This document shows positions 1 to 64,000 of a stretch of 64,000 nucleotides of DNA, piece by piece. The stretch is from assembly GCA_048885525.1 (NCBI GenBank), contig JBHLLP010000016.1:8458-72457 (forward strand). The letters are read 5' to 3'. Source of the DNA: Candidatus Hermodarchaeota archaeon (GTDB taxonomy: Archaea; Asgardarchaeota; Lokiarchaeia; Sigyniarchaeales; SOKP01). Positions within the stretch are counted from its first letter, which is position 1. Each line of letters begins with the position of its first letter. A program made the translations under genes and the position numbers. The notes under the pieces are model-generated. The model saw nothing but the letters and a program-made list of their open reading frames with translations, was not told the origin of the DNA and ran no database searches.

Positions 1-506
1 TCTATAGCTTTTTTCGTTATAAAGTAGTCGATATCTTTTGCTTGTTCTTGAGTTCTTTCTCCATAGTAAAACGACTTTCTTAAAGAATGTGTTTTAGGAA
101 AAGGATTTGTTTTCCATTTACGAGATAATTTAATAGGTATTCTTTGGGAAACACTTACTTCAAAAGCATCCTTGGAAAATGCATCATTTCTTCCAATGTA
201 AATCACTTCATATCCTTTATCCTTGAGAAATTTAAAAAGATTTTCTTCATGAGTTTTTAATAGTTGATACAAGCTTCTATGTCCACTAGAATGGGCATAT
301 TGTCCTGTAAATACAGCAATCCGCGAAGGGACACATACGGGGTTTACAGTGAAACAATTCGTGAATGCAAATCCATCTTTAGCGAGATTATCTATATTTG
401 GTGTTTTTATGACATGATTCCTTTTTCCTCCTAATGAAACACAATCTCCACGCATTTCATCAGCTACAAAAATGATAATGTTAGGAATTCGTTCTATTTT
501 TTCCAT
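1..506 (-). CDS. Sulfatase (formylglycine-dependent arylsulfatase family), 3'-truncated by window edge
   Basis: Manual translation from ATG at 506: MEKIERIPNIIIFVADEMRGD...KTPNID...NPVCVPSRIAVFTGQY. It has the CxPxR signature and the PNI..I.ADE N-terminus. Confidence 0.9.
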   Translation of the reverse strand, partial: MEKIERIPNIIIFVADEMRGDCVSLGGKRNHVIKTPNIDNLAKDGFAFTNCFTVNPVCVPSRIAVFTGQYAHSSGHRSLYQLLKTHEENLFKFLKDKGYEVIYIGRNDAFSKDAFEVSVSQRIPIKLSRKWKTNPFPKTHSLRKSFYYGERTQEQAKDIDYFITKKAI

Positions 507-636
507 AATTACCTTCTCAAAAAATCTAAATTTGATAAATTTTTATTTTTTAAAATCTTAAAGTAAATTGAAATCATGAACTTATTTGAGAAAATATAGT
601 ATTATAAATTATTATTATTATTATTATATGATATAT

Positions 637-1167
637 ATGCCGGGACCTTTTGATGAACTAGAAAAAGAAGCAGAAAACTTAGAGAAACAGTCAAGGGAAG
701 AGTTTATTAAGAAAAATTTTGTTTTAGCAATTACATTATTAGAACAAGCAAAAGAATTATATTCAAAATTAAGTTATCAAGGTAAGATTGGAATGATTAA
801 TAAACGAATAGCACAGTTGAAAAACCTAGTCAAATTTGAGAAGCATGATACACCGATGATGACAAAAAGTGAAATAGATTTTCAAAAACGTGTCGATAAA
901 GTCATAAAAGAAAAAGAACGATATAGCGAAAAAAAGCAGGCAGAAGCAAGAATTCCATCTCCAGAAATAAAAAAACAACTTGAAAAGATCAATTTAATAG
1001 TTGAAAAAGCCGATAAAGAAGAGAAATTAGGTAAATATCAAAGGGTACTAGGTCGATATGAATATCTTTTAGAATTATATAAATCTATCCCAAAAGACGT
1101 AAAGAATTTCTCTAAAGAAATTTATGAACTTGAGAAAAAAATCGCAGTTTTGCATGAAAAGATCTAA
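637..1167 (+). CDS. Hypothetical protein with two TPR/MIT-like helical hairpins
   Basis: ORF 586..1167. The poly-Tyr N-terminus comes from a (TTA)n run, so ATG 637 (MPGPFDEL) is preferred as start. Helical segments read 'AITLLEQAKELY' and 'KADKEEKLGKY'. Confidence 0.6.
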   Translation: MPGPFDELEKEAENLEKQSREEFIKKNFVLAITLLEQAKELYSKLSYQGKIGMINKRIAQLKNLVKFEKHDTPMMTKSEIDFQKRVDKVIKEKERYSEKKQAEARIPSPEIKKQLEKINLIVEKADKEEKLGKYQRVLGRYEYLLELYKSIPKDVKNFSKEIYELEKKIAVLHEKI

Positions 1168-1215
1168 ATAAATTTGCCTTTCTTTATCCTAAAATAATAT
1201 AAATATTGAACCTTT

Positions 1216-2247
1216 ATGAAAAATCCCTTTGATGAGTTCTATCATGTTCCAAATTCAAAAGAACTATTAGATAGTGCTTTTAAAAGAAGTATGAAGAGTT
1301 CTGCTCAAGTTTCAAAAAACGCTCCTATACTTATCAAGGCAAAAAAGAAAGAATCCAAGCGTATAAAAGTTGCGATTGAAGAACTCATAAACAGAATTCT
1401 AAAAATAATTAAAATGGTTCCGATGATTGATGATCTACCAGATTTTTATAGAGAATTGGCGTCTATTTTAGTCAATATTGATGAATTAAAATTAACCTTA
1501 GGTAAGTTAAATGGAATTTTACCTGTTCTTAGTAAAATTGAAAGGGAACACCTAAATAAAGTGAACAGGATAGAGACTCCTAAAGAGGGTGACCAATTAA
1601 GAAGAGCTGCTTTTGGAAGGATTTCATCTATTATTAATAAACAAAATGAGAATCTTGAATATTTAAATAAGATTAGAGGAAGCTTGAGAGAAATACCTTC
1701 AATTGATTACACGATGCCCTGCATAGTTGTTGCAGGATATCCAAATGTGGGGAAGAGCAGCATTGTAAAGAATATCTCTACAAATAAAAAGATTGAAGTT
1801 AAAGAATATCCTTTTACAACAAAAAAATTGAATATGGGTCATTTAGAAATTGAAAAACGTTTTCAAAAAATTAAGATACAATGTTTAGATACTCCCGGAA
1901 TTTTAGATCGCCCTATGATCGAAAGAAACAAAATAGAATTACAAGCTATATTAGCATTAAGATTGATATCTGATTTAATTCTTTTTGTGTTTGATCCAAC
2001 TCCTGCTTCTGGATATAATGTTGAATCCCAAATTGAACTATTCAATGAAATAAAATATAATTTTTCTAAAGGAGGGCAAATAGAAATTATCATTATATTT
2101 AATAAAATAGATTTAGCTAAAGATTCAGAAATTCAATATTTAAAGGATAAATTAGATCTTAAAGATAATGAATTTTATTTAACTAATGCCCAAACAGGAG
2201 AAAATCTAGATAAATTGATTAAGGATCTAAAAAATCGCTACATTTAG
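1216..2247 (+). CDS. nog1: NOG1-family (Obg-like) GTP-binding protein
   Basis: GYPNVGKS (G1), YPFTTK, DTPGILDRP (G3), NKID (G4), plus the NOG1 helical N-terminus. Confidence 0.92.
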   Translation: MKNPFDEFYHVPNSKELLDSAFKRSMKSSAQVSKNAPILIKAKKKESKRIKVAIEELINRILKIIKMVPMIDDLPDFYRELASILVNIDELKLTLGKLNGILPVLSKIEREHLNKVNRIETPKEGDQLRRAAFGRISSIINKQNENLEYLNKIRGSLREIPSIDYTMPCIVVAGYPNVGKSSIVKNISTNKKIEVKEYPFTTKKLNMGHLEIEKRFQKIKIQCLDTPGILDRPMIERNKIELQAILALRLISDLILFVFDPTPASGYNVESQIELFNEIKYNFSKGGQIEIIIIFNKIDLAKDSEIQYLKDKLDLKDNEFYLTNAQTGENLDKLIKDLKNRYI

Positions 2248-2295
2248 AAATTTAATATCAATAAGGAAAGTTAATATTTATAAATCAATAAAAAG

Positions 2296-3090
2296 ATGGT
2301 ACATATGAAATCCTTTGAGATTGTAGCACATCGAGGTGCTTCAAATATCGCACCAGAAAATACAATAGAAGCTTTTCAACATGCTATCGAATATGGTGCT
2401 GATGCGATTGAATTTGATGTTCGATTGACCTCAGATGGCGTTCCTGTAATCTATCACTATTTCTATCTTGAAGAAATAACGAATACTTCTGGACCAATAT
2501 TCAATATCACATGCGACCAACTACAAAAAGTAAAAGTTTTGGGGAGAAACAATCAAAAAAACAATAATTATAGAATATTGACCCTTAATAAACTTCTAGA
2601 AATCATTGGAAACCAGATTGCTCTCGAAATTGAGATCAAAGGTCCAGAGCCAGAATCTTCAGAGATAATAGGAGAAGTTCTGCGTCGTTTTAAGCATTTA
2701 TGGAAAAATATAGAAGTAACTTCCTATGAACCTATATTGCTTAATGCTATACGAAAACAATGTCCCGGGATAGTCACTGATTTACTCTTTCCATTGTCGG
2801 AAAATTGGATGAAACCGGATGTAATTACATATTTAGCCATCCAACGAGCCAGATTAGCACAAGTAAGAGCGATTCATTTACATCCAACTCAATTATCATC
2901 AAAAACAGTATCTACTATTCGAAAATATGGTATTGAGATCCATAGTTGGGATGTAAATGATAAAAAGTCTCTAGAAACGATAAATGAATTAAAAATACCA
3001 CGAATATGCACTGATAACCTTCAGAAAGCACTAAATTTTCGGCAAGCAACTTTAAAATCTCGTAACAAAAAAAATAATATGGATAAATAA
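2296..3090 (+). CDS. Glycerophosphodiester phosphodiesterase
   Basis: AHRGAS..APENT..AF, IEFDV.LT.DG and EIK motifs. Confidence 0.92.
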   Translation: MVHMKSFEIVAHRGASNIAPENTIEAFQHAIEYGADAIEFDVRLTSDGVPVIYHYFYLEEITNTSGPIFNITCDQLQKVKVLGRNNQKNNNYRILTLNKLLEIIGNQIALEIEIKGPEPESSEIIGEVLRRFKHLWKNIEVTSYEPILLNAIRKQCPGIVTDLLFPLSENWMKPDVITYLAIQRARLAQVRAIHLHPTQLSSKTVSTIRKYGIEIHSWDVNDKKSLETINELKIPRICTDNLQKALNFRQATLKSRNKKNNMDK

Positions 3091-3148
3091 TATAAAATAC
3101 ATTTTAAATGGATTAAATTGTGATTTAAAAAAGATATAGGGGTAATAA

Positions 3149-4222
3149 ATTATAATCATTTTAGGAATGGATATTGGTGGTGCAAATACTAAAGCAGCAT
3201 TACTAGAATTTAAAGATAAAAAAATAATACAATCTTTTTCATATATAGAATACTTCCCATTCTGGGAAAAAACAATAACAGAAATCCCAGATATGCTAAG
3301 AAGAGTTGTAAAAAATTTAGTTCAAAAAAACAAGTATACACTTAAAAATGTTAATTATTTTGCTATTACTATTACTGCAGAACTTTCTGATGCATTTCAA
3401 ACAAAAAGAGAAGGAATTTATACAATTTTGAACGCACTTGAGAAAGTTTTTGATACGAATAGATTAAAATTCATTACGATTAATAATAAATTTGTTGATT
3501 TTAAAACTGCTAAATCTGATTATTTATCAGTCGCAGCAGCTAATTGGGCATCTACAGCTTTATTTTTAGGAAACTTTATCCCTCAAACTATTTTAATTGA
3601 CGCAGGATCAACAACTATTGATATAATTCCAATTCTAAATTCAATACCAGTACCACAAGGAAAGGATGATATATCACGTTTAAGTAATCATGAATTAATT
3701 TATACAGGAGGTTTGAGAGCAACAATTCCGTCCATTACTCATCATATTCCTTATAAAAACAAAAAAGTACGTGTTTCCTTTGAAAAATTTGCTTTAATTT
3801 CTGATGTTCATAGAATTTTGAATAATATCTCACAAGAAGATTATATTAACGAAACCGCTGATAATCGGTCAAAATCCTTAGAAAATTGTTATGCTAGACT
3901 TTCTAGGGTAATTTGTATGGACATTGAAACAATTTCAAGGGAGGATTTAGACCTTATAGCTAATTATATTTATCAAAAACAATTAGATATTATTACAAAA
4001 GAAATTAGAGCATTCATGAACAATCTTACTTTGAGACACAAAGAATTTGATATTAATTCCAAATTTGTAATAACTGGTTTATCTGCGAATTTTCTAATAA
4101 AAAAACCACTTCAAGATTTAGGATTTGTCAATATTCTTAGTTATGAGGAAATAACTTCTATTCCTAACCACATAAGCTCATCAGCTTTTGCTGTTGCAGG
4201 AGCATTTTATTATCAACTATAA
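3149..4222 (+). CDS. Hydantoinase/oxoprolinase-like H4MPT-linked C1 protein (MfnF-like); probable ATT start
   Basis: ILGMDIGGANTK, TAELSDAF.TKREG, AAANW and DAGSTTIDIIP motifs. The first beta strand extends upstream of ATG 3167 to ATT 3149, which follows an SD-like GGGGTAA. Confidence 0.85.
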   Translation: MIIILGMDIGGANTKAALLEFKDKKIIQSFSYIEYFPFWEKTITEIPDMLRRVVKNLVQKNKYTLKNVNYFAITITAELSDAFQTKREGIYTILNALEKVFDTNRLKFITINNKFVDFKTAKSDYLSVAAANWASTALFLGNFIPQTILIDAGSTTIDIIPILNSIPVPQGKDDISRLSNHELIYTGGLRATIPSITHHIPYKNKKVRVSFEKFALISDVHRILNNISQEDYINETADNRSKSLENCYARLSRVICMDIETISREDLDLIANYIYQKQLDIITKEIRAFMNNLTLRHKEFDINSKFVITGLSANFLIKKPLQDLGFVNILSYEEITSIPNHISSSAFAVAGAFYYQL

Positions 4223-4228
4223 TTAACA

Positions 4229-4960
4229 TTGAATAATATGAAGCACAAAATTGTATTATTTAAAATTGGAGGAAAAATTTTAGAGGATTTTGATAATCTA
4301 AATTCTACTATCTCCCAATTAAGACAAATTTTAAAGGAAAAACTGGTTCAAAAGATTATTTTAATACCCGGAGGTGGTTCATTCGCTAATTTTATTAGAA
4401 AAGTGTATTCCGAATTAAAGTTTACTGAAGAACTTGCACATTGGATGGGAATAATTTCTATGAATTATAATGGAATAGAATTAAGTAAAAAGTTTCCTGA
4501 ATTAGAAGTGGTTGAAGATTTTAATGAGTTGAAAAAATCTCATAAAAATTTCTGTTTATTTTTACCCTTTCAGTTTTTAAAAGAGAAGGATAAGTTACCG
4601 CACAATTGGGATGCAACTTCTGATTCAATCACTTTATACTTAGCAAAGGAATTAGGATTAAAGGAATGTTTTTTAGTTAAAGATGTCGATGGTGTAATAA
4701 GTGATAAAAATCAAGTAATAAAAGAAATCTCAACTTCAGAATTCAAGAAGATGAAAAATTTGGGGAAATTAGCTAAACTGCCTCCTAATAGTGAAGAATT
4801 AAAGGAGAGATCAAAACCAATTGATTCATATTTACTAACTTTAATTAATAAGCATAAAATTTCGTGTATTATTCTAAATGGTTCAAAAATTAACACTAGA
4901 ATTCTAAATTACTTTCAATCGGTTAACCCAGAAGAAAAGGTTTTTACTAGAATTACATAA
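4229..4960 (+). CDS. Amino-acid kinase family protein (MfnE-like)
   Basis: KIGG, PGGGSFAN, AHWM, LPHNWDATSDSI and KDVDG motifs; adjacent to the MfnF-like gene. Confidence 0.85.
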   Translation: MNNMKHKIVLFKIGGKILEDFDNLNSTISQLRQILKEKLVQKIILIPGGGSFANFIRKVYSELKFTEELAHWMGIISMNYNGIELSKKFPELEVVEDFNELKKSHKNFCLFLPFQFLKEKDKLPHNWDATSDSITLYLAKELGLKECFLVKDVDGVISDKNQVIKEISTSEFKKMKNLGKLAKLPPNSEELKERSKPIDSYLLTLINKHKISCIILNGSKINTRILNYFQSVNPEEKVFTRIT

Positions 4961-5096
4961 AAAGCTGTTCAAGTAAGTCTTCTTAGACTTAATTATAATC
5001 TTATTAAAAATTTTAATTAAAATTAAAGTTTTAATTAAATTATTACTAAATTATAATAATATTCAAAGTTGATTTTTCTTTATTAGTGATATTAAA

Positions 5097-5603
5097 ATGA
5101 ATGAGAAAGAAAATGAAATGAAAAAAAGTGCGGAATTTCTAATTAAGACATTAACGGATACAGACATACCAGGTAACGCAAAATTTAAATGTAGATACAA
5201 TAAAATGGTTAATTTTGCAAAAATTTATGGGATAACGGATCCAAAATATATTGGACCAGAAGAAGAGGGAATTATTGCATGTCATGGTTTTGCAAATTCA
5301 TTTGCAGTGAATGCTTTTTATATTCTTGTACCAAGTTTAAAAGTAACTCAAAATGGAGAAGAACGCTCCTTGGTTAAAAATCCAAATAAATTTCTCCATG
5401 CTGGAAACAAATACAATTGGGAGCGATGCGTTGATATAAAAAATGGAGACCTATTAACAGCAACAGCTAAGATATCTAAAGTGTGGTTAATTGAAGATAG
5501 TATGATCTTGTTTGCTGAATTATTATTGAACGTAAAAAATCAGAATGATGAATTGGTATGTAATGTTACATCTAGTGTAGCAATTAGACCTGGAGGTTAT
5601 TAA
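5097..5603 (+). CDS. MaoC-like hot-dog fold dehydratase subunit (N-half type)
   Basis: FAKIYGITDPKY, FLHAGNKYNW...GD.L..TAKI and VKNQNDELV patterns; paired with a MaoC gene. Confidence 0.75.
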   Translation: MNEKENEMKKSAEFLIKTLTDTDIPGNAKFKCRYNKMVNFAKIYGITDPKYIGPEEEGIIACHGFANSFAVNAFYILVPSLKVTQNGEERSLVKNPNKFLHAGNKYNWERCVDIKNGDLLTATAKISKVWLIEDSMILFAELLLNVKNQNDELVCNVTSSVAIRPGGY

Positions 5604-5606
5604 AAA

Positions 5607-6155
5607 ATGGTAAAAATAACAGATTTAAATGTTGGACAAGTTATAAAAAATGAATTTAGTGGTATCACTCGAGATCTTTTAAAACGTTATGCTAAAGCTA
5701 GTGGAGATACAAATCCTATTCATACAAATGATGCTGTTGCTGAAAGAGCAGGTTTAAAAGGAGTGATTGCTCATGGATTATTCTCATATGGTTTCATCAG
5801 TAAATTGTTTGAAGATTTTCTGGAACAGAGTAAATATGGAAAGATAAATGAAATAGGTGTTGAGATGCGTGGAATGGTTAGGGTTGGAGATCTTCTAATT
5901 ACCGAGGCAACAATATCAAAAATTGAGGGAAAAAAAGTATATTTTGATGTAAAACAGACAACTATAACAAGTGTGGATATTAAAGATAAAGAAGGTAATA
6001 TAATAAAACAATTCGAAGCTGGTGAAAGAGGCTATATATCTGAAAAAGATATTGAAAGAGGCTTAGTAAAGACCAAAGAAGTCCCAGAGGGGATTTTAAC
6101 TTATCGAGAAAGAATCGCTACTCCTGGGCAAGCAATAATTGAACTATTTGAATAA
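5607..6155 (+). CDS. MaoC family (R)-hydratase/dehydratase
   Basis: YAKASGDTNPIHTND..A..AGL.GVIAHG hydratase-2 motif. Confidence 0.9.
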   Translation: MVKITDLNVGQVIKNEFSGITRDLLKRYAKASGDTNPIHTNDAVAERAGLKGVIAHGLFSYGFISKLFEDFLEQSKYGKINEIGVEMRGMVRVGDLLITEATISKIEGKKVYFDVKQTTITSVDIKDKEGNIIKQFEAGERGYISEKDIERGLVKTKEVPEGILTYRERIATPGQAIIELFE

Positions 6156-6186
6156 AGTCCAAAAAATTTTTTAAAACTCTAATACC

Positions 6187-7158
6187 TTATTCTTTTTTTA
6201 ATAATTCCTTAATTTTTAATTCAATTTCTTCTAATGCTTCGAAATCCTCTAATTTTTCAGCAGCTTTTTTTATAAGACCATAATATTGTATAGCAGTTTC
6301 TAAATCTATCTCGCTTACAATTTCTTCACCTCGTCTAAAAATGAGGGCCTTTAAAGCCTCAATACGACTAACATTTATAGCAGCTAAATATGCTTTTGTA
6401 AAATAATTTTTAGCATTTTCCAGGTCTTTTTTTAGAAAATAAACAAAGGCTTCAGCAAAATAGGCAAATTGTAAAGAAAATATGAATCCAATCTCCTCTC
6501 TTAATTGTGTTGATTTCTTAAAATATTCTAAACCTTTATCTAAATCCTGTTTAATATAAGCATAGATGCCGGCAAGATGGCGAAAAAGATAGGATTGTTC
6601 AAGTTTAAAATCTTCCTCTTCAGCTATTTTCAATCCTTTTTGAAAATACTCGAAAGCTGTTTGATGATCGTTTTCATCAGCATCTTTTTTATTCTCATGG
6701 TAAAGTCCTAGATGAAAATAAGATTTAGTTAATCCTAACTTGTCTTTTATTTTAGTTCTTATAGATAGTGCTTTATTATAATAATTAATTGCTTCTTTAA
6801 AATCTCCCTCGAGAATTCCTATACCATAGATGCAATTTCCAATAAGATCCAGAGCATCAGCTTGAATATCATTCGCATTTGAATCCTCTACTAATTTTTG
6901 AGCTTCTTGAAGAGTTCTTATCTCATCATCATAATTAAAATCTTTAAGGAATTTATGATCCATTCTAATTTTAGTGAATTGTATTAAAGTTCTAGCTTGA
7001 TCTTCCTTCTTCACTTCAAGTGAATCTAATATCAATTTGATTGAATCAAAAAGTAACATTGCCTCATCAAACTTACCTTCAAAACGATAGACTTCAGAGA
7101 TTTTACATGCGATATCTATAAATTCGGTAAAATATTTTTCAAGAATATCATTCGCCAA
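6187..7158 (-). CDS. TPR-repeat protein
   Basis: Repeated 'ALDLIGNCIY..GDFKEAINYYNKALSI' and 'SYFHLG' TPR units. Confidence 0.85.
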   Translation of the reverse strand: MANDILEKYFTEFIDIACKISEVYRFEGKFDEAMLLFDSIKLILDSLEVKKEDQARTLIQFTKIRMDHKFLKDFNYDDEIRTLQEAQKLVEDSNANDIQADALDLIGNCIYGIGILEGDFKEAINYYNKALSIRTKIKDKLGLTKSYFHLGLYHENKKDADENDHQTAFEYFQKGLKIAEEEDFKLEQSYLFRHLAGIYAYIKQDLDKGLEYFKKSTQLREEIGFIFSLQFAYFAEAFVYFLKKDLENAKNYFTKAYLAAINVSRIEALKALIFRRGEEIVSEIDLETAIQYYGLIKKAAEKLEDFEALEEIELKIKELLKKE

Positions 7159-7376
7159 GAGACAAAACCATTTAAAATAATTTTAAAAAGATTAAGGAAG
7201 TATTTCTATTAATAGATTTATTTAACGAACTTTATTAAGAGTTTGAACCATATTTGAAGTAAATATCAAAAATTTTCTTAAATTCCAGATATATTTTTAA
7301 TTAAATCTTTTTATATTAGTTAATAGAAGAGATATTTGAAAGAATAAATTAAACAAAATTTTTTTTTTCTACCACC

Positions 7377-10349
7377 TTGACAACTCAAGACCCATTAGAT
7401 CATCAAGAATCATTAGACACTGAAAAAATTGAGAGCTTAATTTTAAATGGGTATAATGAAAAAGCTGCTGAAGAAATTTTTACTATTGTAGAAAATTATG
7501 ATAATCATTCTGATAAAGAACTTATTTATCGAAGCCTTAGTTTATTAAATCTGATTTGTGATAAATCTCCAGCAATTTCATTGAGAGCAATCAAAAATAT
7601 AATTCATTTTATAAATGATTCTGATTCTTGGATAAGATTAGTTTCATTAGAAATATCATATCAAATAAGTTTGTTTAGACCTAACTTGTTACTTGAGTTA
7701 TTACCTAAAATTCGAGGAAGATTATATGATCAAGACCCCGCCGTGAGGAGATTAACTGTAAAGATCATTGGTAATCTGATTTTATCCTTACATATCGATT
7801 TGGGAGAAATACAGGAAATTATTGAAGAATATACAGAAAAATTAATGGATAATGATTGGAAAGTAAAGCTCAATGTAATCAAAACTATTCAGAAGATCTT
7901 AAATCAGGATTATAAAAAAATTAGGAATTTAGAACCATTATTATCAATGGTGATCATTAATTTAAGAGACGAAGATGATGATGTTGCTAGAGCTGCAGCA
8001 GAACTTTTAAAGATTCATGGGACATACTTTTTGACAAAGGAAAAGATCCTTTATATTTTATTAAATCTTCTCTATAACGAGGAAAATAGGGTTAAAGAGC
8101 TAATTATTTGGTTATTTGGAGAAATTGGAAAGGAAAAATCTCCAGAAATTATATCAATAATTCCAAAATTAATTAATTTACTAAAAGAAAAAGATTATCG
8201 TATTCAATTAAAAGTAATTGAAGCACTTGTTAATATTGGTGAAAATAATTTTGATCAAATTTGGGCAAATCTTATACATTCCATTTTAGAAGCCAGTGAT
8301 TACAATTATAGAAATTCATTAATAAATGCAATATTTCATCTATCCCGGAAGAATATAACTGAAATATTTCCTTATTTATTTGAAGAACTGGAAAATCCAT
8401 CTGAAAACATCAGAGAAGGTATTGCTCTTGTATTTCAACGCTTATTCGAAGAGTACCAGATTGAATTAGAAAATGAAATTACTAAAATTTTATATCAATT
8501 AGATTCACGTTTTTGGAGAGAAAGAAAAAAAACTATAAATCTCCTCCAACATATTTGTTTCATTTTGGAAAATAAAAAGATTGCTGTCTGGATTACAATT
8601 GAATTAAACAATACTTTAAATATTGAAAAGGATCCAGAAGTGAAAGCAGAAATTATTTATACACTAAAGAATATTAAATCTAATTTTCCAGATATTGATG
8701 GAGCTATCGAAAGAATCAATAATGAATTATCACTATTTCAGAAAAGAATTAACGAGTTCCAGAAGATTCCTGCCCAATTTAGAGAAAAACTGAATTCTTA
8801 TATAGAAAATTTCAAATTTAATGATACAGAGATTCAGTTAAATGAAAAATACAATAAAATATTGAAAAAAATCAAAAAATTCTCATTATTAATTAATAGA
8901 TTTGAATACAAAAGGTTAGCTTTTGATTTAATCGAAGAATGGGAAGAAACTAGGGTTCAAATAATTGAAGAATTAAGTATTATTAAAGGCTTCATCTCTG
9001 AAATATGTGAAGAGAAAAAAGCCGAATTTGTTTCTAATTTAAAAGAAAATATTAAGAAAATAAATAATCGTATTGATGTTCTAAAAGCAGAATTTGATTA
9101 TGTGAAAGAAACTAAGTTTGAAGTTAATCTAGGCAAACGTTTGTCTACACTTGGATCTGATTATATTCAAGAAGATAACCTGGACAATATCACCCAAATT
9201 AGAAAAAAACTGTTCAAAATGGATGGTGATATCAGAGAAATATTGATAGCAAATGTAGAGTTTAATGAGATATTTAAAAACCTATTACAAAAATGGGTTG
9301 CAACTAAAATTGAAATCCAAGAATATTTGAATGATTTAGATCATCAAATTAGATTAATGAAAGATAAATTAATTGAATATAAAGAAGTAGAACCTATAAG
9401 TAATATTCAGATTAGATCGAAAATGATTAATGGGATTAGTTCTGAACTTAATTTTCAACTCCTTCAAAGTCATATTCAGACTATTATTACAGAGAGAATT
9501 GAAGGAATGAAAAAATACAATGATGAATTTAGTGATCTTATTTCTAAACTAGACCTTTTATTAAAAAAAGATGAATTTTCAGATGTTAAGAAATTAGTAG
9601 AAATGAATTCAACACAAATTCAAAATTATATTGAAGATACTGAAAAACAAATTAATAATATCATAGGAAATGAAAAATTATTTGAAGATAATAATATTTT
9701 TAATTTATATATAAGACCTTATATCAATAAGTTTAATTCATCTAAAGAATTATTGATAAATCGATTAAAAACATTCAATAGAAAAGCTAAAAATAAACTT
9801 TACCTAAATCAGTTAAAATACTACGCGAAAATTCTGAATCCGATTAAACTTGATTTATTATCATCTTATATTGACTTAGATATTGAGCGATTAAAAGATC
9901 TTATTCTAAAATTTATAAATAAAAATAAAATCAGTGCAAAAGTAATTAATGACAAACTTTACTTTCAGCAGATAGAATCTGAAATGCCAGATTCAAAAGA
10001 AATTCTCTTTTTTAAAAATATAAAGACGATAGGTAACGAAATTTACCTAAACTTTAAATTATCTAATCCATCAAATTTTGATTTCAAGGATTTACAAATA
10101 TCTCTTAAGATACCCTCTTATCTTAATTTTCAAAGAAAAGAAAGCTTTCCAAAATATCTACAAATAAATGAGTTAAAACCAGGGAAAAATTTCCAATTCA
10201 ATTATGTGCTTAAAGTAGATAAACAAAAAGAACTTAAAAAAAATCTTTTTGATCCTTCAGCTGATGAAATTAAGCTTGACTTGTATTATAGAGATCAATT
10301 CAATATTGCTCGGAAGACGACTAAACATATTGATCTCTTCATTCCTTAA
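7377..10349 (+). CDS. HEAT-repeat protein with coiled-coil, PCI-like winged helix and C-terminal Ig-like domain
   Basis: Many 'L.D.D..VR' HEAT units in the first ~430 aa, a helical middle region, 'LSSYIDLDIERLKDLILKFINKNKISAKV' (PCI-like) and a beta-rich C-terminus. Confidence 0.75.
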   Translation: MTTQDPLDHQESLDTEKIESLILNGYNEKAAEEIFTIVENYDNHSDKELIYRSLSLLNLICDKSPAISLRAIKNIIHFINDSDSWIRLVSLEISYQISLFRPNLLLELLPKIRGRLYDQDPAVRRLTVKIIGNLILSLHIDLGEIQEIIEEYTEKLMDNDWKVKLNVIKTIQKILNQDYKKIRNLEPLLSMVIINLRDEDDDVARAAAELLKIHGTYFLTKEKILYILLNLLYNEENRVKELIIWLFGEIGKEKSPEIISIIPKLINLLKEKDYRIQLKVIEALVNIGENNFDQIWANLIHSILEASDYNYRNSLINAIFHLSRKNITEIFPYLFEELENPSENIREGIALVFQRLFEEYQIELENEITKILYQLDSRFWRERKKTINLLQHICFILENKKIAVWITIELNNTLNIEKDPEVKAEIIYTLKNIKSNFPDIDGAIERINNELSLFQKRINEFQKIPAQFREKLNSYIENFKFNDTEIQLNEKYNKILKKIKKFSLLINRFEYKRLAFDLIEEWEETRVQIIEELSIIKGFISEICEEKKAEFVSNLKENIKKINNRIDVLKAEFDYVKETKFEVNLGKRLSTLGSDYIQEDNLDNITQIRKKLFKMDGDIREILIANVEFNEIFKNLLQKWVATKIEIQEYLNDLDHQIRLMKDKLIEYKEVEPISNIQIRSKMINGISSELNFQLLQSHIQTIITERIEGMKKYNDEFSDLISKLDLLLKKDEFSDVKKLVEMNSTQIQNYIEDTEKQINNIIGNEKLFEDNNIFNLYIRPYINKFNSSKELLINRLKTFNRKAKNKLYLNQLKYYAKILNPIKLDLLSSYIDLDIERLKDLILKFINKNKISAKVINDKLYFQQIESEMPDSKEILFFKNIKTIGNEIYLNFKLSNPSNFDFKDLQISLKIPSYLNFQRKESFPKYLQINELKPGKNFQFNYVLKVDKQKELKKNLFDPSADEIKLDLYYRDQFNIARKTTKHIDLFIP

Positions 10350-10497
10350 AATAACAAGATTTTTGATTGAATTTTTTCATTAATTAATCTCAAATATTCA
10401 AAAATTTAATAATTTATATGGAAAAGATTAATATATCCATCTATACTATTTAAAACTACTTAAATTGATTAATATAATTACAAGAATGAGGTGAAGA

Positions 10498-11563
10498 ATG
10501 CAAGAATTAGAGAGTTATCGATTGACACTGCAAACGAAACTTTTTGGTTGAAACTGTCTCAGTTACACTTGCGACGGCAACATACTGTAAGCTTTTTAGC
10601 GAGAAATTAGAGAAACTACTTGCCAATACAGGATTAAATGGTGATATTGAAGATTCCGCAATTATTCCTGTACCAAATACTAATCTTGTCATGGCTAAAA
10701 ATATAGATATCTTTACTCCAATTATAGATGAACCAGATATCATGGGAGAAATTGCCGCAGCTAATGTTACTAACGATATTTCCGCGCTAAATGTTCCCGA
10801 AATTTCTGGAATGCTTGTTTTCCTAGGATTAAAGAAAAAAATGCCTATGTACATAGCAGAAGGAATACTAAAGGGAATCAAAAACTTTATGGAAAACAAG
10901 TTAAATTCTAAAATTCTTGGAGGTCATACTATTTTCAGCCAATGGCCATTGATTGGGGGCGAAGCCTCTGGTTTCGTTGAAAAGGATAAAATTATCAAAA
11001 AAGATTATGTAGAAGAAGGAGATAAAATAATTCTAACAAAACCAATTGGAAATCAAGCAATAATGGCAGCATACAGACTTCAAAAAAACAATCCTGACCT
11101 TTTAGAATCTTATTCTACAACCGAAATTGACACTTCTATCGATATAGCTGTGAAATTAATGATATCACCCCTTCAAGATGTTGTAAAGACCATTCACACT
11201 TACAAAGATATGTCATTCATTCATTCGATGACAGATGTTAGTGGTTTTGGTCTTGCTGGGCATCTGAGAGAAATGCTTCAAAATTCAGGTCTTTCTGCTA
11301 TAATTGAGAAGATCCCTAGTATTAGACTGACAAGCGACTTAGCTTATGAATTTGGTTATAAATATGATGAATGTGAAATGCCTGAAACTGCTGGGGGGAT
11401 GCTTTTATCTGTTGATCACGAATATGCTGAGGAATTCTCACAGAGACTTAATAGTAAATATGGCGTAAAAAATTGGACTGTAGGTACGATCGATAACATC
11501 AATAAGCCCAAATATGTTCGTGTTTCTGAAAATGTTGAACATATTGAAATAACTAAAATTTAA
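10498..11563 (+). CDS. selD: Selenophosphate synthetase (selenoprotein, Sec18), split by a 31-nt BHB intron: join(10498..10552,10584..11563), 344 aa
   Basis: SD GAGGTGA precedes ATG 10498. Exon 1 reads MQELESYRLTLQTKLFG-TGA(10549-51). After intron removal the sequence continues N-C-K-L..., collinear with the second selD. It has DIFTPIIDEP, AAANVTND, GGHT, LTKPIG and TDVSGFGL.GH motifs and a 3' SECIS. Confidence 0.92.
10553..10583 (+). other. Bulge-helix-bulge (EndA-type) intron in selD mRNA
   Basis: Central helix GTTG(10547-50)/CAAC(10578-81), 3-nt bulges AAA(10551-53) and ATA(10582-84), inner helix CTGTC/GACGG and outer pair G10546-C10585. Cutting after the second nucleotide of each bulge removes 31 nt and restores the frame. 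Confidence 0.88.
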
Positions 11564-11635
11564 CGATGTCAATGAAATAAGCAAAAACACATTATTGTGG
11601 TAGTTTATTGAGAATACTGTTGCAAAACAGCATCG
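11564..11635 (+). promoter_or_regulatory. Eukaryote-like SECIS element (3' UTR of selD-1)
   Basis: ATGA(11572-75)-AATAAGC-AAAAA-CAC..GTG-GTA-GTTTATT-GA(11610-11): AUGA/GA core, upper stem, unpaired A run and apical ministem. Confidence 0.88.
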
Positions 11636-11837
11636 AAAATATTTGAAAATATTATGAATTATCTTATTTTTAAAAAAATTTCCTATTCTGTGTGAAATAC
11701 TAAGTTATATCTTTATTATTAATTATCGATATTTTCGATAAAAAATATCGAAAAGATTAATAAATTAGAAATATTCCCTCTTATACCATAAAAATTAAAA
11801 TGAGAACTTAAGAAAAAAAATAACAGAAGAACAACCC

Positions 11838-11999
11838 GATTGGTACCATCCTTATTAAGTAGAAGTGATTCAATTAGAAAAAGAGTTTAAAAAGGAGAGA
11901 TTACCAGTATTATCAATATCTAACGAATATTCCTAAGAGCATAAAGCATCTCTGATAACCAGAATTGAAGCATTCTTAGAAATGTTAAAAAAAATTTAA
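11838..11999 (+). pseudogene. Remnant of the C-terminus of a 2-hydroxyacyl-CoA dehydratase (HgdA/B-like) subunit
   Basis: The frame reads DWYHPY*VEVIQLEKEFKKERLPVLSISNEYS*EHKASLITRIEAFLEML. 'TRIEAFLEML' is the typical family C-terminus, and there are two internal TAA stops (11856, 11934). Confidence 0.7.
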
Positions 12000-12069
12000 T
12001 TAAAAAAAACAGTATAATATTATATACTGAAATATTTGAATCAGATTTAATTATTAATGTGAGGTGAAA

Positions 12070-13095
12070 ATGGAAAAACCAGAGTATAGGCTGACCCTAG
12101 ACGTTAAGATACACGGATGATCATGTAAGCTTGGACAAAACGATTTGAATGACTTATTAGTTAGAGTAGGATTAGCAGGAGACATTGAAGATGCTGCTAT
12201 TATACCAATACCTAATAGCGATCTGGTTCTTGTTAAAAATATCGATGTTTTCACACCAATTATTGATGAACCCGAACTCGCTGGTGAAATTGCGGCATGC
12301 AATGTAACTAATGACATTTTTGCGATGAATGTGCCTGAGATTTCAGGTATGCTTGTATTTCTTGCAATTAGTACAAGAACACCCATGGAAGTTGCCGAAG
12401 GTATTTTAAGAGGAATAAAGTATTTTATGGAGAAAAAAATTAATTCTCGAGTGGTTGGTGGACACACGATTTATAGTGAATGGCCATTAATAGGAGGAGA
12501 AGCATCTGGATATGTCGAAAAAAGTGCTATTATCCAAAAGCAAGGTGTAAAAAAAGGAGATAAATTAGTTTTAACCAAACCGATAGGATTGCAAGCAATA
12601 ATGGCATCATATAGGATTCTGAAAGATTTTCCAGAAATGTTAGAACACTATTCAGCTGAAGAACTTCAAAAGTCAATTGATCTTGCCATAAAAATTATGA
12701 CAACTCCAAATCAAGATGTTGTAAAAACTATTCATTCTTACAAGGATTTTTCATTCATTCATGCCCTAAGTGATATCACTGGATTTGGCTTAGGGGGACA
12801 TACGGCTGAAATGCTGCAAAACTCAAATCTATCAGCTATAATTGAGACTGTTCCATCAATTAAGTTTTCTGAACAGTTATCGCATGAGTTAGGGTATGCT
12901 TTTGATGATTGTAAGTGCCATGAAACTGCAGGGGGTATGCTCCTGGCTGTTGATCCTACAAAAGTTGAAGAATTTACAAATAGGCTTACAATTAATAAAA
13001 TATCAAACTGGATTATTGGTACAATTAATCAACAAAAACCAGGTTTGGTTCAGATTTCAGAGCAAGTTCAAAACATTGAAATTACAGAAATTTAA
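12070..13095 (+). CDS. selD: Selenophosphate synthetase (selenoprotein, Sec17), intronless paralog, 341 aa
   Basis: SD GAGGTGA precedes ATG 12070. It reads MEKPEYRLTLDVKIHG-TGA(12118-20)-SCKL, in frame with ORF 12145..13095, giving a UxxK active-site motif. A 3' SECIS is present. Confidence 0.95.
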
Positions 13096-13096
13096 A

Positions 13097-13166
13097 GATG
13101 TTAATGATATAAGCTTAAACATTTCATATGGCTGCTTATTGAAAATTCCACTTGCGAAGTGGCATC
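13097..13166 (+). promoter_or_regulatory. Eukaryote-like SECIS element (3' UTR of selD-2)
   Basis: ATGA(13104-07)-T-ATAAGC-TTAAA-CAT..ATG-GCT-GCTTAT-T-GA(13141-42); same architecture as the first SECIS. Confidence 0.88.
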
Positions 13167-13179
13167 AAAAATGAAACTA

Positions 13180-13971
13180 TTATCTTTCTTTAATTTTTCC
13201 ATTAAGTTTTGTGATAATTTCTCTAATTTCATTAAGAGCGTTATCTATTAATTTTTCACCGTGTTCTACATTAAAGGCGGTTATTGAAACCTCTACCTCT
13301 ACTGATAAGCCAATTCTAGGATGGGTTTTAATCCAAAGTTGAGGATACTTTTTCTCTAATTCATTTGTATATGCTGCAATCTGGCTCTCTCCAACACCTG
13401 AAAAAAGAAAACCTTTCTCAATAAAATTTCCTTGTTGTTCTTTTAGAATTGGTATAATAATATTTCTAAACATAGCTTTTAACTCAGCAGGTACACCAGG
13501 TAAAATAAAAATTGTAATATTTTTTTCAGTAAGCTTAACGCCTGGAGCAGTTCCTACTGTATTAGGTAGCGGAATAGAACCTTTCGGAAGATATGCCATT
13601 TTTTCTCGTTCTTTAGTCATACCTTCGAGTTGTAATAGTCCTTTTTTATGAGCTCGTTTGTAAGTCTTCTCAATAGTTTTATACGCATGATGATCTAGCT
13701 CTAAATTCCTATTTAATCCATATGCTATTCCCTGCAAAGTCATATCGTCAAATGTGGGACCGAGTCCTCCAGATGTTATAATAATATCTGGTTTACGTTG
13801 TAAAATTTGTTTTAATGTCGTCGAAATTACTTCAAGCTCATCTCCAATAGTAATAATCCTTTTAACTTGATGTCCATACTTAGTAATTCTTTTTGCCATC
13901 CAATTAGAATTTGTATCTTGAGTCTTTCCAATAAGGATTTCATTTCCAATCATTAATAATTCAATTATCAT
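13180..13971 (-). CDS. CinA-like / molybdopterin-binding domain protein
   Basis: IGNEILIGKTQDTNS.W, SGGLGPTFDDMT, N.VGTAPG and LPGVPAE motifs. Confidence 0.9.
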   Translation of the reverse strand: MIIELLMIGNEILIGKTQDTNSNWMAKRITKYGHQVKRIITIGDELEVISTTLKQILQRKPDIIITSGGLGPTFDDMTLQGIAYGLNRNLELDHHAYKTIEKTYKRAHKKGLLQLEGMTKEREKMAYLPKGSIPLPNTVGTAPGVKLTEKNITIFILPGVPAELKAMFRNIIIPILKEQQGNFIEKGFLFSGVGESQIAAYTNELEKKYPQLWIKTHPRIGLSVEVEVSITAFNVEHGEKLIDNALNEIREIITKLNGKIKER

Positions 13972-14077
13972 GAAAAAATCCCCAAAAAATTCTAGTTATA
14001 TAATATTTTATAAAACTTGATATTTTTTAATTAATTTACTCAATTACTTGTAGAAAAAATAACGTGTTTTTAAATAT

Positions 14078-14635
14078 ATGACAATCGAAATAGACGATAG
14101 TGGCACGGGTGACCTTGTAGGAGATGCGTTTATAGGTCTTTTAAGGAAAGAAACTGGAGAGTTGGTTTTTAAAACATTGCCTGTCAAGCTTTTTCAAGGA
14201 AAAAACTGGAAAAATAAAAAACCTTTAAAGGTTGCTGTGGAACTTATACGAGAAGGATTACAGGAACTAAATTTCCAGAATCAAACTGAAAAAGTAGAAC
14301 TCTGTAGAGGCAACATTTTCGATTATGTAAGGAATTATTTTGTAGAGGAAGGCATCAATTACGAAGATGCTATAGTTGAAGGAAAACTACAAGATGCAGT
14401 TGAGGGGAAATTGTTAGAACACCTCAGAAATGATTTAGGTGTGAGATCCAAACGTTTAACTAAGAAAAGTGGAGCTAAACGGTTTTTTGTATTATTTAAT
14501 TGGGTTTGTTCTGATATTTTTAAAAGAGAGAAGTATGTTAAATCAGGATTTAAAAAATGGAACACAGTCTGGCGTGATCGTGCCATTGAAAAGTATAATA
14601 AAATTAAATCTTCATATAAAAATAATAAATCATGA
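14078..14635 (+). CDS. Conserved hypothetical protein, RNase H-like N-terminus
   Basis: 'IEIDDSGTGDLVGDAFIG' resembles the RNase HII GxDEAGRG..G motif. Function unresolved. Confidence 0.55.
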   Translation: MTIEIDDSGTGDLVGDAFIGLLRKETGELVFKTLPVKLFQGKNWKNKKPLKVAVELIREGLQELNFQNQTEKVELCRGNIFDYVRNYFVEEGINYEDAIVEGKLQDAVEGKLLEHLRNDLGVRSKRLTKKSGAKRFFVLFNWVCSDIFKREKYVKSGFKKWNTVWRDRAIEKYNKIKSSYKNNKS

Positions 14636-15318
14636 AAATTGTTGTGTTTGCACCCCATCCTGATGATGAAATTTTTGGATGTGGTGGTAGCATCTTAAAA
14701 TGGTTAGAAGAAGGACATGATGTACACATTGTATATGTTACAGATAATAGAGTATTAATTGCCTGGGGATTAGGACATGATGTACTCTTATTGGAAGAAG
14801 CAGAAGAGTTCATCAATCTTAGTGAGGATGAAATTGCTAAAATCGCGTTGAAAGAAGCAGAGCAAGTATCACAGGATTTTGGATTAAAAAGAGAAAATGT
14901 ACATTTATTTAAGTTTCATGACCAAGATGCTATGAACAATATTGAAGCTGGGGTAACTTTAGCTAAACAAATAATAAAGGATGCAGATCGGATTGTTCTC
15001 TCAAGTGATAATAATAATCATGTAGATCACCAAGCTACTCATACTATAGCCAAAAGAGCAGCAAAGGAACTTAACTTAAGAAAAAGTGAGTTCTATGTCT
15101 ATGCTTTATATAATGTTTTAAAGTCACCTAAAGAAAAACAAATCAAGATAAAAATGGAACAATATAGAAAGAAACTATATGAATTAATGAAAGGTTATAA
15201 AACCCAGCTCTGTTTAAAAGATACTAGATTGGGATGGGAATACGTATTAAAAAGGAAGAGATTTGAAAGGTTTGGAGTTTTCAGATTTGAAGATATGAAT
15301 AAATTTGAAAACTTTTAA
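14632..15318 (+). CDS. PIG-L/LmbE family deacetylase
   Basis: APHPDDE..GCGG and HVDH motifs. Confidence 0.9.
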   Translation: MKIVVFAPHPDDEIFGCGGSILKWLEEGHDVHIVYVTDNRVLIAWGLGHDVLLLEEAEEFINLSEDEIAKIALKEAEQVSQDFGLKRENVHLFKFHDQDAMNNIEAGVTLAKQIIKDADRIVLSSDNNNHVDHQATHTIAKRAAKELNLRKSEFYVYALYNVLKSPKEKQIKIKMEQYRKKLYELMKGYKTQLCLKDTRLGWEYVLKRKRFERFGVFRFEDMNKFENF

Positions 15319-16004
15319 TCCAATTCTGTTCCACAATTTTTACAAACTTTATCATTTAGTGCATTTTTATCATAGCCACAGGCAAAACAAATAAGATTTT
15401 TCCCATTTTTAGGTAGCTCAAATTCTACCCCTTCAATAGGTTCAATTACTTCTTCTGATGGTTCTTGTTTTTTTCGCTTAAGCATTTCAATTTCCTCTGC
15501 TTTAACACGCTGTTTTTCAACAAAATCTTTATCATGGGGAGTAATTATTGTAAAATCTTCTGATGGTTGAATTTCTTTGAATCCTTTTGGTAAATTTCTA
15601 AATTCAGAATCTTCAATAATCTTAGAATTGATATTTACAGTTGAATTTGAAATGTTATTTTGAATTGTTTCTTCATTCTGCATAATTTTTTCCTTGTTCA
15701 GAATAATTTCTGGTGATCCTTCTGGTTTAGGTTCTTCTTCTTGATATCTCAAGTCATCTTTATATACTTCTTCTTTTAATTGCCCTGCTTTTAGCTCTTT
15801 AATGTGGTTAAAAATACCTTTAGTTCTATTAATAATCATATTCTTAAATGAAGCATCTACCTTCGAAGATTTTGAGAAATTAAGTGCCAACTCGGATATT
15901 TCTACCCATTCTTGGATCGCAGCTTTAATATCACCTTTTCTTTCAAATCTTTTTGCTATTGCAATTTTAACTCCAAGTTCTTTATTAAATTGTGTTATAT
16001 CCAT
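15315..16004 (-). CDS. Hypothetical protein: MIT-like N-terminal helical bundle and C-terminal zinc ribbon
   Basis: Likely start ATG 16004 (MDITQFN). 'AIAKRFERKGDIKAAIQEW' lies at the N-terminus and CFAC..CKNC at the C-terminus. Confidence 0.65.
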   Translation of the reverse strand: MDITQFNKELGVKIAIAKRFERKGDIKAAIQEWVEISELALNFSKSSKVDASFKNMIINRTKGIFNHIKELKAGQLKEEVYKDDLRYQEEEPKPEGSPEIILNKEKIMQNEETIQNNISNSTVNINSKIIEDSEFRNLPKGFKEIQPSEDFTIITPHDKDFVEKQRVKAEEIEMLKRKKQEPSEEVIEPIEGVEFELPKNGKNLICFACGYDKNALNDKVCKNCGTELD

Positions 16005-16169
16005 GATAGATTTTTTTTTCCTAACTTTAGATACAATCTTTACAAATAAATTCAAATATAAATTCTTTTTTCGAATGTTGATACAAAATTTAATATTTAA
16101 AATCACTACTATTTATATAAAAGTATATAATATCTCTGAGAACATTAACTACTTAAGAGCAATTAATTT

Positions 16170-18059
16170 ATGTCAATTAATCCTCTTTCTTCAAATGAAA
16201 TAAAAAATTTAAGAAACGTCATAGAGAAAAATGGATGGAAGATCGAAGGAACTACTGAGAATTATTTTCGTTATAGTCTAAAGAAGAATAAATTACTCTT
16301 ATTTACAATAAAATTTCCGGTAACTTTTCCGATTAGGATTAATATTCCTTTTGAAGTTGTAAATTTTCGAGTTTCAGTAGCTTTTCAATTCTGGAATTTA
16401 GAAAAAAACACATATAGTGTAATTCTTTATCTTATGAAAGCATTGAGAAATTTGGCAATATCAATAACTCTTGAACATAATTTTCCTATAGAAGATAAGA
16501 AACAACAAGTTGGAGATTTATTAAATTTAATTATTCCAGAACATATCAATAATGAAAAAGAGAATTCATGGTTAAATCGTATAAGGATTTCACTTATGAA
16601 TAAAAGAGATAGATTCAATGAGTTTTCTGATAAGGATTTGAATATAATCATAGAATCTCTTCAAAAAACGGGATTAAATCCCAGCTTTAAAATACCTTGG
16701 GAATTAAAATATGGAATACCTAAGCTAAGAACCTCTGAAACTTTGCTTTTTTCAAATGAAAGTGCTTTAGATGAATTTTTTATTTTAGAGAAAGGATATT
16801 TCACCTATTTCAAAGATTTAGAAAATAATAAATTTCATCTCAGAGGTTTTTTTGATAGTTATACACCGTATATTTTAAATGAATTATTTAAAGATAATCC
16901 AGAATTTAGATTAGAATCGTTTATTGTAAATTGGATTCAATTTATTCGTATGATTTTAAATTCCCTAGTAGAAATCATTCAAAAAGGAAATATAAACCAA
17001 ACTGAACTTATTAATTTTCGCCCAGTTAAAGAACTTATCTATGGAGATCAAAATTTCATAGAAGATCACAATAATTTCCCCTTTTCTGCCTTAAGTTATG
17101 AATCTGTAATAACAAAAGAATTATTTAGCATTCATAATGACTTATTCAATAAACCACCAACTAATTTTGAAGTATTTGAATCAATAAATCAATATACTGA
17201 AGCTGAAGAATTAGTAAAAAACTATAGATTCGAAGAAGCAGCTAAAATTTTAAACGAAGCTTTAATAGTATTTAATAAAAATCAACAACGCAAGATTGTT
17301 GTATCTATCTTATTAAAATTAAGAAAAATAGCAAAACTCTTAAATCATGAAGATACTGCTCTTAATTATTTACAAAATGCATTAGGAGTAGCTAAATCTG
17401 GAGATATTCCAATAAATTTTATTATAAAGGTTCATTATAAACTCGGTATTATATATTATAAAAGAAAGGATTTTCAAGAAGCATTAAATCATTTTAAAAT
17501 TATTGTAAATTTTTTAGAAAATGAAGAGCTTTCCTTTAATAAAGAAGAATATATAGGCTTGGCTTATCTTTACATTGGAATGATTTATTTAGAACAAAAA
17601 AATATTGAAGAATCTAAAATTTTCTTTAAAAATGCTTTTCAAATTGGAGAAGATAATTTATGCATAAAACTAAAATATTTTCTATTACGTGGTATTTTTT
17701 ATAAAAACCAAGGTAATATATCACTCACTCAAAAATTTTTAAAAGCTGGTTTTGATGCTATTGGCTTAAATTTTGAAAATGAGAAGATTTTTAAAGTTCT
17801 ACTAGACCTTATGCTTGAGTTATCTGAATTCTATATCCATCATAAGAAAGATGCACGAAAGGCCTATTATTTACTTAAAAATCTTGAGAATCAAATAAGA
17901 ATAAAGGAAATAAGTAATATGAAAAGAGGAATACGCTGGAATTTATTAATGGTTGATTTTTATAATACATTTGAAGAAAATCATGAGAAATCTCAATTTT
18001 ATTTTAAGCAGAGTCAGAAATTAAGGAATCAACTTCAGACAATAGGAATAAATATTTAG
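16170..18059 (+). CDS. Hypothetical protein with C-terminal TPR repeats
   Basis: TPR units such as 'HYKLGIIYYKRKDFQEALNHF' and 'AYLYIGMIYLEQKNIEESK'. Confidence 0.75.
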   Translation: MSINPLSSNEIKNLRNVIEKNGWKIEGTTENYFRYSLKKNKLLLFTIKFPVTFPIRINIPFEVVNFRVSVAFQFWNLEKNTYSVILYLMKALRNLAISITLEHNFPIEDKKQQVGDLLNLIIPEHINNEKENSWLNRIRISLMNKRDRFNEFSDKDLNIIIESLQKTGLNPSFKIPWELKYGIPKLRTSETLLFSNESALDEFFILEKGYFTYFKDLENNKFHLRGFFDSYTPYILNELFKDNPEFRLESFIVNWIQFIRMILNSLVEIIQKGNINQTELINFRPVKELIYGDQNFIEDHNNFPFSALSYESVITKELFSIHNDLFNKPPTNFEVFESINQYTEAEELVKNYRFEEAAKILNEALIVFNKNQQRKIVVSILLKLRKIAKLLNHEDTALNYLQNALGVAKSGDIPINFIIKVHYKLGIIYYKRKDFQEALNHFKIIVNFLENEELSFNKEEYIGLAYLYIGMIYLEQKNIEESKIFFKNAFQIGEDNLCIKLKYFLLRGIFYKNQGNISLTQKFLKAGFDAIGLNFENEKIFKVLLDLMLELSEFYIHHKKDARKAYYLLKNLENQIRIKEISNMKRGIRWNLLMVDFYNTFEENHEKSQFYFKQSQKLRNQLQTIGINI

Positions 18060-18073
18060 AATAAAAAAATTTT

Positions 18074-18280
18074 TTAACTTCTTGAAAATTGAGTTCTTTT
18101 AGCTCCAAGACTATCTTGTTGGCCACCAAACCTGCCTTTTATAACTCTCTCCAAATACAATTCTCTAAATCGCATTCTTGGAGGTTTTTTCTTTTTAGCA
18201 TTCACTCCAGTTCGATCAATTTTCGGAGTTTGCATTTTCACTTTTCCTGCTTTTGTTAAAGAACCATGAGAACCGGGCAT
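18074..18280 (-). CDS. rps30e: 30S ribosomal protein eS30 (S30e)
   Basis: SHGSLTKAGKVK.QTPKI signature. Confidence 0.95.
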   Translation of the reverse strand: MPGSHGSLTKAGKVKMQTPKIDRTGVNAKKKKPPRMRFRELYLERVIKGRFGGQQDSLGAKRTQFSRS

Positions 18281-18444
18281 TTTATTAGTATCTTCTCGTT
18301 TTTATAATTATATTATGAATATATAAATTAATTCAAACTCTTAAATTTTATTATATTCTGCAAATCTTAAAGATTGGACTCCAATTTTTTATCAAATTCT
18401 CTCTACATTTCTTATTTACATTAATTCAATTTCAAATAAATACA

Positions 18445-18603
18445 ATGTCTAATAGAAAAATAAATACATCCAAAATCGCTAATTTTAAAAATAATAAAGA
18501 AAAGATTTCATTTAAAGTTGAGAAAATAGTATGTTTTGCATGTGGAGAAAAAGTTAATTTGAACACTGAAATTTGCCCTTATTGCAGAACAACAATTAAA
18601 TAA
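18445..18603 (+). CDS. Small zinc-ribbon protein (52 aa), not in ORF track
   Basis: MSNRKINTSKIANFKNNKEKISFKVEKIVCFACGEKVNLNTEICPYCRTTIK; CxxC-x10-CxxC. Confidence 0.75.
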   Translation: MSNRKINTSKIANFKNNKEKISFKVEKIVCFACGEKVNLNTEICPYCRTTIK

Positions 18604-19183
18604 TGTCTTTTTCGTCGGTTTTTTTAGCTTTAAAAAGAAATGATAAAGAAATCCATAAAATTAAATATATAACAATATTTCCTAAGAAGATTACTAAATC
18701 TTGATTAAAATATGCCAATTTTAGGATATACACTATAAATAACCAGCTAACATTAAATACAATAAAATAAAAACCAATTTTTTGAGATAGTGTCTCCCTT
18801 TTCTTCCATATCAAATAAATACTGACAATAAAAGGAAATACATGAATATAATCATAATAAAGGAATAATATAAAGAACTCATAGATAGTAATTATTCCTA
18901 ATGGTACAATAGAATAGATTAAGAAATTATTTATATAAGGATTATCACGATAAATAAACCATACTAATGAAAATGAGAAATACCATTGACTTAATGTGAA
19001 TATAACTAAATTTACTCCCGGATCTCCATGAGATCTAGGTCCATAAAGAAATGTATCTAATGGTTGCCATGAAAAAGGTATCCAAAATTGAAAGATTAAA
19101 GAAATTATAGTTGCAATCGATATTTGAATTAACGTTATAGTTATTAGACTTAGTCTTTTCAAATTGAATTTCGATTTAATCAT
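18596..19183 (-). CDS. Hypothetical integral membrane protein
   Basis: About six hydrophobic segments. Confidence 0.7.
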   Translation of the reverse strand: MIKSKFNLKRLSLITITLIQISIATIISLIFQFWIPFSWQPLDTFLYGPRSHGDPGVNLVIFTLSQWYFSFSLVWFIYRDNPYINNFLIYSIVPLGIITIYEFFILFLYYDYIHVFPFIVSIYLIWKKRETLSQKIGFYFIVFNVSWLFIVYILKLAYFNQDLVIFLGNIVIYLILWISLSFLFKAKKTDEKDII

Positions 19184-19380
19184 TAAAATTTCAAGTCTTT
19201 ATCTCAATTTTACTTTTACTAATTATTAGACTTACATAGTTATTTTTTAATTTCATGAAGTTTAAAGAACTTTCAATTAGTCTATACACTTTTAGTAAAT
19301 TTTAGTCCAATAACTATCTAAAGATCCAATATCAGTTCCGGACTAGAAACTAGAAATATAGTCTTGATCTAATTATTATT

Positions 19381-20385
19381 ATGATTAAATCTGGACGTTT
19401 GTTTAATTATGGCCATTTTGTTACTCCATACTCAATAAAGGAGAGTATTGGGAGGATTAGGCGAACTATTTTCGGACCAAAAAAAACTAATACTTATAGA
19501 GTAAATTATATTTCTAAAAACCATCAATTAAACGAAATCACCCCTAAATGTACAATCTCATTTATAGGGGATATTATGGCTATGAATTCAAAACAATTAA
19601 TAATTGAACATAGCGTTAAACAATTCATTAAAGGATCTGACTTTCTTGTTGGAAATTTTGAGGGTACAATCACTTCAGAGAAAAAAAAGTTGATGGATAA
19701 GAGACATAAACCCCTGATAATGGATTCACTTGAAAATTTATTCGCACCAAAAAAGACATTTTTATCAGTAGCAAACAATCACAGTGGTGATTTTGGGTTA
19801 GACAGATTTTCACAATCGGTAGAACAATTAAATAAACGAGGCTTTAATGTGTTTGGTACAGAAAAAAACCCATACATTGATTTATCAGATAATATAAGAG
19901 TAGTAGGAAGTACTCGATGGTCAAACAGACCATGTAATTATTTAATCGAGTTAGAGGATTCTAACCGTTATCTTAAAGAAGGTTCGTTTAATATTCTTTT
20001 TCCACACTGGGGCTACGAATTGGAATTATATCCGCGTATAGAAACAGTTAATCACGGTAGGATAATTTTAGACAAATTTGATGCACTGATTGGCCATCAT
20101 TCACACTGTCCACAACCAATATCATTTTTTCCCATTGATAACAGGAATAAATTAATCGCATATTCTTTAGGTGATTTTTGTCTCGGTTCAGAATCCAAGA
20201 AACGTGAAGCGATGGAATATGGAGTTGTAATAAAAGCTGAAGTTGGAACAAATCCAGAGGGTGAATGGCTAATTGGCAAAGTAGAATGGAATTTCCTTAA
20301 AAGTGCTTCTTTATCAAAAAAGAAGACAGTTGTAAAAATAGTAGACATTGAATCAAATTTCTTTCTTTCAGAACCAATGAAATAA
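19381..20385 (+). CDS. CapA / poly-gamma-glutamate synthesis-like metallophosphatase
   Basis: GDIM, GNFEG, ANNHSGDFG, PHWG.E, GHHSH.PQ and YSLGDF motifs. Confidence 0.88.
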   Translation: MIKSGRLFNYGHFVTPYSIKESIGRIRRTIFGPKKTNTYRVNYISKNHQLNEITPKCTISFIGDIMAMNSKQLIIEHSVKQFIKGSDFLVGNFEGTITSEKKKLMDKRHKPLIMDSLENLFAPKKTFLSVANNHSGDFGLDRFSQSVEQLNKRGFNVFGTEKNPYIDLSDNIRVVGSTRWSNRPCNYLIELEDSNRYLKEGSFNILFPHWGYELELYPRIETVNHGRIILDKFDALIGHHSHCPQPISFFPIDNRNKLIAYSLGDFCLGSESKKREAMEYGVVIKAEVGTNPEGEWLIGKVEWNFLKSASLSKKKTVVKIVDIESNFFLSEPMK

Positions 20386-20494
20386 AAAAACTCGAAATTG
20401 ATTCACATTACTAGTGTTAATTTTTCAAATTTACTTTTTATGGTTAGAAAAAAATATAAATTTCATACATTCTTTAATAAATTAACTTTTCTAT

Positions 20495-20658
20495 GGGGAC
20501 TTGGTGTAGCCCGGTAGATTAAGAAGCAAATTATGCTCCAATACCGAACACAGCAGGCTCCAGATCCTACAAGCAAAAGCTGTTCCGCGGACACCTGTCG
20601 GTCGGGGGTTCAAATTTGAGCTTAATGTCTAAGCTTTTCGAGATTCCCTCAGTCCCCA
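20495..20658 (+). tRNA. trnW: tRNA-Trp(CCA) with three introns (~20518-20548 D-arm, ~20564-20592 at 37/38, ~20615-20644 T-loop)
   Basis: Acceptor stem GGGGACT/AGTCCCC. After splicing: D-stem GTGT/GCAC, anticodon arm GCAGG-CTCCAGA-CCTGT and T-arm GGGGG-TTCAAAT-CCCTC. Confidence 0.9.
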
Positions 20659-20990
20659 CATTTCTTTTAGTCTAAATGATGATAAATTCGCCCTTGGATT
20701 AAAATGGAATAACATTATCTAATTTAATTAGCATAAGAATCTATAACTTCCAATTTTTCTGAAAATCCTTAAATAGATCATTTTCGTGAAAGCCCGATTT
20801 CACGATCTTTTTCACATTTCTTATTCAAATTATATTATTTTTTGATGAAACCTTTTGAAAGTAAGTTAAAACACGGAAATCTTTCATTCTTGTAATTAAA
20901 CAATTGTTTTTTTTTATAAAACTTAATGAATTGATTAATTAGGGTAGGTTTTCTAACTCTTCATGAGGAATCTATAATCGGAGGTGTTGT

Positions 20991-21191
20991 ATAATTAAAA
21001 TCGAATGGGATTTATTTAAAAGAACATATCCATATGTTTGTGATAGCTGTGGATATTTTCATTGGGAAAAAAAACTTTTTTGTGAGGGATGTGGCAGTAA
21101 AAACACAGTAAGGAAAATTACTAAAAAAGATTGGAAGAGATATAAATTAAATGAAACATTAGCCATTAAAAATGCTTCAATTTCCGGATAA
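20991..21191 (+). CDS. Small zinc-ribbon protein (~66 aa) with probable ATA start, not in ORF track
   Basis: SD GGAGGTG at 20980-86. The frame reads IIKIEWDLFKRTYPYVCDSCGYFHWEKKLFCEGCGSKNTVRKITKKDW... and has no in-frame ATG/GTG/TTG. Confidence 0.7.
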   Translation: MIKIEWDLFKRTYPYVCDSCGYFHWEKKLFCEGCGSKNTVRKITKKDWKRYKLNETLAIKNASISG

Positions 21192-21599
21192 AACACCGTA
21201 TATAATTATATATAAAATATTTTTTTCAATAAAGATATTTTTTTTGAAATTTTCTCTATAGAATCCTTGTCTAATTTTTCCATTTCCAGTATGCATGATT
21301 ATTTCATTAAATCATATTTTAATATGATTTTGTAATCCTATAATCAGAAGAAATCACTGAATATACAGATATTTGACAAATCTGTAAGTATTATTGATAT
21401 AAGTGTTAAATCCCAACTCCACCACCCCCTATTCCAGGATATGATATTATTTTGGATATGATATTATTTTAATAATTGGAGTGATTTTTGTAGTATCGAT
21501 AATTTTAGTGAAAAAACAAAAACATTAATATTCTTTTTTTTTTATTTTAAGAACAAATAATTATTTTATTTTAAACCTGAATAAATCGAATTTTATAAA

Positions 21600-21977
21600 A
21601 TGTATCAGATTGAAAAAATTGGGAAGTATCACCTTTATATTAAAGTATTAGGTACTTTTCCTCCATCTATTGCTAAACAATTTATCAACCACTTTAATGA
21701 AAAGATAAAAGGTTTAAAAGAATTCTCTGTTATAGTTGATGGTATAGATCTTATAATATTGAATCTTAAATCATTCGAAATTGTTTTAGATCTCCTTAAA
21801 AAAAATAATCAAAAGCTAGTAAAATCTGCTTATATCATTGCAGGGAATCCTGTTTTGGATAAAGAAGCTCAAATTTTACTGGATAGGGCAGATTCTCCAA
21901 AAAGAAAAATTGTATCAACCCTAAAAGAAGCAAAAGAATGGATCGGTTTAAGTGAAATTATTATCCACAAAGATTAG
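21600..21977 (+). CDS. STAS/SpoIIAA-like small protein
   Basis: About 125 aa, alpha/beta pattern, ending 'STLKEAKEWI' as is typical of SpoIIAA-like domains. Confidence 0.6.
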   Translation: MYQIEKIGKYHLYIKVLGTFPPSIAKQFINHFNEKIKGLKEFSVIVDGIDLIILNLKSFEIVLDLLKKNNQKLVKSAYIIAGNPVLDKEAQILLDRADSPKRKIVSTLKEAKEWIGLSEIIIHKD

Positions 21978-21989
21978 TGGGAGACATTA

Positions 21990-22790
21990 TTACGTTATTT
22001 TTAACCTTTTTCTACATAAATCTATTGCTTTTGGATTATTATCAACACCAATCCATTTTCTATTTAATCTACTTGCAACAGCCAAAGTTGTACCCGTTCC
22101 ACAAAAAAAATCAGCAACAAGATCTCCCTTGTTTGATGACGCTAATATAATCCGTTCTAATAATCCTTCTGGTTTCTGAGTAGGATATGCTAAATATTCT
22201 TTTGATCTTGTAGTGGTTTGAAAAGAATAAATATCATTCCAGACATCACCCACTGCATTACCTGGCTTTTCATCCAAATATTGTTTCCCTCCTCGACGTT
22301 TTCTATAAAGACGGCCATCTTCATCCCGGTACCGAAACATTTTTTTGATATATTCCTCTTTATATGGTGTATATTGCTTGTTAAAGGTATAATTATCTGA
22401 TTTTGTATAATACAAAATTGTATCATGCTGTCTTACCCAACCTCTTACTTGACTTTTAAATCCTGATACACTACCTACATTCCAAATAACTTCTCTTCTA
22501 AAACAACTTCGTCCAAAAACTTTATCACATAAAATTTTTAATTCAAAAACGGCATTTGGATCACAATGACAATAAAAACTTCCAGTTTCTTTAAGAATTC
22601 TATGCATTTCTTTAATCCGTATCTTCATAAAATTCAAATATTCCTCTAAAGAGTTCCATGAGTCAGAAAATTCCTTATAATCTACTCCACTATAAAAAGG
22701 GGGATCAATGTAAATCAAATCAACAAATTTGGAACTTAATTTTCTTAAAAATTCTAGATTCTCTGCTAGGTATACCGTGTTTAATTTCAT
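21990..22790 (-). CDS. DNA N6-adenine/N4-cytosine methyltransferase (beta class)
   Basis: DLIYIDPPF precedes YPTQKPE.LLERII..S and DFFCGTGTT. Confidence 0.92.
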   Translation of the reverse strand: MKLNTVYLAENLEFLRKLSSKFVDLIYIDPPFYSGVDYKEFSDSWNSLEEYLNFMKIRIKEMHRILKETGSFYCHCDPNAVFELKILCDKVFGRSCFRREVIWNVGSVSGFKSQVRGWVRQHDTILYYTKSDNYTFNKQYTPYKEEYIKKMFRYRDEDGRLYRKRRGGKQYLDEKPGNAVGDVWNDIYSFQTTTRSKEYLAYPTQKPEGLLERIILASSNKGDLVADFFCGTGTTLAVASRLNRKWIGVDNNPKAIDLCRKRLKIT

Positions 22791-22826
22791 ATAAAGATTA
22801 AAAAATTATTGAGATAAAAATATAAT

Positions 22827-23213
22827 ATGGAAAAAGAACGATTAAATAAGAATTTCTTGCAAGAATTTAATAAATTTGACTTTTCGAGAATTAAGGAATC
22901 AAAAATATTTCTTGTTGGATCTATAAAGTTTAAAGACTATTTTATCAAAATTGAATCTATTCTGCAAATTAAATATAATAAATTAGTCTCAATTTGTTCT
23001 GTTGACGGTCTCCTAAACAAAAACAATTTTGCTCCAAAAGAATGGGAAAAATTACAAGAAGTCGCTTTAAGAAAATTACAATATCAAGAAGCTATTCTGG
23101 TTTTGGATGTGAATAATTATGTCGGAGATCAATCACAAGAAGAGATAGACTATTTTAAAATGAAGTTGAAAAGGCCCATTTATTATTTATCAAAAATAAA
23201 AAAATCCGGATAG
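22827..23213 (+). CDS. Hypothetical protein
   Basis: 128-aa ORF with an 'AILVLDVNNYVG...EEIDY' pattern that weakly resembles nucleoside deoxyribosyltransferase-like folds. Confidence 0.55.
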   Translation: MEKERLNKNFLQEFNKFDFSRIKESKIFLVGSIKFKDYFIKIESILQIKYNKLVSICSVDGLLNKNNFAPKEWEKLQEVALRKLQYQEAILVLDVNNYVGDQSQEEIDYFKMKLKRPIYYLSKIKKSG

Positions 23214-23368
23214 TGATATTATTAACATTTTTTACTTTTTTTAGTGGTTTAGTTGAAGTAAATTAATAAATTGATTAACTCACAATATTTTAAATTAAAG
23301 GTTGAATTTAAGTTGTAGATATATCAAATTGTATGTAATAATCAAAAATTTTAAGGTACCAGCTCAAA

Positions 23369-24337
23369 ATGGAATTGTTCCAGATTTTTTGGGACGATCA
23401 TAATAAATTATTTTTAGAATTTAAAAAGAATCAAGAAGAACAACTTTTATTTGTTCCAGAAAAAATAAAACGATTAATATTACAATTTGAAATTTCTAAA
23501 CAAGAATTTCATCAAAATCAACCCCCCTATCTAATTGCTATTAAAAGATTATATCATTCATCTGAAACTTTATCATTCTCAATTGAGTTAGATGAGTTAA
23601 TTAATACTGAAGGATTACTAATTAAAATTTTGCGGTTATCAATTTTTCTTTATTCTGGTCGAAGATTTCAATATTTTTTTGAAGAAGCTTTCAAAATCTC
23701 TGATATTTGGATTAATGATGATTGTTATAATGGTTTTGAATTAGAGGATTTACAATTAAAAAAAAGAATTAAAGGTAAAATCACACAAGAAAAAATATTC
23801 CAAGAAATAAAAACTAGCATCCATGAAAATAAAGAAGAAAGGACTTTACTTTATCAAAAGAGCAAAATAGAAAAATCTTCAGAAGAAGATTCTCTAGCAT
23901 TATTGATAAGTGAAGGTAATAAAACATTGAAAAGAATAGAAAATGCTTTACAGAACTTATCTTTATCATTTCAAAATATGCCAAATACAAATATTCAATA
24001 TATTCCTCCAATTCCTGGTAAAAGAGATTCTGAACCAGGAATTGAGAGAATTAAGCTCCCTAAAAAGCCTGCTTTTATTCAAGGACAGATATCTTCTAAT
24101 AAATTAATGGTCATCAAAGAGATGAAATCAATCTTTAAAGAAAACATAGAAAAAAATACAGAATTCAATATTAAAGCCATATTAAAACCGCTATCTGAAG
24201 AGGAATTAAAAGCAATAATGCTTAATGATGAGGAATTAATTAAAAAAGAAGAAAAAGCCATTAAAAACCAAATTAAAAGACTTAAAAAACAAAAAGATAA
24301 AGAAATTCATTTAGAAAAATTGAAACCACCAAAATAA
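23369..24337 (+). CDS. Hypothetical protein with coiled-coil/Pro-rich C-terminus
   Basis: 322-aa ORF with a basic helical tail. Confidence 0.65.
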   Translation: MELFQIFWDDHNKLFLEFKKNQEEQLLFVPEKIKRLILQFEISKQEFHQNQPPYLIAIKRLYHSSETLSFSIELDELINTEGLLIKILRLSIFLYSGRRFQYFFEEAFKISDIWINDDCYNGFELEDLQLKKRIKGKITQEKIFQEIKTSIHENKEERTLLYQKSKIEKSSEEDSLALLISEGNKTLKRIENALQNLSLSFQNMPNTNIQYIPPIPGKRDSEPGIERIKLPKKPAFIQGQISSNKLMVIKEMKSIFKENIEKNTEFNIKAILKPLSEEELKAIMLNDEELIKKEEKAIKNQIKRLKKQKDKEIHLEKLKPPK

Positions 24338-24474
24338 GTAATAAAATTTTATTTAATCACAAAAACTATAATTATCATCAAATCTATAATAGTTAAAAGA
24401 TTTTACTTTATGAGAAATTTTTAATAATTTTCAAATATTCGTATATCAAAAATACAATTAAATCGAGGTTAATA

Positions 24475-25254
24475 ATAATTTTACTGAATTATTTCATAGG
24501 TACAGCTGGAAGTGGGAAAAGTACACTAACTGGAATAATGAAAGATTATGTTGTGAATAGAGATTCAGAAATTTCCGCTATAACTTTAAATTTGGATCCA
24601 GGTGTAAGAGCTATGCTTTATCAACCTGATATTGATATAAGAGATTATATTTTACTCGAGGAAATTATGGAAAAATACAGTTTAGGACCAAATGGAGCAA
24701 TGATTTTAGCCTCTGATTTAATGGTAAATTATCTTGATGACTTAAAAAACGAAATTGATGATTACAATCCTGATTGGATTTTTGTAGATACAGCAGGACA
24801 GCTTGAACTTTTTGCATTTAGAGAAACGGGTCCATTAATTGCAAGTACCTTAGGTTTTGGTTCAATTCAAAGGGCTGTTACCTTTCTGTTTGACTCAAAT
24901 TTTGTGCTTAGGCCAAATGGCTTTATTTCAACCTTATTATTAGCCGCTTCTGTTCAATTTAGATTCAAAAATATTTCTCAAATAAATGTACTGTCTAAAG
25001 TAGATCTATTAGATGAAGACCAAATAGAGATGATTCTTAATTGGAGTCAAGATTTTCAAGCTTTAGAGGATTCAACTAATGAACGTGAAAAAGGTTTAAT
25101 TAGAGAATTATCAATGTTAATCTCAGAAGTATTCGTCCAATTAGGATCAACTTCAGAATTAATTCCTTGCTCAATTAAAGAAGAAGATGGTCTCGATTTA
25201 TTATTTGGATATCTACAACGGATTTTTGATTCGGATAAATCTAAATTTTATTAG
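24475..25254 (+). CDS. GPN-loop GTPase; probable ATA start upstream of annotated ATG 24538
   Basis: An in-frame P-loop YFIGTAGSGKSTL lies upstream of ATG 24538. NLDPG, LGPNGA, DTAGQLE and LSKVDL motifs follow. SD GAGG is at 24465. Confidence 0.9.
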   Translation: MILLNYFIGTAGSGKSTLTGIMKDYVVNRDSEISAITLNLDPGVRAMLYQPDIDIRDYILLEEIMEKYSLGPNGAMILASDLMVNYLDDLKNEIDDYNPDWIFVDTAGQLELFAFRETGPLIASTLGFGSIQRAVTFLFDSNFVLRPNGFISTLLLAASVQFRFKNISQINVLSKVDLLDEDQIEMILNWSQDFQALEDSTNEREKGLIRELSMLISEVFVQLGSTSELIPCSIKEEDGLDLLFGYLQRIFDSDKSKFY

Positions 25255-25275
25255 AATTAACAAATGTAAGAAAAA

Positions 25276-26373
25276 ATGAAAATAATTGGACCTATTGCAG
25301 GGATGGGGAGCAGATTAAAACCATTTACTTTAAGTAAACCTAAAGCATTCTTAAAAGTTGCCGGAAAAACAGTTTTAGACCATATTCTTATTAAATTTTG
25401 TAAGACATTTGATAATAATACAGAATTAATTTTAATTGTAGGTTATAAAAAGCGGCAGATAATAGAATATATAAAAAATCATTATAGTGAAAAATTTAAA
25501 TTAACATTTATTGAACAGCTTCCAAGAGGATACAAAGAAGGCATACCATATTATTGGGGTTTAGGGGAAGCGGTCTATTTGGCGCATTCAAGATTTAAAA
25601 AATCAAAATCGAAAAGTATAGAAGAAGATAAACGAGAAGGATCTCTGATTTTCCTAAGTGATATGATACCAATTGATGAATTTTCTTATCTTTTATATAA
25701 ATATTGGGAATCCGATGTAGACGGAATAATAACCGTTATGAAAGTACCAAAAGTGGATGCAAGTTCTTATGGAATTGTTACTATTGATAAGGATAATTTG
25801 ATTCAAAAATTGGTTGAAAAACCAAAGAAATTTATATCAAATCTAGCTATTGCAGGTCCATATGCTTTTTCAAATACAGCTACTTGTGCATTGTTTAAAA
25901 ATCTTAAGCAATATCTGGATCAGAGGACGAAGGATTCTACAGAAGTCTATATGACAGAAAGTTTACAAGATCTGGTAGATCAAGGTTACAAAATCGCTGC
26001 TGTTGAATTAAAGCAAGGAATCTTGGATTTTGGAAGGCCTTCTGAGCTTTTAAATGGAAATAAGTATCTTTTAAAACAAAATTCTATTGGAGTTCAAGAC
26101 TTTCAAAATTTAGGAATATTAGTCGAGAGGTCCTTTTTAAAGAATCCTATTTATCTAGGAAAGAATACGAAAATAATGAACTCTGTAATTGGACCATACG
26201 TTTCCATAGGTGATGATTCATATATTGAGAGTTGTATTTTAGAAAATTGTGTTATTGAAGAGAAAGTTCATCTTAATAATATTATATCACAAAATTCAAT
26301 TATAGGGAATAATGTAAAAGTTGAAAATATTAGCAAAGATAATTTAATAATTGGCGATAAAAGTGTTTATTAA
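25276..26373 (+). CDS. Sugar-phosphate nucleotidyltransferase with left-handed beta-helix tail
   Basis: AGMGSRLKPFT..KPK, YGIV and LVEKP motifs and C-terminal hexapeptide repeats. Confidence 0.9.
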   Translation: MKIIGPIAGMGSRLKPFTLSKPKAFLKVAGKTVLDHILIKFCKTFDNNTELILIVGYKKRQIIEYIKNHYSEKFKLTFIEQLPRGYKEGIPYYWGLGEAVYLAHSRFKKSKSKSIEEDKREGSLIFLSDMIPIDEFSYLLYKYWESDVDGIITVMKVPKVDASSYGIVTIDKDNLIQKLVEKPKKFISNLAIAGPYAFSNTATCALFKNLKQYLDQRTKDSTEVYMTESLQDLVDQGYKIAAVELKQGILDFGRPSELLNGNKYLLKQNSIGVQDFQNLGILVERSFLKNPIYLGKNTKIMNSVIGPYVSIGDDSYIESCILENCVIEEKVHLNNIISQNSIIGNNVKVENISKDNLIIGDKSVY

Positions 26374-26527
26374 ATAATTATGCTTTTGTTTTAAAACTCG
26401 AAAATAAGAAGTTTTAACTCCGATATATTATAGTTAAATATTAATTATAGAAATATTAAAATACTACATAATAATAACAAGAAATTAGTTAACTAAAAAA
26501 TAAAAAAACTATTTTAAATGATTCGAA

Positions 26528-27904
26528 ATGTCATATCATGTCGCTTTTGATGTTTCTCATAAACCAAGAGGGAGAATTGATGAAAATCTAACTGAACTCC
26601 GAGATTATTTAAATTCAAATAACTTTATTTGTTATAATTATTTGGAAGTACCAATTACAGAAGAAACCCTAGCGCCTTATGATATTCTAGTTTTTGTGTG
26701 CCCCGATTTTGCCAGAATCTCTGCTTTTGAAATTTCTGCTATTGTAAATTGGGTTAAGAATTCTGGTGGAGGTTTATTATTATTATCTCATGCAGGTGGA
26801 GATAAAGGTCGTGGAAGTAATTTAACTGAAATTTCAGAACAATTTGGAATTGCTTTTGAAAATGATCAAGTGTTGGATGAAACAACTAACCTAGGAGTAG
26901 AGAATATTCCATTAATCTCTGCCTTTAATATACCTCATCCAATTACCGCAGAAATAGGTTCCCTCTGTTATAGATCAGGATGTTCGCTAACAATAATCGG
27001 AAGTGGTGCTTTCTCAATCGCAGATTCAAATGAAACTTCTGAACCTTTCTCTTGTCCTCTCATTTGTGTTTCAGAACCAGAAAATGGAAGAGTATGTTGC
27101 ATTGGCAGTTATGAGATGTTTAGAGATAAGATTGGAGGGGGTTTTGAATGTAGTGAACATCCACAATTAATATTAAATATTTTTAAATGGCTTATCTCTG
27201 ACTATCGAATGGAATTAAGATCTAACGTTGATCTTCCCGCACCTATTGCTCAATCAGTTGCAAGTTCTATAAAAATACCAGATGAAAAGGAAATTCCTAT
27301 ACCATCAGTTCAAACTGATAAAAGATCAATAGATATTGATTTTTCAATGAAAATCTCTAAAAAAAGTGAGTTAGTAGAGTTATTGAAAATTTTTCAAAAA
27401 CAAATTAATACAATTAAATCCACAATTGATAGGTTAGTAGAGAAGTCACTAGCCTCAGAGAATGAAATTTTTGAGCAAGAAACCTTAAAAACACCACAAT
27501 CACCAGATTCATATCAGACACTTAAAAAAAGTGAACAAGAGGATATAGATGAAAGTACTGAAAAAATAAGTAAAGGAATTTATGAAGAACTAGGAGTTCC
27601 AGAAGAACCTACCTTAACCGCTTTACCGCCAAAACCAGAAAGTTTGAAAAAAGACGAACAGGAATTAAAACCTCCACCAAAACTTAAAACGAAATCTAAA
27701 TCGAAAAAGGATTTAAAAAATGAAAAAGAAGGTTTAAAAACAAAATTAAGCTCAGTTCAAGATTTATTGAAATTTCTTGATAAAAAACATTCATCGGGAA
27801 AATTAAATGACGATGAATACGTTAAACGCTCAAAAAAACTTCAAAATGATTTGAAAAAGACAAAAAAAAGAATAGATATAATTGACAAGCTTTTAGAAAA
27901 ATAA
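26528..27904 (+). CDS. GldG/IFT52-like (GIFT, DUF4350) domain protein with C-terminal coiled coil
   Basis: VAFDVSH, YDILVF..P, GGGLLLLSHAGGD..SNL.EI.EQFGI.F.ND.V.D; Pro-rich linker and a SHOCT-like 'GKLNDDEY'. Confidence 0.7.
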   Translation: MSYHVAFDVSHKPRGRIDENLTELRDYLNSNNFICYNYLEVPITEETLAPYDILVFVCPDFARISAFEISAIVNWVKNSGGGLLLLSHAGGDKGRGSNLTEISEQFGIAFENDQVLDETTNLGVENIPLISAFNIPHPITAEIGSLCYRSGCSLTIIGSGAFSIADSNETSEPFSCPLICVSEPENGRVCCIGSYEMFRDKIGGGFECSEHPQLILNIFKWLISDYRMELRSNVDLPAPIAQSVASSIKIPDEKEIPIPSVQTDKRSIDIDFSMKISKKSELVELLKIFQKQINTIKSTIDRLVEKSLASENEIFEQETLKTPQSPDSYQTLKKSEQEDIDESTEKISKGIYEELGVPEEPTLTALPPKPESLKKDEQELKPPPKLKTKSKSKKDLKNEKEGLKTKLSSVQDLLKFLDKKHSSGKLNDDEYVKRSKKLQNDLKKTKKRIDIIDKLLEK

Positions 27905-28003
27905 ATTGAATACAACATTCATTTTTTATTCTTTTTTAATAATTTCACTTTTTTCTGGATAGTCTACAATAAAAGGAAAAACTAGGTACTAATATTAAAA
28001 AAC

Positions 28004-28423
28004 TTATTTAATTACGTCCGTAATAAAGCAAGTTTCCACGATTTTAACTCCTTTAATCTGAGAAATCTTTTCTTCTATTAATGGATTGAAATTTTCGATT
28101 GAGGGGATTTCTACTCTCATAAATAATCCGCAATCTCCTGAAAGTCTCCATATATCAGTGATTTCTTCAATTTCTAAGAGTTCTTTTAAAATTCGTTTAA
28201 TTTCTTTGAAATCTGGTTCAACTTTTACAGTAGCTCTCGTACGAGGTTTATTATCTACTGTATATTCAATAGTAAATCTTTTTATAATGCCATCATCAGT
28301 CAATTTTTTGACCCTTCTTCTTATAGTTGCCTCAGTTTTTCCTACATTTTGAGAAATATCATTAAATGACATTCTACTATTCTCTTTTAATAATTCCAAA
28401 ATCTTTAGATCAACTATATCCAT
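28004..28423 (-). CDS. Lrp/AsnC family transcriptional regulator
   Basis: MDIVDLKILELLKENSRMSF..I...G.TEATIRRRVKKL...GII..FT; start set to ATG 28423. Confidence 0.93.
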   Translation of the reverse strand: MDIVDLKILELLKENSRMSFNDISQNVGKTEATIRRRVKKLTDDGIIKRFTIEYTVDNKPRTRATVKVEPDFKEIKRILKELLEIEEITDIWRLSGDCGLFMRVEIPSIENFNPLIEEKISQIKGVKIVETCFITDVIK

Positions 28424-28694
28424 AATATTGAAACCACGAATATTTATATCCTTTTTATACAAATAATTTAACTTTATTATTAAATGTGACGAATAACATA
28501 TATAAAAACTTTCATTTCATTCTCAAGTTCATAAATTTTTTTCTCATTCGAAAATACTTTTGTATGAAAATGTTTATCACTCTATTAATAAAAAATAAAC
28601 TAAATATAATATTGTAAAAAATAATTAAAATTCAGATTTTATGTTATAATTATTAATATATAAAATAAAAACAAAAAAACAGAAAATAAATTTT

Positions 28695-31619
28695 TTATTT
28701 TCTTTTAAGTAATACCAGTAAAATTACTCCAAGACAACCAAGTGCCAGTAAAATACCACCAGCTAAAGCGAATCCTAAGAACAAATTATTTGCATACGTA
28801 TATATATCAGTCGGCAAATTCATTTTTTCCTGTATGGCAGGAAAAGAATATTCTGAGTTAACTTTCGATAACCATACCAGAACTGCATCCATTTGAGTGT
28901 CAGTTAAAGAATAAAGATTTTGTAGATAAATGTATACACTCCCATTTTGCATTGCAGCAAACCAGTTTGAAATTCCCTTAGTATGTATTAGGCAATTTTC
29001 TCTCTTTTCTATTTCAATCTCTCTAACAGGTACGGAAAAAGGTGTCTCCCCCCATAAATCTACAGATTCAGATTGAGTAATATAACTCTTAACAGGAATC
29101 CCTAACTCCCAATCTGATAGAATAGGTAAACCGAAAGTAGGATCAAGATCAATGCCATCAATAAAGAGCGTGCCATTAGTCCATTGGCGATGGAATTCAA
29201 ATCCTGCCAGATCAGTTAAAGTTTCTCCAGTTAAATCAAATACAACATTCGGAACAACATTTTGTTTAAATGAAATAAACAACCAGTCAAGAATCAAATC
29301 AATTTGATCTGTGCTTAAATCAAATAATGCGATTAATTCATTTTCTGCAACTGAATCACCTTCAAAAGCATCAATCCATTTTAAAATTCCAATATTATGA
29401 ATAAATGAAGACGAATTAATTACATTAAATAAATCCCATACAATATTCGATGAAATATTAGATTTAATAGGAATTCCCACTTCAAATCCAGTGAGGCCAT
29501 CCCCCAGATCAAGTCCTGTCGGGACAATAGTTCCATTTGCCCATTGTTCTAAAAATAACATTTCAGCATACTCCCGTGTAGTTAATCTAAATCCTAGAGG
29601 TTCCTGAACAATGAAAACAATTGGAACGAGAGTCTCTTTTATTATCGTCGTTAACCAAGTATATAACTTATCAAATTGAACCTGTGTTAAATTTAAAGTT
29701 GTATTTAGCTCATTTTGTTTTGCTTGATCCCCGTTTGCAGCTTTATACCATTTAACAATGCCAGTCTCATTTACAATACCATCTGGATTTATAGGATCCC
29801 AGAGATCAACAGTTGTTTCTATTAAAATATCTGATCTTGTTGGCCTACCTACTTCTAAGCCTGTTTGTCCAGCTCCAGCAAGTTGATCCTCTATTATGTA
29901 ATCATTAATATATCTGCCCAAATAATCTAGATGAACATCCCAAGTTGCATTATATACCGTTTCCATTAAAGTCCTGTTTGTACCAATATTTAAGCGTGCT
30001 GATTCATAGAATTTAAGCCAATCAAGTAGACCAAAACCAGTTTCAATTTGAGTTAATATGCCTGGATAACCTTCATATCCATCCAAAAGTCTATTCTGTG
30101 CTTCTTGTGTATATCCAAGACTGATGTTAGCTCCAAAAAATGTATATTCTGTCACCCCCTTTAATGGAGTAGTAAAGTTAATTCGAAACATCCAGTTATT
30201 GAAAAATGCCTCTCTAACCTCTTCTTCATCAAATAGAGGTCTGGCTATTACTTTATCAAGTTCAGTTTTAATTAGATTTGCAGCTAGCCTTGTTTTTAAC
30301 ATGTCTCCAATTAGGATATGTAGTTCATTAAGTTGGATTCCAGTAGGGAAAATTGAGGCATTTGCCCATTGAGAGTAAAAATCTCTTAATCCTGCAGTCT
30401 CTAACGTTAGTCCTTCTAAAGCGAGTTGGTCAGGAATTATAACTTCAAAAATATATTGAGTGAGGTAAGATGTAAGGTTGCTAAGTTGATAAAATGTAGC
30501 ATTATATTGTGCTTGCATAGCAGCATCCCCTGATGTTTCTGAGTAATACTCTAGATAATCCAAAACACCCTCACCATAGAAAATGTTTTCTAATAATCCT
30601 GGAGCGGTAGAATAACCATATAACAATCTTTGCTGAGCTGTTGAGGTATAATTGAAGCTATTCGATCCTGTTGTTCCATATTCTGAGATACCTTCAATTA
30701 ATGAAGTAACATTAATGGTTGACGTCCAATTAGGATCATTAAAGAACAGTTCTCTTGTTCTCCAAGGGGCATATTCAGAGGGTATCATGCCATAAATTGC
30801 ATTAAAGATGTCAGGAACGATAGAATTCCACAAATAGTTGGAAATATAGTTAGCTACCGCTGTTAATTGATTCCAAGTCGAATCATAAACTGTTTGCATC
30901 GTACTATTGTAAGTAATAGGATCAATTGTTGCATTTTGGTAAAATTCCATATAATCTAAAATACCAGTACCATTCTCAATCTCTTTAATTAGACCGGGAT
31001 TATTAAGATATCCATATAATAATCTCTGTTGAGCAGTTGCAGTAAAATCGAGCGAGCTATTGCTCCCTGTTGCAAATTCTGATACACCCATTATAACAGT
31101 AGAATAATCAACCTGAAATGTATAATTATTGAAAAATTCATTAATTGCATAAGGTTGAGTAGTTGAATTTCCAGTAATAACTTGAACTAATGTATTGTTA
31201 ATGATTTCTGCTGAGTATTTACCATTGATATGATCAAGAATATCAGATGATACCGCCTCAAGACTATCCTGTATCAAATTGGCTGTCATCGATCCATTTA
31301 TTCTTTCTAAAAACAATGGTATAGAAAGATTCTGAAGATATTGAAGCGTACTAGGAATAGCTCTGACTTCAACAATTTCATCCTTTATAAATTCAGTTTC
31401 CTCTTCCTGAATTCGTGGTAAGACCTCTGTTATTCCTAAACCAAGATATTGAGCTTCAATTTCTTCTATTGCTTCTTGTTGAATTGTTAACAGAGTATTT
31501 GGAACATTTGCTGCGACTTGATCTCTCAGATATCCATTTAAAATATATCCAGTTGGTATTAAACCAATACCAATTGTCAATAAAATGACTGAAATATTTA
31601 TTTTTGATTTATTTAACAT
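28695..31619 (-). CDS. Large membrane protein with N- and C-terminal TM helices and a repetitive extracellular region
   Basis: TM helices at both ends, three 'AQ.RLL.GY...PG....I..G.G.LD' repeats, three 'QW.N.....G..L' repeats and many N-x-S/T sequons. Confidence 0.75.
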   Translation of the reverse strand: MLNKSKINISVILLTIGIGLIPTGYILNGYLRDQVAANVPNTLLTIQQEAIEEIEAQYLGLGITEVLPRIQEEETEFIKDEIVEVRAIPSTLQYLQNLSIPLFLERINGSMTANLIQDSLEAVSSDILDHINGKYSAEIINNTLVQVITGNSTTQPYAINEFFNNYTFQVDYSTVIMGVSEFATGSNSSLDFTATAQQRLLYGYLNNPGLIKEIENGTGILDYMEFYQNATIDPITYNSTMQTVYDSTWNQLTAVANYISNYLWNSIVPDIFNAIYGMIPSEYAPWRTRELFFNDPNWTSTINVTSLIEGISEYGTTGSNSFNYTSTAQQRLLYGYSTAPGLLENIFYGEGVLDYLEYYSETSGDAAMQAQYNATFYQLSNLTSYLTQYIFEVIIPDQLALEGLTLETAGLRDFYSQWANASIFPTGIQLNELHILIGDMLKTRLAANLIKTELDKVIARPLFDEEEVREAFFNNWMFRINFTTPLKGVTEYTFFGANISLGYTQEAQNRLLDGYEGYPGILTQIETGFGLLDWLKFYESARLNIGTNRTLMETVYNATWDVHLDYLGRYINDYIIEDQLAGAGQTGLEVGRPTRSDILIETTVDLWDPINPDGIVNETGIVKWYKAANGDQAKQNELNTTLNLTQVQFDKLYTWLTTIIKETLVPIVFIVQEPLGFRLTTREYAEMLFLEQWANGTIVPTGLDLGDGLTGFEVGIPIKSNISSNIVWDLFNVINSSSFIHNIGILKWIDAFEGDSVAENELIALFDLSTDQIDLILDWLFISFKQNVVPNVVFDLTGETLTDLAGFEFHRQWTNGTLFIDGIDLDPTFGLPILSDWELGIPVKSYITQSESVDLWGETPFSVPVREIEIEKRENCLIHTKGISNWFAAMQNGSVYIYLQNLYSLTDTQMDAVLVWLSKVNSEYSFPAIQEKMNLPTDIYTYANNLFLGFALAGGILLALGCLGVILLVLLKRK

Positions 31620-31867
31620 AATAAATATTTTGTAGTGTCTAATTTAAAATTTTCCAATAAAAATACTATAATATCCTTTATTATAATTCTTAATTTAAAA
31701 TAGTAGAATAATTCAAAACTAAATTAGATTTCAGATTGTAATAAAAGAAAAAATAAAATCACTCTTAAAAATAATAAAATGTTGAAATATTTTGACAGAT
31801 CAACAATAATAATATTACAAATACTCTTTCAATAAAAAAAAAACTTTTTTATAGAGTTTATATTAAA

Positions 31868-32437
31868 ATGATTAATATGGAAAATCGAACAATATTAAAT
31901 TTTTTTATACCTTTTGCTGTTATAAGTAGTGTTTTCTGTGGACAAGTTTATAATTTTCTATTATTTTACCAAGCTACTACACTTGAATCTCATTGGTCAA
32001 TTTTCACAACTGATTTTACTTTTGCAAACTTAATGGCTATTACGTTTATCCTTTTCGCTCTAACTTTCTTAATTTCATTTTATTTCCAAAAGAAAGTTGC
32101 TAAAGAATCAATGATTATTGCAGCAATAATATTAATTGGGTTTAGTTGTATATATGCTAGTCTAATTTGGACATGGGAAGTAGTAATTTTAGTATTTCTT
32201 TTAACAGCTATAGCTACAGCTTATCTAATTCCTGTATTTGCAAGGTTAATTTCAGACAAAATATCTCGTGAGAAGTTAAACCAACGATCTGCACTAATTT
32301 TACCGGTAAGTGCACTAATCTGGATATTAATTTCACTTGTTCTTTTTCGGTTTTTTGGAGCATCCTCTTGGCGAATGCTTTATTTCATTACAGGAGTCAT
32401 TAACATTTCATCATCATTCTTAATTTTCATGATTTAA
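31868..32437 (+). CDS. Hypothetical membrane protein (half-MFS-like)
   Basis: About six TM segments, ending 'SWRMLYFITG' as in MFS TM6. Confidence 0.6.
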   Translation: MINMENRTILNFFIPFAVISSVFCGQVYNFLLFYQATTLESHWSIFTTDFTFANLMAITFILFALTFLISFYFQKKVAKESMIIAAIILIGFSCIYASLIWTWEVVILVFLLTAIATAYLIPVFARLISDKISREKLNQRSALILPVSALIWILISLVLFRFFGASSWRMLYFITGVINISSSFLIFMI

Positions 32438-32662
32438 TTGCCTCTCTAGGCGAATTTGCTAGTAATCTTCAAGAAAAGTTTATAACGGTCAATGGTAATA
32501 TGGGAATTTAGTAAATTGATAATGATAATAATTCTTTAGCAAATTACTGATGAATAAAATATAATTTCTTATTTTGAAAAATAATATTAATTTTATTATT
32601 AATATTATAATTAATACATAAAATCTTCTAATACTATTAGAAAGATTAGAACAGGTAGAATC

Positions 32663-33463
32663 ATGTCAAATGAAATCCCGGATAATGTAAAAGATTCTTT
32701 AAGATCGATTGGACTTACTGACTATGAGATTTCGATATATCTTACCTTGATAAGCAAAGGACCTATGGATGCTAGAGAACTTTCTGAAGCCTCAGGAGTA
32801 CCATATTCAAGAATTTATAATATTCTTACTCAACTTGAGAAAGAGAAAATGTGGATAATTAAAGAAGAAGAAAGTAGACCTAGCAGGTATTTTGCTAAAA
32901 GCCCAGATGAGGCATTAATTATAGCTAAGAAGCAATATAATACAAATTTTGATGGTCATTCTAATAAAATTATTCATACTTTAACTCCAATTTACCAATC
33001 TCATGATACTCCTATTAAGATAGCTTTGTACATTCATCGTGGAAGGGATGTATGCATTAATAAAGCTTTATCATTGATCAATTTAGCAAGAACATCAATT
33101 TATCTAGTTTCTACTAAATATGAATTTCTTGAAGTATTTTATGATGATATAAAAAAAGCAAGAGCACGAGGTGTCACTGATTTGCGACTTTTAGTAGAAG
33201 CGGAAGCATTTGAAGATAAAAAATTTCGAAATATGATTAAAAAATATAATTCTCTATGCGAAATAAGATGGAGAGACCAAATATTCGGAAGCGCAGTGAT
33301 AATAGATGAAGGAGAAGATGCGTTTATTGTACTTTCTGAGAGCTTTTTTCCCAAAAAAATGTCCTATTTTGGAGTTTTAACTGATCACGTGGCTTTTGGG
33401 CCCGCTTCCTTGTATTACTTCGATTATCTTTATAAATCAGCAAAAGAAGCGGATCTCGATTAG
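32663..33463 (+). CDS. TrmB family transcriptional regulator
   Basis: GLTDYE..IYL.L...GP..ARELSEASGVPYSRIY.IL..L followed by a PLD-like C-domain. Confidence 0.92.
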   Translation: MSNEIPDNVKDSLRSIGLTDYEISIYLTLISKGPMDARELSEASGVPYSRIYNILTQLEKEKMWIIKEEESRPSRYFAKSPDEALIIAKKQYNTNFDGHSNKIIHTLTPIYQSHDTPIKIALYIHRGRDVCINKALSLINLARTSIYLVSTKYEFLEVFYDDIKKARARGVTDLRLLVEAEAFEDKKFRNMIKKYNSLCEIRWRDQIFGSAVIIDEGEDAFIVLSESFFPKKMSYFGVLTDHVAFGPASLYYFDYLYKSAKEADLD

Positions 33464-33532
33464 ACTTTTCGAAACTTTCTTTTTAAAGTGTAATCTTATT
33501 CTTTAATTAAAAATTTTTAAAAAGCAAAATTT

Positions 33533-33787
33533 TCACCATTTAATAGTTATTGCATGTTCTGGACAGATATCAATGCATTTAAAACAACGTGTACAAACCG
33601 ATGGCCAAATTGCTGTAATCTTCCAATGTTGTGGATCATATATATTTTCTTCTTTAAATTTTAAATCCTCATGTCTTAAAAACACACAAGGATCACAGAC
33701 ATTAAGACATTTTGCGCAATCTCTCGGATCAACATTGCCATTAGGACCACATTTCGAATAATCAATTCTTATTTTTGTTCTACCCAT
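33533..33787 (-). CDS. 4Fe-4S ferredoxin
   Basis: C...CAKCLNVC and CTRCFKCIDICP motifs. Confidence 0.88.
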   Translation of the reverse strand: MGRTKIRIDYSKCGPNGNVDPRDCAKCLNVCDPCVFLRHEDLKFKEENIYDPQHWKITAIWPSVCTRCFKCIDICPEHAITIKW

Positions 33788-33795
33788 AAAACCAC

Positions 33796-34665
33796 CTAAA
33801 AATGTCCATTGAATCCATGAAATTCTTGTCTTGGTATTAGTTTTAGAGCGTCATGTTTACAAGCATGACGGCACACTCCACATCCAAAACATTTATTGTA
33901 ATCAATTATAACCCTCTTAATAGATGGAATATAACGTATAGCATTCCATTGGCACATAGATACACAAGTCTTACAACCTTGACAATTATCCTGATTTAAA
34001 TCAATTATATACTCTGCTTTAGACATGATCATAAGATCAAAGTCATTTCTTAAACGTAAAGCACCACATTCAGGACTTTCACAATTACAAATCGCATTAA
34101 TATATGGAAAAGGTTGATACCAAACCGTAGCTACTAATCCATTCTTATTATGTTGCCCCATCCTCTCTACAGCTTCTTCTCTGGATATTCTATGTGTCCT
34201 CTCTTTTGGAATAAACCTTGGAAGTTTTTCCAAAACTTCAGAAAGTACTCCAAAATTAATACAAGATTGATAATTAATGCTACGTTGCATCTTACGACAC
34301 ATACAATATGTTTCAACAATAGGTTCAGCTGCTAGTTCAGAAAGAATAATCTGAGCATCTTCCATAGGAATAACCTGTCCAATATGACCATCCGCTCTTA
34401 TAGGATTCGGATGTCTAATAGTCCCATGTATCATTCGTTCAACGCTCCATCGAAGTATTTTTCCTATTATTGGCATTTTTAATTTGTAACCCAAACCTTT
34501 TGAAGACATTCCGGCAATTTTACGGATGTATACCGCTTCAAAATTCATCCACTGCTCAGTTAAATAATCTTTAAGATTTCTTTCATCAGCAAGCTGGTTT
34601 GAATATTTTTTTGCATTCATATACCATTTTTTGCCTATTCCATGTTTCATACACCATTTGCACAT
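33796..34665 (-). CDS. 4Fe-4S dicluster domain protein
   Basis: MCKWC..HG, CMCR and ICNC..PEC motifs; C-terminal CQGCKTCVSMC and CFGCGVCRHAC. Confidence 0.88.
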   Translation of the reverse strand: MCKWCMKHGIGKKWYMNAKKYSNQLADERNLKDYLTEQWMNFEAVYIRKIAGMSSKGLGYKLKMPIIGKILRWSVERMIHGTIRHPNPIRADGHIGQVIPMEDAQIILSELAAEPIVETYCMCRKMQRSINYQSCINFGVLSEVLEKLPRFIPKERTHRISREEAVERMGQHNKNGLVATVWYQPFPYINAICNCESPECGALRLRNDFDLMIMSKAEYIIDLNQDNCQGCKTCVSMCQWNAIRYIPSIKRVIIDYNKCFGCGVCRHACKHDALKLIPRQEFHGFNGHF

Positions 34666-34966
34666 TTCTATTTTCCCCTTAACTTCTTATCATATTCAAA
34701 TAATTTAGTATAGATTAAATGTAAAATAATATAAAACTTTTAATTTTAAAATTTCATTTAGGAAGTCCAAAAAGTTCTCAAATGTTCCATCATCCCCGAC
34801 CCTATTTCACCTGTATTTAAATTTTTCATAAATACCATCTGTTCAAAAATTTTAGTATATCTACCTAAAAATAGAAGATTATATACTCTATATTTTACAA
34901 AATAGACCGATTACAACTTTAAATGAAAGAAAAATGGATAGAATTTAAAAAAAGATAAAAAATTGA

Positions 34967-35419
34967 TTATTTTAAAAAAGTTCGCTTTCCTAAATAAATG
35001 AAAAGCTCAGATAATTCAAAAAGCGTTAAAGGCATTATTAATTGAGCCATACTTGTACGAAGTTCTTCTTTATCCTTACCTGCGAGCATTAACTTTCTAA
35101 TGTCTTCGACGTAATCATCCATGTTCAAAAATAATATCTCAATTTTATCTACTCCCGTTAGTTCTTCTATATCTTTATCTAAATGTTCTTCAACATCATT
35201 AAGTAATCCTAATTTTAACTTGGGGTTTAAATCATACTTTTTTATAAGGCGATTCATTTCTTCAATGATAATGTTTAAACTTAAATTCCAATCTGCATTT
35301 TCCTTATATTTTGGAATCAATATTTCACTAATTATTAGCTCATAAAGAGTAGTTGGTGCTTTTTTATCAAAATCTATTTCTGTACCTGTACTTAATTGGA
35401 TCTTTTTTATATCTGACAT
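34967..35419 (-). CDS. Hypothetical protein
   Basis: 150-aa helical ORF. Confidence 0.65.
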   Translation of the reverse strand: MSDIKKIQLSTGTEIDFDKKAPTTLYELIISEILIPKYKENADWNLSLNIIIEEMNRLIKKYDLNPKLKLGLLNDVEEHLDKDIEELTGVDKIEILFLNMDDYVEDIRKLMLAGKDKEELRTSMAQLIMPLTLFELSELFIYLGKRTFLK

Positions 35420-35666
35420 TTAAATTTTCAACTTAATTGAATAATTTTGTTAATCCTTATTAATTAATGGACTTAGCAATAATAAATATTTTTATTCTTC
35501 AATATACTAATAAATAAAAAATGGTAAAAACATTTTCTTCTTATTTTTAACAATTTAAACTATTATTCCCAATAAAATAGATTTTTTTAAATAGAGTTTT
35601 TGCAAAATCTAATCAAGCATATTAATTTTAATAAAATTAATTAAAAATTATTTAATGATTTGAAAT

Positions 35667-36806
35667 ATGAATAAATTTGAAAAAGCACAGCAAATTCTTC
35701 AAGATGAAGATTTAGATGCGTGGCTAATAATTGGATATGAACGTAATGATATAAACTCCCCTTTCATGCTTGGTGTTGAAGCCCCTTCTCTCCATTGTAT
35801 CTATATATCTGCAAGTGGAGATCATCATATAATTGCCGTCGAGATGGAAGCTAACATGATCAAACAAACGCTTGATAAAAAGGGAGTTAAAGCGAAGGTA
35901 TCTTCTTATGCAAGTGATGAAGAGTTCATTTCTTTACTCAAGTCAACAGTTACTAAACCAAGAATAGCATTAAATTATGGAGAAAATCTCTTTACACAAG
36001 AAAGTACAAAATATGCTGACTTTCTTCCCACCGGTCAATTTTTTGCTTTAAAAAAGTTCATACCCAAAACTGGATTCTTTTCAGCAGCTCCGATTATTTA
36101 TAGATTAAGGAGTATAAAATCCAAAGAAGAACAAAAAGACTTACGAACTGCATGCAAAGCCACAATTGAAATTTTAGAGACAATACCTGATATTGTAAAA
36201 CTTGGAATGACTGAAAACGAAATTAAAGCAGAAATTGAATATAGGTATTTAAAAATAGGAAAACCATTATTCCCCACGATTGTAGGAACAGGAGCTCATT
36301 CCGCTGACCCACATCATAATACTTCTAATAAAAAAATCGAACCAGGTCCATTACTAATCGACTCTGGACTGATTCTTGATGAAATTGGTTCTGATATTAC
36401 TTGGACTTTCTGGGTTGGTAAGAATCCTTCAAAAGAGTTTATAGATGCTTATGAAGTTCTCTATGAATCAAAAGAAGTTGCTAATAAATATTATACTGAT
36501 GGAACTCTAAGTATTTTACCTGCTCAAAAATGCCGTGAATATTTAGCGGAAAAAGGTTTTGACCATAAAAAACTCTTCATTCATGGATTAGGCCATGCTT
36601 TAGGTTTTGTTCCTCACGATGTTGGTCCAAGAATTAACATGTCAGCATCAGTAGATTCCATTCTTAAAGAGAATATGATCTATACAAATGAACCAGGATT
36701 TTATTGGACCGGAAAATGGGGAATTCGGCTAGAAGATGATATTATTATAGGGAAAGAAAAATGTGAACAAGTCACTTACAATCCTAAAGATCCAATTGTG
36801 ATTTAA
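35667..36806 (+). CDS. Xaa-Pro peptidase (M24 family)
   Basis: PHH, IDSG...SDITWT, HGLGHALG..HD and EPGFY...WGIRLEDD motifs. Confidence 0.92.
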   Translation: MNKFEKAQQILQDEDLDAWLIIGYERNDINSPFMLGVEAPSLHCIYISASGDHHIIAVEMEANMIKQTLDKKGVKAKVSSYASDEEFISLLKSTVTKPRIALNYGENLFTQESTKYADFLPTGQFFALKKFIPKTGFFSAAPIIYRLRSIKSKEEQKDLRTACKATIEILETIPDIVKLGMTENEIKAEIEYRYLKIGKPLFPTIVGTGAHSADPHHNTSNKKIEPGPLLIDSGLILDEIGSDITWTFWVGKNPSKEFIDAYEVLYESKEVANKYYTDGTLSILPAQKCREYLAEKGFDHKKLFIHGLGHALGFVPHDVGPRINMSASVDSILKENMIYTNEPGFYWTGKWGIRLEDDIIIGKEKCEQVTYNPKDPIVI

Positions 36807-36914
36807 TAACAATTATTCTTGCTTAGGATCTAATCTATTCACATATCTTACTTTAAATCTAACATTTCAAAAATATTTTTTATCAATCTTAATAATAACA
36901 TTATTGATAAATCT

Positions 36915-37427
36915 TTGACAAAACAAAATAAAATAAAAAAATCACCACTTTCTCGTCTTAGAGGCGATAAATCACCTAAAGTCAAAGATAATGGAATTTT
37001 AAACCGTGATGAAGTAATTAAAAGTTTAAACGGTCGTACTCTTATGGTCTATTTTGTTTTGTTAAACAAGAAATCAATTGGAGTACGCGAATTGCAACGT
37101 CACTTAGATCTTTCTAGTCCTAGCGTTGCAAAGTATCATCTTGAGAAATTAGTTAATTTACACCTCATTGAAAATAGAAATGGTATATATCATCTTGATA
37201 GAAAAGCTGATTTACCAGTATTAACTTCATGGGTATTAATCGGCAAAAATCTTCTCCCAAAAGCTATTTTCGTTGCCATATTCTTCACTTTTCTTTTCAT
37301 TGGGTACTTATTCTTTATTTATTCTAATTGGAATAAAGATAGCTTATTTGTTATATTGTTTGGTGTTGCCATTATTGTTTATGTTTGGTTGGATGTGATT
37401 TTTCAATTCAAACGTAAACCAATATAA
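36915..37427 (+). CDS. Membrane-anchored winged-HTH transcriptional regulator
   Basis: GVRELQRHLDLSSPSVAKYHLEKL HTH followed by two TM helices. Confidence 0.8.
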   Translation: MTKQNKIKKSPLSRLRGDKSPKVKDNGILNRDEVIKSLNGRTLMVYFVLLNKKSIGVRELQRHLDLSSPSVAKYHLEKLVNLHLIENRNGIYHLDRKADLPVLTSWVLIGKNLLPKAIFVAIFFTFLFIGYLFFIYSNWNKDSLFVILFGVAIIVYVWLDVIFQFKRKPI

Positions 37428-37550
37428 AGCTCTGATTTATTTTCTTTGAAATTTTTGAAGTGTTCTACAAAATAAAACAGTGTTCTAAACTTTAGTATAA
37501 TAAGTTTAGGTATTATAAAGTGACATATAAGATGATTTCATTATAGGAGA

Positions 37551-40500
37551 ATGAAAATGAAAAGACGAATAAAGGGATCGGTTTTTTTATTGTTGATTTG
37601 TATTCAATTCATGCTATTAGGTTTTAGTGTAATGGGCTTCAATCCCTTAAATATTGATGATCCAGAAGAAGAGGGTGAAAAATTGAATGATGGTACATCA
37701 CACTCATCTCCTTATTATTTTCCTATTAATAAGTCATCCCCTTTAATGACAGAAGAGTATTTAGGTAATGATTTAAATAACAGTCCCAAAATGGCTTATA
37801 ATTATTATTATAATGATTATGTTCTTACACTTAATCTTGATAAGTATGTTCTTACTCCTTCTGAAAATCTTGCAATTAATTTAGGTTTAACCTGCAATTT
37901 AACGGCTTCACCGGGAAAAGTAATTTCGGTCGAAGTTTATCAGGGATTCTACCGGAATTATTATTATTATTACCCATATTATTATGAGACTAAAATACCA
38001 ATTTATAAAGAAAATCATACAACTAATTCTAATGGTCAAGTTTATATTTATTTCGAATCCTTCTTTTCAGAAGGAATTTATACAGTTTGCGCTTATTCTG
38101 AAGGCTATCGAACTTATAAGGAATTTACAGTAGGAGAAGTTGGCATTTTTTATAAAGGGCCACGATATTATAAGGCAAATCAAATTTATACTGCTGCCGT
38201 TCATGTAGTTAACCTAACGGGTTTCTCTGGTATCCCATTTGCTGATTTTAATTATACTATTTCTTATTATGATTATTCCTGTACAAATTGGTATATTTTA
38301 ACCACAGATCAAGGTCAAACTGATGATTCTGGATACAGTATATTTAATACAAATATTCCTTTAGAGTTGGATGATTATCATTTACTTAGATTGACAATAT
38401 GTACAATCGATGGAAAAGCCGAATTCCAAACCTTTTTGTATGAATCTTGGGATTATTACTATTATTGTTTGTGGGGAGGACAACAAAAGACAAGTCAAGA
38501 AAGATTTCAATATATCGTAACAACGGATAAAACAATCTACAGCCCCGGTGATTCTATATTTCTAAGAGTTTTAGTGTTAGAATATTCATTTATGAATGAA
38601 ACTAAAACTCTAATGCAAAATATCCCAATTTCTTTAATTATCTATAATCCAGATGAATTTGCGGTTTTTTGGGCAACACTTACCACTGATGAATATGGTA
38701 TATTAACCTTTACTTTTCCTTTAGATGAAGATTGTGAACTAGGCTCTTATGGATTTGAATTTAGTCAATCAGGTGAAAAATTTAGATATAATGTTAAGGT
38801 AGATCATTATGTTAAACCAGTTTTCAGAGTAAAAATTGATACAAATGGAAAAGATTTTTATCCTTATAACGAAAAATCGTTTGAAGGCTTTGTTTTTGTT
38901 TCATATTATTTTGGCCAACCAGTGGTAGGAGCCTCTGTAAATCTTACAATTTTTAACTATTGGGGAGAACTAAAATACACAATAGAGGGATTTACTAATA
39001 GTGAAGGACGATTTTACTTTTCAATTTCTTTAAGTTCAATAAGAGATTTGGAATATTCTTTTAGTGTAGAAGCGATTGTAATAGACATTTATGGAAGGAG
39101 TGCATCTACAAAAAAAATATATACTCGTATTGATGAATTATTCGCATATGGTTACTTAACTAACTGGGCACCTCATCCTGCTGAAACCTTAGAATATTAT
39201 TTTTATGTATACCAATACGTAATGTCAGAGGATCTATACGGTTATGGATATTGGTATTGGCAATATAACCCTTTATCTAACGTCCCAGTAGATATTGAGG
39301 TTTTTGGAATAAAAGACTATCCGATATACTCGTTAATAATAAAAGATAGAACATTGCTTGCGACCTATTCTAAATTCACTAATAAATTTGGAGCTGGTAA
39401 CTTAGAATTTAAATTACCAATAGAACAAATTAAACTTTATGATTTTTATGAAATCCGATTATCAGTTAACCTCGAAGATGGCCGATCTACCACATCCTCT
39501 TATTATTTCCGCTATAAAAAATATAGTTTAGATATTAATATTATTGACTCCTCTTTGGATCTGGGTAATACCCTTGAATTCGATGTTACTTTTAAAGATA
39601 TTCTAAGAGACTCCCCTTGTACAGGAGAAGGGAGAATTTATATTTACGATTCAAATTATCAATTAATAGGACGAGTAAGTGACATAATTTCAGGGAGTAA
39701 GACTTATTATTTTGACATCCCGAATTTTTATCCTGAAGGTAAATATTATATATATTCCTATGTTTATTCACGTTCTAATGATTACTATGGGGGATATAGT
39801 TATCATTCTGCTCATGAATTTTTTAGAGTGGGTAATTACCATACAATATCATTTATAACTAATTACACTAGTACTGGAACTTATTACGACGAAATTACTG
39901 TTCAAATTGATGATACAATTGAAATTAATGGCTTCTCAAATGTATCAACCAATTTACCAGTTTATCTTGAAATATACAAGCGTGGCCTTCTTTTCTCAAT
40001 TCCATTGGAAATATATAACAACAGTTTTAATTATACATTTCCTGTGAATGCAGATTTAGCTCCTAAGTTTACAATAATTGTATATTCGATTTCCGAATTT
40101 GGTAAATTATATGAAAGTATTCTTGTTGTTCAAGTTGATTATTCTTATGACATAAGCTTATCAACTGATAAAGAAGTTTATGAGCCTGGAGATTTAATAA
40201 CTTTAACTATTACTCCATCAGCTAACATTACATCAGTTTTAGCACTTTCTTTTATTGATAGTGCCGTATTAGATGTAGAACAAGAAGATGATTCAGAATT
40301 AGCCTATTTTACAATGAATGTTTATTCAGCTTATATAAGATCAGGAAGTTCATGGGGTTCTGGTTTTGGTGCTGAAAGTTATTGGTGGTTCGGTTATGGG
40401 ATCCCCACAGGAGGGGTTTATTATTTAGCAGTTGAAGAACCGATTCCTTACCCAGAATATTATTATATTATGTTCACAGAAGAAGATCTGGGAGGTTTTA

Positions 40501-43500
40501 CACGCGATATACCTTCTTTTGATGAGTTACTATCTAGTTTTGATGTCGAAATCCGGAAAAATATTACAGAATCTGCAAATTGGATACCAAGATTGATCAT
40601 TTCGGAACCTACAAATATTACATTCAAACTGCCAGACAATATTGGTGAATGGACTATTAGGGCTGTGTGTAATAACATATTAGAGGATTCTACCAAAATT
40701 GTGTTATGGGGAGAAATAGAAACAAGGCAAATTAAAACTTTTTTACCATTTTTCGTTGAATTTGATATACCTCAACCAGTAGTTCAAGATGACATTCTAA
40801 GTGTAAAGGGTTATATTTATAATTATATTGGAACTGATGTTTATGCAACTGTAGCTATTGATGCCCCTGACCTTGTTATATTAAATAAAGATGTACAAGA
40901 ATTATTTATTCCAAATAATTTTGTCTCAGAAGTAGAGTTTTCTGTATATTGTACAGAGCCTTATTTGCATAATATTACACTTTTGGCCGCTACGGAAGTT
41001 TCTGAAATAATGTATTCAGATGCAAAGCAACTAACTATCTATATAAAACCGAATGGCATTGAAGTAATAAATAGAACTATTGGATTTTTAAATGCTAGTG
41101 ATGGCTCTTTGCTTCTACATTACTCACTAGATCCACTCGCAATTTACCATAAAGAAACATTAGCACTCTATACTGATTTAATGGATATTTCAATTGATAG
41201 CTGGCAATCTTTAATAGGTTATCCTTATGGTTGTATAGAGCAAACAATATCCAAAACACTCCCAACAGCCTTGATATTTCACTATTTAAATCAAACAGAA
41301 CAGCTTACAACAAGTCTGAATCTAGAGATGACTTTAATGATATTAGAAGGCCTCCATCGAATTTATAATTTCCAGCATAGTGATGGAGGTTGGGGTTGGT
41401 GGAGAGATGATAATTCAAAAATTTTAATGACATCTATAGTGATATCAGCTTTAAACCAAATTCAAGAAGTTGGTTTTCCAGTTAATCCAATTATATTACA
41501 AAAAGGCATTGATTATTTAATCGCACATCAATATCCCAATGGTGCTTGGGATTTTCAAGAATATTCTTCAAATACTTTAGAAGCAACAGCATTTATTCTT
41601 AATGCATTAATGAATTCTGATAATATCACTACTGAAATGGATGTAGCTATCAGTAAAGCTGTAAACGAGTTCCAGATTATATGGAACACTCAAGATATGA
41701 AGAGTAGCTATGCTGCTTCTTTATTTTATATCGCAGTATTAGGAACCCTTTATGAAAATAACACATTTACTAGTGACTTAATTAATTTTATCAAGATTGA
41801 TAAAAAAGTAGAAGGTGAAATGATATTTTGGGATTCTGATTCTAATAATATGTGGTATTGGCGAAAGTTAGGTCACATTGTAGAGATAACGTCTTATGCT
41901 GTATGGGCTCTTGCTCTTGAAGATTATATGGGAAATTATGCCCTAATCCAAAGAGCCGTACGATATTTATTGAATCGACGTAACCGTTGGGGATGGGGGT
42001 CAACTGCTGATACGGCAGCAGCAATCACTGGGTTAACAGCAATTAAAGCTATTATGTTTACTGAAGAAATTATAGACTTCAATGGAACAATTTCTATTAT
42101 AATTAATAATAATGAACCTCCACAATATGAGTTAAACTGTACAGAAAATAGCAATAACCCAGATGAAATTCAATTAACTCTTAGTGATTTCATGACAGAA
42201 GATATTAATACAATAAATATTTCTTTGAATGGATTGGGCCAAATTTGCTACATTTTTGAAAGTATACAGATTTTACGATCAAATCCAAGAATCGAAATTC
42301 CCGAGATAATCGAAGTTTCTAAAAATGAACATTTTTACATACCCGTTAAATATTCAGAAATTGATAGCAGGATGCCAATCGCAGACACTACAATATCATT
42401 ACTTAATGTTCCTCTAAACTTACAGGATCCTGAAGCTAATTACACTATTTATCCACCAGGCTTAATTAACGGAAGTGAGATTTTCTTTACTTTAATTGCT
42501 CCAAATATAGAAGGTGATTACATAATAGATGGTGTTTCCACTTTAGGATTTGTTCAATATATTGATTCGCATAATTCTTCAAGGTATCAACTTTTTCAAC
42601 GTACAGTTGGACCCATCAATATTAAAGTAGGAACACAATCACAATCATTAAATCCTGTAATTAAAATATACAATAGTTCAACAATACAAGTTTCTGAAAC
42701 TCTAACTCTTAAAAAGCAAGTTTCTAAACAAGATTTTCTTATTCCCGGAGAAATTATTTCTATTACATTAAGAATTTCAAATGATGGAGATCTACGCCAA
42801 TTTTATGTTCTTGAAGACCATTTACCAACTGGAACAATATTTTTAACTGATTCAGTCGAAATTTCAGGAGATTATGCCGAATCGGAAATTACATATGATC
42901 TTTTCTCATCAGGTGTTCACTTCTTTTTTCCAATGTTGGCTAAAGGAATTACTGAAATTACTTATCAACTTCAAGTTAATAATGTAAAAAATTCATACGC
43001 AGGGCAATGCAAATTATGGGGTATGTATGATGATTTTGCTATTACTGCCACTTCAGTTGTGTTTGAAAACGTTCCGCGAAAATATCATACTAATCATTCT
43101 ATTTACCAAGATTTATTACTTCCCTCTATATTTAATCTAGGTATCAAAGAAAATACTAATACACCTTATAAAAAACTTTTAATTAATTTGGACGCGATTG
43201 ATAATAATGAAATTAGTAAAATTCGGATAGTATTCTTGCAAAACTCTGGTTGGAGGGCTCAAACTTATTATTCAATAAGAAATCAGAGTCATTTCTCAAT
43301 TATTGTATCCGATATTAAAAATATTAATTCCATTGTGAAAATTTATTTAGAAGTTTCAGACATTTATGGTAATGTAGCCACCTCAAATTTAAAATCAGTA
43401 ATAATCCATGCTTATGAACTTATTCCTTACATTATTATAGGAATAATTATAGGTTTTTCAGTAGGATTAGCGAGTATATCTTCGATACTCTTTAAAAAAT

Positions 43501-43577
43501 ATGAAGAAAAAAAGCGAAACATCCCAGATGCGAGAATTGAAGATAGAAATATTTCTTTTTTAAGTGAATCTGAGTAA
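37551..43577 (+). CDS. Alpha-2-macroglobulin-like thioester protein, secreted and C-terminally membrane-anchored
   Basis: Signal/TM N-terminus, MG domains (TTDKTIYSPGD, STDKEVYEPGD), F.LPDNIGEW, thioester PYGCIEQT, QHSDGGWGWW, WGSTADT and a C-terminal TM. Confidence 0.92.
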   Translation: MKMKRRIKGSVFLLLICIQFMLLGFSVMGFNPLNIDDPEEEGEKLNDGTSHSSPYYFPINKSSPLMTEEYLGNDLNNSPKMAYNYYYNDYVLTLNLDKYVLTPSENLAINLGLTCNLTASPGKVISVEVYQGFYRNYYYYYPYYYETKIPIYKENHTTNSNGQVYIYFESFFSEGIYTVCAYSEGYRTYKEFTVGEVGIFYKGPRYYKANQIYTAAVHVVNLTGFSGIPFADFNYTISYYDYSCTNWYILTTDQGQTDDSGYSIFNTNIPLELDDYHLLRLTICTIDGKAEFQTFLYESWDYYYYCLWGGQQKTSQERFQYIVTTDKTIYSPGDSIFLRVLVLEYSFMNETKTLMQNIPISLIIYNPDEFAVFWATLTTDEYGILTFTFPLDEDCELGSYGFEFSQSGEKFRYNVKVDHYVKPVFRVKIDTNGKDFYPYNEKSFEGFVFVSYYFGQPVVGASVNLTIFNYWGELKYTIEGFTNSEGRFYFSISLSSIRDLEYSFSVEAIVIDIYGRSASTKKIYTRIDELFAYGYLTNWAPHPAETLEYYFYVYQYVMSEDLYGYGYWYWQYNPLSNVPVDIEVFGIKDYPIYSLIIKDRTLLATYSKFTNKFGAGNLEFKLPIEQIKLYDFYEIRLSVNLEDGRSTTSSYYFRYKKYSLDINIIDSSLDLGNTLEFDVTFKDILRDSPCTGEGRIYIYDSNYQLIGRVSDIISGSKTYYFDIPNFYPEGKYYIYSYVYSRSNDYYGGYSYHSAHEFFRVGNYHTISFITNYTSTGTYYDEITVQIDDTIEINGFSNVSTNLPVYLEIYKRGLLFSIPLEIYNNSFNYTFPVNADLAPKFTIIVYSISEFGKLYESILVVQVDYSYDISLSTDKEVYEPGDLITLTITPSANITSVLALSFIDSAVLDVEQEDDSELAYFTMNVYSAYIRSGSSWGSGFGAESYWWFGYGIPTGGVYYLAVEEPIPYPEYYYIMFTEEDLGGFTRDIPSFDELLSSFDVEIRKNITESANWIPRLIISEPTNITFKLPDNIGEWTIRAVCNNILEDSTKIVLWGEIETRQIKTFLPFFVEFDIPQPVVQDDILSVKGYIYNYIGTDVYATVAIDAPDLVILNKDVQELFIPNNFVSEVEFSVYCTEPYLHNITLLAATEVSEIMYSDAKQLTIYIKPNGIEVINRTIGFLNASDGSLLLHYSLDPLAIYHKETLALYTDLMDISIDSWQSLIGYPYGCIEQTISKTLPTALIFHYLNQTEQLTTSLNLEMTLMILEGLHRIYNFQHSDGGWGWWRDDNSKILMTSIVISALNQIQEVGFPVNPIILQKGIDYLIAHQYPNGAWDFQEYSSNTLEATAFILNALMNSDNITTEMDVAISKAVNEFQIIWNTQDMKSSYAASLFYIAVLGTLYENNTFTSDLINFIKIDKKVEGEMIFWDSDSNNMWYWRKLGHIVEITSYAVWALALEDYMGNYALIQRAVRYLLNRRNRWGWGSTADTAAAITGLTAIKAIMFTEEIIDFNGTISIIINNNEPPQYELNCTENSNNPDEIQLTLSDFMTEDINTINISLNGLGQICYIFESIQILRSNPRIEIPEIIEVSKNEHFYIPVKYSEIDSRMPIADTTISLLNVPLNLQDPEANYTIYPPGLINGSEIFFTLIAPNIEGDYIIDGVSTLGFVQYIDSHNSSRYQLFQRTVGPINIKVGTQSQSLNPVIKIYNSSTIQVSETLTLKKQVSKQDFLIPGEIISITLRISNDGDLRQFYVLEDHLPTGTIFLTDSVEISGDYAESEITYDLFSSGVHFFFPMLAKGITEITYQLQVNNVKNSYAGQCKLWGMYDDFAITATSVVFENVPRKYHTNHSIYQDLLLPSIFNLGIKENTNTPYKKLLINLDAIDNNEISKIRIVFLQNSGWRAQTYYSIRNQSHFSIIVSDIKNINSIVKIYLEVSDIYGNVATSNLKSVIIHAYELIPYIIIGIIIGFSVGLASISSILFKKYEEKKRNIPDARIEDRNISFLSESE

Positions 43578-43738
43578 GACATAGAAAACTAGGAGGACAT
43601 CAGATTCAGTTTTACAATTATTAAGAGAATAGGAGTTCCTTAAAATTACCAGCCTTAACATTTATATATAGATAATCCATCTCTTTTCATGACTTAAATC
43701 TAAAAAAATTAGGAAGAATATTAAGAATAAGAGGGATT

Positions 43739-44110
43739 TTGGTGGATAAATTAGATATTGGAAATAAGCTAATAGTTATTGGTCTTATATTGTATATCGG
43801 AGCAGTACCTTTATATATAATTTCTGCCATGATATGGGAGATAACTCCAATAGGTTTTATTATAGATTGCATTCTGATTATTACAGGACTTACTTGTATT
43901 ATAATGGGTGGTAATTGGGCAAAAAAGAGCAGAGATTATTGGTTGGTGCTTATAGGATTAATTTTAATACTTGGAGGTTTATTTTTAGAGGCAATCAATA
44001 TTTCAGCTAATATCTCAGGTATTTTCATATATATTCCTTATCCAACTTCGACGGTGCTCTTGATTATAGGAATCACACTCGCCATTATAGGAGGACTAAT
44101 GAAAGAATAG
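43739..44110 (+). CDS. Small 4-TM membrane protein
   Basis: Two similar halves ('LIVIGLIL' / 'LVLIGLIL') with four hydrophobic helices. Confidence 0.65.
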   Translation: MVDKLDIGNKLIVIGLILYIGAVPLYIISAMIWEITPIGFIIDCILIITGLTCIIMGGNWAKKSRDYWLVLIGLILILGGLFLEAINISANISGIFIYIPYPTSTVLLIIGITLAIIGGLMKE

Positions 44111-44636
44111 AAAATAGAACCTTAAATCAAGAGAATTTTCGTTTTTAGAAGAATCTGAAGAAGACGCGAAACATTAACTCGAGTACAGATTTATTTATAT
44201 ATCTAATTTAAACTTTTCAGATCTCTCCCTGGGAAAATTACAAGGAAAAAGAGAAAAAATCGGAAAACATGATATTCAAAATTGCAAAAAGAGGAGACGT
44301 ATTTATCTAATAACAGGGTTAAGGGTTGAGGTATTTAGCCGATTCAACGGCATTAGGTATAAGAATATATTTTAGTATCATGATATTCCGATCTTTTTAT
44401 TTACTTACATTTAATGTTCATCAAAAACTAGTATTTAAGGATTTCCTTTTTTTCTCACGACAAAGCTGACTTTTAAATAAAGAGTCAATTTTAGCAGATT
44501 TTAAAAAATGATGTTTGTTTTAAATACAATAATAGAAATTTAGTATGATATATTAAAATAGGTTTTAAATTGTAAACTTTTTATATAAAACAGTTTCTTA
44601 ATAAAGAATTTTTTTTTCTTTGTAATTTTATATACA

Positions 44637-45458
44637 CTAATGTACTTTTTTTTGAATGTTATAAATAATTCTGTGATTTAATTCGATTTTTTTCTCTTTA
44701 GCTAATTCTAAAAGACATTGGAGTATCATGAATAACCCATATTTTTGTTTGAAATGTTTTCTGATTACTTTAATCAATGTCTTTTTACTTTTGTAATTTT
44801 TAGAACTTTTTTTATAAAATTTGATTATTTTATTTCTTAAAACTCGCTTTATATTTTTATCGTAGAATCTAGCTAATTTAAACTCATTAAATTCTACACA
44901 TAGCAAGTTCCAGCTTGGTATTTTAGTAAAATTAACATTTTTGATATAAAAATTCTCATATTTTGTTCAGAACATCTTTCTATTCTTTTTTTTTAAAGAA
45001 AACGAAAAGTGTAGAGCAAATGGAGTAGAGATTGTTGTTTTATTTTCATAGAATTTAAAATTAACGTAATATACTCTTCCACCATACATTCTATGTAAAA
45101 AATTTTCAACCGTACTAATTTTAACATTCTTTTTATCCTCAGGATATTTCGGGGAAGCCACGCAATAGCCATTTCCATAGAGGATCCATAAAACATATAT
45201 TCCATTTGAGTTATAATTTTTAGTTCGTTCAATAATCTCTTTTACTTGGATTTTAGAGTTCTGAACTTCTACAACTATTTGTTCACCAGAATTTAATCTA
45301 AAATAAACATCTGCTCTTCGATTATTGATATATTTTTCAAGAGATTTCTCAACAATTTTTTTTTTGTTTTCTGAGATATAGTTAAAAATCAATCGTTTGA
45401 TAGCTTTATGATAAAATGACTCCGATCTATCACTTTTGGTTGATAGTAAATTTGTCAT
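44637..45458 (-). pseudogene. CoiA-like PD-(D/E)xK nuclease gene interrupted by one in-frame TGA (44967-44969)
   Basis: ES..HKAIK, RRADVY, VEVQNS and GIYVLWI motifs. The frame continues past TGA (TKYENFYIKNVNFTKIPSWNLLC...) into ORF 44637..44906. Confidence 0.7.
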
Positions 45459-45564
45459 TTTGTCCTTATTTTTTTTAAAATCTCTATTTAATTAGGTAAT
45501 TTTTAGGATTAATAATAAAATTAGACAGTTTTAAGATTTAATAAATTCTTATTGAAATTTTTTC

Positions 45565-46758
45565 TTAAGTTTTAGATAAATTAGGAAGATATATATTATT
45601 GGAAATTTCAATAAGAGATTTTGTATATTCAATAATTTTTTTTGCAATTTCTGGGTGAGAGAGCATTTCAACTTCTATTTTTTCGCCTCTATCCCATAAT
45701 AGATAGGGTGTATCTTCAAAGGGTACATTCGCTTTAACTTCTTGTATCCAACTATCTGGTAATTCGTTTTTTAACTCGATATCAAGCATCCTTGCTAAGA
45801 AAATGGACCATGCTCTAGGAACCACATTTATTAGATAACCTCCTCCTCCTAGTGCCATCCATTTATTTTGACAATATTCTCGAGCTGATGTTTTCATAGT
45901 TTGAGCAATATCTCTATATACTGATAAAGAAAAACCCATTTGAGTTAATGGGTCATCAAAATAAGTATCTACGCCTAGTTGGGTTATTAAAATGTCTGGG
46001 GAATATGCTTCTAATAATTGTGGCGCGGTTTTTCTGAACAAATTTATGAAAGATTTGTTATATGTTCCAGGTAATAATGGAAAATTAATAGAAAATCCCT
46101 TCCCTTTCCCCTCCCCTGTTTCATTAATGCTTCCTGTACCTGGAAATAGAAATCTTCCATCCTGGTGATAGGATATGGTTAATACATTAGGATCATCATA
46201 AAATAACCATTGAACTCCATCTCCATGGTGACAATCGATATCTAAATAAGCAATTCTAATATCTTCATTTAGTTTCTTAAGGTGTTTAATTGCTACTCCA
46301 ATGTCATTGAAAATACAGAATCCCGAAGCTTTATCCTTCATAGCATGATGTAAACCTCCTGCGGGATTAAATGCAATTTTAAATTCTTCCTCATTCCAAA
46401 CTGTTTCTGCTGCTATAATAGAAGCTCCACATACTAAAGCAGATGCTTCATACATTCCTTTAAATATAGGATTATCTCCTGGACCTAATCCGTATCGGTA
46501 AGGAATTATAGTATTATCTGCAGGATTTTTACTTAATTTCTTGACAACTTCTACATATTGCGGCGAGTGTAATCTTTCAATTTCCTCTTGTGTAGCTAAT
46601 CGAGGTTTCATAATTGTAAGCCTCTCATGATCTAAGAGATTCAATTTTTCCATTAAGCTGTATGTTAATTTAAGTCTTAAGGGTCTTAGAGGGTGATCTT
46701 TGCCAAAATCGTATTTCTGATAATCCTCAGTGTAAATTAAACCGACTTTATCAACCAT
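45565..46758 (-). CDS. Histone deacetylase superfamily protein (AcuC-like)
   Basis: HPLRP.R, GGLHHA...ASGFCIFND, DIDCHHGDGVQ and GGGGY motifs. Confidence 0.93.
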   Translation of the reverse strand: MVDKVGLIYTEDYQKYDFGKDHPLRPLRLKLTYSLMEKLNLLDHERLTIMKPRLATQEEIERLHSPQYVEVVKKLSKNPADNTIIPYRYGLGPGDNPIFKGMYEASALVCGASIIAAETVWNEEEFKIAFNPAGGLHHAMKDKASGFCIFNDIGVAIKHLKKLNEDIRIAYLDIDCHHGDGVQWLFYDDPNVLTISYHQDGRFLFPGTGSINETGEGKGKGFSINFPLLPGTYNKSFINLFRKTAPQLLEAYSPDILITQLGVDTYFDDPLTQMGFSLSVYRDIAQTMKTSAREYCQNKWMALGGGGYLINVVPRAWSIFLARMLDIELKNELPDSWIQEVKANVPFEDTPYLLWDRGEKIEVEMLSHPEIAKKIIEYTKSLIEISNNIYLPNLSKT

Positions 46759-46955
46759 AAGTGTTATATTAAAAAAAATTCCTTAATTTTTATTATTGTG
46801 AATTACATTTCTCTTTTATTGTTCTTGTTAATAATTGATAAGTTTTAAAAAAAAAATTAGTAATAAATATGAGAACTTGTATTATCAAAATATCATAGAA
46901 AAAAATAAATGTATTATTAGATAGTTCATATAAAATTAATTTTCATCTTAAGAGA

Positions 46956-47510
46956 ATGAGCCAGAATTTTCGAAAATTCATCACTCGCGTTGGTGAACAA
47001 TCAGAGTTTAAACCTCTCAAGAACCAATTACTTAATTATTTGAAAAAAGAGAGCGAAAATAAATATAAAAATTACCCTCGACTTTTGAAATTAATGGAAA
47101 GTTATTGGCCTCAATATAAAGAACGTTCTCGCATCTCTCATCTCTTAATAGATCATCATGAGGAAATTTTTACTTTTTATTTGAATTCACTTTTCCATTT
47201 TCGGAAGAGAGGTTTGACATTCTCAGACCCAGAAGCTCCAACTCCAGTTGATTTTAAATTAGTTTTTAAATATCATTATAACAATAAGGAAATCGAAATA
47301 GTTGAAGATGTGATAAAAGAATTAAAAATTCAAACTACTACTGAGTCAATTTTAAAGAGGATTTTTATTTTTACAATAAGCTCTTTTGGTTTTATAGTTG
47401 AACAAATATTTGGAAGACCTTTTGCTTTTCAATTTTTTGATATAAATGCAAATTCTTTGCCTAATAATGAATGGGAAGTGATTGCAATTATTTCTGGGAG
47501 AGAACAATAG
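46956..47510 (+). CDS. Hypothetical protein
   Basis: 184-aa ORF, no recognised motif. Confidence 0.6.
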   Translation: MSQNFRKFITRVGEQSEFKPLKNQLLNYLKKESENKYKNYPRLLKLMESYWPQYKERSRISHLLIDHHEEIFTFYLNSLFHFRKRGLTFSDPEAPTPVDFKLVFKYHYNNKEIEIVEDVIKELKIQTTTESILKRIFIFTISSFGFIVEQIFGRPFAFQFFDINANSLPNNEWEVIAIISGREQ

Positions 47511-47523
47511 GTAATTTCTACAC

Positions 47524-47952
47524 TTAACCTTTACTAAGAAATGAACTTAAATCCATCATATCGTCCCCTCGTTTTACTTGAATCTTAGATTTTATCCCTT
47601 TAGCTTTCCGTTCTAAATATATAATAGCGTCTAAAGGAATCTTTCTTGGCACGCCTCCTCTCTGTTGTATAATCGCAAGTAAATAATCAATATTTTGTAC
47701 CACATCTGGACTTATTAACTCATTATAGATAGCTTGATAAACGTAAGGTTCATTTTTCCTTATATGGTTCAAATGGCTGTAAGCCTCTGGAGCTAAAACA
47801 ACTTTTAAGACAAAATCTATTTTTTCAGAAACAGAAACTATTCTCTCTTGAGCTTCTTCTTTTCTTTTTTTAGCTTCCATCATTGCTCTCATCTTTTTCA
47901 TTCGAATTTTTTCTAATTCATATTCTTCAATGTTATGATCATTTTCGCTCAT
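47524..47952 (-). CDS. PDCD5-like DNA-binding protein
   Basis: ELEKIRMKKMRAMM...VLAPEAYSHLNHIR...KI..KR matches the PDCD5/TFAR19 pattern. Confidence 0.75.
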   Translation of the reverse strand: MSENDHNIEEYELEKIRMKKMRAMMEAKKRKEEAQERIVSVSEKIDFVLKVVLAPEAYSHLNHIRKNEPYVYQAIYNELISPDVVQNIDYLLAIIQQRGGVPRKIPLDAIIYLERKAKGIKSKIQVKRGDDMMDLSSFLSKG

Positions 47953-48240
47953 ATATTTTTTATCTCCTTGATATTTCTTAGTTTTCTGCGTTTTTTATAG
48001 ATTTATAATATACATAATTCGTTTGTATCTTTTATAATTATAATAGTACTGTTCTAAATAAGAAGTTTGTGAAGTTTCATAAAGAAAGATTAGAATTTTA
48101 TCAATTTATTATCATTCTGAATATCTCTTTACAGAATCAGCATAAACTGAATGATAGGAATAATAAAACATGACTGTTAATTGAACTCAAACTTTAAATT
48201 AAATAAAATCAGTTTAATTTTTATTTAATTATTATACTGT

Positions 48241-50202
48241 ATGGTGTTTAGTATTAAGTTTAAGGTTTATCTATACTTTTTAATCATTTTCAGTTTTTTT
48301 AATTTTAACGGCGTCTTATGTTTAGAACAAATTCCAGAATTTTTGGATAATGATGCACAGACTTTGAATCATACTGAATGGAATATTTTAAAGCATCCTA
48401 GTTTATCTAATAATGCAGAACAATTCTCTCGTTATAACCTATCTGTTATTTTTCATGAAGCAACATCGAGTGTCACAGGTGTCTTAAGCGTTGATTATTA
48501 CAATAACGATCCTATTCCCTTTACACAAATTCCCTTTCATCTCTTTTTATCAGGAATGCAATATGAAAACAGAATTGGTGATATTGATATTGTAAGCGTT
48601 ACTACTATAACTGAGCCAAAAACTTCTTTAACATTTCAAGTAAATGATGCAGCTCAATTATTATGGGTTAATTTAGAATCGACTTTAGAACCCAATCAGC
48701 GTACATTTTTTGAGATTGAATTTTATTCTGTTCTTCCAAATGGACCTCTTGATAGAGCGAATTCTCATGGTTCAAATTTTTCTGAATCTCGAATATATAA
48801 ATTCACAAGTTTTTATCCAATGCCCTGTGTTTATGACAGTTTTGATGGATGGAATACTGATCCATATTTAGGTTCATGTGATCCATTTTACCATGATATG
48901 GCGTATTACAATTTTACTATTGAAGCCCCAAATGGTGTAATTATAACTGCAACTGGAGAGCTAATTGAAAAAGAGGATAAAGGACCAACCACCGTTTACC
49001 ATTTTGATCCAAAACATCCCGTCAGAGAAGTTACTTTTGCTGCTTCTCGTTATTATCAAATCCAATCTACTATTATTGACGGTGTTAACATTTCTACGTA
49101 TTACATTCCTAAATCTGGTTATTTATGGGAAAATGATGCATTGAACTATGCAGTTAATGCTTTTGATCTTTTTAATGATACATTTGGTTTTTATCCCTAT
49201 TCAACTCTTAATATAGTTGAAGAATATGCTCCTTATTTAGGCATGGAATATCCACTTCAAGTTTATGTCTCAGAAGCAATTGATCATTATACTTATACAA
49301 TACCAGAGAAGAAGAAAATTTTAGAAAAAGCTATCGTTCATGAAATTGCGCACCAATGGTGGTATAATTTAGTCGGCTTTGATCAAATAGACTGGGGTTT
49401 CTTAGATGAAGGCTTAACCTGTTGGTCAACAGATTATTATGGGAGAATTTATTATAGTAATTGGGAGTATTTTCAATATACACGTTACTTTGAAAGAGTA
49501 AGAACATATTATGTAGACTATCACCTTCCCTCAAAATTGAATCAATCTGCATATGACATCATACAAAATAACTATGACTGGGTATATCTTTCATATTATA
49601 AATCTCCTTTAATCTTTGAGAAGATCAGTAGAACCTTAGGGCAAGATAATTTTATACAAGGATTAAAAACTTTTTTTGAACTGTATCATTTTAAAATTGC
49701 TTTATTACCTGATTTACAAAGAGTTTTTGAGAATTTATTTAATCCTTCATTAGATTGGTTGTTTTATCCTTGGTTTGATAATCCTTTTCTTCCAAAATAT
49801 AATTTTCATAAATATAGGTATAATGAAGTTACACGAACGTTAAAACTTACAATTAATGATCTCAATGAATATCTAAATGTTTATCCCTACTCTCAACAAC
49901 TAGAACTTCAAATTTATGATCATAATGGAATATTATTATATAATGAATGGGTATGGATAAATGGGACGACAGTACTTAATATACCATTGAGTCTTAGACC
50001 AGGCAAATTAAGATTGGAATACTGGAATGAAGTTATAGTTCAATTATCTTCATCTGATGTGACATATTTGGAAAAAATTTTAGATGAACCACGATTAATT
50101 TCAGGATATGAAATATGTAGCATTTTAATCTTCTTTATGTTACCATTAATTTTTCTTATCTCAAAGATATTACTTAAATTGAAAAAAATTTCTAAAATTT
50201 AG
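48241..50202 (+). CDS. M1 family zinc aminopeptidase, secreted/membrane-anchored
   Basis: GMEYP and HEIAHQWW...LDEGL motifs, an N-terminal signal and a C-terminal TM. Confidence 0.92.
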   Translation: MVFSIKFKVYLYFLIIFSFFNFNGVLCLEQIPEFLDNDAQTLNHTEWNILKHPSLSNNAEQFSRYNLSVIFHEATSSVTGVLSVDYYNNDPIPFTQIPFHLFLSGMQYENRIGDIDIVSVTTITEPKTSLTFQVNDAAQLLWVNLESTLEPNQRTFFEIEFYSVLPNGPLDRANSHGSNFSESRIYKFTSFYPMPCVYDSFDGWNTDPYLGSCDPFYHDMAYYNFTIEAPNGVIITATGELIEKEDKGPTTVYHFDPKHPVREVTFAASRYYQIQSTIIDGVNISTYYIPKSGYLWENDALNYAVNAFDLFNDTFGFYPYSTLNIVEEYAPYLGMEYPLQVYVSEAIDHYTYTIPEKKKILEKAIVHEIAHQWWYNLVGFDQIDWGFLDEGLTCWSTDYYGRIYYSNWEYFQYTRYFERVRTYYVDYHLPSKLNQSAYDIIQNNYDWVYLSYYKSPLIFEKISRTLGQDNFIQGLKTFFELYHFKIALLPDLQRVFENLFNPSLDWLFYPWFDNPFLPKYNFHKYRYNEVTRTLKLTINDLNEYLNVYPYSQQLELQIYDHNGILLYNEWVWINGTTVLNIPLSLRPGKLRLEYWNEVIVQLSSSDVTYLEKILDEPRLISGYEICSILIFFMLPLIFLISKILLKLKKISKI

Positions 50203-50242
50203 GTTTTATTTATTTTATATATACTTTAATAATTAGAAAAAG

Positions 50243-50396
50243 TGGTCCCTCCCCCCGGAATCTGGTTGGATTCGATTCAAATCCATATTTCGAGCCGGGG
50301 ACCGCTCGGTTACGGCTGACGTAACTTCATTAGCTACAAGCTTTGGTACGCGATATTATCTACAGCCGAGCACTCTGACCACTGAGTTAGGGAGGG
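50243..50396 (-). tRNA. trnY: tRNA-Tyr(GTA) with two introns (50311-50359 at 37/38; 50260-50288 T-loop), CCA encoded
   Basis: Minus strand reads CCCTCCC-TA-ACTC AGTGGTCA GAGT-G-CTCGG CTGTAG|intron|A CCGAG-CGGTC-CCCGG CTCGAA|intron|T CCGGG-GGGAGGG-A-CCA. Confidence 0.9.
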
Positions 50397-50673
50397 ATTA
50401 TTTTTTATATAAATTAATTATAGGATTTATATATTTTTTACGCTTTTTTGGATTAGGACTAGAATTAATACAAATTTAAGTATAAGATAACATTGATTTT
50501 TAGTTTGACAAAACTTAAAAATTGCTTACATTATAAGAATATTAACACAAAATTTTTACAAATAAAAATCGCAAATTACTTTTGTTTTGAAAAATTTTTA
50601 ATATATTAATGTATAATTTTATAAAATCAAACCAATTTATCAATTAGAAATTAAATGCAAAATTAAAAAATAG

Positions 50674-51192
50674 GTGATAATCATCAGAGAAGAAACAGAC
50701 TATACCGAAGCAATCGAAGCATACAAAAATGATCCACTCGTGATCTTAGAACCATGGGGTAGAAGTATCGATCATTTAAGACTTACCATCATTGGTAAAA
50801 AAGGAACGCCTTACTCAGATGGAAAGTTTGTTTTTGAGATAAAATTTCCCGAGAATTACCCTTTTGCACCTCCCTATGCTTATGCAGTTACTTTAATGTG
50901 GCATCCTAATATTGATTCCTCAATTCCTCCAGGAAAATTAAATATTTGTTTAGATTTAATTAATCCAGATTTAGTAGGAAAAGTAGATGCTAGTACTGGA
51001 GCTTCTGGTTGGACACCAAGTAAAACTCTTACTAATATAATTGAGGCTTTAAAAGGTATGATGCATATTGAACCTCCTTTCTTTAATCCAGGAGACCCCT
51101 TAAATCATGAAGCGGGGGAGCAATATTTTAGAGCTCAAAAAAAGTTCGAAGCAAAAGCAGCTGCTTGGACTAAGAAATATGCTATGGATTAA
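50674..51192 (+). CDS. Ubiquitin-conjugating enzyme E2 (UBC fold)
   Basis: GTPY.DGKF...I.FP.NYPFAPP, HPNI...NICLDLI (catalytic Cys), WTPS.TL and PLN.EA motifs. The true start may be ATC 50680. Confidence 0.95.
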   Translation: MIIIREETDYTEAIEAYKNDPLVILEPWGRSIDHLRLTIIGKKGTPYSDGKFVFEIKFPENYPFAPPYAYAVTLMWHPNIDSSIPPGKLNICLDLINPDLVGKVDASTGASGWTPSKTLTNIIEALKGMMHIEPPFFNPGDPLNHEAGEQYFRAQKKFEAKAAAWTKKYAMD

Positions 51193-51284
51193 ATGATTTT
51201 AATTACTTTTTATCTTTCATTTTTAATGTTAATGCTTTAGGAATTTTAATTCAAGAGGATTATGATATCATCTTAGAGATCATT

Positions 51285-51902
51285 ATGAATGTTACATTTA
51301 AAAATAAAAAGGTCATAATCTTCGACTTAGATGGGACTATAGTTAATTTAACAGCAGATTGGATGTCTTTAAAAGATACTTTAATAGAGAAGTATAAAAA
51401 ATATTACAAAGAAGAATCTAATTTTGAAAGGGTTTCAACTTGCCTCTATGAAATAGTAAAAAGAAAAGATGAAAAAGTATTAGAAGACTTTTTTAATATT
51501 ATTCGAGAATTCGAGCTTAAAAACATAAAAGATACTCAACCTATTGATGAAACAATTTTTTTTATTAATAATAAAGAGTTATTTGGTGTTATTGATGGTG
51601 TTAAATTTGCTATCTTATCTCTTAATACTAGGAGTTCTATAATCAGAGCATTAGAACTTGCAAAAATATATGATAAAATAGATTATATAGTAGGTAGGGA
51701 AGATGTAAGAAGATGGAAACCCTCTCCAGAAGGTCTTTTAAAAATTAAGAACCATTATAATGTAAATAAAAAGCAAATGATCTTTTTTGGAGATCTAAAA
51801 ATCGATATGTTAACAGGACAAAATGCTGGTATTGAAGCTTACTTTATAGATGATTTAATAAAACTTGTAAATAAGATTCAGAGTAAGTTAAAACTCAACT
51901 AA
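51285..51902 (+). CDS. HAD-family hydrolase
   Basis: FDLDGT, KPSPEG and GD...DM..G.NAG motifs. Confidence 0.9.
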   Translation: MNVTFKNKKVIIFDLDGTIVNLTADWMSLKDTLIEKYKKYYKEESNFERVSTCLYEIVKRKDEKVLEDFFNIIREFELKNIKDTQPIDETIFFINNKELFGVIDGVKFAILSLNTRSSIIRALELAKIYDKIDYIVGREDVRRWKPSPEGLLKIKNHYNVNKKQMIFFGDLKIDMLTGQNAGIEAYFIDDLIKLVNKIQSKLKLN

Positions 51903-51922
51903 AAAAATTATTTAATCTATTT

Positions 51923-52480
51923 CTAAATTTTCGTAAAACTAAACAGCTCATCATTCCTTTCAAAAAACTTAAATAATCCTGTGCTAGTTATTTTACTAAT
52001 AAGTTCTTCATCCTTAAGATGATGATCATCAACAGAGAGCCATCCATCTGTTTTTAAAACGCGGTGCAGCTCTTTTAAAATACTCTTGGGATCAGATAGG
52101 TCATGATAAATATCTAAAAGTAAAACATTATCAATACTATTACTTCCTAATTTTGTATCACAATCAGTTAATATTGTTTCGATGTTCTTTAATCCCTTTT
52201 CTCTTGCTCTTCTTTCAACTTCTTTGATAGCTAAAGGATGAATATCAGCAGCATAGACTTTTCCTATATTACCAACTACCTCGGCAGCCGCAATTGAATA
52301 ACTACCAGGACCACAACCATAATCTAGTACAATGCTTCCATATTTAATGCTAGTTTTTGCAATTTTGTTAGAAGGGGGATAATTTTTATCACGCTTTTGA
52401 AAATGTTTTACCATAAATTTAAAATGAGCTTTACTCATAGTTTCATCTTTTTTTACTTTTTTGGGAACTGCTCTCACCAA
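51923..52480 (-). CDS. Class I SAM-dependent methyltransferase
   Basis: VLDYGCGPG, VYAADI and ELHRVLK.DG motifs. Confidence 0.9.
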   Translation of the reverse strand: MVRAVPKKVKKDETMSKAHFKFMVKHFQKRDKNYPPSNKIAKTSIKYGSIVLDYGCGPGSYSIAAAEVVGNIGKVYAADIHPLAIKEVERRAREKGLKNIETILTDCDTKLGSNSIDNVLLLDIYHDLSDPKSILKELHRVLKTDGWLSVDDHHLKDEELISKITSTGLFKFFERNDELFSFTKI

Positions 52481-52514
52481 TCTTTATTCTACTAATATAA
52501 AAAAAAATAAAATT

Positions 52515-54098
52515 TCACATATATGTAATTATAACGTTATATTTTTTGATTTCTGATTCTGTTAATGCTTTACCTAGTGGTGTTAAAGATATAATATCAT
52601 TACTTATTATTTTCAATGATGTCAATTTAATATCAGGGTCTTTTAGAGAAGGCATATATGGATTCCAATAAATTTCTTTAGTCATTGGGTTTGTTATCAT
52701 CCAAAATTCTGGGTCTAATTCATATCCAGTTATTTTCATGGCTTTAAAAATATATCCAACATCTGCATCAAATGGTACTACTATTTGTACGTTCTCTTCT
52801 CCCTCAACTTTTCCACAAGCTAAACAATCCTCTCTTTTAATGATGTTTAAATGATCAAATTGACCATATATCCCATTATAATTTACATAAGGAGGATCCA
52901 TTGGAGGCCCTATATTTCTACCTTTTACTCTGAATAAGAGTTTTAGAGCCTCTTGAGATTGTATACTAGCAATAACAGAGCTTACAGACTGTATAGCTGC
53001 AATTTTATTACCTAATATATTTTCCATTTCTTCGAACTTATAATCTGGGCCGAATGTTTCTTTAATATTTTTTTTCCATTCTTCAATTTCTCCTTCTGTT
53101 AAGCTTTCTCTTTTTTCAGGTGGAACATTTTCGTCAAATACTCTTTCCCGTAGCTTCTTTAATTCCTCTTGAGCTAATTCTTTTAGCTTTATTACTTCAT
53201 CGTTAAGATTTAAATCGGGTTTGTGACCATATTTCTTTTCGAAGTCTACTTCTGCCTTTATAACGCAGTGATTCCTATTCCGTGGTAAACCTTTTAAAGT
53301 ACATGCCGCAACAAGCTTATCATCAGCAGGTGGGATAGGTACTAAACACCTATAACAAGGTGTTTGATCTAATAATGCGGGTGCATGTTTCCAATCGAAT
53401 ACCATCTCTATTTCTTTTCGAATTTTATTAATTATAGGTGTTATTTTTTCTGTTTTTATTTCTTCAATTTCTTCTTCTAATTCTTCAATTCTTCTTTGAG
53501 CTTGCATATATTCTGGATAATCCATTTCGGTTATTTCCCAAAGCCTAGCTTCAACTAACTTATCAATTTCTCTTTCTTTATCTTTATATTGTAATCCAGA
53601 ACCTTCAGGAATTACAATTTGACAATGTCCTTCAAATCCTACGGTTCCAGCTTCGACCATTGGTTTCTTCAATCTTAAACATATTTTGTTTAAATCAAGT
53701 CTCGCATTAAAATTATCTAAAGCAGCAACTATAACATCAGATTCTTCATATACAGACATTGGCAGTTTCTGGAGTTTTTCGAAATAAAAATCAACCTTTA
53801 AATAAGGATTCATTTCCTTCAATCTTTCTGCAGCAACTTCAGCTTTAGGTCGCCCTTCATCGCCTGGTTTAAACAGCATTTGTCGTGATAAATTAGAGGT
53901 TTCTATTGTATCTAGATCAACAAGAATTAATTTACCAATTCCCATTAAAGCAAAATCTTTAGCTATTTCACACCCGAGAGCGCCTACTCCAATGATCATC
54001 ATTGTTCCATTATCTATAGTTTCTTGATCCCAACCTTCAATTAATTGTTGCCTCGCATACATACGAGATTTGACAATATCCTCAGTTTTTTCAGTCAT
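52515..54098 (-). CDS. Ubiquitin-activating E1-like enzyme (ThiF/UBA family)
   Basis: YARQ, GVGALGCEI, D.DTIETSNLSRQ.LF, ALDN..AR, TPCYRC, catalytic ACTL...PR...HC and C-terminal CxxC motifs. Confidence 0.93.
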   Translation of the reverse strand: MTEKTEDIVKSRMYARQQLIEGWDQETIDNGTMMIIGVGALGCEIAKDFALMGIGKLILVDLDTIETSNLSRQMLFKPGDEGRPKAEVAAERLKEMNPYLKVDFYFEKLQKLPMSVYEESDVIVAALDNFNARLDLNKICLRLKKPMVEAGTVGFEGHCQIVIPEGSGLQYKDKEREIDKLVEARLWEITEMDYPEYMQAQRRIEELEEEIEEIKTEKITPIINKIRKEIEMVFDWKHAPALLDQTPCYRCLVPIPPADDKLVAACTLKGLPRNRNHCVIKAEVDFEKKYGHKPDLNLNDEVIKLKELAQEELKKLRERVFDENVPPEKRESLTEGEIEEWKKNIKETFGPDYKFEEMENILGNKIAAIQSVSSVIASIQSQEALKLLFRVKGRNIGPPMDPPYVNYNGIYGQFDHLNIIKREDCLACGKVEGEENVQIVVPFDADVGYIFKAMKITGYELDPEFWMITNPMTKEIYWNPYMPSLKDPDIKLTSLKIISNDIISLTPLGKALTESEIKKYNVIITYM

Positions 54099-54235
54099 TT
54101 TAAAAAACGCTATTTTTAATTTTTATAATATTTATATTTAAAGATCTAAATTTAAACTCTTTTAGTTGCTTTTTTTCTAATAATAAGAAAAAAAATTTGG
54201 ATAAATAGATTATATAGTTGTTTAAATGATGATTT

Positions 54236-57200
54236 TTAACTTCTTTTCTTTTTCGTTTTTTCTTTAATCATTCTTTTAAGATTATCAATTTCTTCTCTTT
54301 GCTTAGCTTTCTGCAGTTCTTCTTCAAATTTACTTTTTTCTTTCTCCTTCTTTCTAATTTCTTCTGTAAGTTCTTGCTTGATCTTTATTAATTCTCCCAT
54401 TTCTTTACGAAACTCTTTAGCTTCGTATTCTAATTTCTCTTTTTTCTTATTTTCACTTAACTTTTGTTCTTGTCGTCTTTTTTCGATTAAATTTAATACT
54501 TCATCTGTAAGTTCAGATACTTCACTAATTGTATCTTTTAATTTTAATTCTTCAGCTTTTCTACGTTCTTTTTCTAAAGCTCTCTGTTCTTCTAATTGCT
54601 TTTGTATAGATTGGATCCTGAGTTCCTCTTTTTTAACCCTCTCTTCTAAAATTTTTGTGTTTTTTATTTCAGTCTCAATATATTTAACTTCTTCCTCCCA
54701 ACCAATTTCCTTGAACTTCGAAATTGCAGAGTTAAAATTTTGATAAGCCTTTTCAAAATTATGATATGCAGACCACTTTTTACCCTCATCAATAAGTTTT
54801 AAGCCATCATCTCTTAGCTTATCAATTTGCTGTCTTTTGAGAATTAAATTTCTATATTGCTTTTCTTGTTCTCCTTTTAACTTTTCTTGTTCTAAACGTC
54901 TTTTCTTCACCTCATCTTGAAATAAGGCAAGTTCATTTTGTCTTTGTAATTGAGCTTGCTCCTCTAATCTTTTCTTTTCAAGATAATTCGACTGTTCTTG
55001 TTGTAAATCCTTAATTAATGCATTTAAGTTATTTATCTCTGGTTCCCAACCAATATTTTCCTCTAAGATATGTTTTGCTTGAATATATAAAGAGATTGCT
55101 TCATTATAATTTGGGATACGATGTTTCAGATACTTACCTGCTTCTTCTAATAGAGAATATGCTGATTCTCTAACATTCATCTGCTCTTGAATAAGTCTTT
55201 CTCGTTCTTTAAGCGCTAATTGTTGAGCCTCCCTTTTTTCCCGTTCCTGCCTTTTTCGTTCTTCAATAAGGGCTTCAAGTGCTTTTTCCTCTTCAAATCT
55301 TTCTAGCTCTTTTTGATATTTTAACTTTTCTTCTTCTATTTTTTGATTGCTTAATTTTTTTATTTTAAATATAGTATTATTTATAGAATCAGTAGGAAAT
55401 TGTAGTTCATTCAAAATAATTCCAGCTTTTCTATAGCACACCAAAGCATTATCATATTTTTTTTCTTTAAGAAAGAGTTCTCCTTCATCCAAAATCTTGA
55501 ATGCTTGTTCTTTCCTTTTTTCTAGTTTTAATTTTAATTCTTCTTTCTTTAATACTCTTAATTCTTTTGATTTTAATCTTTTTTTTTCAATTTCTAAATT
55601 TTCAGCTACTTTTCGCTGAAATTTCCACTCTTCTCGTTCTTTTTGTAATAATAATTCTAAGTCTTTTTGTTTTTGAAGTTCATGTTCTCGTTTTTTCTCT
55701 TGTACTTTAAGGATTAGTTCTCTAATAGAATCCGTTGGAAACGCAATTTCATTTAAAATTAATTCAGCTGCATGATAATATTCTAAGGATTTATCATATT
55801 GAGATTTTTTCAAAAATATTTCAGCATCTTCGAGGAGATTAAAAGCTTCCTCCTTTCTCTTTTCCATATAAGCTCTCATTTCTCTACGTTTTTCAAATTC
55901 TGCTTCTTTTACTTTTGCTTTCATTTCATTTATTCTTATAATCTCTGTAATCTTTCTTTGAAATTTGATTTCTTCTTTTTCTTCTTGAAGTTGTGTCTCT
56001 AAACTTCTTTGCTTAGCAAACACTTTCTCTTTATTTTTTTCTCGAATCTTGTGAATCATTTCTCTAATTGCGTTCGTTGGGAATCCAATTTCATTTAAAA
56101 ATAACTCTGCTTGACGATATTTTTCAATTGCTTGAGGATATTGTTGCTTATTAAAATATTCCTCTCCTTTATCCATCAAGTTAAAAGCTTCAGCTTTACG
56201 TTTTTCCATTGTTTGTATTAATTGCTCCCGCTTTTGCATCTCTATTTGTTTAGCTTTTAATCTTTTTTGCTCTCTCTGCATACTTTCAGATATCTTTCGC
56301 TGAAATTGTAATTCCTCTTCTTGTCGTTTTTTTGACAATTCAATTTCTAATTCTTTCCTATTTTCAATTTCTCTTTTTCTATTTTCAATTGTTTTAACTG
56401 TATCTTGGAGTAATTTTAAATAATCACTTGTCCAACCTATTTCAGTAAGCAGTTTTATTGCATTTTCATAGTTCTGCACGGCATTATCATATTTTTCTTG
56501 GCTAAGCAATGAATATCCATTATTTAATAAGGTAAAAGCTTCTTGTTGTGTGGCTAAATTTTGTGCAGTTATTATCTCTCTCATCTGAATCATTGATTTT
56601 TGGTCCAATGCTTTCTCTTGTTCTATTTTCCTTAAATCATTAACTTTTTCCATAAAGATAATATTTGCTTTTTCCATTTCTAAAGCATCCTGAATTGATT
56701 TTTGTTTATTCAACTCATCTTTTCTCTTTTTATTTTCAATTTCATTAATTGCTTCTTGTATCACTGAAATTTCATCAATCCATTGAATTTGAGCAAAAAT
56801 GTTAGCGACATCGTGATAAACTTCAATAGCATCATCAAATTCGCCATTTGAAAGTAAATCTTGAGCCTTTTCTAGTAATTTAAATGCATCTGCTTTTTTA
56901 TTTTCACGATAAGAAATTTCTTTTTCTATTTCTCTAAGTTTAATCTCTCTCTTTTTTAGCTCTTCTCTTTGTATTTTCATTTCTTCGCTAATTCTTTGTT
57001 GGAATAGATGTTCCTCTTTTTCCTTTTCTAGGGCAGTATTTAATTCATGCTGCTTTTTTAGCTCCACCTCACGTTTTTTATTTTCTATAGTGTTGATAGA
57101 ATTTTGAATTAATTCAATTTCACTTTCCCATTCAATTTCCTTAAAAATTTGTGTTGCGAAACGATACAATTCAATTGCATCATCAAATTTTCCTAATTCA

Positions 57201-60200
57201 ATTTTCTTTTGAGCTTCCTCTAATTTATTAAATGCCTCCTCCTTTTTTTGTTCATGAATAACCTTTAATTCTTCTTGTTTCAATAGTTCAGCTTGCTTTT
57301 CTTTCATTTTATACTGCTCAAGTTTCATTTTTTCTATAACTTGTTGCTGAAATAACAGTTCCTCTTGTTCTCTTTTTGATTTTATTTCTAATTCTTTGAA
57401 TTTGTTTAAATCCTCTTCTTTCTTTTTCTCTTGAACCTTTTGAATCATTTCTTTAATAGCTGTAGTTGGAAAATTGATTTCATTTAATAATAATTCAGCT
57501 TGATGGTACTTTTCGATTGATTTATCATATTCCCCTTTATTTAATAGATTTTGAGCTTCATCCATTATTTTAAAAGCCTCTAGCTTACTCTTTTCCATTA
57601 GTTTTACAAGATCTTCTCTTTTCTGTAATTGAATTTCTTTAATTTTCAATCTCTCCTGTTCTATTTCCATATTTTCACTGATTCCCTTTTGAAACAAGTC
57701 CTCTTCTTTTTGACGCTTTAATAAGCTCTCAAATTCTATTTGTTTTTCTTTTTGTCTTTCCTTTTTCTTTAATTCAATTGTTTCAATAGTATCGTGTAAT
57801 AATTTTAAATATCCTTCTCCCCAACCAATTTCTTTTAAAATTTCTATTGCTTTGTTATAATTGTTAATTGCGTCATTAAAATTTTCTGCTTCAAGTAAAA
57901 TTTCTCCTTCTTCGATTAATTTAAACCCTTCTTTCTGTTTTACTATGTTTTGGGCAGAAAGACTTTTTTGCTTTTCTTTTAATTCTCTTTCTATTAAAAA
58001 GTCTGCTTTTTCTCGCTCTCTCTGATATTTAATTAGATCGATAAATGCTTTGTCTTCTGCTTCCTTCTTAATGGTCCTCTGCAGAGATTTTTGTTTATTC
58101 AATTCATCTTCTCTTTTTTTATTCTCAATATCATTAATTGCTTCTTGGATCACTGATATTTCACCAATCCATTGAATCTGAGCAAATATATTTACCACAT
58201 CATAGTATAATTCAAGTGCATCATCAAACTTTCTGTGTGAAATAAAATCTTGAGCTTTGTCTAATAAATCAAACGCTTGTTTCTTTTTTTCTTCGCGATA
58301 GGCAAGTTCTTTTTCTGTTTCTCTAATAATTATTTCTCTTTCCATAAATTTTTCGCGTTGAGTTTTCATTTCCTTCGTAATAAGTTCTTGAAATGTCTTT
58401 TCTCGTCTTTCACGTTCTAATTCGGATTGCAATTTGATTTGTTTCTGTAATTCTGCCTCTCTCTTTCTATTTTCAATTTCTACAATAGAATTTTGAATTA
58501 ACGTGATTTCATTTTGCCATTCGGTTTCCGCAAAAAAAGTTATAGCATATTTGAGGATCTCAATGGCTTCATCAAAATTATTCAATTTTACTTTTTCTTG
58601 TGCTTGTTCTAATAATTTAAACCCTGATTTTCTTCTCTCTTCATGATATTGTGTTTCTTTTTCACGTTCTTTCAACTCAATCTCTTTTCTTTTTAGGTTC
58701 TCACGTTCTTGTTGTAGGTATCTTAAAATTTGTTTTTGGAAATCTTCTTCTTTTCTTTGTCTTTCTATTGCATGTTGTAGTTTTTTCTGTTTTTGAATTT
58801 CTTGTTGTTTTTGTAATTCTTCAACTTCCCTAATTGAATCCTCAATTAAGGGAATCTCCTCTGTCCATTGGATTTCAGCAAAAACATTTGCTGCTTTCTG
58901 ATATGCTAAAATCGTATCTTCATATTTTCCTTCATTTAAGAAATCAATTGCGGAATCTAACAATTCAAAAGCAACATTTTTACGTTGTTCCAAAAACTTA
59001 ATTTCTTTTTCAGTATCTTTAACGATAATTACCTTCTCTTTTAAACGATCACGTTCTTTACTCAAAAGAAGAGAAATTTGATTTTGAAAGTTTATTTCTT
59101 CTCGTCTTCTTTCTTCTATTTTCTTTTGTTCTTGATATTCTTTAGTAAGTTGAGTGTGTTTCAAATTTTCTATATTTGAAATTGTATTTTTAATCATCGT
59201 TTTATAAGCTTCCCATCCAGAGCCTAAATCTAAGATAATTTCTAAAGCATTATTATATTCTTTTATAGCACCATCAAAATTTTTATCTTTTAAAATTTCA
59301 TCTGCTTTATCTAATACTTTGAAAAACTCTTCTTCTCTTTGAACTTCATCACTTCTCTTTACTTCAAAATCTTTTCTTTTTGTATCCAATTCTTTTGCAG
59401 ACTGGAGTACTTGCTCTTTTTGCTTTTTTAAAATTGAATCCTGAAGATTCATTAAATCCTTTTGTCTCTTTTCCTTTAAATGTTCAGCAGCTAGTTCTCT
59501 TTTCTGCTTATTCTTTATACTATCAATTAAACTAATAATTGGTTTTACATATGAATCCCATTCTATCGAATTAAGAAGTTGAACTGCCTCCTTTAACTTT
59601 TCAATAGCTAAATCATACTTTTTTTCCCTTTCAAGCCTGTTTCCAATATCTATTAGATTAAATGCTTTCATTTGAATTTTTTCATCATGCAGTTTCTTCG
59701 CTTCTAATTCATTTAGTTTTTCCTTTTTCAACTCAACTTCTTTTTGTAAAACAATTTTTTGTTCCTCAATATCCCCTGTTAACTTAAGTGCTTCTTGTTT
59801 TTGTCGAGCTTGCAAAGAATCGTAATACATCTTATCCTTTTTAAGTTTCTCAATTATTATTTGAATATTTTGAGTCTGAGCTTCCCAACCAATAGATTCT
59901 AAAAGTTCAATAGCTCTTTCATAATTCAATATCGCATTATCGAATTTATTATCTTTTTCAAACATTTTAGCAGCGTCAATATGAGTAAATGCTTGATTTT
60001 GTATATCTTCTTCATATTTTTTCTGTCTTTGTATCTTTTCTAAAACTTCTGCTTTTTCAACACTACTCTTCTTCCCAAACATACCAACAACTTGTGATTT
60101 CTCGTCTGGTAATACTGTGGGAACTTGTTTTTTCAATACTACATCTTGATCTTGAGATTGTTGAATAGATTTTTGTTGTTTTAAGGCTCTTGAAAGTTGA

Positions 60201-60619
60201 TTAATTTTTGATTTGATATGCTCTAATTGAGTTTCAGTCCATCCTGCTTGAGCTAATAAATTAATCGCAGATAAATTTTGTTGGGTAGCATCTTCAAAAA
60301 AACCATCAAATTCTAGTTTCTTTGCGCCTTCTAATAAATTAAAAGCTTGATCTTGAAGTTGCTCAATTTGAGCTTGAGATTCAACTCGTTGATATAATGC
60401 ATCTTTTTCGATAAAATCCTTTAACTCACCAATCCTATCATAGATTTCTTGGATTCTATGCATCAAAAAGCCACTCTGCTTAAGAAGATCAGCTGCTTTT
60501 TGATAATTTGAAATTGCGGATTCTAAATCTTTCTTTTCTTCAAAATTTTGGGCAAATTCTAAAAATTTTAAAGCTTCTTGAGCTAACTCTTCTGGAGTTT
60601 GCAATTTACCTAAAGCCAC
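54236..60619 (-). CDS. Giant (2127 aa) repeat protein: ~18 MIT/TPR-like helical modules separated by charged coiled-coil/SAH linkers
   Basis: 'AF.L(L/I/M)(D/E).A......(F/Y)D.AI..Y..A..(I/L)..EI.(W/F)' recurs every ~110-120 aa with E/K/Q/R-rich spacers. Confidence 0.8.
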   Translation of the reverse strand: MALGKLQTPEELAQEALKFLEFAQNFEEKKDLESAISNYQKAADLLKQSGFLMHRIQEIYDRIGELKDFIEKDALYQRVESQAQIEQLQDQAFNLLEGAKKLEFDGFFEDATQQNLSAINLLAQAGWTETQLEHIKSKINQLSRALKQQKSIQQSQDQDVVLKKQVPTVLPDEKSQVVGMFGKKSSVEKAEVLEKIQRQKKYEEDIQNQAFTHIDAAKMFEKDNKFDNAILNYERAIELLESIGWEAQTQNIQIIIEKLKKDKMYYDSLQARQKQEALKLTGDIEEQKIVLQKEVELKKEKLNELEAKKLHDEKIQMKAFNLIDIGNRLEREKKYDLAIEKLKEAVQLLNSIEWDSYVKPIISLIDSIKNKQKRELAAEHLKEKRQKDLMNLQDSILKKQKEQVLQSAKELDTKRKDFEVKRSDEVQREEEFFKVLDKADEILKDKNFDGAIKEYNNALEIILDLGSGWEAYKTMIKNTISNIENLKHTQLTKEYQEQKKIEERRREEINFQNQISLLLSKERDRLKEKVIIVKDTEKEIKFLEQRKNVAFELLDSAIDFLNEGKYEDTILAYQKAANVFAEIQWTEEIPLIEDSIREVEELQKQQEIQKQKKLQHAIERQRKEEDFQKQILRYLQQERENLKRKEIELKEREKETQYHEERRKSGFKLLEQAQEKVKLNNFDEAIEILKYAITFFAETEWQNEITLIQNSIVEIENRKREAELQKQIKLQSELERERREKTFQELITKEMKTQREKFMEREIIIRETEKELAYREEKKKQAFDLLDKAQDFISHRKFDDALELYYDVVNIFAQIQWIGEISVIQEAINDIENKKREDELNKQKSLQRTIKKEAEDKAFIDLIKYQREREKADFLIERELKEKQKSLSAQNIVKQKEGFKLIEEGEILLEAENFNDAINNYNKAIEILKEIGWGEGYLKLLHDTIETIELKKKERQKEKQIEFESLLKRQKEEDLFQKGISENMEIEQERLKIKEIQLQKREDLVKLMEKSKLEAFKIMDEAQNLLNKGEYDKSIEKYHQAELLLNEINFPTTAIKEMIQKVQEKKKEEDLNKFKELEIKSKREQEELLFQQQVIEKMKLEQYKMKEKQAELLKQEELKVIHEQKKEEAFNKLEEAQKKIELGKFDDAIELYRFATQIFKEIEWESEIELIQNSINTIENKKREVELKKQHELNTALEKEKEEHLFQQRISEEMKIQREELKKREIKLREIEKEISYRENKKADAFKLLEKAQDLLSNGEFDDAIEVYHDVANIFAQIQWIDEISVIQEAINEIENKKRKDELNKQKSIQDALEMEKANIIFMEKVNDLRKIEQEKALDQKSMIQMREIITAQNLATQQEAFTLLNNGYSLLSQEKYDNAVQNYENAIKLLTEIGWTSDYLKLLQDTVKTIENRKREIENRKELEIELSKKRQEEELQFQRKISESMQREQKRLKAKQIEMQKREQLIQTMEKRKAEAFNLMDKGEEYFNKQQYPQAIEKYRQAELFLNEIGFPTNAIREMIHKIREKNKEKVFAKQRSLETQLQEEKEEIKFQRKITEIIRINEMKAKVKEAEFEKRREMRAYMEKRKEEAFNLLEDAEIFLKKSQYDKSLEYYHAAELILNEIAFPTDSIRELILKVQEKKREHELQKQKDLELLLQKEREEWKFQRKVAENLEIEKKRLKSKELRVLKKEELKLKLEKRKEQAFKILDEGELFLKEKKYDNALVCYRKAGIILNELQFPTDSINNTIFKIKKLSNQKIEEEKLKYQKELERFEEEKALEALIEERKRQEREKREAQQLALKERERLIQEQMNVRESAYSLLEEAGKYLKHRIPNYNEAISLYIQAKHILEENIGWEPEINNLNALIKDLQQEQSNYLEKKRLEEQAQLQRQNELALFQDEVKKRRLEQEKLKGEQEKQYRNLILKRQQIDKLRDDGLKLIDEGKKWSAYHNFEKAYQNFNSAISKFKEIGWEEEVKYIETEIKNTKILEERVKKEELRIQSIQKQLEEQRALEKERRKAEELKLKDTISEVSELTDEVLNLIEKRRQEQKLSENKKKEKLEYEAKEFRKEMGELIKIKQELTEEIRKKEKEKSKFEEELQKAKQREEIDNLKRMIKEKTKKKRS

Positions 60620-60810
60620 CTAATTGTAATTTGAAATAAAAAATGCAAACACTTTTCTTACTTTAATTTAACCACACTAAGTAATTAAACTTTTTATATT
60701 GTGATTATTATTTTAACTAATTTAGTGAAAACGATACACAATTTTGAATTTACAATAATATTGAATTTAAATTTTTGTATAGAACTTCTATATATCAATC
60801 GAACAAAAAT

Positions 60811-62766
60811 ATGGACCCAAATAACAAGAATATCATTATTGATTTTGAACCAATTTCCAGAAGATTAATTTTTTCTGATGATTACTCCCTTTATGAAGCT
60901 CTTTCAGAGTTAAATGTACCAATAACTTCAATATGTGGGGGTTTAGGATCATGCGGAAAATGTAAGGTTTTAGTTCAAAAGGGAAAAGAGTATCTGATTA
61001 ATCCAACTGCTTCTGAAAGAAAATTTTTGAGTAATAATGAAATTGAAAATGGATGGCGTCTAGCTTGTCAAACTAAAATTGATATTATTAATAAACCACT
61101 TCTTAAAACACTGAAACCTCCTCATTTTCGCATTTTCTTACCTGATGAATTTTTACTTGAAGACTTTAACATTCTAACCTCTGGTATAAGCAAAGGAATA
61201 AAACTTAACCCCACTATTAAGAAAATTTTTATTGATGTAAAAAAACCATCATTACAGGAACCTAATGCCGATTTTGAAAGGATTAATTATGCAATTCTCT
61301 CCAAAGATCTCGAATTAAGGAGAAATCTTAAACTTGGAATAGATTTTAAAGTCTTAAATAAAATTCCAACGCTCCTTAGAGAAAATCAGCATAAAATTAC
61401 GGTAGTATTATGGAATAATACTAAAATTATCAATTGTGAACCAGGTAATACACTTGAAGAGAATTTTGGAATTGCGTTTGACATCGGGACTACCACAATA
61501 GTTGGCTATCTAATAAATTTAAATAATGGAAAAATTTATGCTGTTGATTCAAAACTTAATAGTCAAACAGCCTATGGAGAGGATTTAATAACTCGATTAA
61601 CATTAATAAAAGAAAGTGAAGATAATCTTGAAAAATTGAATTCTGTTGTATTAAATGATCTGAATCAAATAATCAAAAATCTATGTGACAAGGCACTTAT
61701 TAAACCTTCTCAGATTTATGAAGCTACTGTTGTAGGAAATTCTGTTATGCATCATATTTTTTTAGGTTTAAATCCTGTGAATATCGGATTAAGTCCCTTT
61801 ATTCCAGTTATCCAAAAAGCTTTGAATAATAAAGCGGAATATCTAAACCTTAATATTTTAAATAATGGGAATGTCTATACAGCACCGATAATAGCAGGAT
61901 TTGTAGGAGCAGATACTATTGGTGTAATCCTCTCCTCACAAATATTTAATGAAAAGAAGCTTACTTTAGCAATTGATATTGGAACTAATGGAGAAATTAT
62001 TATAGGAAATCGTAAAATTCTAGCAGTAGGTTCATGTGCCGCGGGATCTGCTTTAGAAGGAGCTCATATTGAGGATGGTATGAGGGCTGCCGCAGGAGCT
62101 ATTGATAAAATTAAGATTGATCATAAAAATTATGAGGTATCTTATACTACAATTAAAAATAAGAAACCAATAGGTATATGTGGTTCAGGATTAGTTGATG
62201 CGATAGCTGAAATGTTAAAAGCCAAAATTATTACAAGAAGTGGTAATTTCAATCGAGAACTAACAGATCATGAAAGATTCATTAAAAAAGATAAAAAATT
62301 AGAATTTATTATCGCCAAAAAAGAAGAAACTGCTTTAGATAAGGATATAAGAATTAGCCAAAATGATGTTAGGCAAATTCAAATGGCAAAAGCAGCATTT
62401 TATTCTGGATCACGAATTATTCTGAATAATTTAAAGAATAACTTAAAAATTGAACAAATTTTTCTTGCAGGTGCTTTTGGGAACTACATTAATGCTAATA
62501 ATGCTAAATTTATTGGAATGATTCCTGACATTCATGATGATAAGATTTTTCAGATAGGAAATGCAGCAGGAATTGGAGCCCAACATTGTTTATTGAATAA
62601 AAATTTACGAAATAAAGCGCAAAAGTTGCTAAATAATATTCACTATATCGAAATTGCTGTGGATAAGAGATTTCAAAAAGAATATGCTGAAGCCATGTAT
62701 TTTCCTCATTTAAATCTAGATTATTTTCCGAGTTTACACCTCTATAAAGAGATCCCCAAACGGTAA
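60811..62766 (+). CDS. Reductive activator of corrinoid proteins (RACo/AcsV/RamA-like ASKHA ATPase with 2Fe-2S domain)
   Basis: CGGLGSCGKCKV...RLACQ, DIGTTT, GFVGAD, DIGTNGE, AAGSALEG, GICGSG and LAGAFG motifs; start set to ATG 60811. Confidence 0.92.
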   Translation: MDPNNKNIIIDFEPISRRLIFSDDYSLYEALSELNVPITSICGGLGSCGKCKVLVQKGKEYLINPTASERKFLSNNEIENGWRLACQTKIDIINKPLLKTLKPPHFRIFLPDEFLLEDFNILTSGISKGIKLNPTIKKIFIDVKKPSLQEPNADFERINYAILSKDLELRRNLKLGIDFKVLNKIPTLLRENQHKITVVLWNNTKIINCEPGNTLEENFGIAFDIGTTTIVGYLINLNNGKIYAVDSKLNSQTAYGEDLITRLTLIKESEDNLEKLNSVVLNDLNQIIKNLCDKALIKPSQIYEATVVGNSVMHHIFLGLNPVNIGLSPFIPVIQKALNNKAEYLNLNILNNGNVYTAPIIAGFVGADTIGVILSSQIFNEKKLTLAIDIGTNGEIIIGNRKILAVGSCAAGSALEGAHIEDGMRAAAGAIDKIKIDHKNYEVSYTTIKNKKPIGICGSGLVDAIAEMLKAKIITRSGNFNRELTDHERFIKKDKKLEFIIAKKEETALDKDIRISQNDVRQIQMAKAAFYSGSRIILNNLKNNLKIEQIFLAGAFGNYINANNAKFIGMIPDIHDDKIFQIGNAAGIGAQHCLLNKNLRNKAQKLLNNIHYIEIAVDKRFQKEYAEAMYFPHLNLDYFPSLHLYKEIPKR

Positions 62767-62882
62767 ATTTCGTATATTAAATTTATCCTACTAATTTTAA
62801 ACTTGATTTATACCCTATAGGACAAAATGCTTTTAAGGAAACTTTTCTTCATTATTTTTAAAAAAGGAAAAAGGTTATCGTT

Positions 62883-64000
62883 ATTACTCTTAGAAAATTG
62901 GTCGAAAATCAAGCAGAAAAATATGGGGATAAAGTATTTTTGTATTGGAAGGATATAACCGTTACATATTCTCAATTAAACGAGTTCACTAACAAAGTAG
63001 CCAATTTCTTATATGACTTGGGAATTCGAAAAGGAGACAAAGTTAGTGTCTACTTACCAAACATGCCCGAATATGTGTATTTATATTTAGGCATTCCCAA
63101 AATAGGAGCAATAACAGGACCAGTAAATGCGTTATTCAAAGCTCAAGAAGTGAAATTTGTAGTAAGGCATTCAGAAGCCAAGGCTATAGTGATAATTCCA
63201 AAGTTCATGGATATAATTAATCAAATTAAAGAAGATCTTCCTGATCTAAAACATATAATCGTGATTGGGGAAAATATTGAAGGAACTCTAAATTATGAGA
63301 AACTATTGGTAAAAGCCTCAGCTAATTCCCCTCCTGAGGTAATAATTGATGAAAGAGAAGATCCTGCGGCTATACTCTATATATCAGGAACAAATAGTTT
63401 TCCAAAAGGTGTGTTACAGACTCATTTTAATATTATGAAAACTGCTGAAATGATAAGAGATTTCTTGGATGCAAAGGAACACTTACGAATTATGCTTATT
63501 TTACCATTATTTCATTGTAATGCGCAAATAAATGTCATATTTGCATTGATAGTAGGAGCGAGCTCTATTCTGACAACTGGATTTTCAGCACAAACACATT
63601 GGGAGACTGTAGCAAAATATAAAGCTTCATCTTTCAGCTGTGTTCCAACAGTGCTCTCTATCCTACTTAGAATGCCACACGAAAACCTGGATCTTTCTTC
63701 TTTAGAATATGTTTTTTGTGGAAACGCTCCTTTATCCGTGGGGGTATTTAAAGCATTTGAGAATACTTTTGGTTGTAAAGTTATAGAAGCCTATGGTCTT
63801 ACAGAGGGTACATGTGTTTCTTCAATGAATCCATTACCTACTGAAACCGAAGATAGGCGAAAAGTAGGTAGTATTGGCATTCCTTTACCTGGGAATGAAA
63901 TGAAAATTGTTGATGAAAATGGTAATGATGTTCCACCAAATACAAAGGGCGAAATCGTCATTAAAGGGGATAATATTATGAAAGGATACTTTAAGAATCC
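62883..64000 (+). CDS. Long-chain acyl-CoA synthetase (AMP-binding), 3'-truncated by window edge
   Basis: LGIRKGDKV, LPNMPE, ILYISGTNSFPKGV, LPLFHCNA, YGLTEG and GEIVIKGDNIMKGY motifs. Start uncertain (ATT 62883 or TTG 62898). Confidence 0.88.
   Translation, partial: MTLRKLVENQAEKYGDKVFLYWKDITVTYSQLNEFTNKVANFLYDLGIRKGDKVSVYLPNMPEYVYLYLGIPKIGAITGPVNALFKAQEVKFVVRHSEAKAIVIIPKFMDIINQIKEDLPDLKHIIVIGENIEGTLNYEKLLVKASANSPPEVIIDEREDPAAILYISGTNSFPKGVLQTHFNIMKTAEMIRDFLDAKEHLRIMLILPLFHCNAQINVIFALIVGASSILTTGFSAQTHWETVAKYKASSFSCVPTVLSILLRMPHENLDLSSLEYVFCGNAPLSVGVFKAFENTFGCKVIEAYGLTEGTCVSSMNPLPTETEDRRKVGSIGIPLPGNEMKIVDENGNDVPPNTKGEIVIKGDNIMKGYFKN

What the first reader, a model, noticed from the sequence alone, without database searches (positions are those of the whole stretch)
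10540..10595. Canonical bulge-helix-bulge intron inside a selenoprotein mRNA, one base after the Sec codon of selD
Seen: the first selD looks frameshifted, and alignment to the neighbouring paralog (HG-U-SCKL) shows a precise 31-nt insertion, ACTGTCTCAGTTACACTTGCGACGGCAACAT. The pre-mRNA folds into a BHB with 4-bp helix GUUG/CAAC, 3-nt bulges AAA and AUA, and inner helix CUGUC/GACGG. Cutting after the second nucleotide of each bulge yields GGT TGA A|AC TGT AAG = G-U-N-C-K, the intact UxxK active site. Of the six registers allowed by the flanking ACTGT repeat, only this one forms a fully paired central helix. The SD, downstream ORF and SECIS are all intact, which argues against a pseudogene. 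Established: EndA cleaves BHB motifs and RtcB ligates them; the best-known protein-coding example is crenarchaeal cbf5. Inference: this is mRNA splicing by the tRNA-splicing machinery in an Asgard archaeon, combined with Sec recoding in the same gene. I know of no description of this for selD.
Basis: partly seen in the sequence, partly recalled or inferred. Interest (0 to 1): 0.96.

Follow-up and report, generated by a model that had tools for sequence, protein, structure and literature searches.

The report
tRNA-type mini-intron in Asgard selD
The 31 extra bases that seem to break the first selenophosphate synthetase gene of this Asgard archaeon are most likely a tRNA-type intron, cut out of the mRNA one base after the selenocysteine codon, which papers describe for only one other archaeal protein gene (cbf5).

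Summary
selD1 (ATG 10498, Sec codon 10549-10551) carries 31 extra bases (10553-10583) that about 60 orthologs lack. Of the six equivalent cut registers, only the one ending exon 1 at 10552 gives a 4-bp Watson-Crick central helix, two 3-nt bulges and a 5-bp inner helix. Removing the insert restores G-U-N-C-K.

Support:
- A second species (G021) has a different 31-nt insert at the same base, with a compensatory change in the central helix.
- dN/dS is about 0.10 for both interrupted genes, the same as for uninterrupted orthologs.
- The Shine-Dalgarno site, the 326-codon second exon and the 3' SECIS-like element are intact.
- A second assembly of the same species carries the same insert.
- The genome encodes two EndA paralogs and RtcB.
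- Two more 30/31-nt inserts of the same shape in this genome (AMP phosphorylase, JAMM) are present or precisely absent across the genus. The first shows strong covariation.

Caveats: the exon-exon outer helix is weak, so the motif is relaxed rather than strictly canonical. Only two species carry this insert. No RNA data could be obtained.

This scan has already flagged BHB-type inserts in selD of other Asgard genomes at other positions. I found no paper describing any. Best reading: a new member of the cbf5-type mRNA introns, confidence about 0.8.

The parts
10488..10493 (+). Shine-Dalgarno GAGGTG of selD1
   Evidence: Read directly. The same motif is conserved upstream of all orthologs.
10498..10552 (+). 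selD1 exon 1: ATG to the first base of the Asn codon. It contains the Sec codon TGA at 10549-10551.
   Evidence: Orthologs read M-Q-E-L-E-S-Y-R-L-T-L-Q-T-K-L-F-G-U-N-C-K without interruption.
10547..10550 (+). 5' strand of the central 4-bp helix H (GUUG). It is made of the last two bases of the Gly codon and the first two of the Sec codon.
   Evidence: 4/4 Watson-Crick pairs with 10578-10581; it covaries with G021.
10551..10553 (+). 5' bulge AAA. The predicted cut lies between 10552 and 10553.
   Evidence: The rule of cutting after the second bulge nucleotide is as stated for cbf5 in PMC2738675.
10553..10583 (+). 31-nt BHB-type intron
   Evidence: Absent from about 60 orthologs. Present identically in a second assembly, GCA_048938225.1. 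Unique in the genome.
10554..10577 (+). Intron hairpin h': CUGUC (10554-10558) pairs with GACGG (10573-10577). A 1x1 mismatch and 3 more pairs extend it.
10578..10581 (+). 3' strand of the central helix H (CAAC)
10582..10584 (+). 3' bulge AUA. The predicted cut lies between 10583 and 10584.
10584..11563 (+). selD1 exon 2, to the stop at 11561-11563. It encodes the AIRS and AIRS_C domains.
   Evidence: open frame. (Pfam AIRS/AIRS_C; NCBIfam TIGR00476 selD 156 bits against a cut-off of 125). (dN/dS about 0.10).
11564..11635 (+). Conserved SECIS-like 3' UTR element of selD1
   Evidence: aligned across 19 species with a consensus fold. It is intact in G000 and G021.
12070..13095 (+). selD2, the uninterrupted paralog (TGA 12118-12120), used for comparison

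Best explanation
Bases 10553-10583 are an archaeal bulge-helix-bulge (tRNA-type) intron inside the selD1 coding sequence.

In the pre-mRNA, GUUG pairs with CAAC near the 3' end of the insert. GUUG is the end of the Gly codon plus the first two bases of the Sec codon UGA. This pairing sets out two 3-nt bulges on opposite strands, and a hairpin inside the insert closes the inner side.

The splicing endonuclease would cut after the second base of each bulge; this genome has a catalytic and a probably structural EndA paralog, which suggests a heterotetramer (subunit assembly is inferred from the literature, not tested here). RtcB would then join the exons. The result is GGU UGA AAC UGU AAG, that is G-U-N-C-K, the active-site loop found in all uninterrupted orthologs. 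The Sec codon is then decoded with the help of the 3' SECIS-like element.

Shown here: the anatomy, the unique register, the in-frame product, the comparative pattern, purifying selection and the presence of the enzymes. Inferred: the cleavage, the ligation and any circular intron.
For: 1. Only one of six equivalent registers forms the motif, and that register gives the ortholog consensus product.
2. G021, a different species, has an insert of the same length at the same base with only 15/31 identical bases. Its central helix is GCUG/CAGU: one pair changed on both sides (U-A to C-G), one changed to a wobble, and all 14 scored cells are paired against 21-64% in slid controls. Its inner hairpin is 9 bp with one bulged base.
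3. About 60 orthologs lack the insert precisely.
4. dN/dS is 0.10 for G000 and 0.05-0.10 for G021, against 0.08-0.10 among uninterrupted orthologs, at dS of about 0.6.
5. The SD, the 326-codon exon 2 and the SECIS-like element are intact.
6. The same insert is present in a second assembly that differs by 1 SNP in 4020 bases.
7. The genome has two EndA paralogs, each with the N-terminal and catalytic domains: one keeps the Tyr-His-Lys pattern and the other lacks the His. It also has RtcB.
8. In the same genome, the 30-nt AMP phosphorylase insert is present in 18 of 30 species and precisely absent in 12. It is 97.4% paired against 31-44% when slid, and 7 pairs change on both sides.
9. The JAMM 31-nt insert is present in 11 of 30 species.
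10. A 30-nt BHB insert sits in selD2 of G014 and G069.
Against: Only two species carry this insert, so covariation rests on one double change and cannot be tested statistically (247/500 shuffles). The outer exon-exon helix is a single G-C pair followed by a mismatch. The BHB fold is 3.8 kcal/mol (G000) and 5.3 kcal/mol (G021) above the MFE. An uninterrupted paralog (selD2) lies next door and could cover for a broken selD1. Archaeal transcription and translation are coupled, so splicing 55 nt into the ORF has to compete with ribosomes.
Confidence: 0.8

Rival explanations
1. selD1 is a recently inactivated pseudogene. A 31-bp insertion with a 5-bp duplicated flank (ACTGT) broke the frame, and selD2 supplies the function.
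For: The insert is flanked by a 5-bp direct repeat. An uninterrupted paralog lies 500 bp downstream. Only 2 of about 60 orthologs carry an insert. Some species of the genus have no selD1 at all.
Against: The rest of the gene has no other lesion and dN/dS is 0.10, the same as for uninterrupted orthologs. The SD and SECIS-like element are conserved. A second species has an insert of the same length at the same base that also forms the motif, which two independent inactivating events would not be expected to give. By chance the motif is expected in about 1.6e-3 of cases.
Confidence: 0.1
2. The insert stays in the mRNA and the ribosome deals with it. Either a translational hop runs from the Cys codon TGT at 10555 to the identical TGT at 10586, or a +1 frameshift occurs inside the insert.
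For: In G000 the ACTGT repeat provides matching take-off and landing codons, and a hop would give the same G-U-N-C-K protein.
Against: G021 has no flanking repeat and no matching codons. Its +1 frame contains a TAA inside the insert, and the Asn codon exists only after excision. A frameshift would put 10-11 unrelated residues between Sec and Cys-Lys in the catalytic loop, and these residues would differ between the two species. What is conserved is the RNA pairing, not any peptide or slippery site.
Confidence: 0.04
3. The insert is an assembly or binning artefact. Sequence similarity to other species changes around selD1, which could point to a chimeric contig.
For: Sliding-window identity shows that the selD1 CDS of G000 is closest to G010/G015/G023, while the flanks are closest to G005/G008/G021.
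Against: A second assembly with different contig ends and one SNP has the identical insert. Whether that assembly came from independent reads is not known. An unrelated MAG (G021) has its own insert at the same base. The insert matches nothing else in the genome and folds into the motif.
Confidence: 0.03

Closest known systems
cbf5 pre-mRNA BHB intron of Crenarchaeota (Watanabe 2002; Yoshinari 2006; Yokobori 2009, PMC2738675)
   Same: A short insert (16-44 bp in cbf5) inside a coding sequence at a catalytic-site codon. It has a relaxed BHB with cuts after the second bulge base, occurs in a host with a hetero-oligomeric EndA, and shows lineage-specific presence and absence among close relatives.
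   Different: Different phylum (Asgard/Promethearchaeota) and different gene (selD). The insert sits one base after a selenocysteine codon, so the UGA is part of the motif. It is present in only 2 of about 60 orthologs, not ancestrally. It is one of several such inserts in the same genome. Splicing has been shown by cDNA for cbf5 but not here.
[quoted passage not shown]
   Same: The same motif and presumably the same enzymes. Gains are patchy and repeated among close relatives. Two EndA paralogs are reported in most Asgard genomes.
   Different: The host RNA here is an mRNA, with no tRNA body to help recognition. Removal must be exact to the base to keep the reading frame.
HVO_1309 5' UTR BHB intron of Haloferax volcanii (PMC7714728)
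   Same: An mRNA processed by the tRNA splicing endonuclease.
   Different: That intron lies in the untranslated leader, not in the coding sequence.
IRE1/RtcB splicing of XBP1/HAC1 mRNA in eukaryotes (from my own knowledge, not checked here)
   Same: A short frame-changing intron (26 nt in XBP1) removed from an mRNA by a non-spliceosomal endonuclease and joined by RtcB.
   Different: The endonuclease is IRE1 acting on paired stem-loops under stress control. No homology or regulation is implied here.

Membership tests
Archaeal BHB (EndA-type) intron | Central helix of exactly 4 bp | tested here: met
   GUUG/CAAC is 4/4 Watson-Crick in G000. GCUG/CAGU is 3 Watson-Crick pairs plus 1 G-U in G021.
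Archaeal BHB (EndA-type) intron | Two 3-nt bulges on opposite strands flanking that helix, with cuts after the second base of each giving the mature RNA | tested here: met
   Bulges are AAA and AUA in G000, AAU and AUA in G021. The cuts give G-U-N-C-K in frame, identical to the orthologs. The cleavage rule is as in PMC2738675.
Archaeal BHB (EndA-type) intron | Inner helix h' closing the 5' bulge | tested here: met
   5 bp, then a 1x1 mismatch, then 3 bp in G000. 9 bp with one bulged base in G021.
Archaeal BHB (EndA-type) intron | Outer exon-exon helix h closing the 3' bulge (strict hBHBh') | tested here: not met
   One G-C pair followed by a U.U mismatch in both species. The motif is therefore the relaxed HBh'/BHL class, which papers say needs a broad-specificity EndA.
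Archaeal BHB (EndA-type) intron | Host encodes a splicing endonuclease able to cut relaxed motifs, and an RtcB ligase | tested here: inconclusive
   Two EndA paralogs (198 and 205 aa, each with PF02778 and PF01974) and one RtcB are present. Subunit assembly and substrate range were not tested.
Archaeal BHB (EndA-type) intron | Precise presence or absence among orthologs, with pairing kept by compensatory change | tested here: met
   2 orthologs with the insert and about 60 without. One double change in H. The sample of two is too small for statistics.
Archaeal BHB (EndA-type) intron | Spliced RNA and excised or circular intron observed | not testable with these tools
Selenophosphate synthetase SelD (selenoprotein form) | SelD family model above its cut-off, AIRS and AIRS_C domains | tested here: met
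   TIGR00476 scores 156 bits (cut-off 125) for exon 2. PF00586 and PF02769 both match.
Selenophosphate synthetase SelD (selenoprotein form) | N-terminal G-(U/C)-x-C-K loop and a SECIS element | tested here: met
   The loop is restored only after removal of 10553-10583. The conserved 3' element lies at 11564-11635.

The most novel reading that the evidence does not exclude
This genus of Loki-type Asgard archaea carries a dynamic population of uniform 30-31-nt BHB micro-introns in many protein-coding genes, often inside catalytic motifs. They are still being gained: the selD1 site next to the Sec codon would have been hit twice independently, in G000 and in G021. That would imply an active, site-selective route of intron insertion into mRNA genes, for example reversal of the EndA/RtcB reaction followed by reverse transcription and recombination.
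Probability: 0.2. Interest if true: 0.9.

Novelty: new member of a known kind. Interest (0 to 1): 0.76.

Why it matters
In the searchable literature up to 2026, cbf5 of Crenarchaeota is the only archaeal protein gene described with a tRNA-type intron in its coding sequence. [quoted passage not shown] At least two other genes of the same genome are split in the same way, with presence and absence varying among species.

There are three consequences:
- Gene callers and selenoproteome surveys will record such genes as frameshifted or truncated.
- Making SelD1 needs both mRNA splicing and UGA recoding, and the UGA itself is part of the splice motif.
- The patchy distribution offers a tractable system for studying how introns enter and leave protein genes without a spliceosome.

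Tried and rejected
- Unconstrained folding does not return the BHB, and z is -0.3. I set this aside as uninformative, because the motif is small and protein-bound; the constrained fold is 3.8 kcal/mol above the MFE in G000 and 5.3 in G021.
- Rfam found nothing in the window at gathering thresholds.
- The metagenome and genome-collection scans found no further carrier of the selD1 insert.
- blastn of the insert against the genome found no other copy, so it is not a repeat family.
- My genome-wide scan for BHB sites whose removal restores an ORF had a high background, about 100 hits per intron length, mostly adjacent genes and Sec codons. Only the stringent hits could be interpreted.
- ARAGORN intron lengths were too noisy to use.
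- Gene trees did not settle one gain against two. selD1 exon 2 separates G000 and G021. selD2 joins them. The flanking DNA puts G000 near G005/G008/G021.
- I considered and rejected translation of the 339-aa +1 ORF from TTG 10544. It would lack the Sec/Cys residue, and that frame is closed in G021.

Full report
**What is there**

selD1 starts at ATG 10498, six bases after a GAGGTG Shine-Dalgarno site. It reads M-Q-E-L-E-S-Y-R-L-T-L-Q-T-K-L-F-G, then TGA at 10549-10551. Twelve codons later the frame hits TAA. The rest of the gene (326 codons, stop at 11561-11563) lies in the +1 frame. Exon 2 is a SelD: TIGR00476 scores 156 bits against a cut-off of 125, and the AIRS and AIRS_C domains are both present. 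The tandem paralog selD2 (12070-13095) reads H-G-U-S-C-K-L without a break.

**The insert is real and precise**

I collected selD1 from the 37 species of the genus that have it (54 were searched), from about 17 metagenome contigs, and from further species representatives. All but two read GGN TGA AAY/GAC TGY AAR without interruption. Compared with them, G000 has exactly 31 extra bases. Because ACTGT flanks the insert, six cut registers give the same product. Only the register that ends exon 1 at 10552 pairs the central helix 4/4 (GUUG 10547-10550 with CAAC 10578-10581). That register has bulges AAA (10551-10553) and AUA (10582-10584) and inner helix CUGUC/GACGG. The other registers pair 0-1 of 4. 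A motif of this quality at this length occurs at about 2.7e-4 of genome positions, or about 1.6e-3 over six registers.

The same 4 kb, including the insert, is present in a second assembly (GCA_048938225.1). That assembly has different contig ends and one SNP. Whether it was built from independent reads is not known.

**A second species**

G021 is a MAG deposited as isolate QM1B.7. It has a 31-nt insert at the same base, but only 15 of 31 bases are identical and there is no flanking repeat. Its central helix is GCUG/CAGU. Compared with G000, one pair changed on both sides (U-A to C-G), one became a G-U wobble, and two are unchanged. Its bulges are AAU and AUA. Its inner hairpin is 9 bp with one bulged base and a 5-nt loop. 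All 14 scored cells pair, against 21-64% when the 3' partner is slid. With two sequences this cannot be tested statistically.

In G021 the Asn codon of G-U-N-C-K exists only after excision, and the +1 frame is closed by a TAA inside the insert. That excludes a ribosomal hop or frameshift as a common mechanism.

**The gene is in use**

dN/dS between G000 selD1 and its nearest orthologs is 0.10 at dS of about 0.57. For G021 it is 0.05-0.10. Among uninterrupted orthologs it is 0.08-0.10. The 3' UTR element directly after the stop (11564-11635) is conserved across 19 species and intact in both carriers. It has the AUGA...GA core and the extra apical stem described for Loki-type selD SECIS in PMC4989117.

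**The machinery**

The genome (99% complete) has two EndA paralogs, each with the N-terminal and catalytic domains. One keeps the Tyr, His, Lys pattern; the other lacks the His. It also has one RtcB. Two paralogs are what the hetero-oligomeric endonuclease needs. Papers link that enzyme to relaxed motifs and to cbf5 mRNA splicing, and a 2026 preprint reports two paralogs in most Asgard genomes.

**Context in the same genome**

My own scan for BHB sites was noisy, but it recovered two clear cases.

- *AMP phosphorylase.* A 30-nt insert splits the D-K-H-S-T-G-G motif (G000 C6, exon 1 ends at 109043). It is present in 18 of 30 species and precisely absent in 12. On the 18 carriers the BHB structure is 97.4% paired, against 31-44% when slid. 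Seven pairs change on both sides, including two of the four central pairs.
- *JAMM protease.* A 31-nt insert splits the H-S-H-P...S-H-I-D motif (C7, exon 1 ends at 62561). It is present in 11 of 30 species and precisely absent in the rest.
- *selD2.* Two other species (G014, G069) carry a 30-nt BHB insert between W-P-L-I and G-G-E-A-S, with a 9-bp inner helix that shows a G-C to A-U compensatory change. The G069 insert contains an in-frame stop.

All these inserts share one build: 1 base, a stem of about 9 positions, a 5-6-nt loop, the return strand, 4 bases of H', and 2 bulge bases. First-stage notes of this scan list further candidates in this genome. I tested only the two above.

**History**

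The selD1 exon 2 tree puts G000 with uninterrupted G010/G015/G023 (support 98) and G021 with uninterrupted G046/G008 (support 99). The upstream gene, 20 kb of downstream DNA and a sliding-window comparison put G000 nearer to G005/G008/G021. The switch in similarity lies at about 10425-10500 and again at about 11350. selD2 joins G000 and G021. The locus is therefore mosaic. Either the site was hit twice, or one gain was followed by at least two precise losses and recombination. Once the positions forced by pairing are set aside, the two inserts are not clearly homologous. I cannot decide between these histories.

**What is not canonical**

The exon-exon outer helix is one G-C pair followed by U.U in both species. 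The motif is therefore the relaxed kind. Most cbf5 introns are also relaxed.

**Literature**

Papers from 2020 and 2025 still name cbf5 as the only coding-sequence example, alongside a 5' UTR intron in Haloferax. The two Asgard selenoproteome papers do not mention introns, frameshifts or pseudogenes in selD. One of them notes that many Loki and Thor genomes have two or more selD genes. The Asgard intron papers deal only with tRNA.

Within this scan, other agents have already reported BHB-type inserts in selD of other Asgard genomes at other positions. Those are unchecked notes. My selD2 observation in G014 and G069 matches two of them in kind.

**Verdict**

The one correction is that the motif is relaxed, not strictly canonical. 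The main gap is the lack of RNA evidence.

Noticed in passing
L026 (G014, minus strand, about 1854-1950 of the reverse complement) and L041:2779-2870 (G069): A 30-nt in-frame BHB insert in selD2, between the codons for W-P-L-I and G-G-E-A-S. The central helix is CCCU/AGGG or CCUU/GGGG. The 9-bp inner helix shows a G-C to A-U compensatory change. The G069 copy carries an in-frame TGA. It is absent from G000 selD2 and from the other 45 or so selD2 genes of the genus.
   Followed up: partly
G000 C6:109044-109073 (L103/L106): A 30-nt BHB insert splits the D-K-H-S-T-G-G motif of AMP phosphorylase. It is present in 18 of 30 species of the genus and precisely absent in 12, with strong covariation (97.4% paired, 7 pairs changed on both sides).
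   Followed up: yes
G000 C7:62562-62592 (L104/L137): A 31-nt BHB insert sits inside the JAMM metalloprotease motif, between H-S-H-P-G-F and K-V-M-M-S-H-I-D. It is present in 11 of 30 species and precisely absent in the others.
   Followed up: partly
G000 C7, minus strand, exon 1 ends at 104010 (L105): A further 30-nt candidate with a 9-bp inner helix. Its removal joins ...K-E-K-Y-W-D to W-G-S-G-D-I-L... in one frame.
   Followed up: no
window 10425-11350: The selD1 coding sequence of G000 is 85-95% identical to G010/G015/G023, while the flanks on both sides are closer to G005/G008/G021. This mosaic suggests recombination of the selD1 gene between species of the genus.
   Followed up: partly
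window 7377-10349: A 990-aa HEAT-repeat protein with weak Adaptin_N/Cnd1 hits lies directly upstream of selD1. It is syntenic across the genus and is a possible eukaryote-like trafficking or scaffold protein.
   Followed up: no
L056:1199-1300 (JABAHP010010606.1): One metagenomic selD2 reads G-U-S-V-K instead of G-U-S-C-K. This is either loss of the second Cys of the loop or a sequencing error.
   Followed up: no

What the first reader, a model, noticed from the sequence alone, without database searches (positions are those of the whole stretch)
10498..13166. Tandem spliced/unspliced selD pair: possible splicing-based switch for selenophosphate supply
Seen: two Sec-containing selD paralogs lie ~500 bp apart, each with SD GAGGTGA and its own SECIS, and only one needs splicing. 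The Sec UGA itself forms part of the BHB: UG lies in the central helix and A is the first bulge base. Unspliced RNA gives a 17-aa peptide (stop at UGA) or a 30-aa selenopeptide MQELESYRLTLQTKLFGUNCLSYTCDGNIL (TAA 10588). Inference: ribosome dwell at UGA depends on Sec-tRNA supply and could change BHB folding, making splicing selenium-responsive. This would resemble, in concept, non-spliceosomal HAC1/XBP1 regulation, which uses tRNA ligase. It is a hypothesis only.
Basis: inference. Interest (0 to 1): 0.8.

Follow-up and report, generated by a model that had tools for sequence, protein, structure and literature searches.

The report
tRNA-type mini-intron splits Asgard selD
One of two neighbouring selenophosphate-synthetase genes of an Asgard archaeon is interrupted, right after its selenocysteine codon, by a 31-base insert shaped like a tRNA intron that almost certainly has to be cut out of the mRNA, but comparison with about 50 related genomes gives no sign that this is a selenium-sensing switch.

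Summary
Two Sec-containing selD genes lie 506 bp apart, each with GAGGTGA, an in-frame UGA and a covarying 3' SECIS-like element. selD-1 is broken by 31 nt (10553-10583) that fold as a bulge-helix-bulge. The helix is GUUG/CAAC and includes the UG of the Sec codon. The bulges are AAA and AUA. The predicted cuts rebuild G-U-N-C-K, exactly as 35 uninterrupted orthologues read.

Two other lineages carry different 31-nt inserts at the same site, with a compensatory change in the helix. The interrupted genes are under the same purifying selection as the intact ones (omega about 0.05-0.10). The genome encodes two EndA paralogues and RtcB. I read it as a real EndA/RtcB-spliced mRNA intron, though no RNA data exist.

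The switch idea is not supported. Only 3 of 38 selD-1 copies have the intron, in three separate clades. In two other species the other paralogue, selD-2, carries a 30-nt BHB intron, and one of them has no selD-1. I confirmed 31-nt inserts with the same geometry in purA and mevalonate kinase of this genome, so nothing ties the intron to selenium.

The scan has already reported similar mini-introns in other Asgard genomes. In the papers I could search, splicing inside an archaeal coding sequence is confirmed only for cbf5.

The parts
10488..10494 (+). Shine-Dalgarno-like GAGGTGA of selD-1, 3 nt before the ATG
   Evidence: Read directly.
10498..10552 (+). selD-1 exon 1: MQELESYRLTLQTKLFG, Sec (UGA 10549-10551), and the first base of the Asn codon
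   Evidence: Identical in reading to 35 uninterrupted orthologues.
10546..10585 (+). Bulge-helix-bulge motif. Closing pair G10546-C10585. Helix GUUG 10547-50 with CAAC 10578-81. Bulges AAA 10551-53 and AUA 10582-84. Inner helix CUGUC 10554-58 with GACGG 10573-77.
   Evidence: It is the minimum-energy fold in local context. The register test and shuffles support it. Covariation with G021 and the metagenome copy is seen.
10553..10583 (+). 31-nt intron. Predicted cuts fall after A10552 and after U10583.
   Evidence: It is absent from 35 orthologues at exactly this point. It is present in DNA contigs of the source sediment.
10584..11563 (+). selD-1 exon 2 (AC TGT AAG ... to stop 11561-11563). The spliced product is 344 aa.
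   Evidence: NCBIfam selD match. Terminal-branch dN/dS is 0.08-0.10.
11565..11634 (+). SECIS-like element of selD-1: outer stem, AUGA...GA core, AUAAGC/GCUUAU-type arm (AUAAGC/GUUUAU in this copy) with an apical AAA and a CAC/GUG mini-stem, plus an extra 3' hairpin
   Evidence: Alignment of 42 sequences: 97% of cells paired, 6 pairs changed on both sides, slid controls 23-52%.
12061..12067 (+). Shine-Dalgarno-like GAGGTGA of selD-2
   Evidence: Read directly.
12070..13095 (+). selD-2, uninterrupted in this genome, with Sec UGA at 12118-12120 (G-U-S-C-K)
   Evidence: Orthologues found in 47 of the 53 other genomes of the genus.
13097..13166 (+). SECIS-like element of selD-2, same architecture as that of selD-1

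Best explanation
selD-1 carries a 31-nt archaeal bulge-helix-bulge (tRNA-type) intron.

Proposed steps:
1. The nascent transcript folds locally into the BHB.
2. The splicing endonuclease EndA, here probably an alpha-beta heterotetramer, cuts after A10552 and after U10583.
3. RtcB joins the exons.
4. The spliced mRNA encodes a 344-aa SelD whose Sec18 is decoded with the help of the 3' SECIS-like element.

Splicing is most likely constitutive. The intron is one of a population of roughly 30-nt mini-introns scattered through protein-coding genes of this Asgard lineage. The tandem selD-1/selD-2 pair is an old duplication whose function does not depend on the intron.

Shown: the geometry, the exact junction, conservation of the fold with different sequences, purifying selection, and the presence of the enzymes.

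Inferred: that cutting and joining actually occur, and that they are unregulated.
For: 1. The predicted cut sites give GGU UGA A|AC UGU AAG, that is G-U-N-C-K. This is exactly the reading of 35 uninterrupted orthologues.

2. Two further copies carry a 31-nt insert at the same site with 42-55% identical sequence: G021 (L005:271-301) and metagenome contig Ga0114923_10015540 (L049:4754-4784). Both keep a 4/4 central helix, 3-nt bulges and an inner stem. Helix pair 2 changes U-A to C-G through a synonymous GGU-to-GGC change plus an intron A-to-G change.

3. Terminal-branch dN/dS is 0.08-0.10 for G000 (dS 0.33) and 0.05 for G021 (dS 0.69). The median for intron-less pairs is 0.08. Exon 2 is open for 325 codons.

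4. The genome has two EndA paralogues, one with and one without the catalytic-type His, and one RtcB.

5. selD-2 of G014 and G069 carries a fully canonical 30-nt hBHBh' intron inside EWPL|IGGEASG. In G069 the intron holds an in-frame TGA. G014 has no other selD detected.

6. purA and mevalonate kinase of this genome carry 31-nt inserts of the same geometry (the central helix pairs 4/4 in purA, 3/4 in mevalonate kinase) after codons 13-15.

7. The insert is present in independent DNA contigs.
Against: - There is no RNA evidence of any kind, because no RNA run holds the stretch.
- The outer exon-exon helix is only one G-C pair plus wobble and U.U pairs, so the 3' cut site sits in a relaxed motif.
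- In 25-40-nt contexts an alternative fold that pairs exon 1 with exon 2 is 2-5 kcal/mol more stable than the BHB in G000 and G021.
- 'Constitutive' is inferred from the distribution among species. It has not been measured.
- My genome-wide BHB scans could not separate real introns from background. The size of the 'population' therefore rests on two cases that I verified, plus unverified first-stage notes.
Confidence: 0.78

Rival explanations
1. Selenium-responsive switch. A ribosome waiting at the UGA, which lies inside the central helix, competes with BHB folding. The spliced fraction of selD-1 mRNA would then track Sec-tRNA supply, while selD-2 gives a basal supply.
For: The UGA is physically part of the helix. 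In all three intron-bearing copies the insert is open in the exon-1 frame and ends at the same UAA, so unspliced RNA yields only a short peptide. Archaeal transcription and translation can be coupled (established knowledge).
Against: Only 3 of 38 selD-1 copies have the intron, in three separate clades, and 35 species keep the pair without it. In G014 and G069 the interrupted paralogue is selD-2, at a site far from the UGA. The same 5'-proximal 31-nt design is found in purA and mevalonate kinase, which have no UGA. Nothing in the intron is conserved beyond what the BHB needs. A ribosome paused at the UGA would cover the 5' half of the BHB whatever the selenium level, so the direction of any effect is unclear (inference).
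Confidence: 0.05
2. selD-1 of this genome is a pseudogene disabled by a 31-nt insertion, and selD-2 does all the work.
For: A second, intact paralogue lies beside it. The insertion shifts the frame. A 5-nt repeat (ACTGT) flanks the insert in G000.
Against: Terminal-branch omega is as low as in intact orthologues, and there are no further lesions in 325 codons. The SD, ATG, UGA and SECIS are all kept. Three lineages keep a spliceable fold with different sequences. The ACTGT repeat is absent from the other two copies.
Confidence: 0.06
3. The insert is skipped or read through by the ribosome, either by translational bypass of the phage T4 gene 60 type or by a +1 frameshift, without any RNA splicing.
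For: In G000 the codons AAC UGU occur both before and after the gap, which could serve as take-off and landing sites. The insert has no stop in the exon-1 frame in any of the three copies.
Against: In G021 and the metagenome copy the Asn codon is split (A|AC) and there are no matching take-off and landing codons. A frameshift product would put 10-12 residues between Sec and the catalytic Lys of the invariant U-x-C-K motif. The selD-2 intron of G069 contains an in-frame TGA, and the first-stage note on purA (e1-5604490, not checked by me) reports a stop in every frame of that insert.
Confidence: 0.02
4. The intron is spliced, but it is a mobile element that enters this exact site repeatedly. 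That would mean three independent gains, as opposed to one old intron lost a dozen times.
For: The tree forces three changes. One gain would need at least about 12 precise losses. 31 nt is the common size of mini-introns in this genome, so equal length need not mean common descent. A 2026 preprint infers many independent gains of tRNA introns in Asgard archaea (10.64898/2026.10.13.758758).
Against: The three inserts share their ends (xCU... and ...GCAxxAU) and the exact site. dS between the clades is saturated (1.2 to above 2.5), so old homologous introns would look this divergent. No homing enzyme or known insertion mechanism is at hand.
Confidence: 0.3

Closest known systems
BHB intron of the cbf5 pre-mRNA in Crenarchaeota (Yokobori et al. 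2009, PMC2738675, and the earlier work it cites)
   Same: A short tRNA-type intron inside a protein-coding sequence. It often has a relaxed cleavage motif, occurs in hosts with hetero-oligomeric EndA, and shows lineage-specific presence and absence. Such genes are easily mis-annotated as frameshifted.
   Different: The phylum (Asgard) and the gene (selD, a selenoprotein) differ. The intron sits one base after the Sec codon, and two paralogues carry introns at two different sites in different species. Splicing here is predicted, not demonstrated.
Archaeal tRNA introns with the hBHBh' motif, including the 31-nt T-loop intron of Lokiarchaeota tRNA-Sec (Mariotti et al. 2016, PMC4989117)
   Same: A 4-bp helix, two 3-nt bulges on opposite strands, cuts after the second bulge base, and a size near 30 nt.
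   Different: The host RNA is an mRNA. Half of the helix is made of codons (Gly and Sec), so exon sequence is under both coding and structural constraint.
HAC1/XBP1 unconventional mRNA splicing (Ire1 plus tRNA ligase)
   Same: Non-spliceosomal removal of a short intron that changes the reading frame. Ends are joined by a tRNA-type ligase (RtcB for XBP1).
   Different: HAC1/XBP1 depends on a dedicated stress-sensing nuclease and is demonstrably regulated. Here the general tRNA endonuclease is the likely enzyme, and no sensor or regulation is in evidence.
Asgard selD genes and their type-II-like SECIS (Mariotti 2016, PMC4989117; ISME J 2024, PMC11227280)
   Same: Sec-containing SelD and a distinct SECIS with an additional apical stem. 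The 2024 paper reports 51 Loki/Thor organisms with two or more selD genes.
   Different: Neither paper mentions introns or frameshifts in selD. The extra 3' hairpin that forms a three-way junction is seen here in both paralogues.

Membership tests
Archaeal bulge-helix-bulge (tRNA-type) intron | 4-bp central helix flanked by two 3-nt bulges on opposite strands | tested here: met
   G000 has GUUG/CAAC with bulges AAA and AUA. G021 and L049 have GCUG/CAGU with bulges AAU or AAC and AUA. All pair 4/4.
Archaeal bulge-helix-bulge (tRNA-type) intron | Cuts after the second base of each bulge leave a functional exon junction | tested here: met
   The junction gives G-U-N-C-K as in 35 uninterrupted orthologues. 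No other frame-restoring register has a full helix.
Archaeal bulge-helix-bulge (tRNA-type) intron | Flanking helices h (exon-exon) and h' (inside the intron) | tested here: inconclusive
   h' is good: 5 bp in G000, 2+7 bp in G021, 3+5 bp in L049. h is only one G-C pair followed by U.U and U.G. This is the relaxed HBh' form, which needs a broad-specificity EndA.
Archaeal bulge-helix-bulge (tRNA-type) intron | Splicing endonuclease and RtcB ligase encoded by the host | tested here: met
   Two PF01974 paralogues (104.5 and 70.2 bits) and one PF01139 match (570.8 bits) in G000.
Archaeal bulge-helix-bulge (tRNA-type) intron | Excision and exon joining seen in RNA | not testable with these tools
   No RNA run holds the stretch. 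The 31-nt 'skips' are DNA of intron-less relatives.
SelD, selenide water dikinase (NCBIfam TIGR00476) | Score above the curated cut-off and an N-terminal (U/C)-x-C-K active-site motif | tested here: met
   181.9 bits (selD-2) and 155.8 bits (selD-1 exon 2) against a cut-off of 125. The motifs are GUSCK and, after splicing, GUNCK.
Asgard ('loki') eukaryote-like SECIS, type-II-like form of selD | 3'-UTR stem with an AUGA...GA core, an apical AAA, an extra apical mini-stem, and support from compensatory changes | tested here: met
   97% of cells paired, 6 pairs changed on both sides, slid controls 23-52%. The features match the description in PMC4989117.
Rfam SECIS families | Match to a curated covariance model | tested here: not met
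   No SECIS model matched 10300-13400, even at E up to 10.
Regulated unconventional splicing of the HAC1/XBP1 type | Splicing triggered by a dedicated sensor nuclease in response to a signal | not tested
   No Ire1-like sensor was searched for, and regulation cannot be tested without RNA. The distribution among species argues against a conserved regulatory role.
Programmed translational bypass (phage T4 gene 60 type) | Matching take-off and landing codons flanking the gap | tested here: not met
   Present by chance in G000 (AAC UGU on both sides). Absent in G021 and L049, where the Asn codon is split.

The most novel reading that the evidence does not exclude
Because the Sec UGA lies inside the central helix of the BHB, a ribosome stalled there while waiting for Sec-tRNA competes kinetically with EndA. 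In the species that carry the intron, the share of selD-1 mRNA that gets spliced would then report selenium status. This would be a translation-coupled splicing switch in an archaeon related to the ancestor of eukaryotes.
Probability: 0.05. Interest if true: 0.85.

Novelty: new member of a known kind. Interest (0 to 1): 0.55.

Why it matters
In the papers I could search, splicing of an archaeal coding sequence by the tRNA machinery is confirmed for a single gene, cbf5 of Crenarchaeota.

Here a core gene of selenium metabolism in an Asgard archaeon needs such splicing, and in at least one relative (G014) the only selD found does. Two consequences follow.
- Standard annotation, already blind to the UGA, will mis-call these genes. 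Selenoproteome surveys of Asgard archaea may therefore undercount or truncate selD.
- Together with the purA and mevalonate-kinase cases in the same genome, and similar cases this scan has reported in other Asgard genomes, it suggests that enzyme-spliced mini-introns in mRNAs are common in this lineage. That bears on how intron-bearing protein genes and tRNA-ligase-dependent mRNA splicing arose.

The specific selenium-switch idea would be striking, but it currently has no support.

Tried and rejected
- RNA evidence: the look-up of sequencing runs listed no RNA holder. Laying four DNA runs showed only that the insert is real and that intron-less relatives share the sediment. Their 31-nt 'skips' come from 85-91% identical contigs and are not spliced RNA.
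- Rfam: no SECIS or other family reached even E = 10 in 10300-13400.
- Genome-wide scans: I looked for BHB geometry combined with ORF joining, first with both flanks at least 60 codons, then in a 5'-proximal version requiring an SD. Neither gave enrichment over slid-partner decoys at any length. Background from adjacent genes and chance ORFs swamps the signal, so I cannot count the mRNA introns of this genome.
- First BHB guess: I initially placed both bulges on the same side of the helix, and no register fitted. The correct geometry, with bulges on opposite strands, fits at once.
- Alternative BHB-like pairing: CAGU 10560-63 with ACUG 10584-87 also spans 31 nt, but it would give U-N-C-Q and lose the catalytic Lys. 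It is absent from the other two copies, so I rejected it.
- Independent translation of exon 2: starting from TTG 10544 would lack Sec, and the upstream frame is closed in G021. Rejected.
- Forcing G000 and G021 together on the 19-gene tree was not rejected (AU p = 0.067). The 37-gene tree with the third copy forces three changes.
Full report
**What is there.** The + strand of 10488-13166 holds two selD genes.
- selD-2 (ATG 12070, stop 13093-13095) is continuous, with an in-frame UGA at 12118 in G-U-S-C-K.
- selD-1 starts at ATG 10498 and reads 17 codons to UGA 10549-10551. The frame then runs 12 more codons to TAA 10588. The SelD body (325 codons) lies in the +1 frame and ends at 11561-11563.
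- Both products pass the NCBIfam selD cut-off.
- Each gene is preceded by GAGGTGA and followed directly by a conserved structured element.

The window belongs to a 3.58-Mb, 87-contig genome. A genome of the same genus is filed at NCBI as 'Candidatus Thorarchaeota archaeon'.

**The insert and its fold.** Removing 31 nt gives G-U-N-C-K-L-F-S-E-K.

In the archaeal BHB the two 3-nt bulges lie on opposite strands of a 4-bp helix, and each is cut after its second base. This geometry is described in the introduction of preprint 10.64898/2026.10.13.758758 and is established knowledge. With it, the motif is:
- helix GUUG 10547-50 with CAAC 10578-81;
- bulges AAA 10551-53 and AUA 10582-84;
- inner helix CUGUC with GACGG;
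- cuts after 10552 and 10583.

This fold is the minimum-energy structure in a local context. Shuffled inserts reach it in under 1% of trials. The outer exon-exon helix is weak, so the motif is of the relaxed kind.

**Comparison with relatives.** I searched 54 genomes of the genus.
- 37 have selD-1 and 48 have selD-2.
- I read the selD-1 junction in all 37. In 35 it reads GGN UGA AAY/GAC UGY AAR without interruption, which is exactly the predicted spliced sequence.
- Only G000 and G021 carry an insert.
- A pattern scan of metagenome contigs found a third copy, Ga0114923_10015540.

All three inserts are 31 nt, lie at the same bond, and share only their ends (42-55% identity). Each folds into the same motif with its own inner stem. 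Where the Gly codon is GGC rather than GGU, the intron partner is G rather than A.

In G021 and the metagenome copy the Asn codon is split A|AC. Only exact cutting at the BHB-predicted bonds restores it, which rules out ribosomal bypass.

**The genes are alive.**
- dN/dS on the terminal branches of the intron-bearing genes is 0.08-0.10 for G000 and 0.05 for G021. The median among intron-less pairs is 0.08.
- The SD, start codon, UGA and 3' element are intact.
- The genome encodes two EndA paralogues, one with and one without the catalytic-type histidine, which fits an alpha-beta enzyme of broad specificity. It also encodes one RtcB.
- The preprint cited above reports two EndA paralogues in 44 of 60 Asgard genomes.

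**The 3' elements.** Forty-two 3' UTRs of both paralogues align into one structure:
- an outer stem;
- an AUGA...GA core;
- an AUAAGC/GCUUAU arm ending in AAA and a CAC/GUG mini-stem;
- an extra 3' hairpin.

97% of cells are paired, six pairs change on both sides, and slid controls reach 23-52%. This agrees with the distinct, type-II-like SECIS described for Loki SPS (PMC4989117). Rfam has no matching model.

**Is it a switch?** Four results speak against a designed spliced/unspliced pair.
1. The three intron-bearing selD-1 genes sit in three separately supported clades of a 37-gene tree. The character therefore needs three changes, or one gain and a dozen or so losses.
2. The tandem pair is kept without any intron in 35 species.
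3. The other paralogue can be the interrupted one. selD-2 of G014 and G069 carries a 30-nt, fully canonical hBHBh' intron inside EWPL|IGGEASG. The helices are CCCU/AGGG and CCUU/GGGG, the inner helix has 7 bp and the outer helix 3 bp, and G069 has an in-frame TGA in the intron. G069 has an intact selD-1. G014, 95% complete, has none detected, so its only selD would depend on splicing.
4. In G000 itself, purA (TGG GGA G|31 nt|AC GAA GGC; helix GGGG/CCCU) and mevalonate kinase (GGC GAA|31 nt|CAT) carry the same kind of insert (in mevalonate kinase the helix GGCG/CGCA pairs only 3/4) within their first 15 codons. I followed these up from first-stage notes. Further notes of this kind exist for this genome and for other Asgard genomes, but I did not verify them.

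Nothing in the selD-1 intron is conserved beyond what the BHB needs. The switch remains conceivable in the species that have the intron, but it has no support.

**Comparison with what is known.**
- The closest precedent is the cbf5 pre-mRNA intron of Crenarchaeota. It has a relaxed motif, occurs with a hetero-oligomeric EndA, and was gained and then lost in some lineages (PMC2738675).
- Papers on Asgard selenoproteomes report multiple selD genes but no introns (PMC11227280).
- Lokiarchaeota tRNA-Sec has a 31-nt intron (PMC4989117).

I file the feature as a new member of the known kind 'BHB intron in an archaeal protein-coding gene'. Its position at a Sec codon is new. Its regulation is unproven.

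**Limits.**
- No RNA data exist for this stretch.
- The DNA 'skips' of 31 nt come from related, intron-less organisms in the same sediment.
- My genome-wide scans were uninformative.

Noticed in passing
G000 contig C54, minus strand near 13469; contig C10, minus strand 89657-89688: purA and mevalonate kinase are each split by a 31-nt BHB-like insert inside a conserved N-terminal motif (WG|DEGKGK and LFGE|HFVVYG). Together with selD-1, all three inserts lie within the first 13-18 codons, which suggests a 5' bias of mRNA mini-introns in this genome.
   Followed up: partly
L020:2104-2133 (minus strand, G014) and L072:572-601 (G069): A canonical 30-nt hBHBh' intron in selD-2 inside EWPL|IGGEASG. 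The G069 copy holds an in-frame TGA. G014 has no selD-1 detected.
   Followed up: yes
window 11565-11634 and 13097-13166: Both selD SECIS-like elements form a three-way junction, with an extra 3' hairpin (CUGUU/AACAG or CCACU/AGUGG) that covaries across 42 sequences. Its role in Sec insertion is unknown.
   Followed up: partly
window 10541-10606: In contexts of 25-40 nt on each side, a fold pairing exon 1 (UUUUUGGUUGAAA) with exon 2 (UUUUUAGCGAGAA) is 2-4 kcal/mol more stable than the BHB. G021 has an analogous alternative (4-5 kcal/mol); the metagenome copy does not. It might compete with the BHB or bring the exons together.
   Followed up: no
G005, G007, G045, G046, G069 (coordinates): In these relatives selD-1 and selD-2 start about 2.2-2.7 kb apart, against about 1.3-1.6 kb elsewhere in the genus, so something is inserted between the paralogues.
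   Followed up: no
L021 (G013) and L072 (G069), downstream of selD-2: The 3' UTR of selD-2 in these two genomes does not start with the usual GAUGU...AUGA element directly after the stop. A related-looking AAAUGA... segment lies about 30 nt further on. This may be a shifted or different SECIS.
   Followed up: no
whole genome G000: ARAGORN calls introns in about half of the tRNA genes it reports, including two implausibly long ones (782 and 871 nt in tRNA-Asn and tRNA-Ser). tRNA-Sec is called without an intron.
   Followed up: no
window 7377-10349 (+) and 13180-13971 (-): The neighbours are a 990-aa helical-repeat protein with no clear family match and a CinA/NMN-deamidase-like gene (NF002291, 257.7 bits, below its cut-off of 293).
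   Followed up: no
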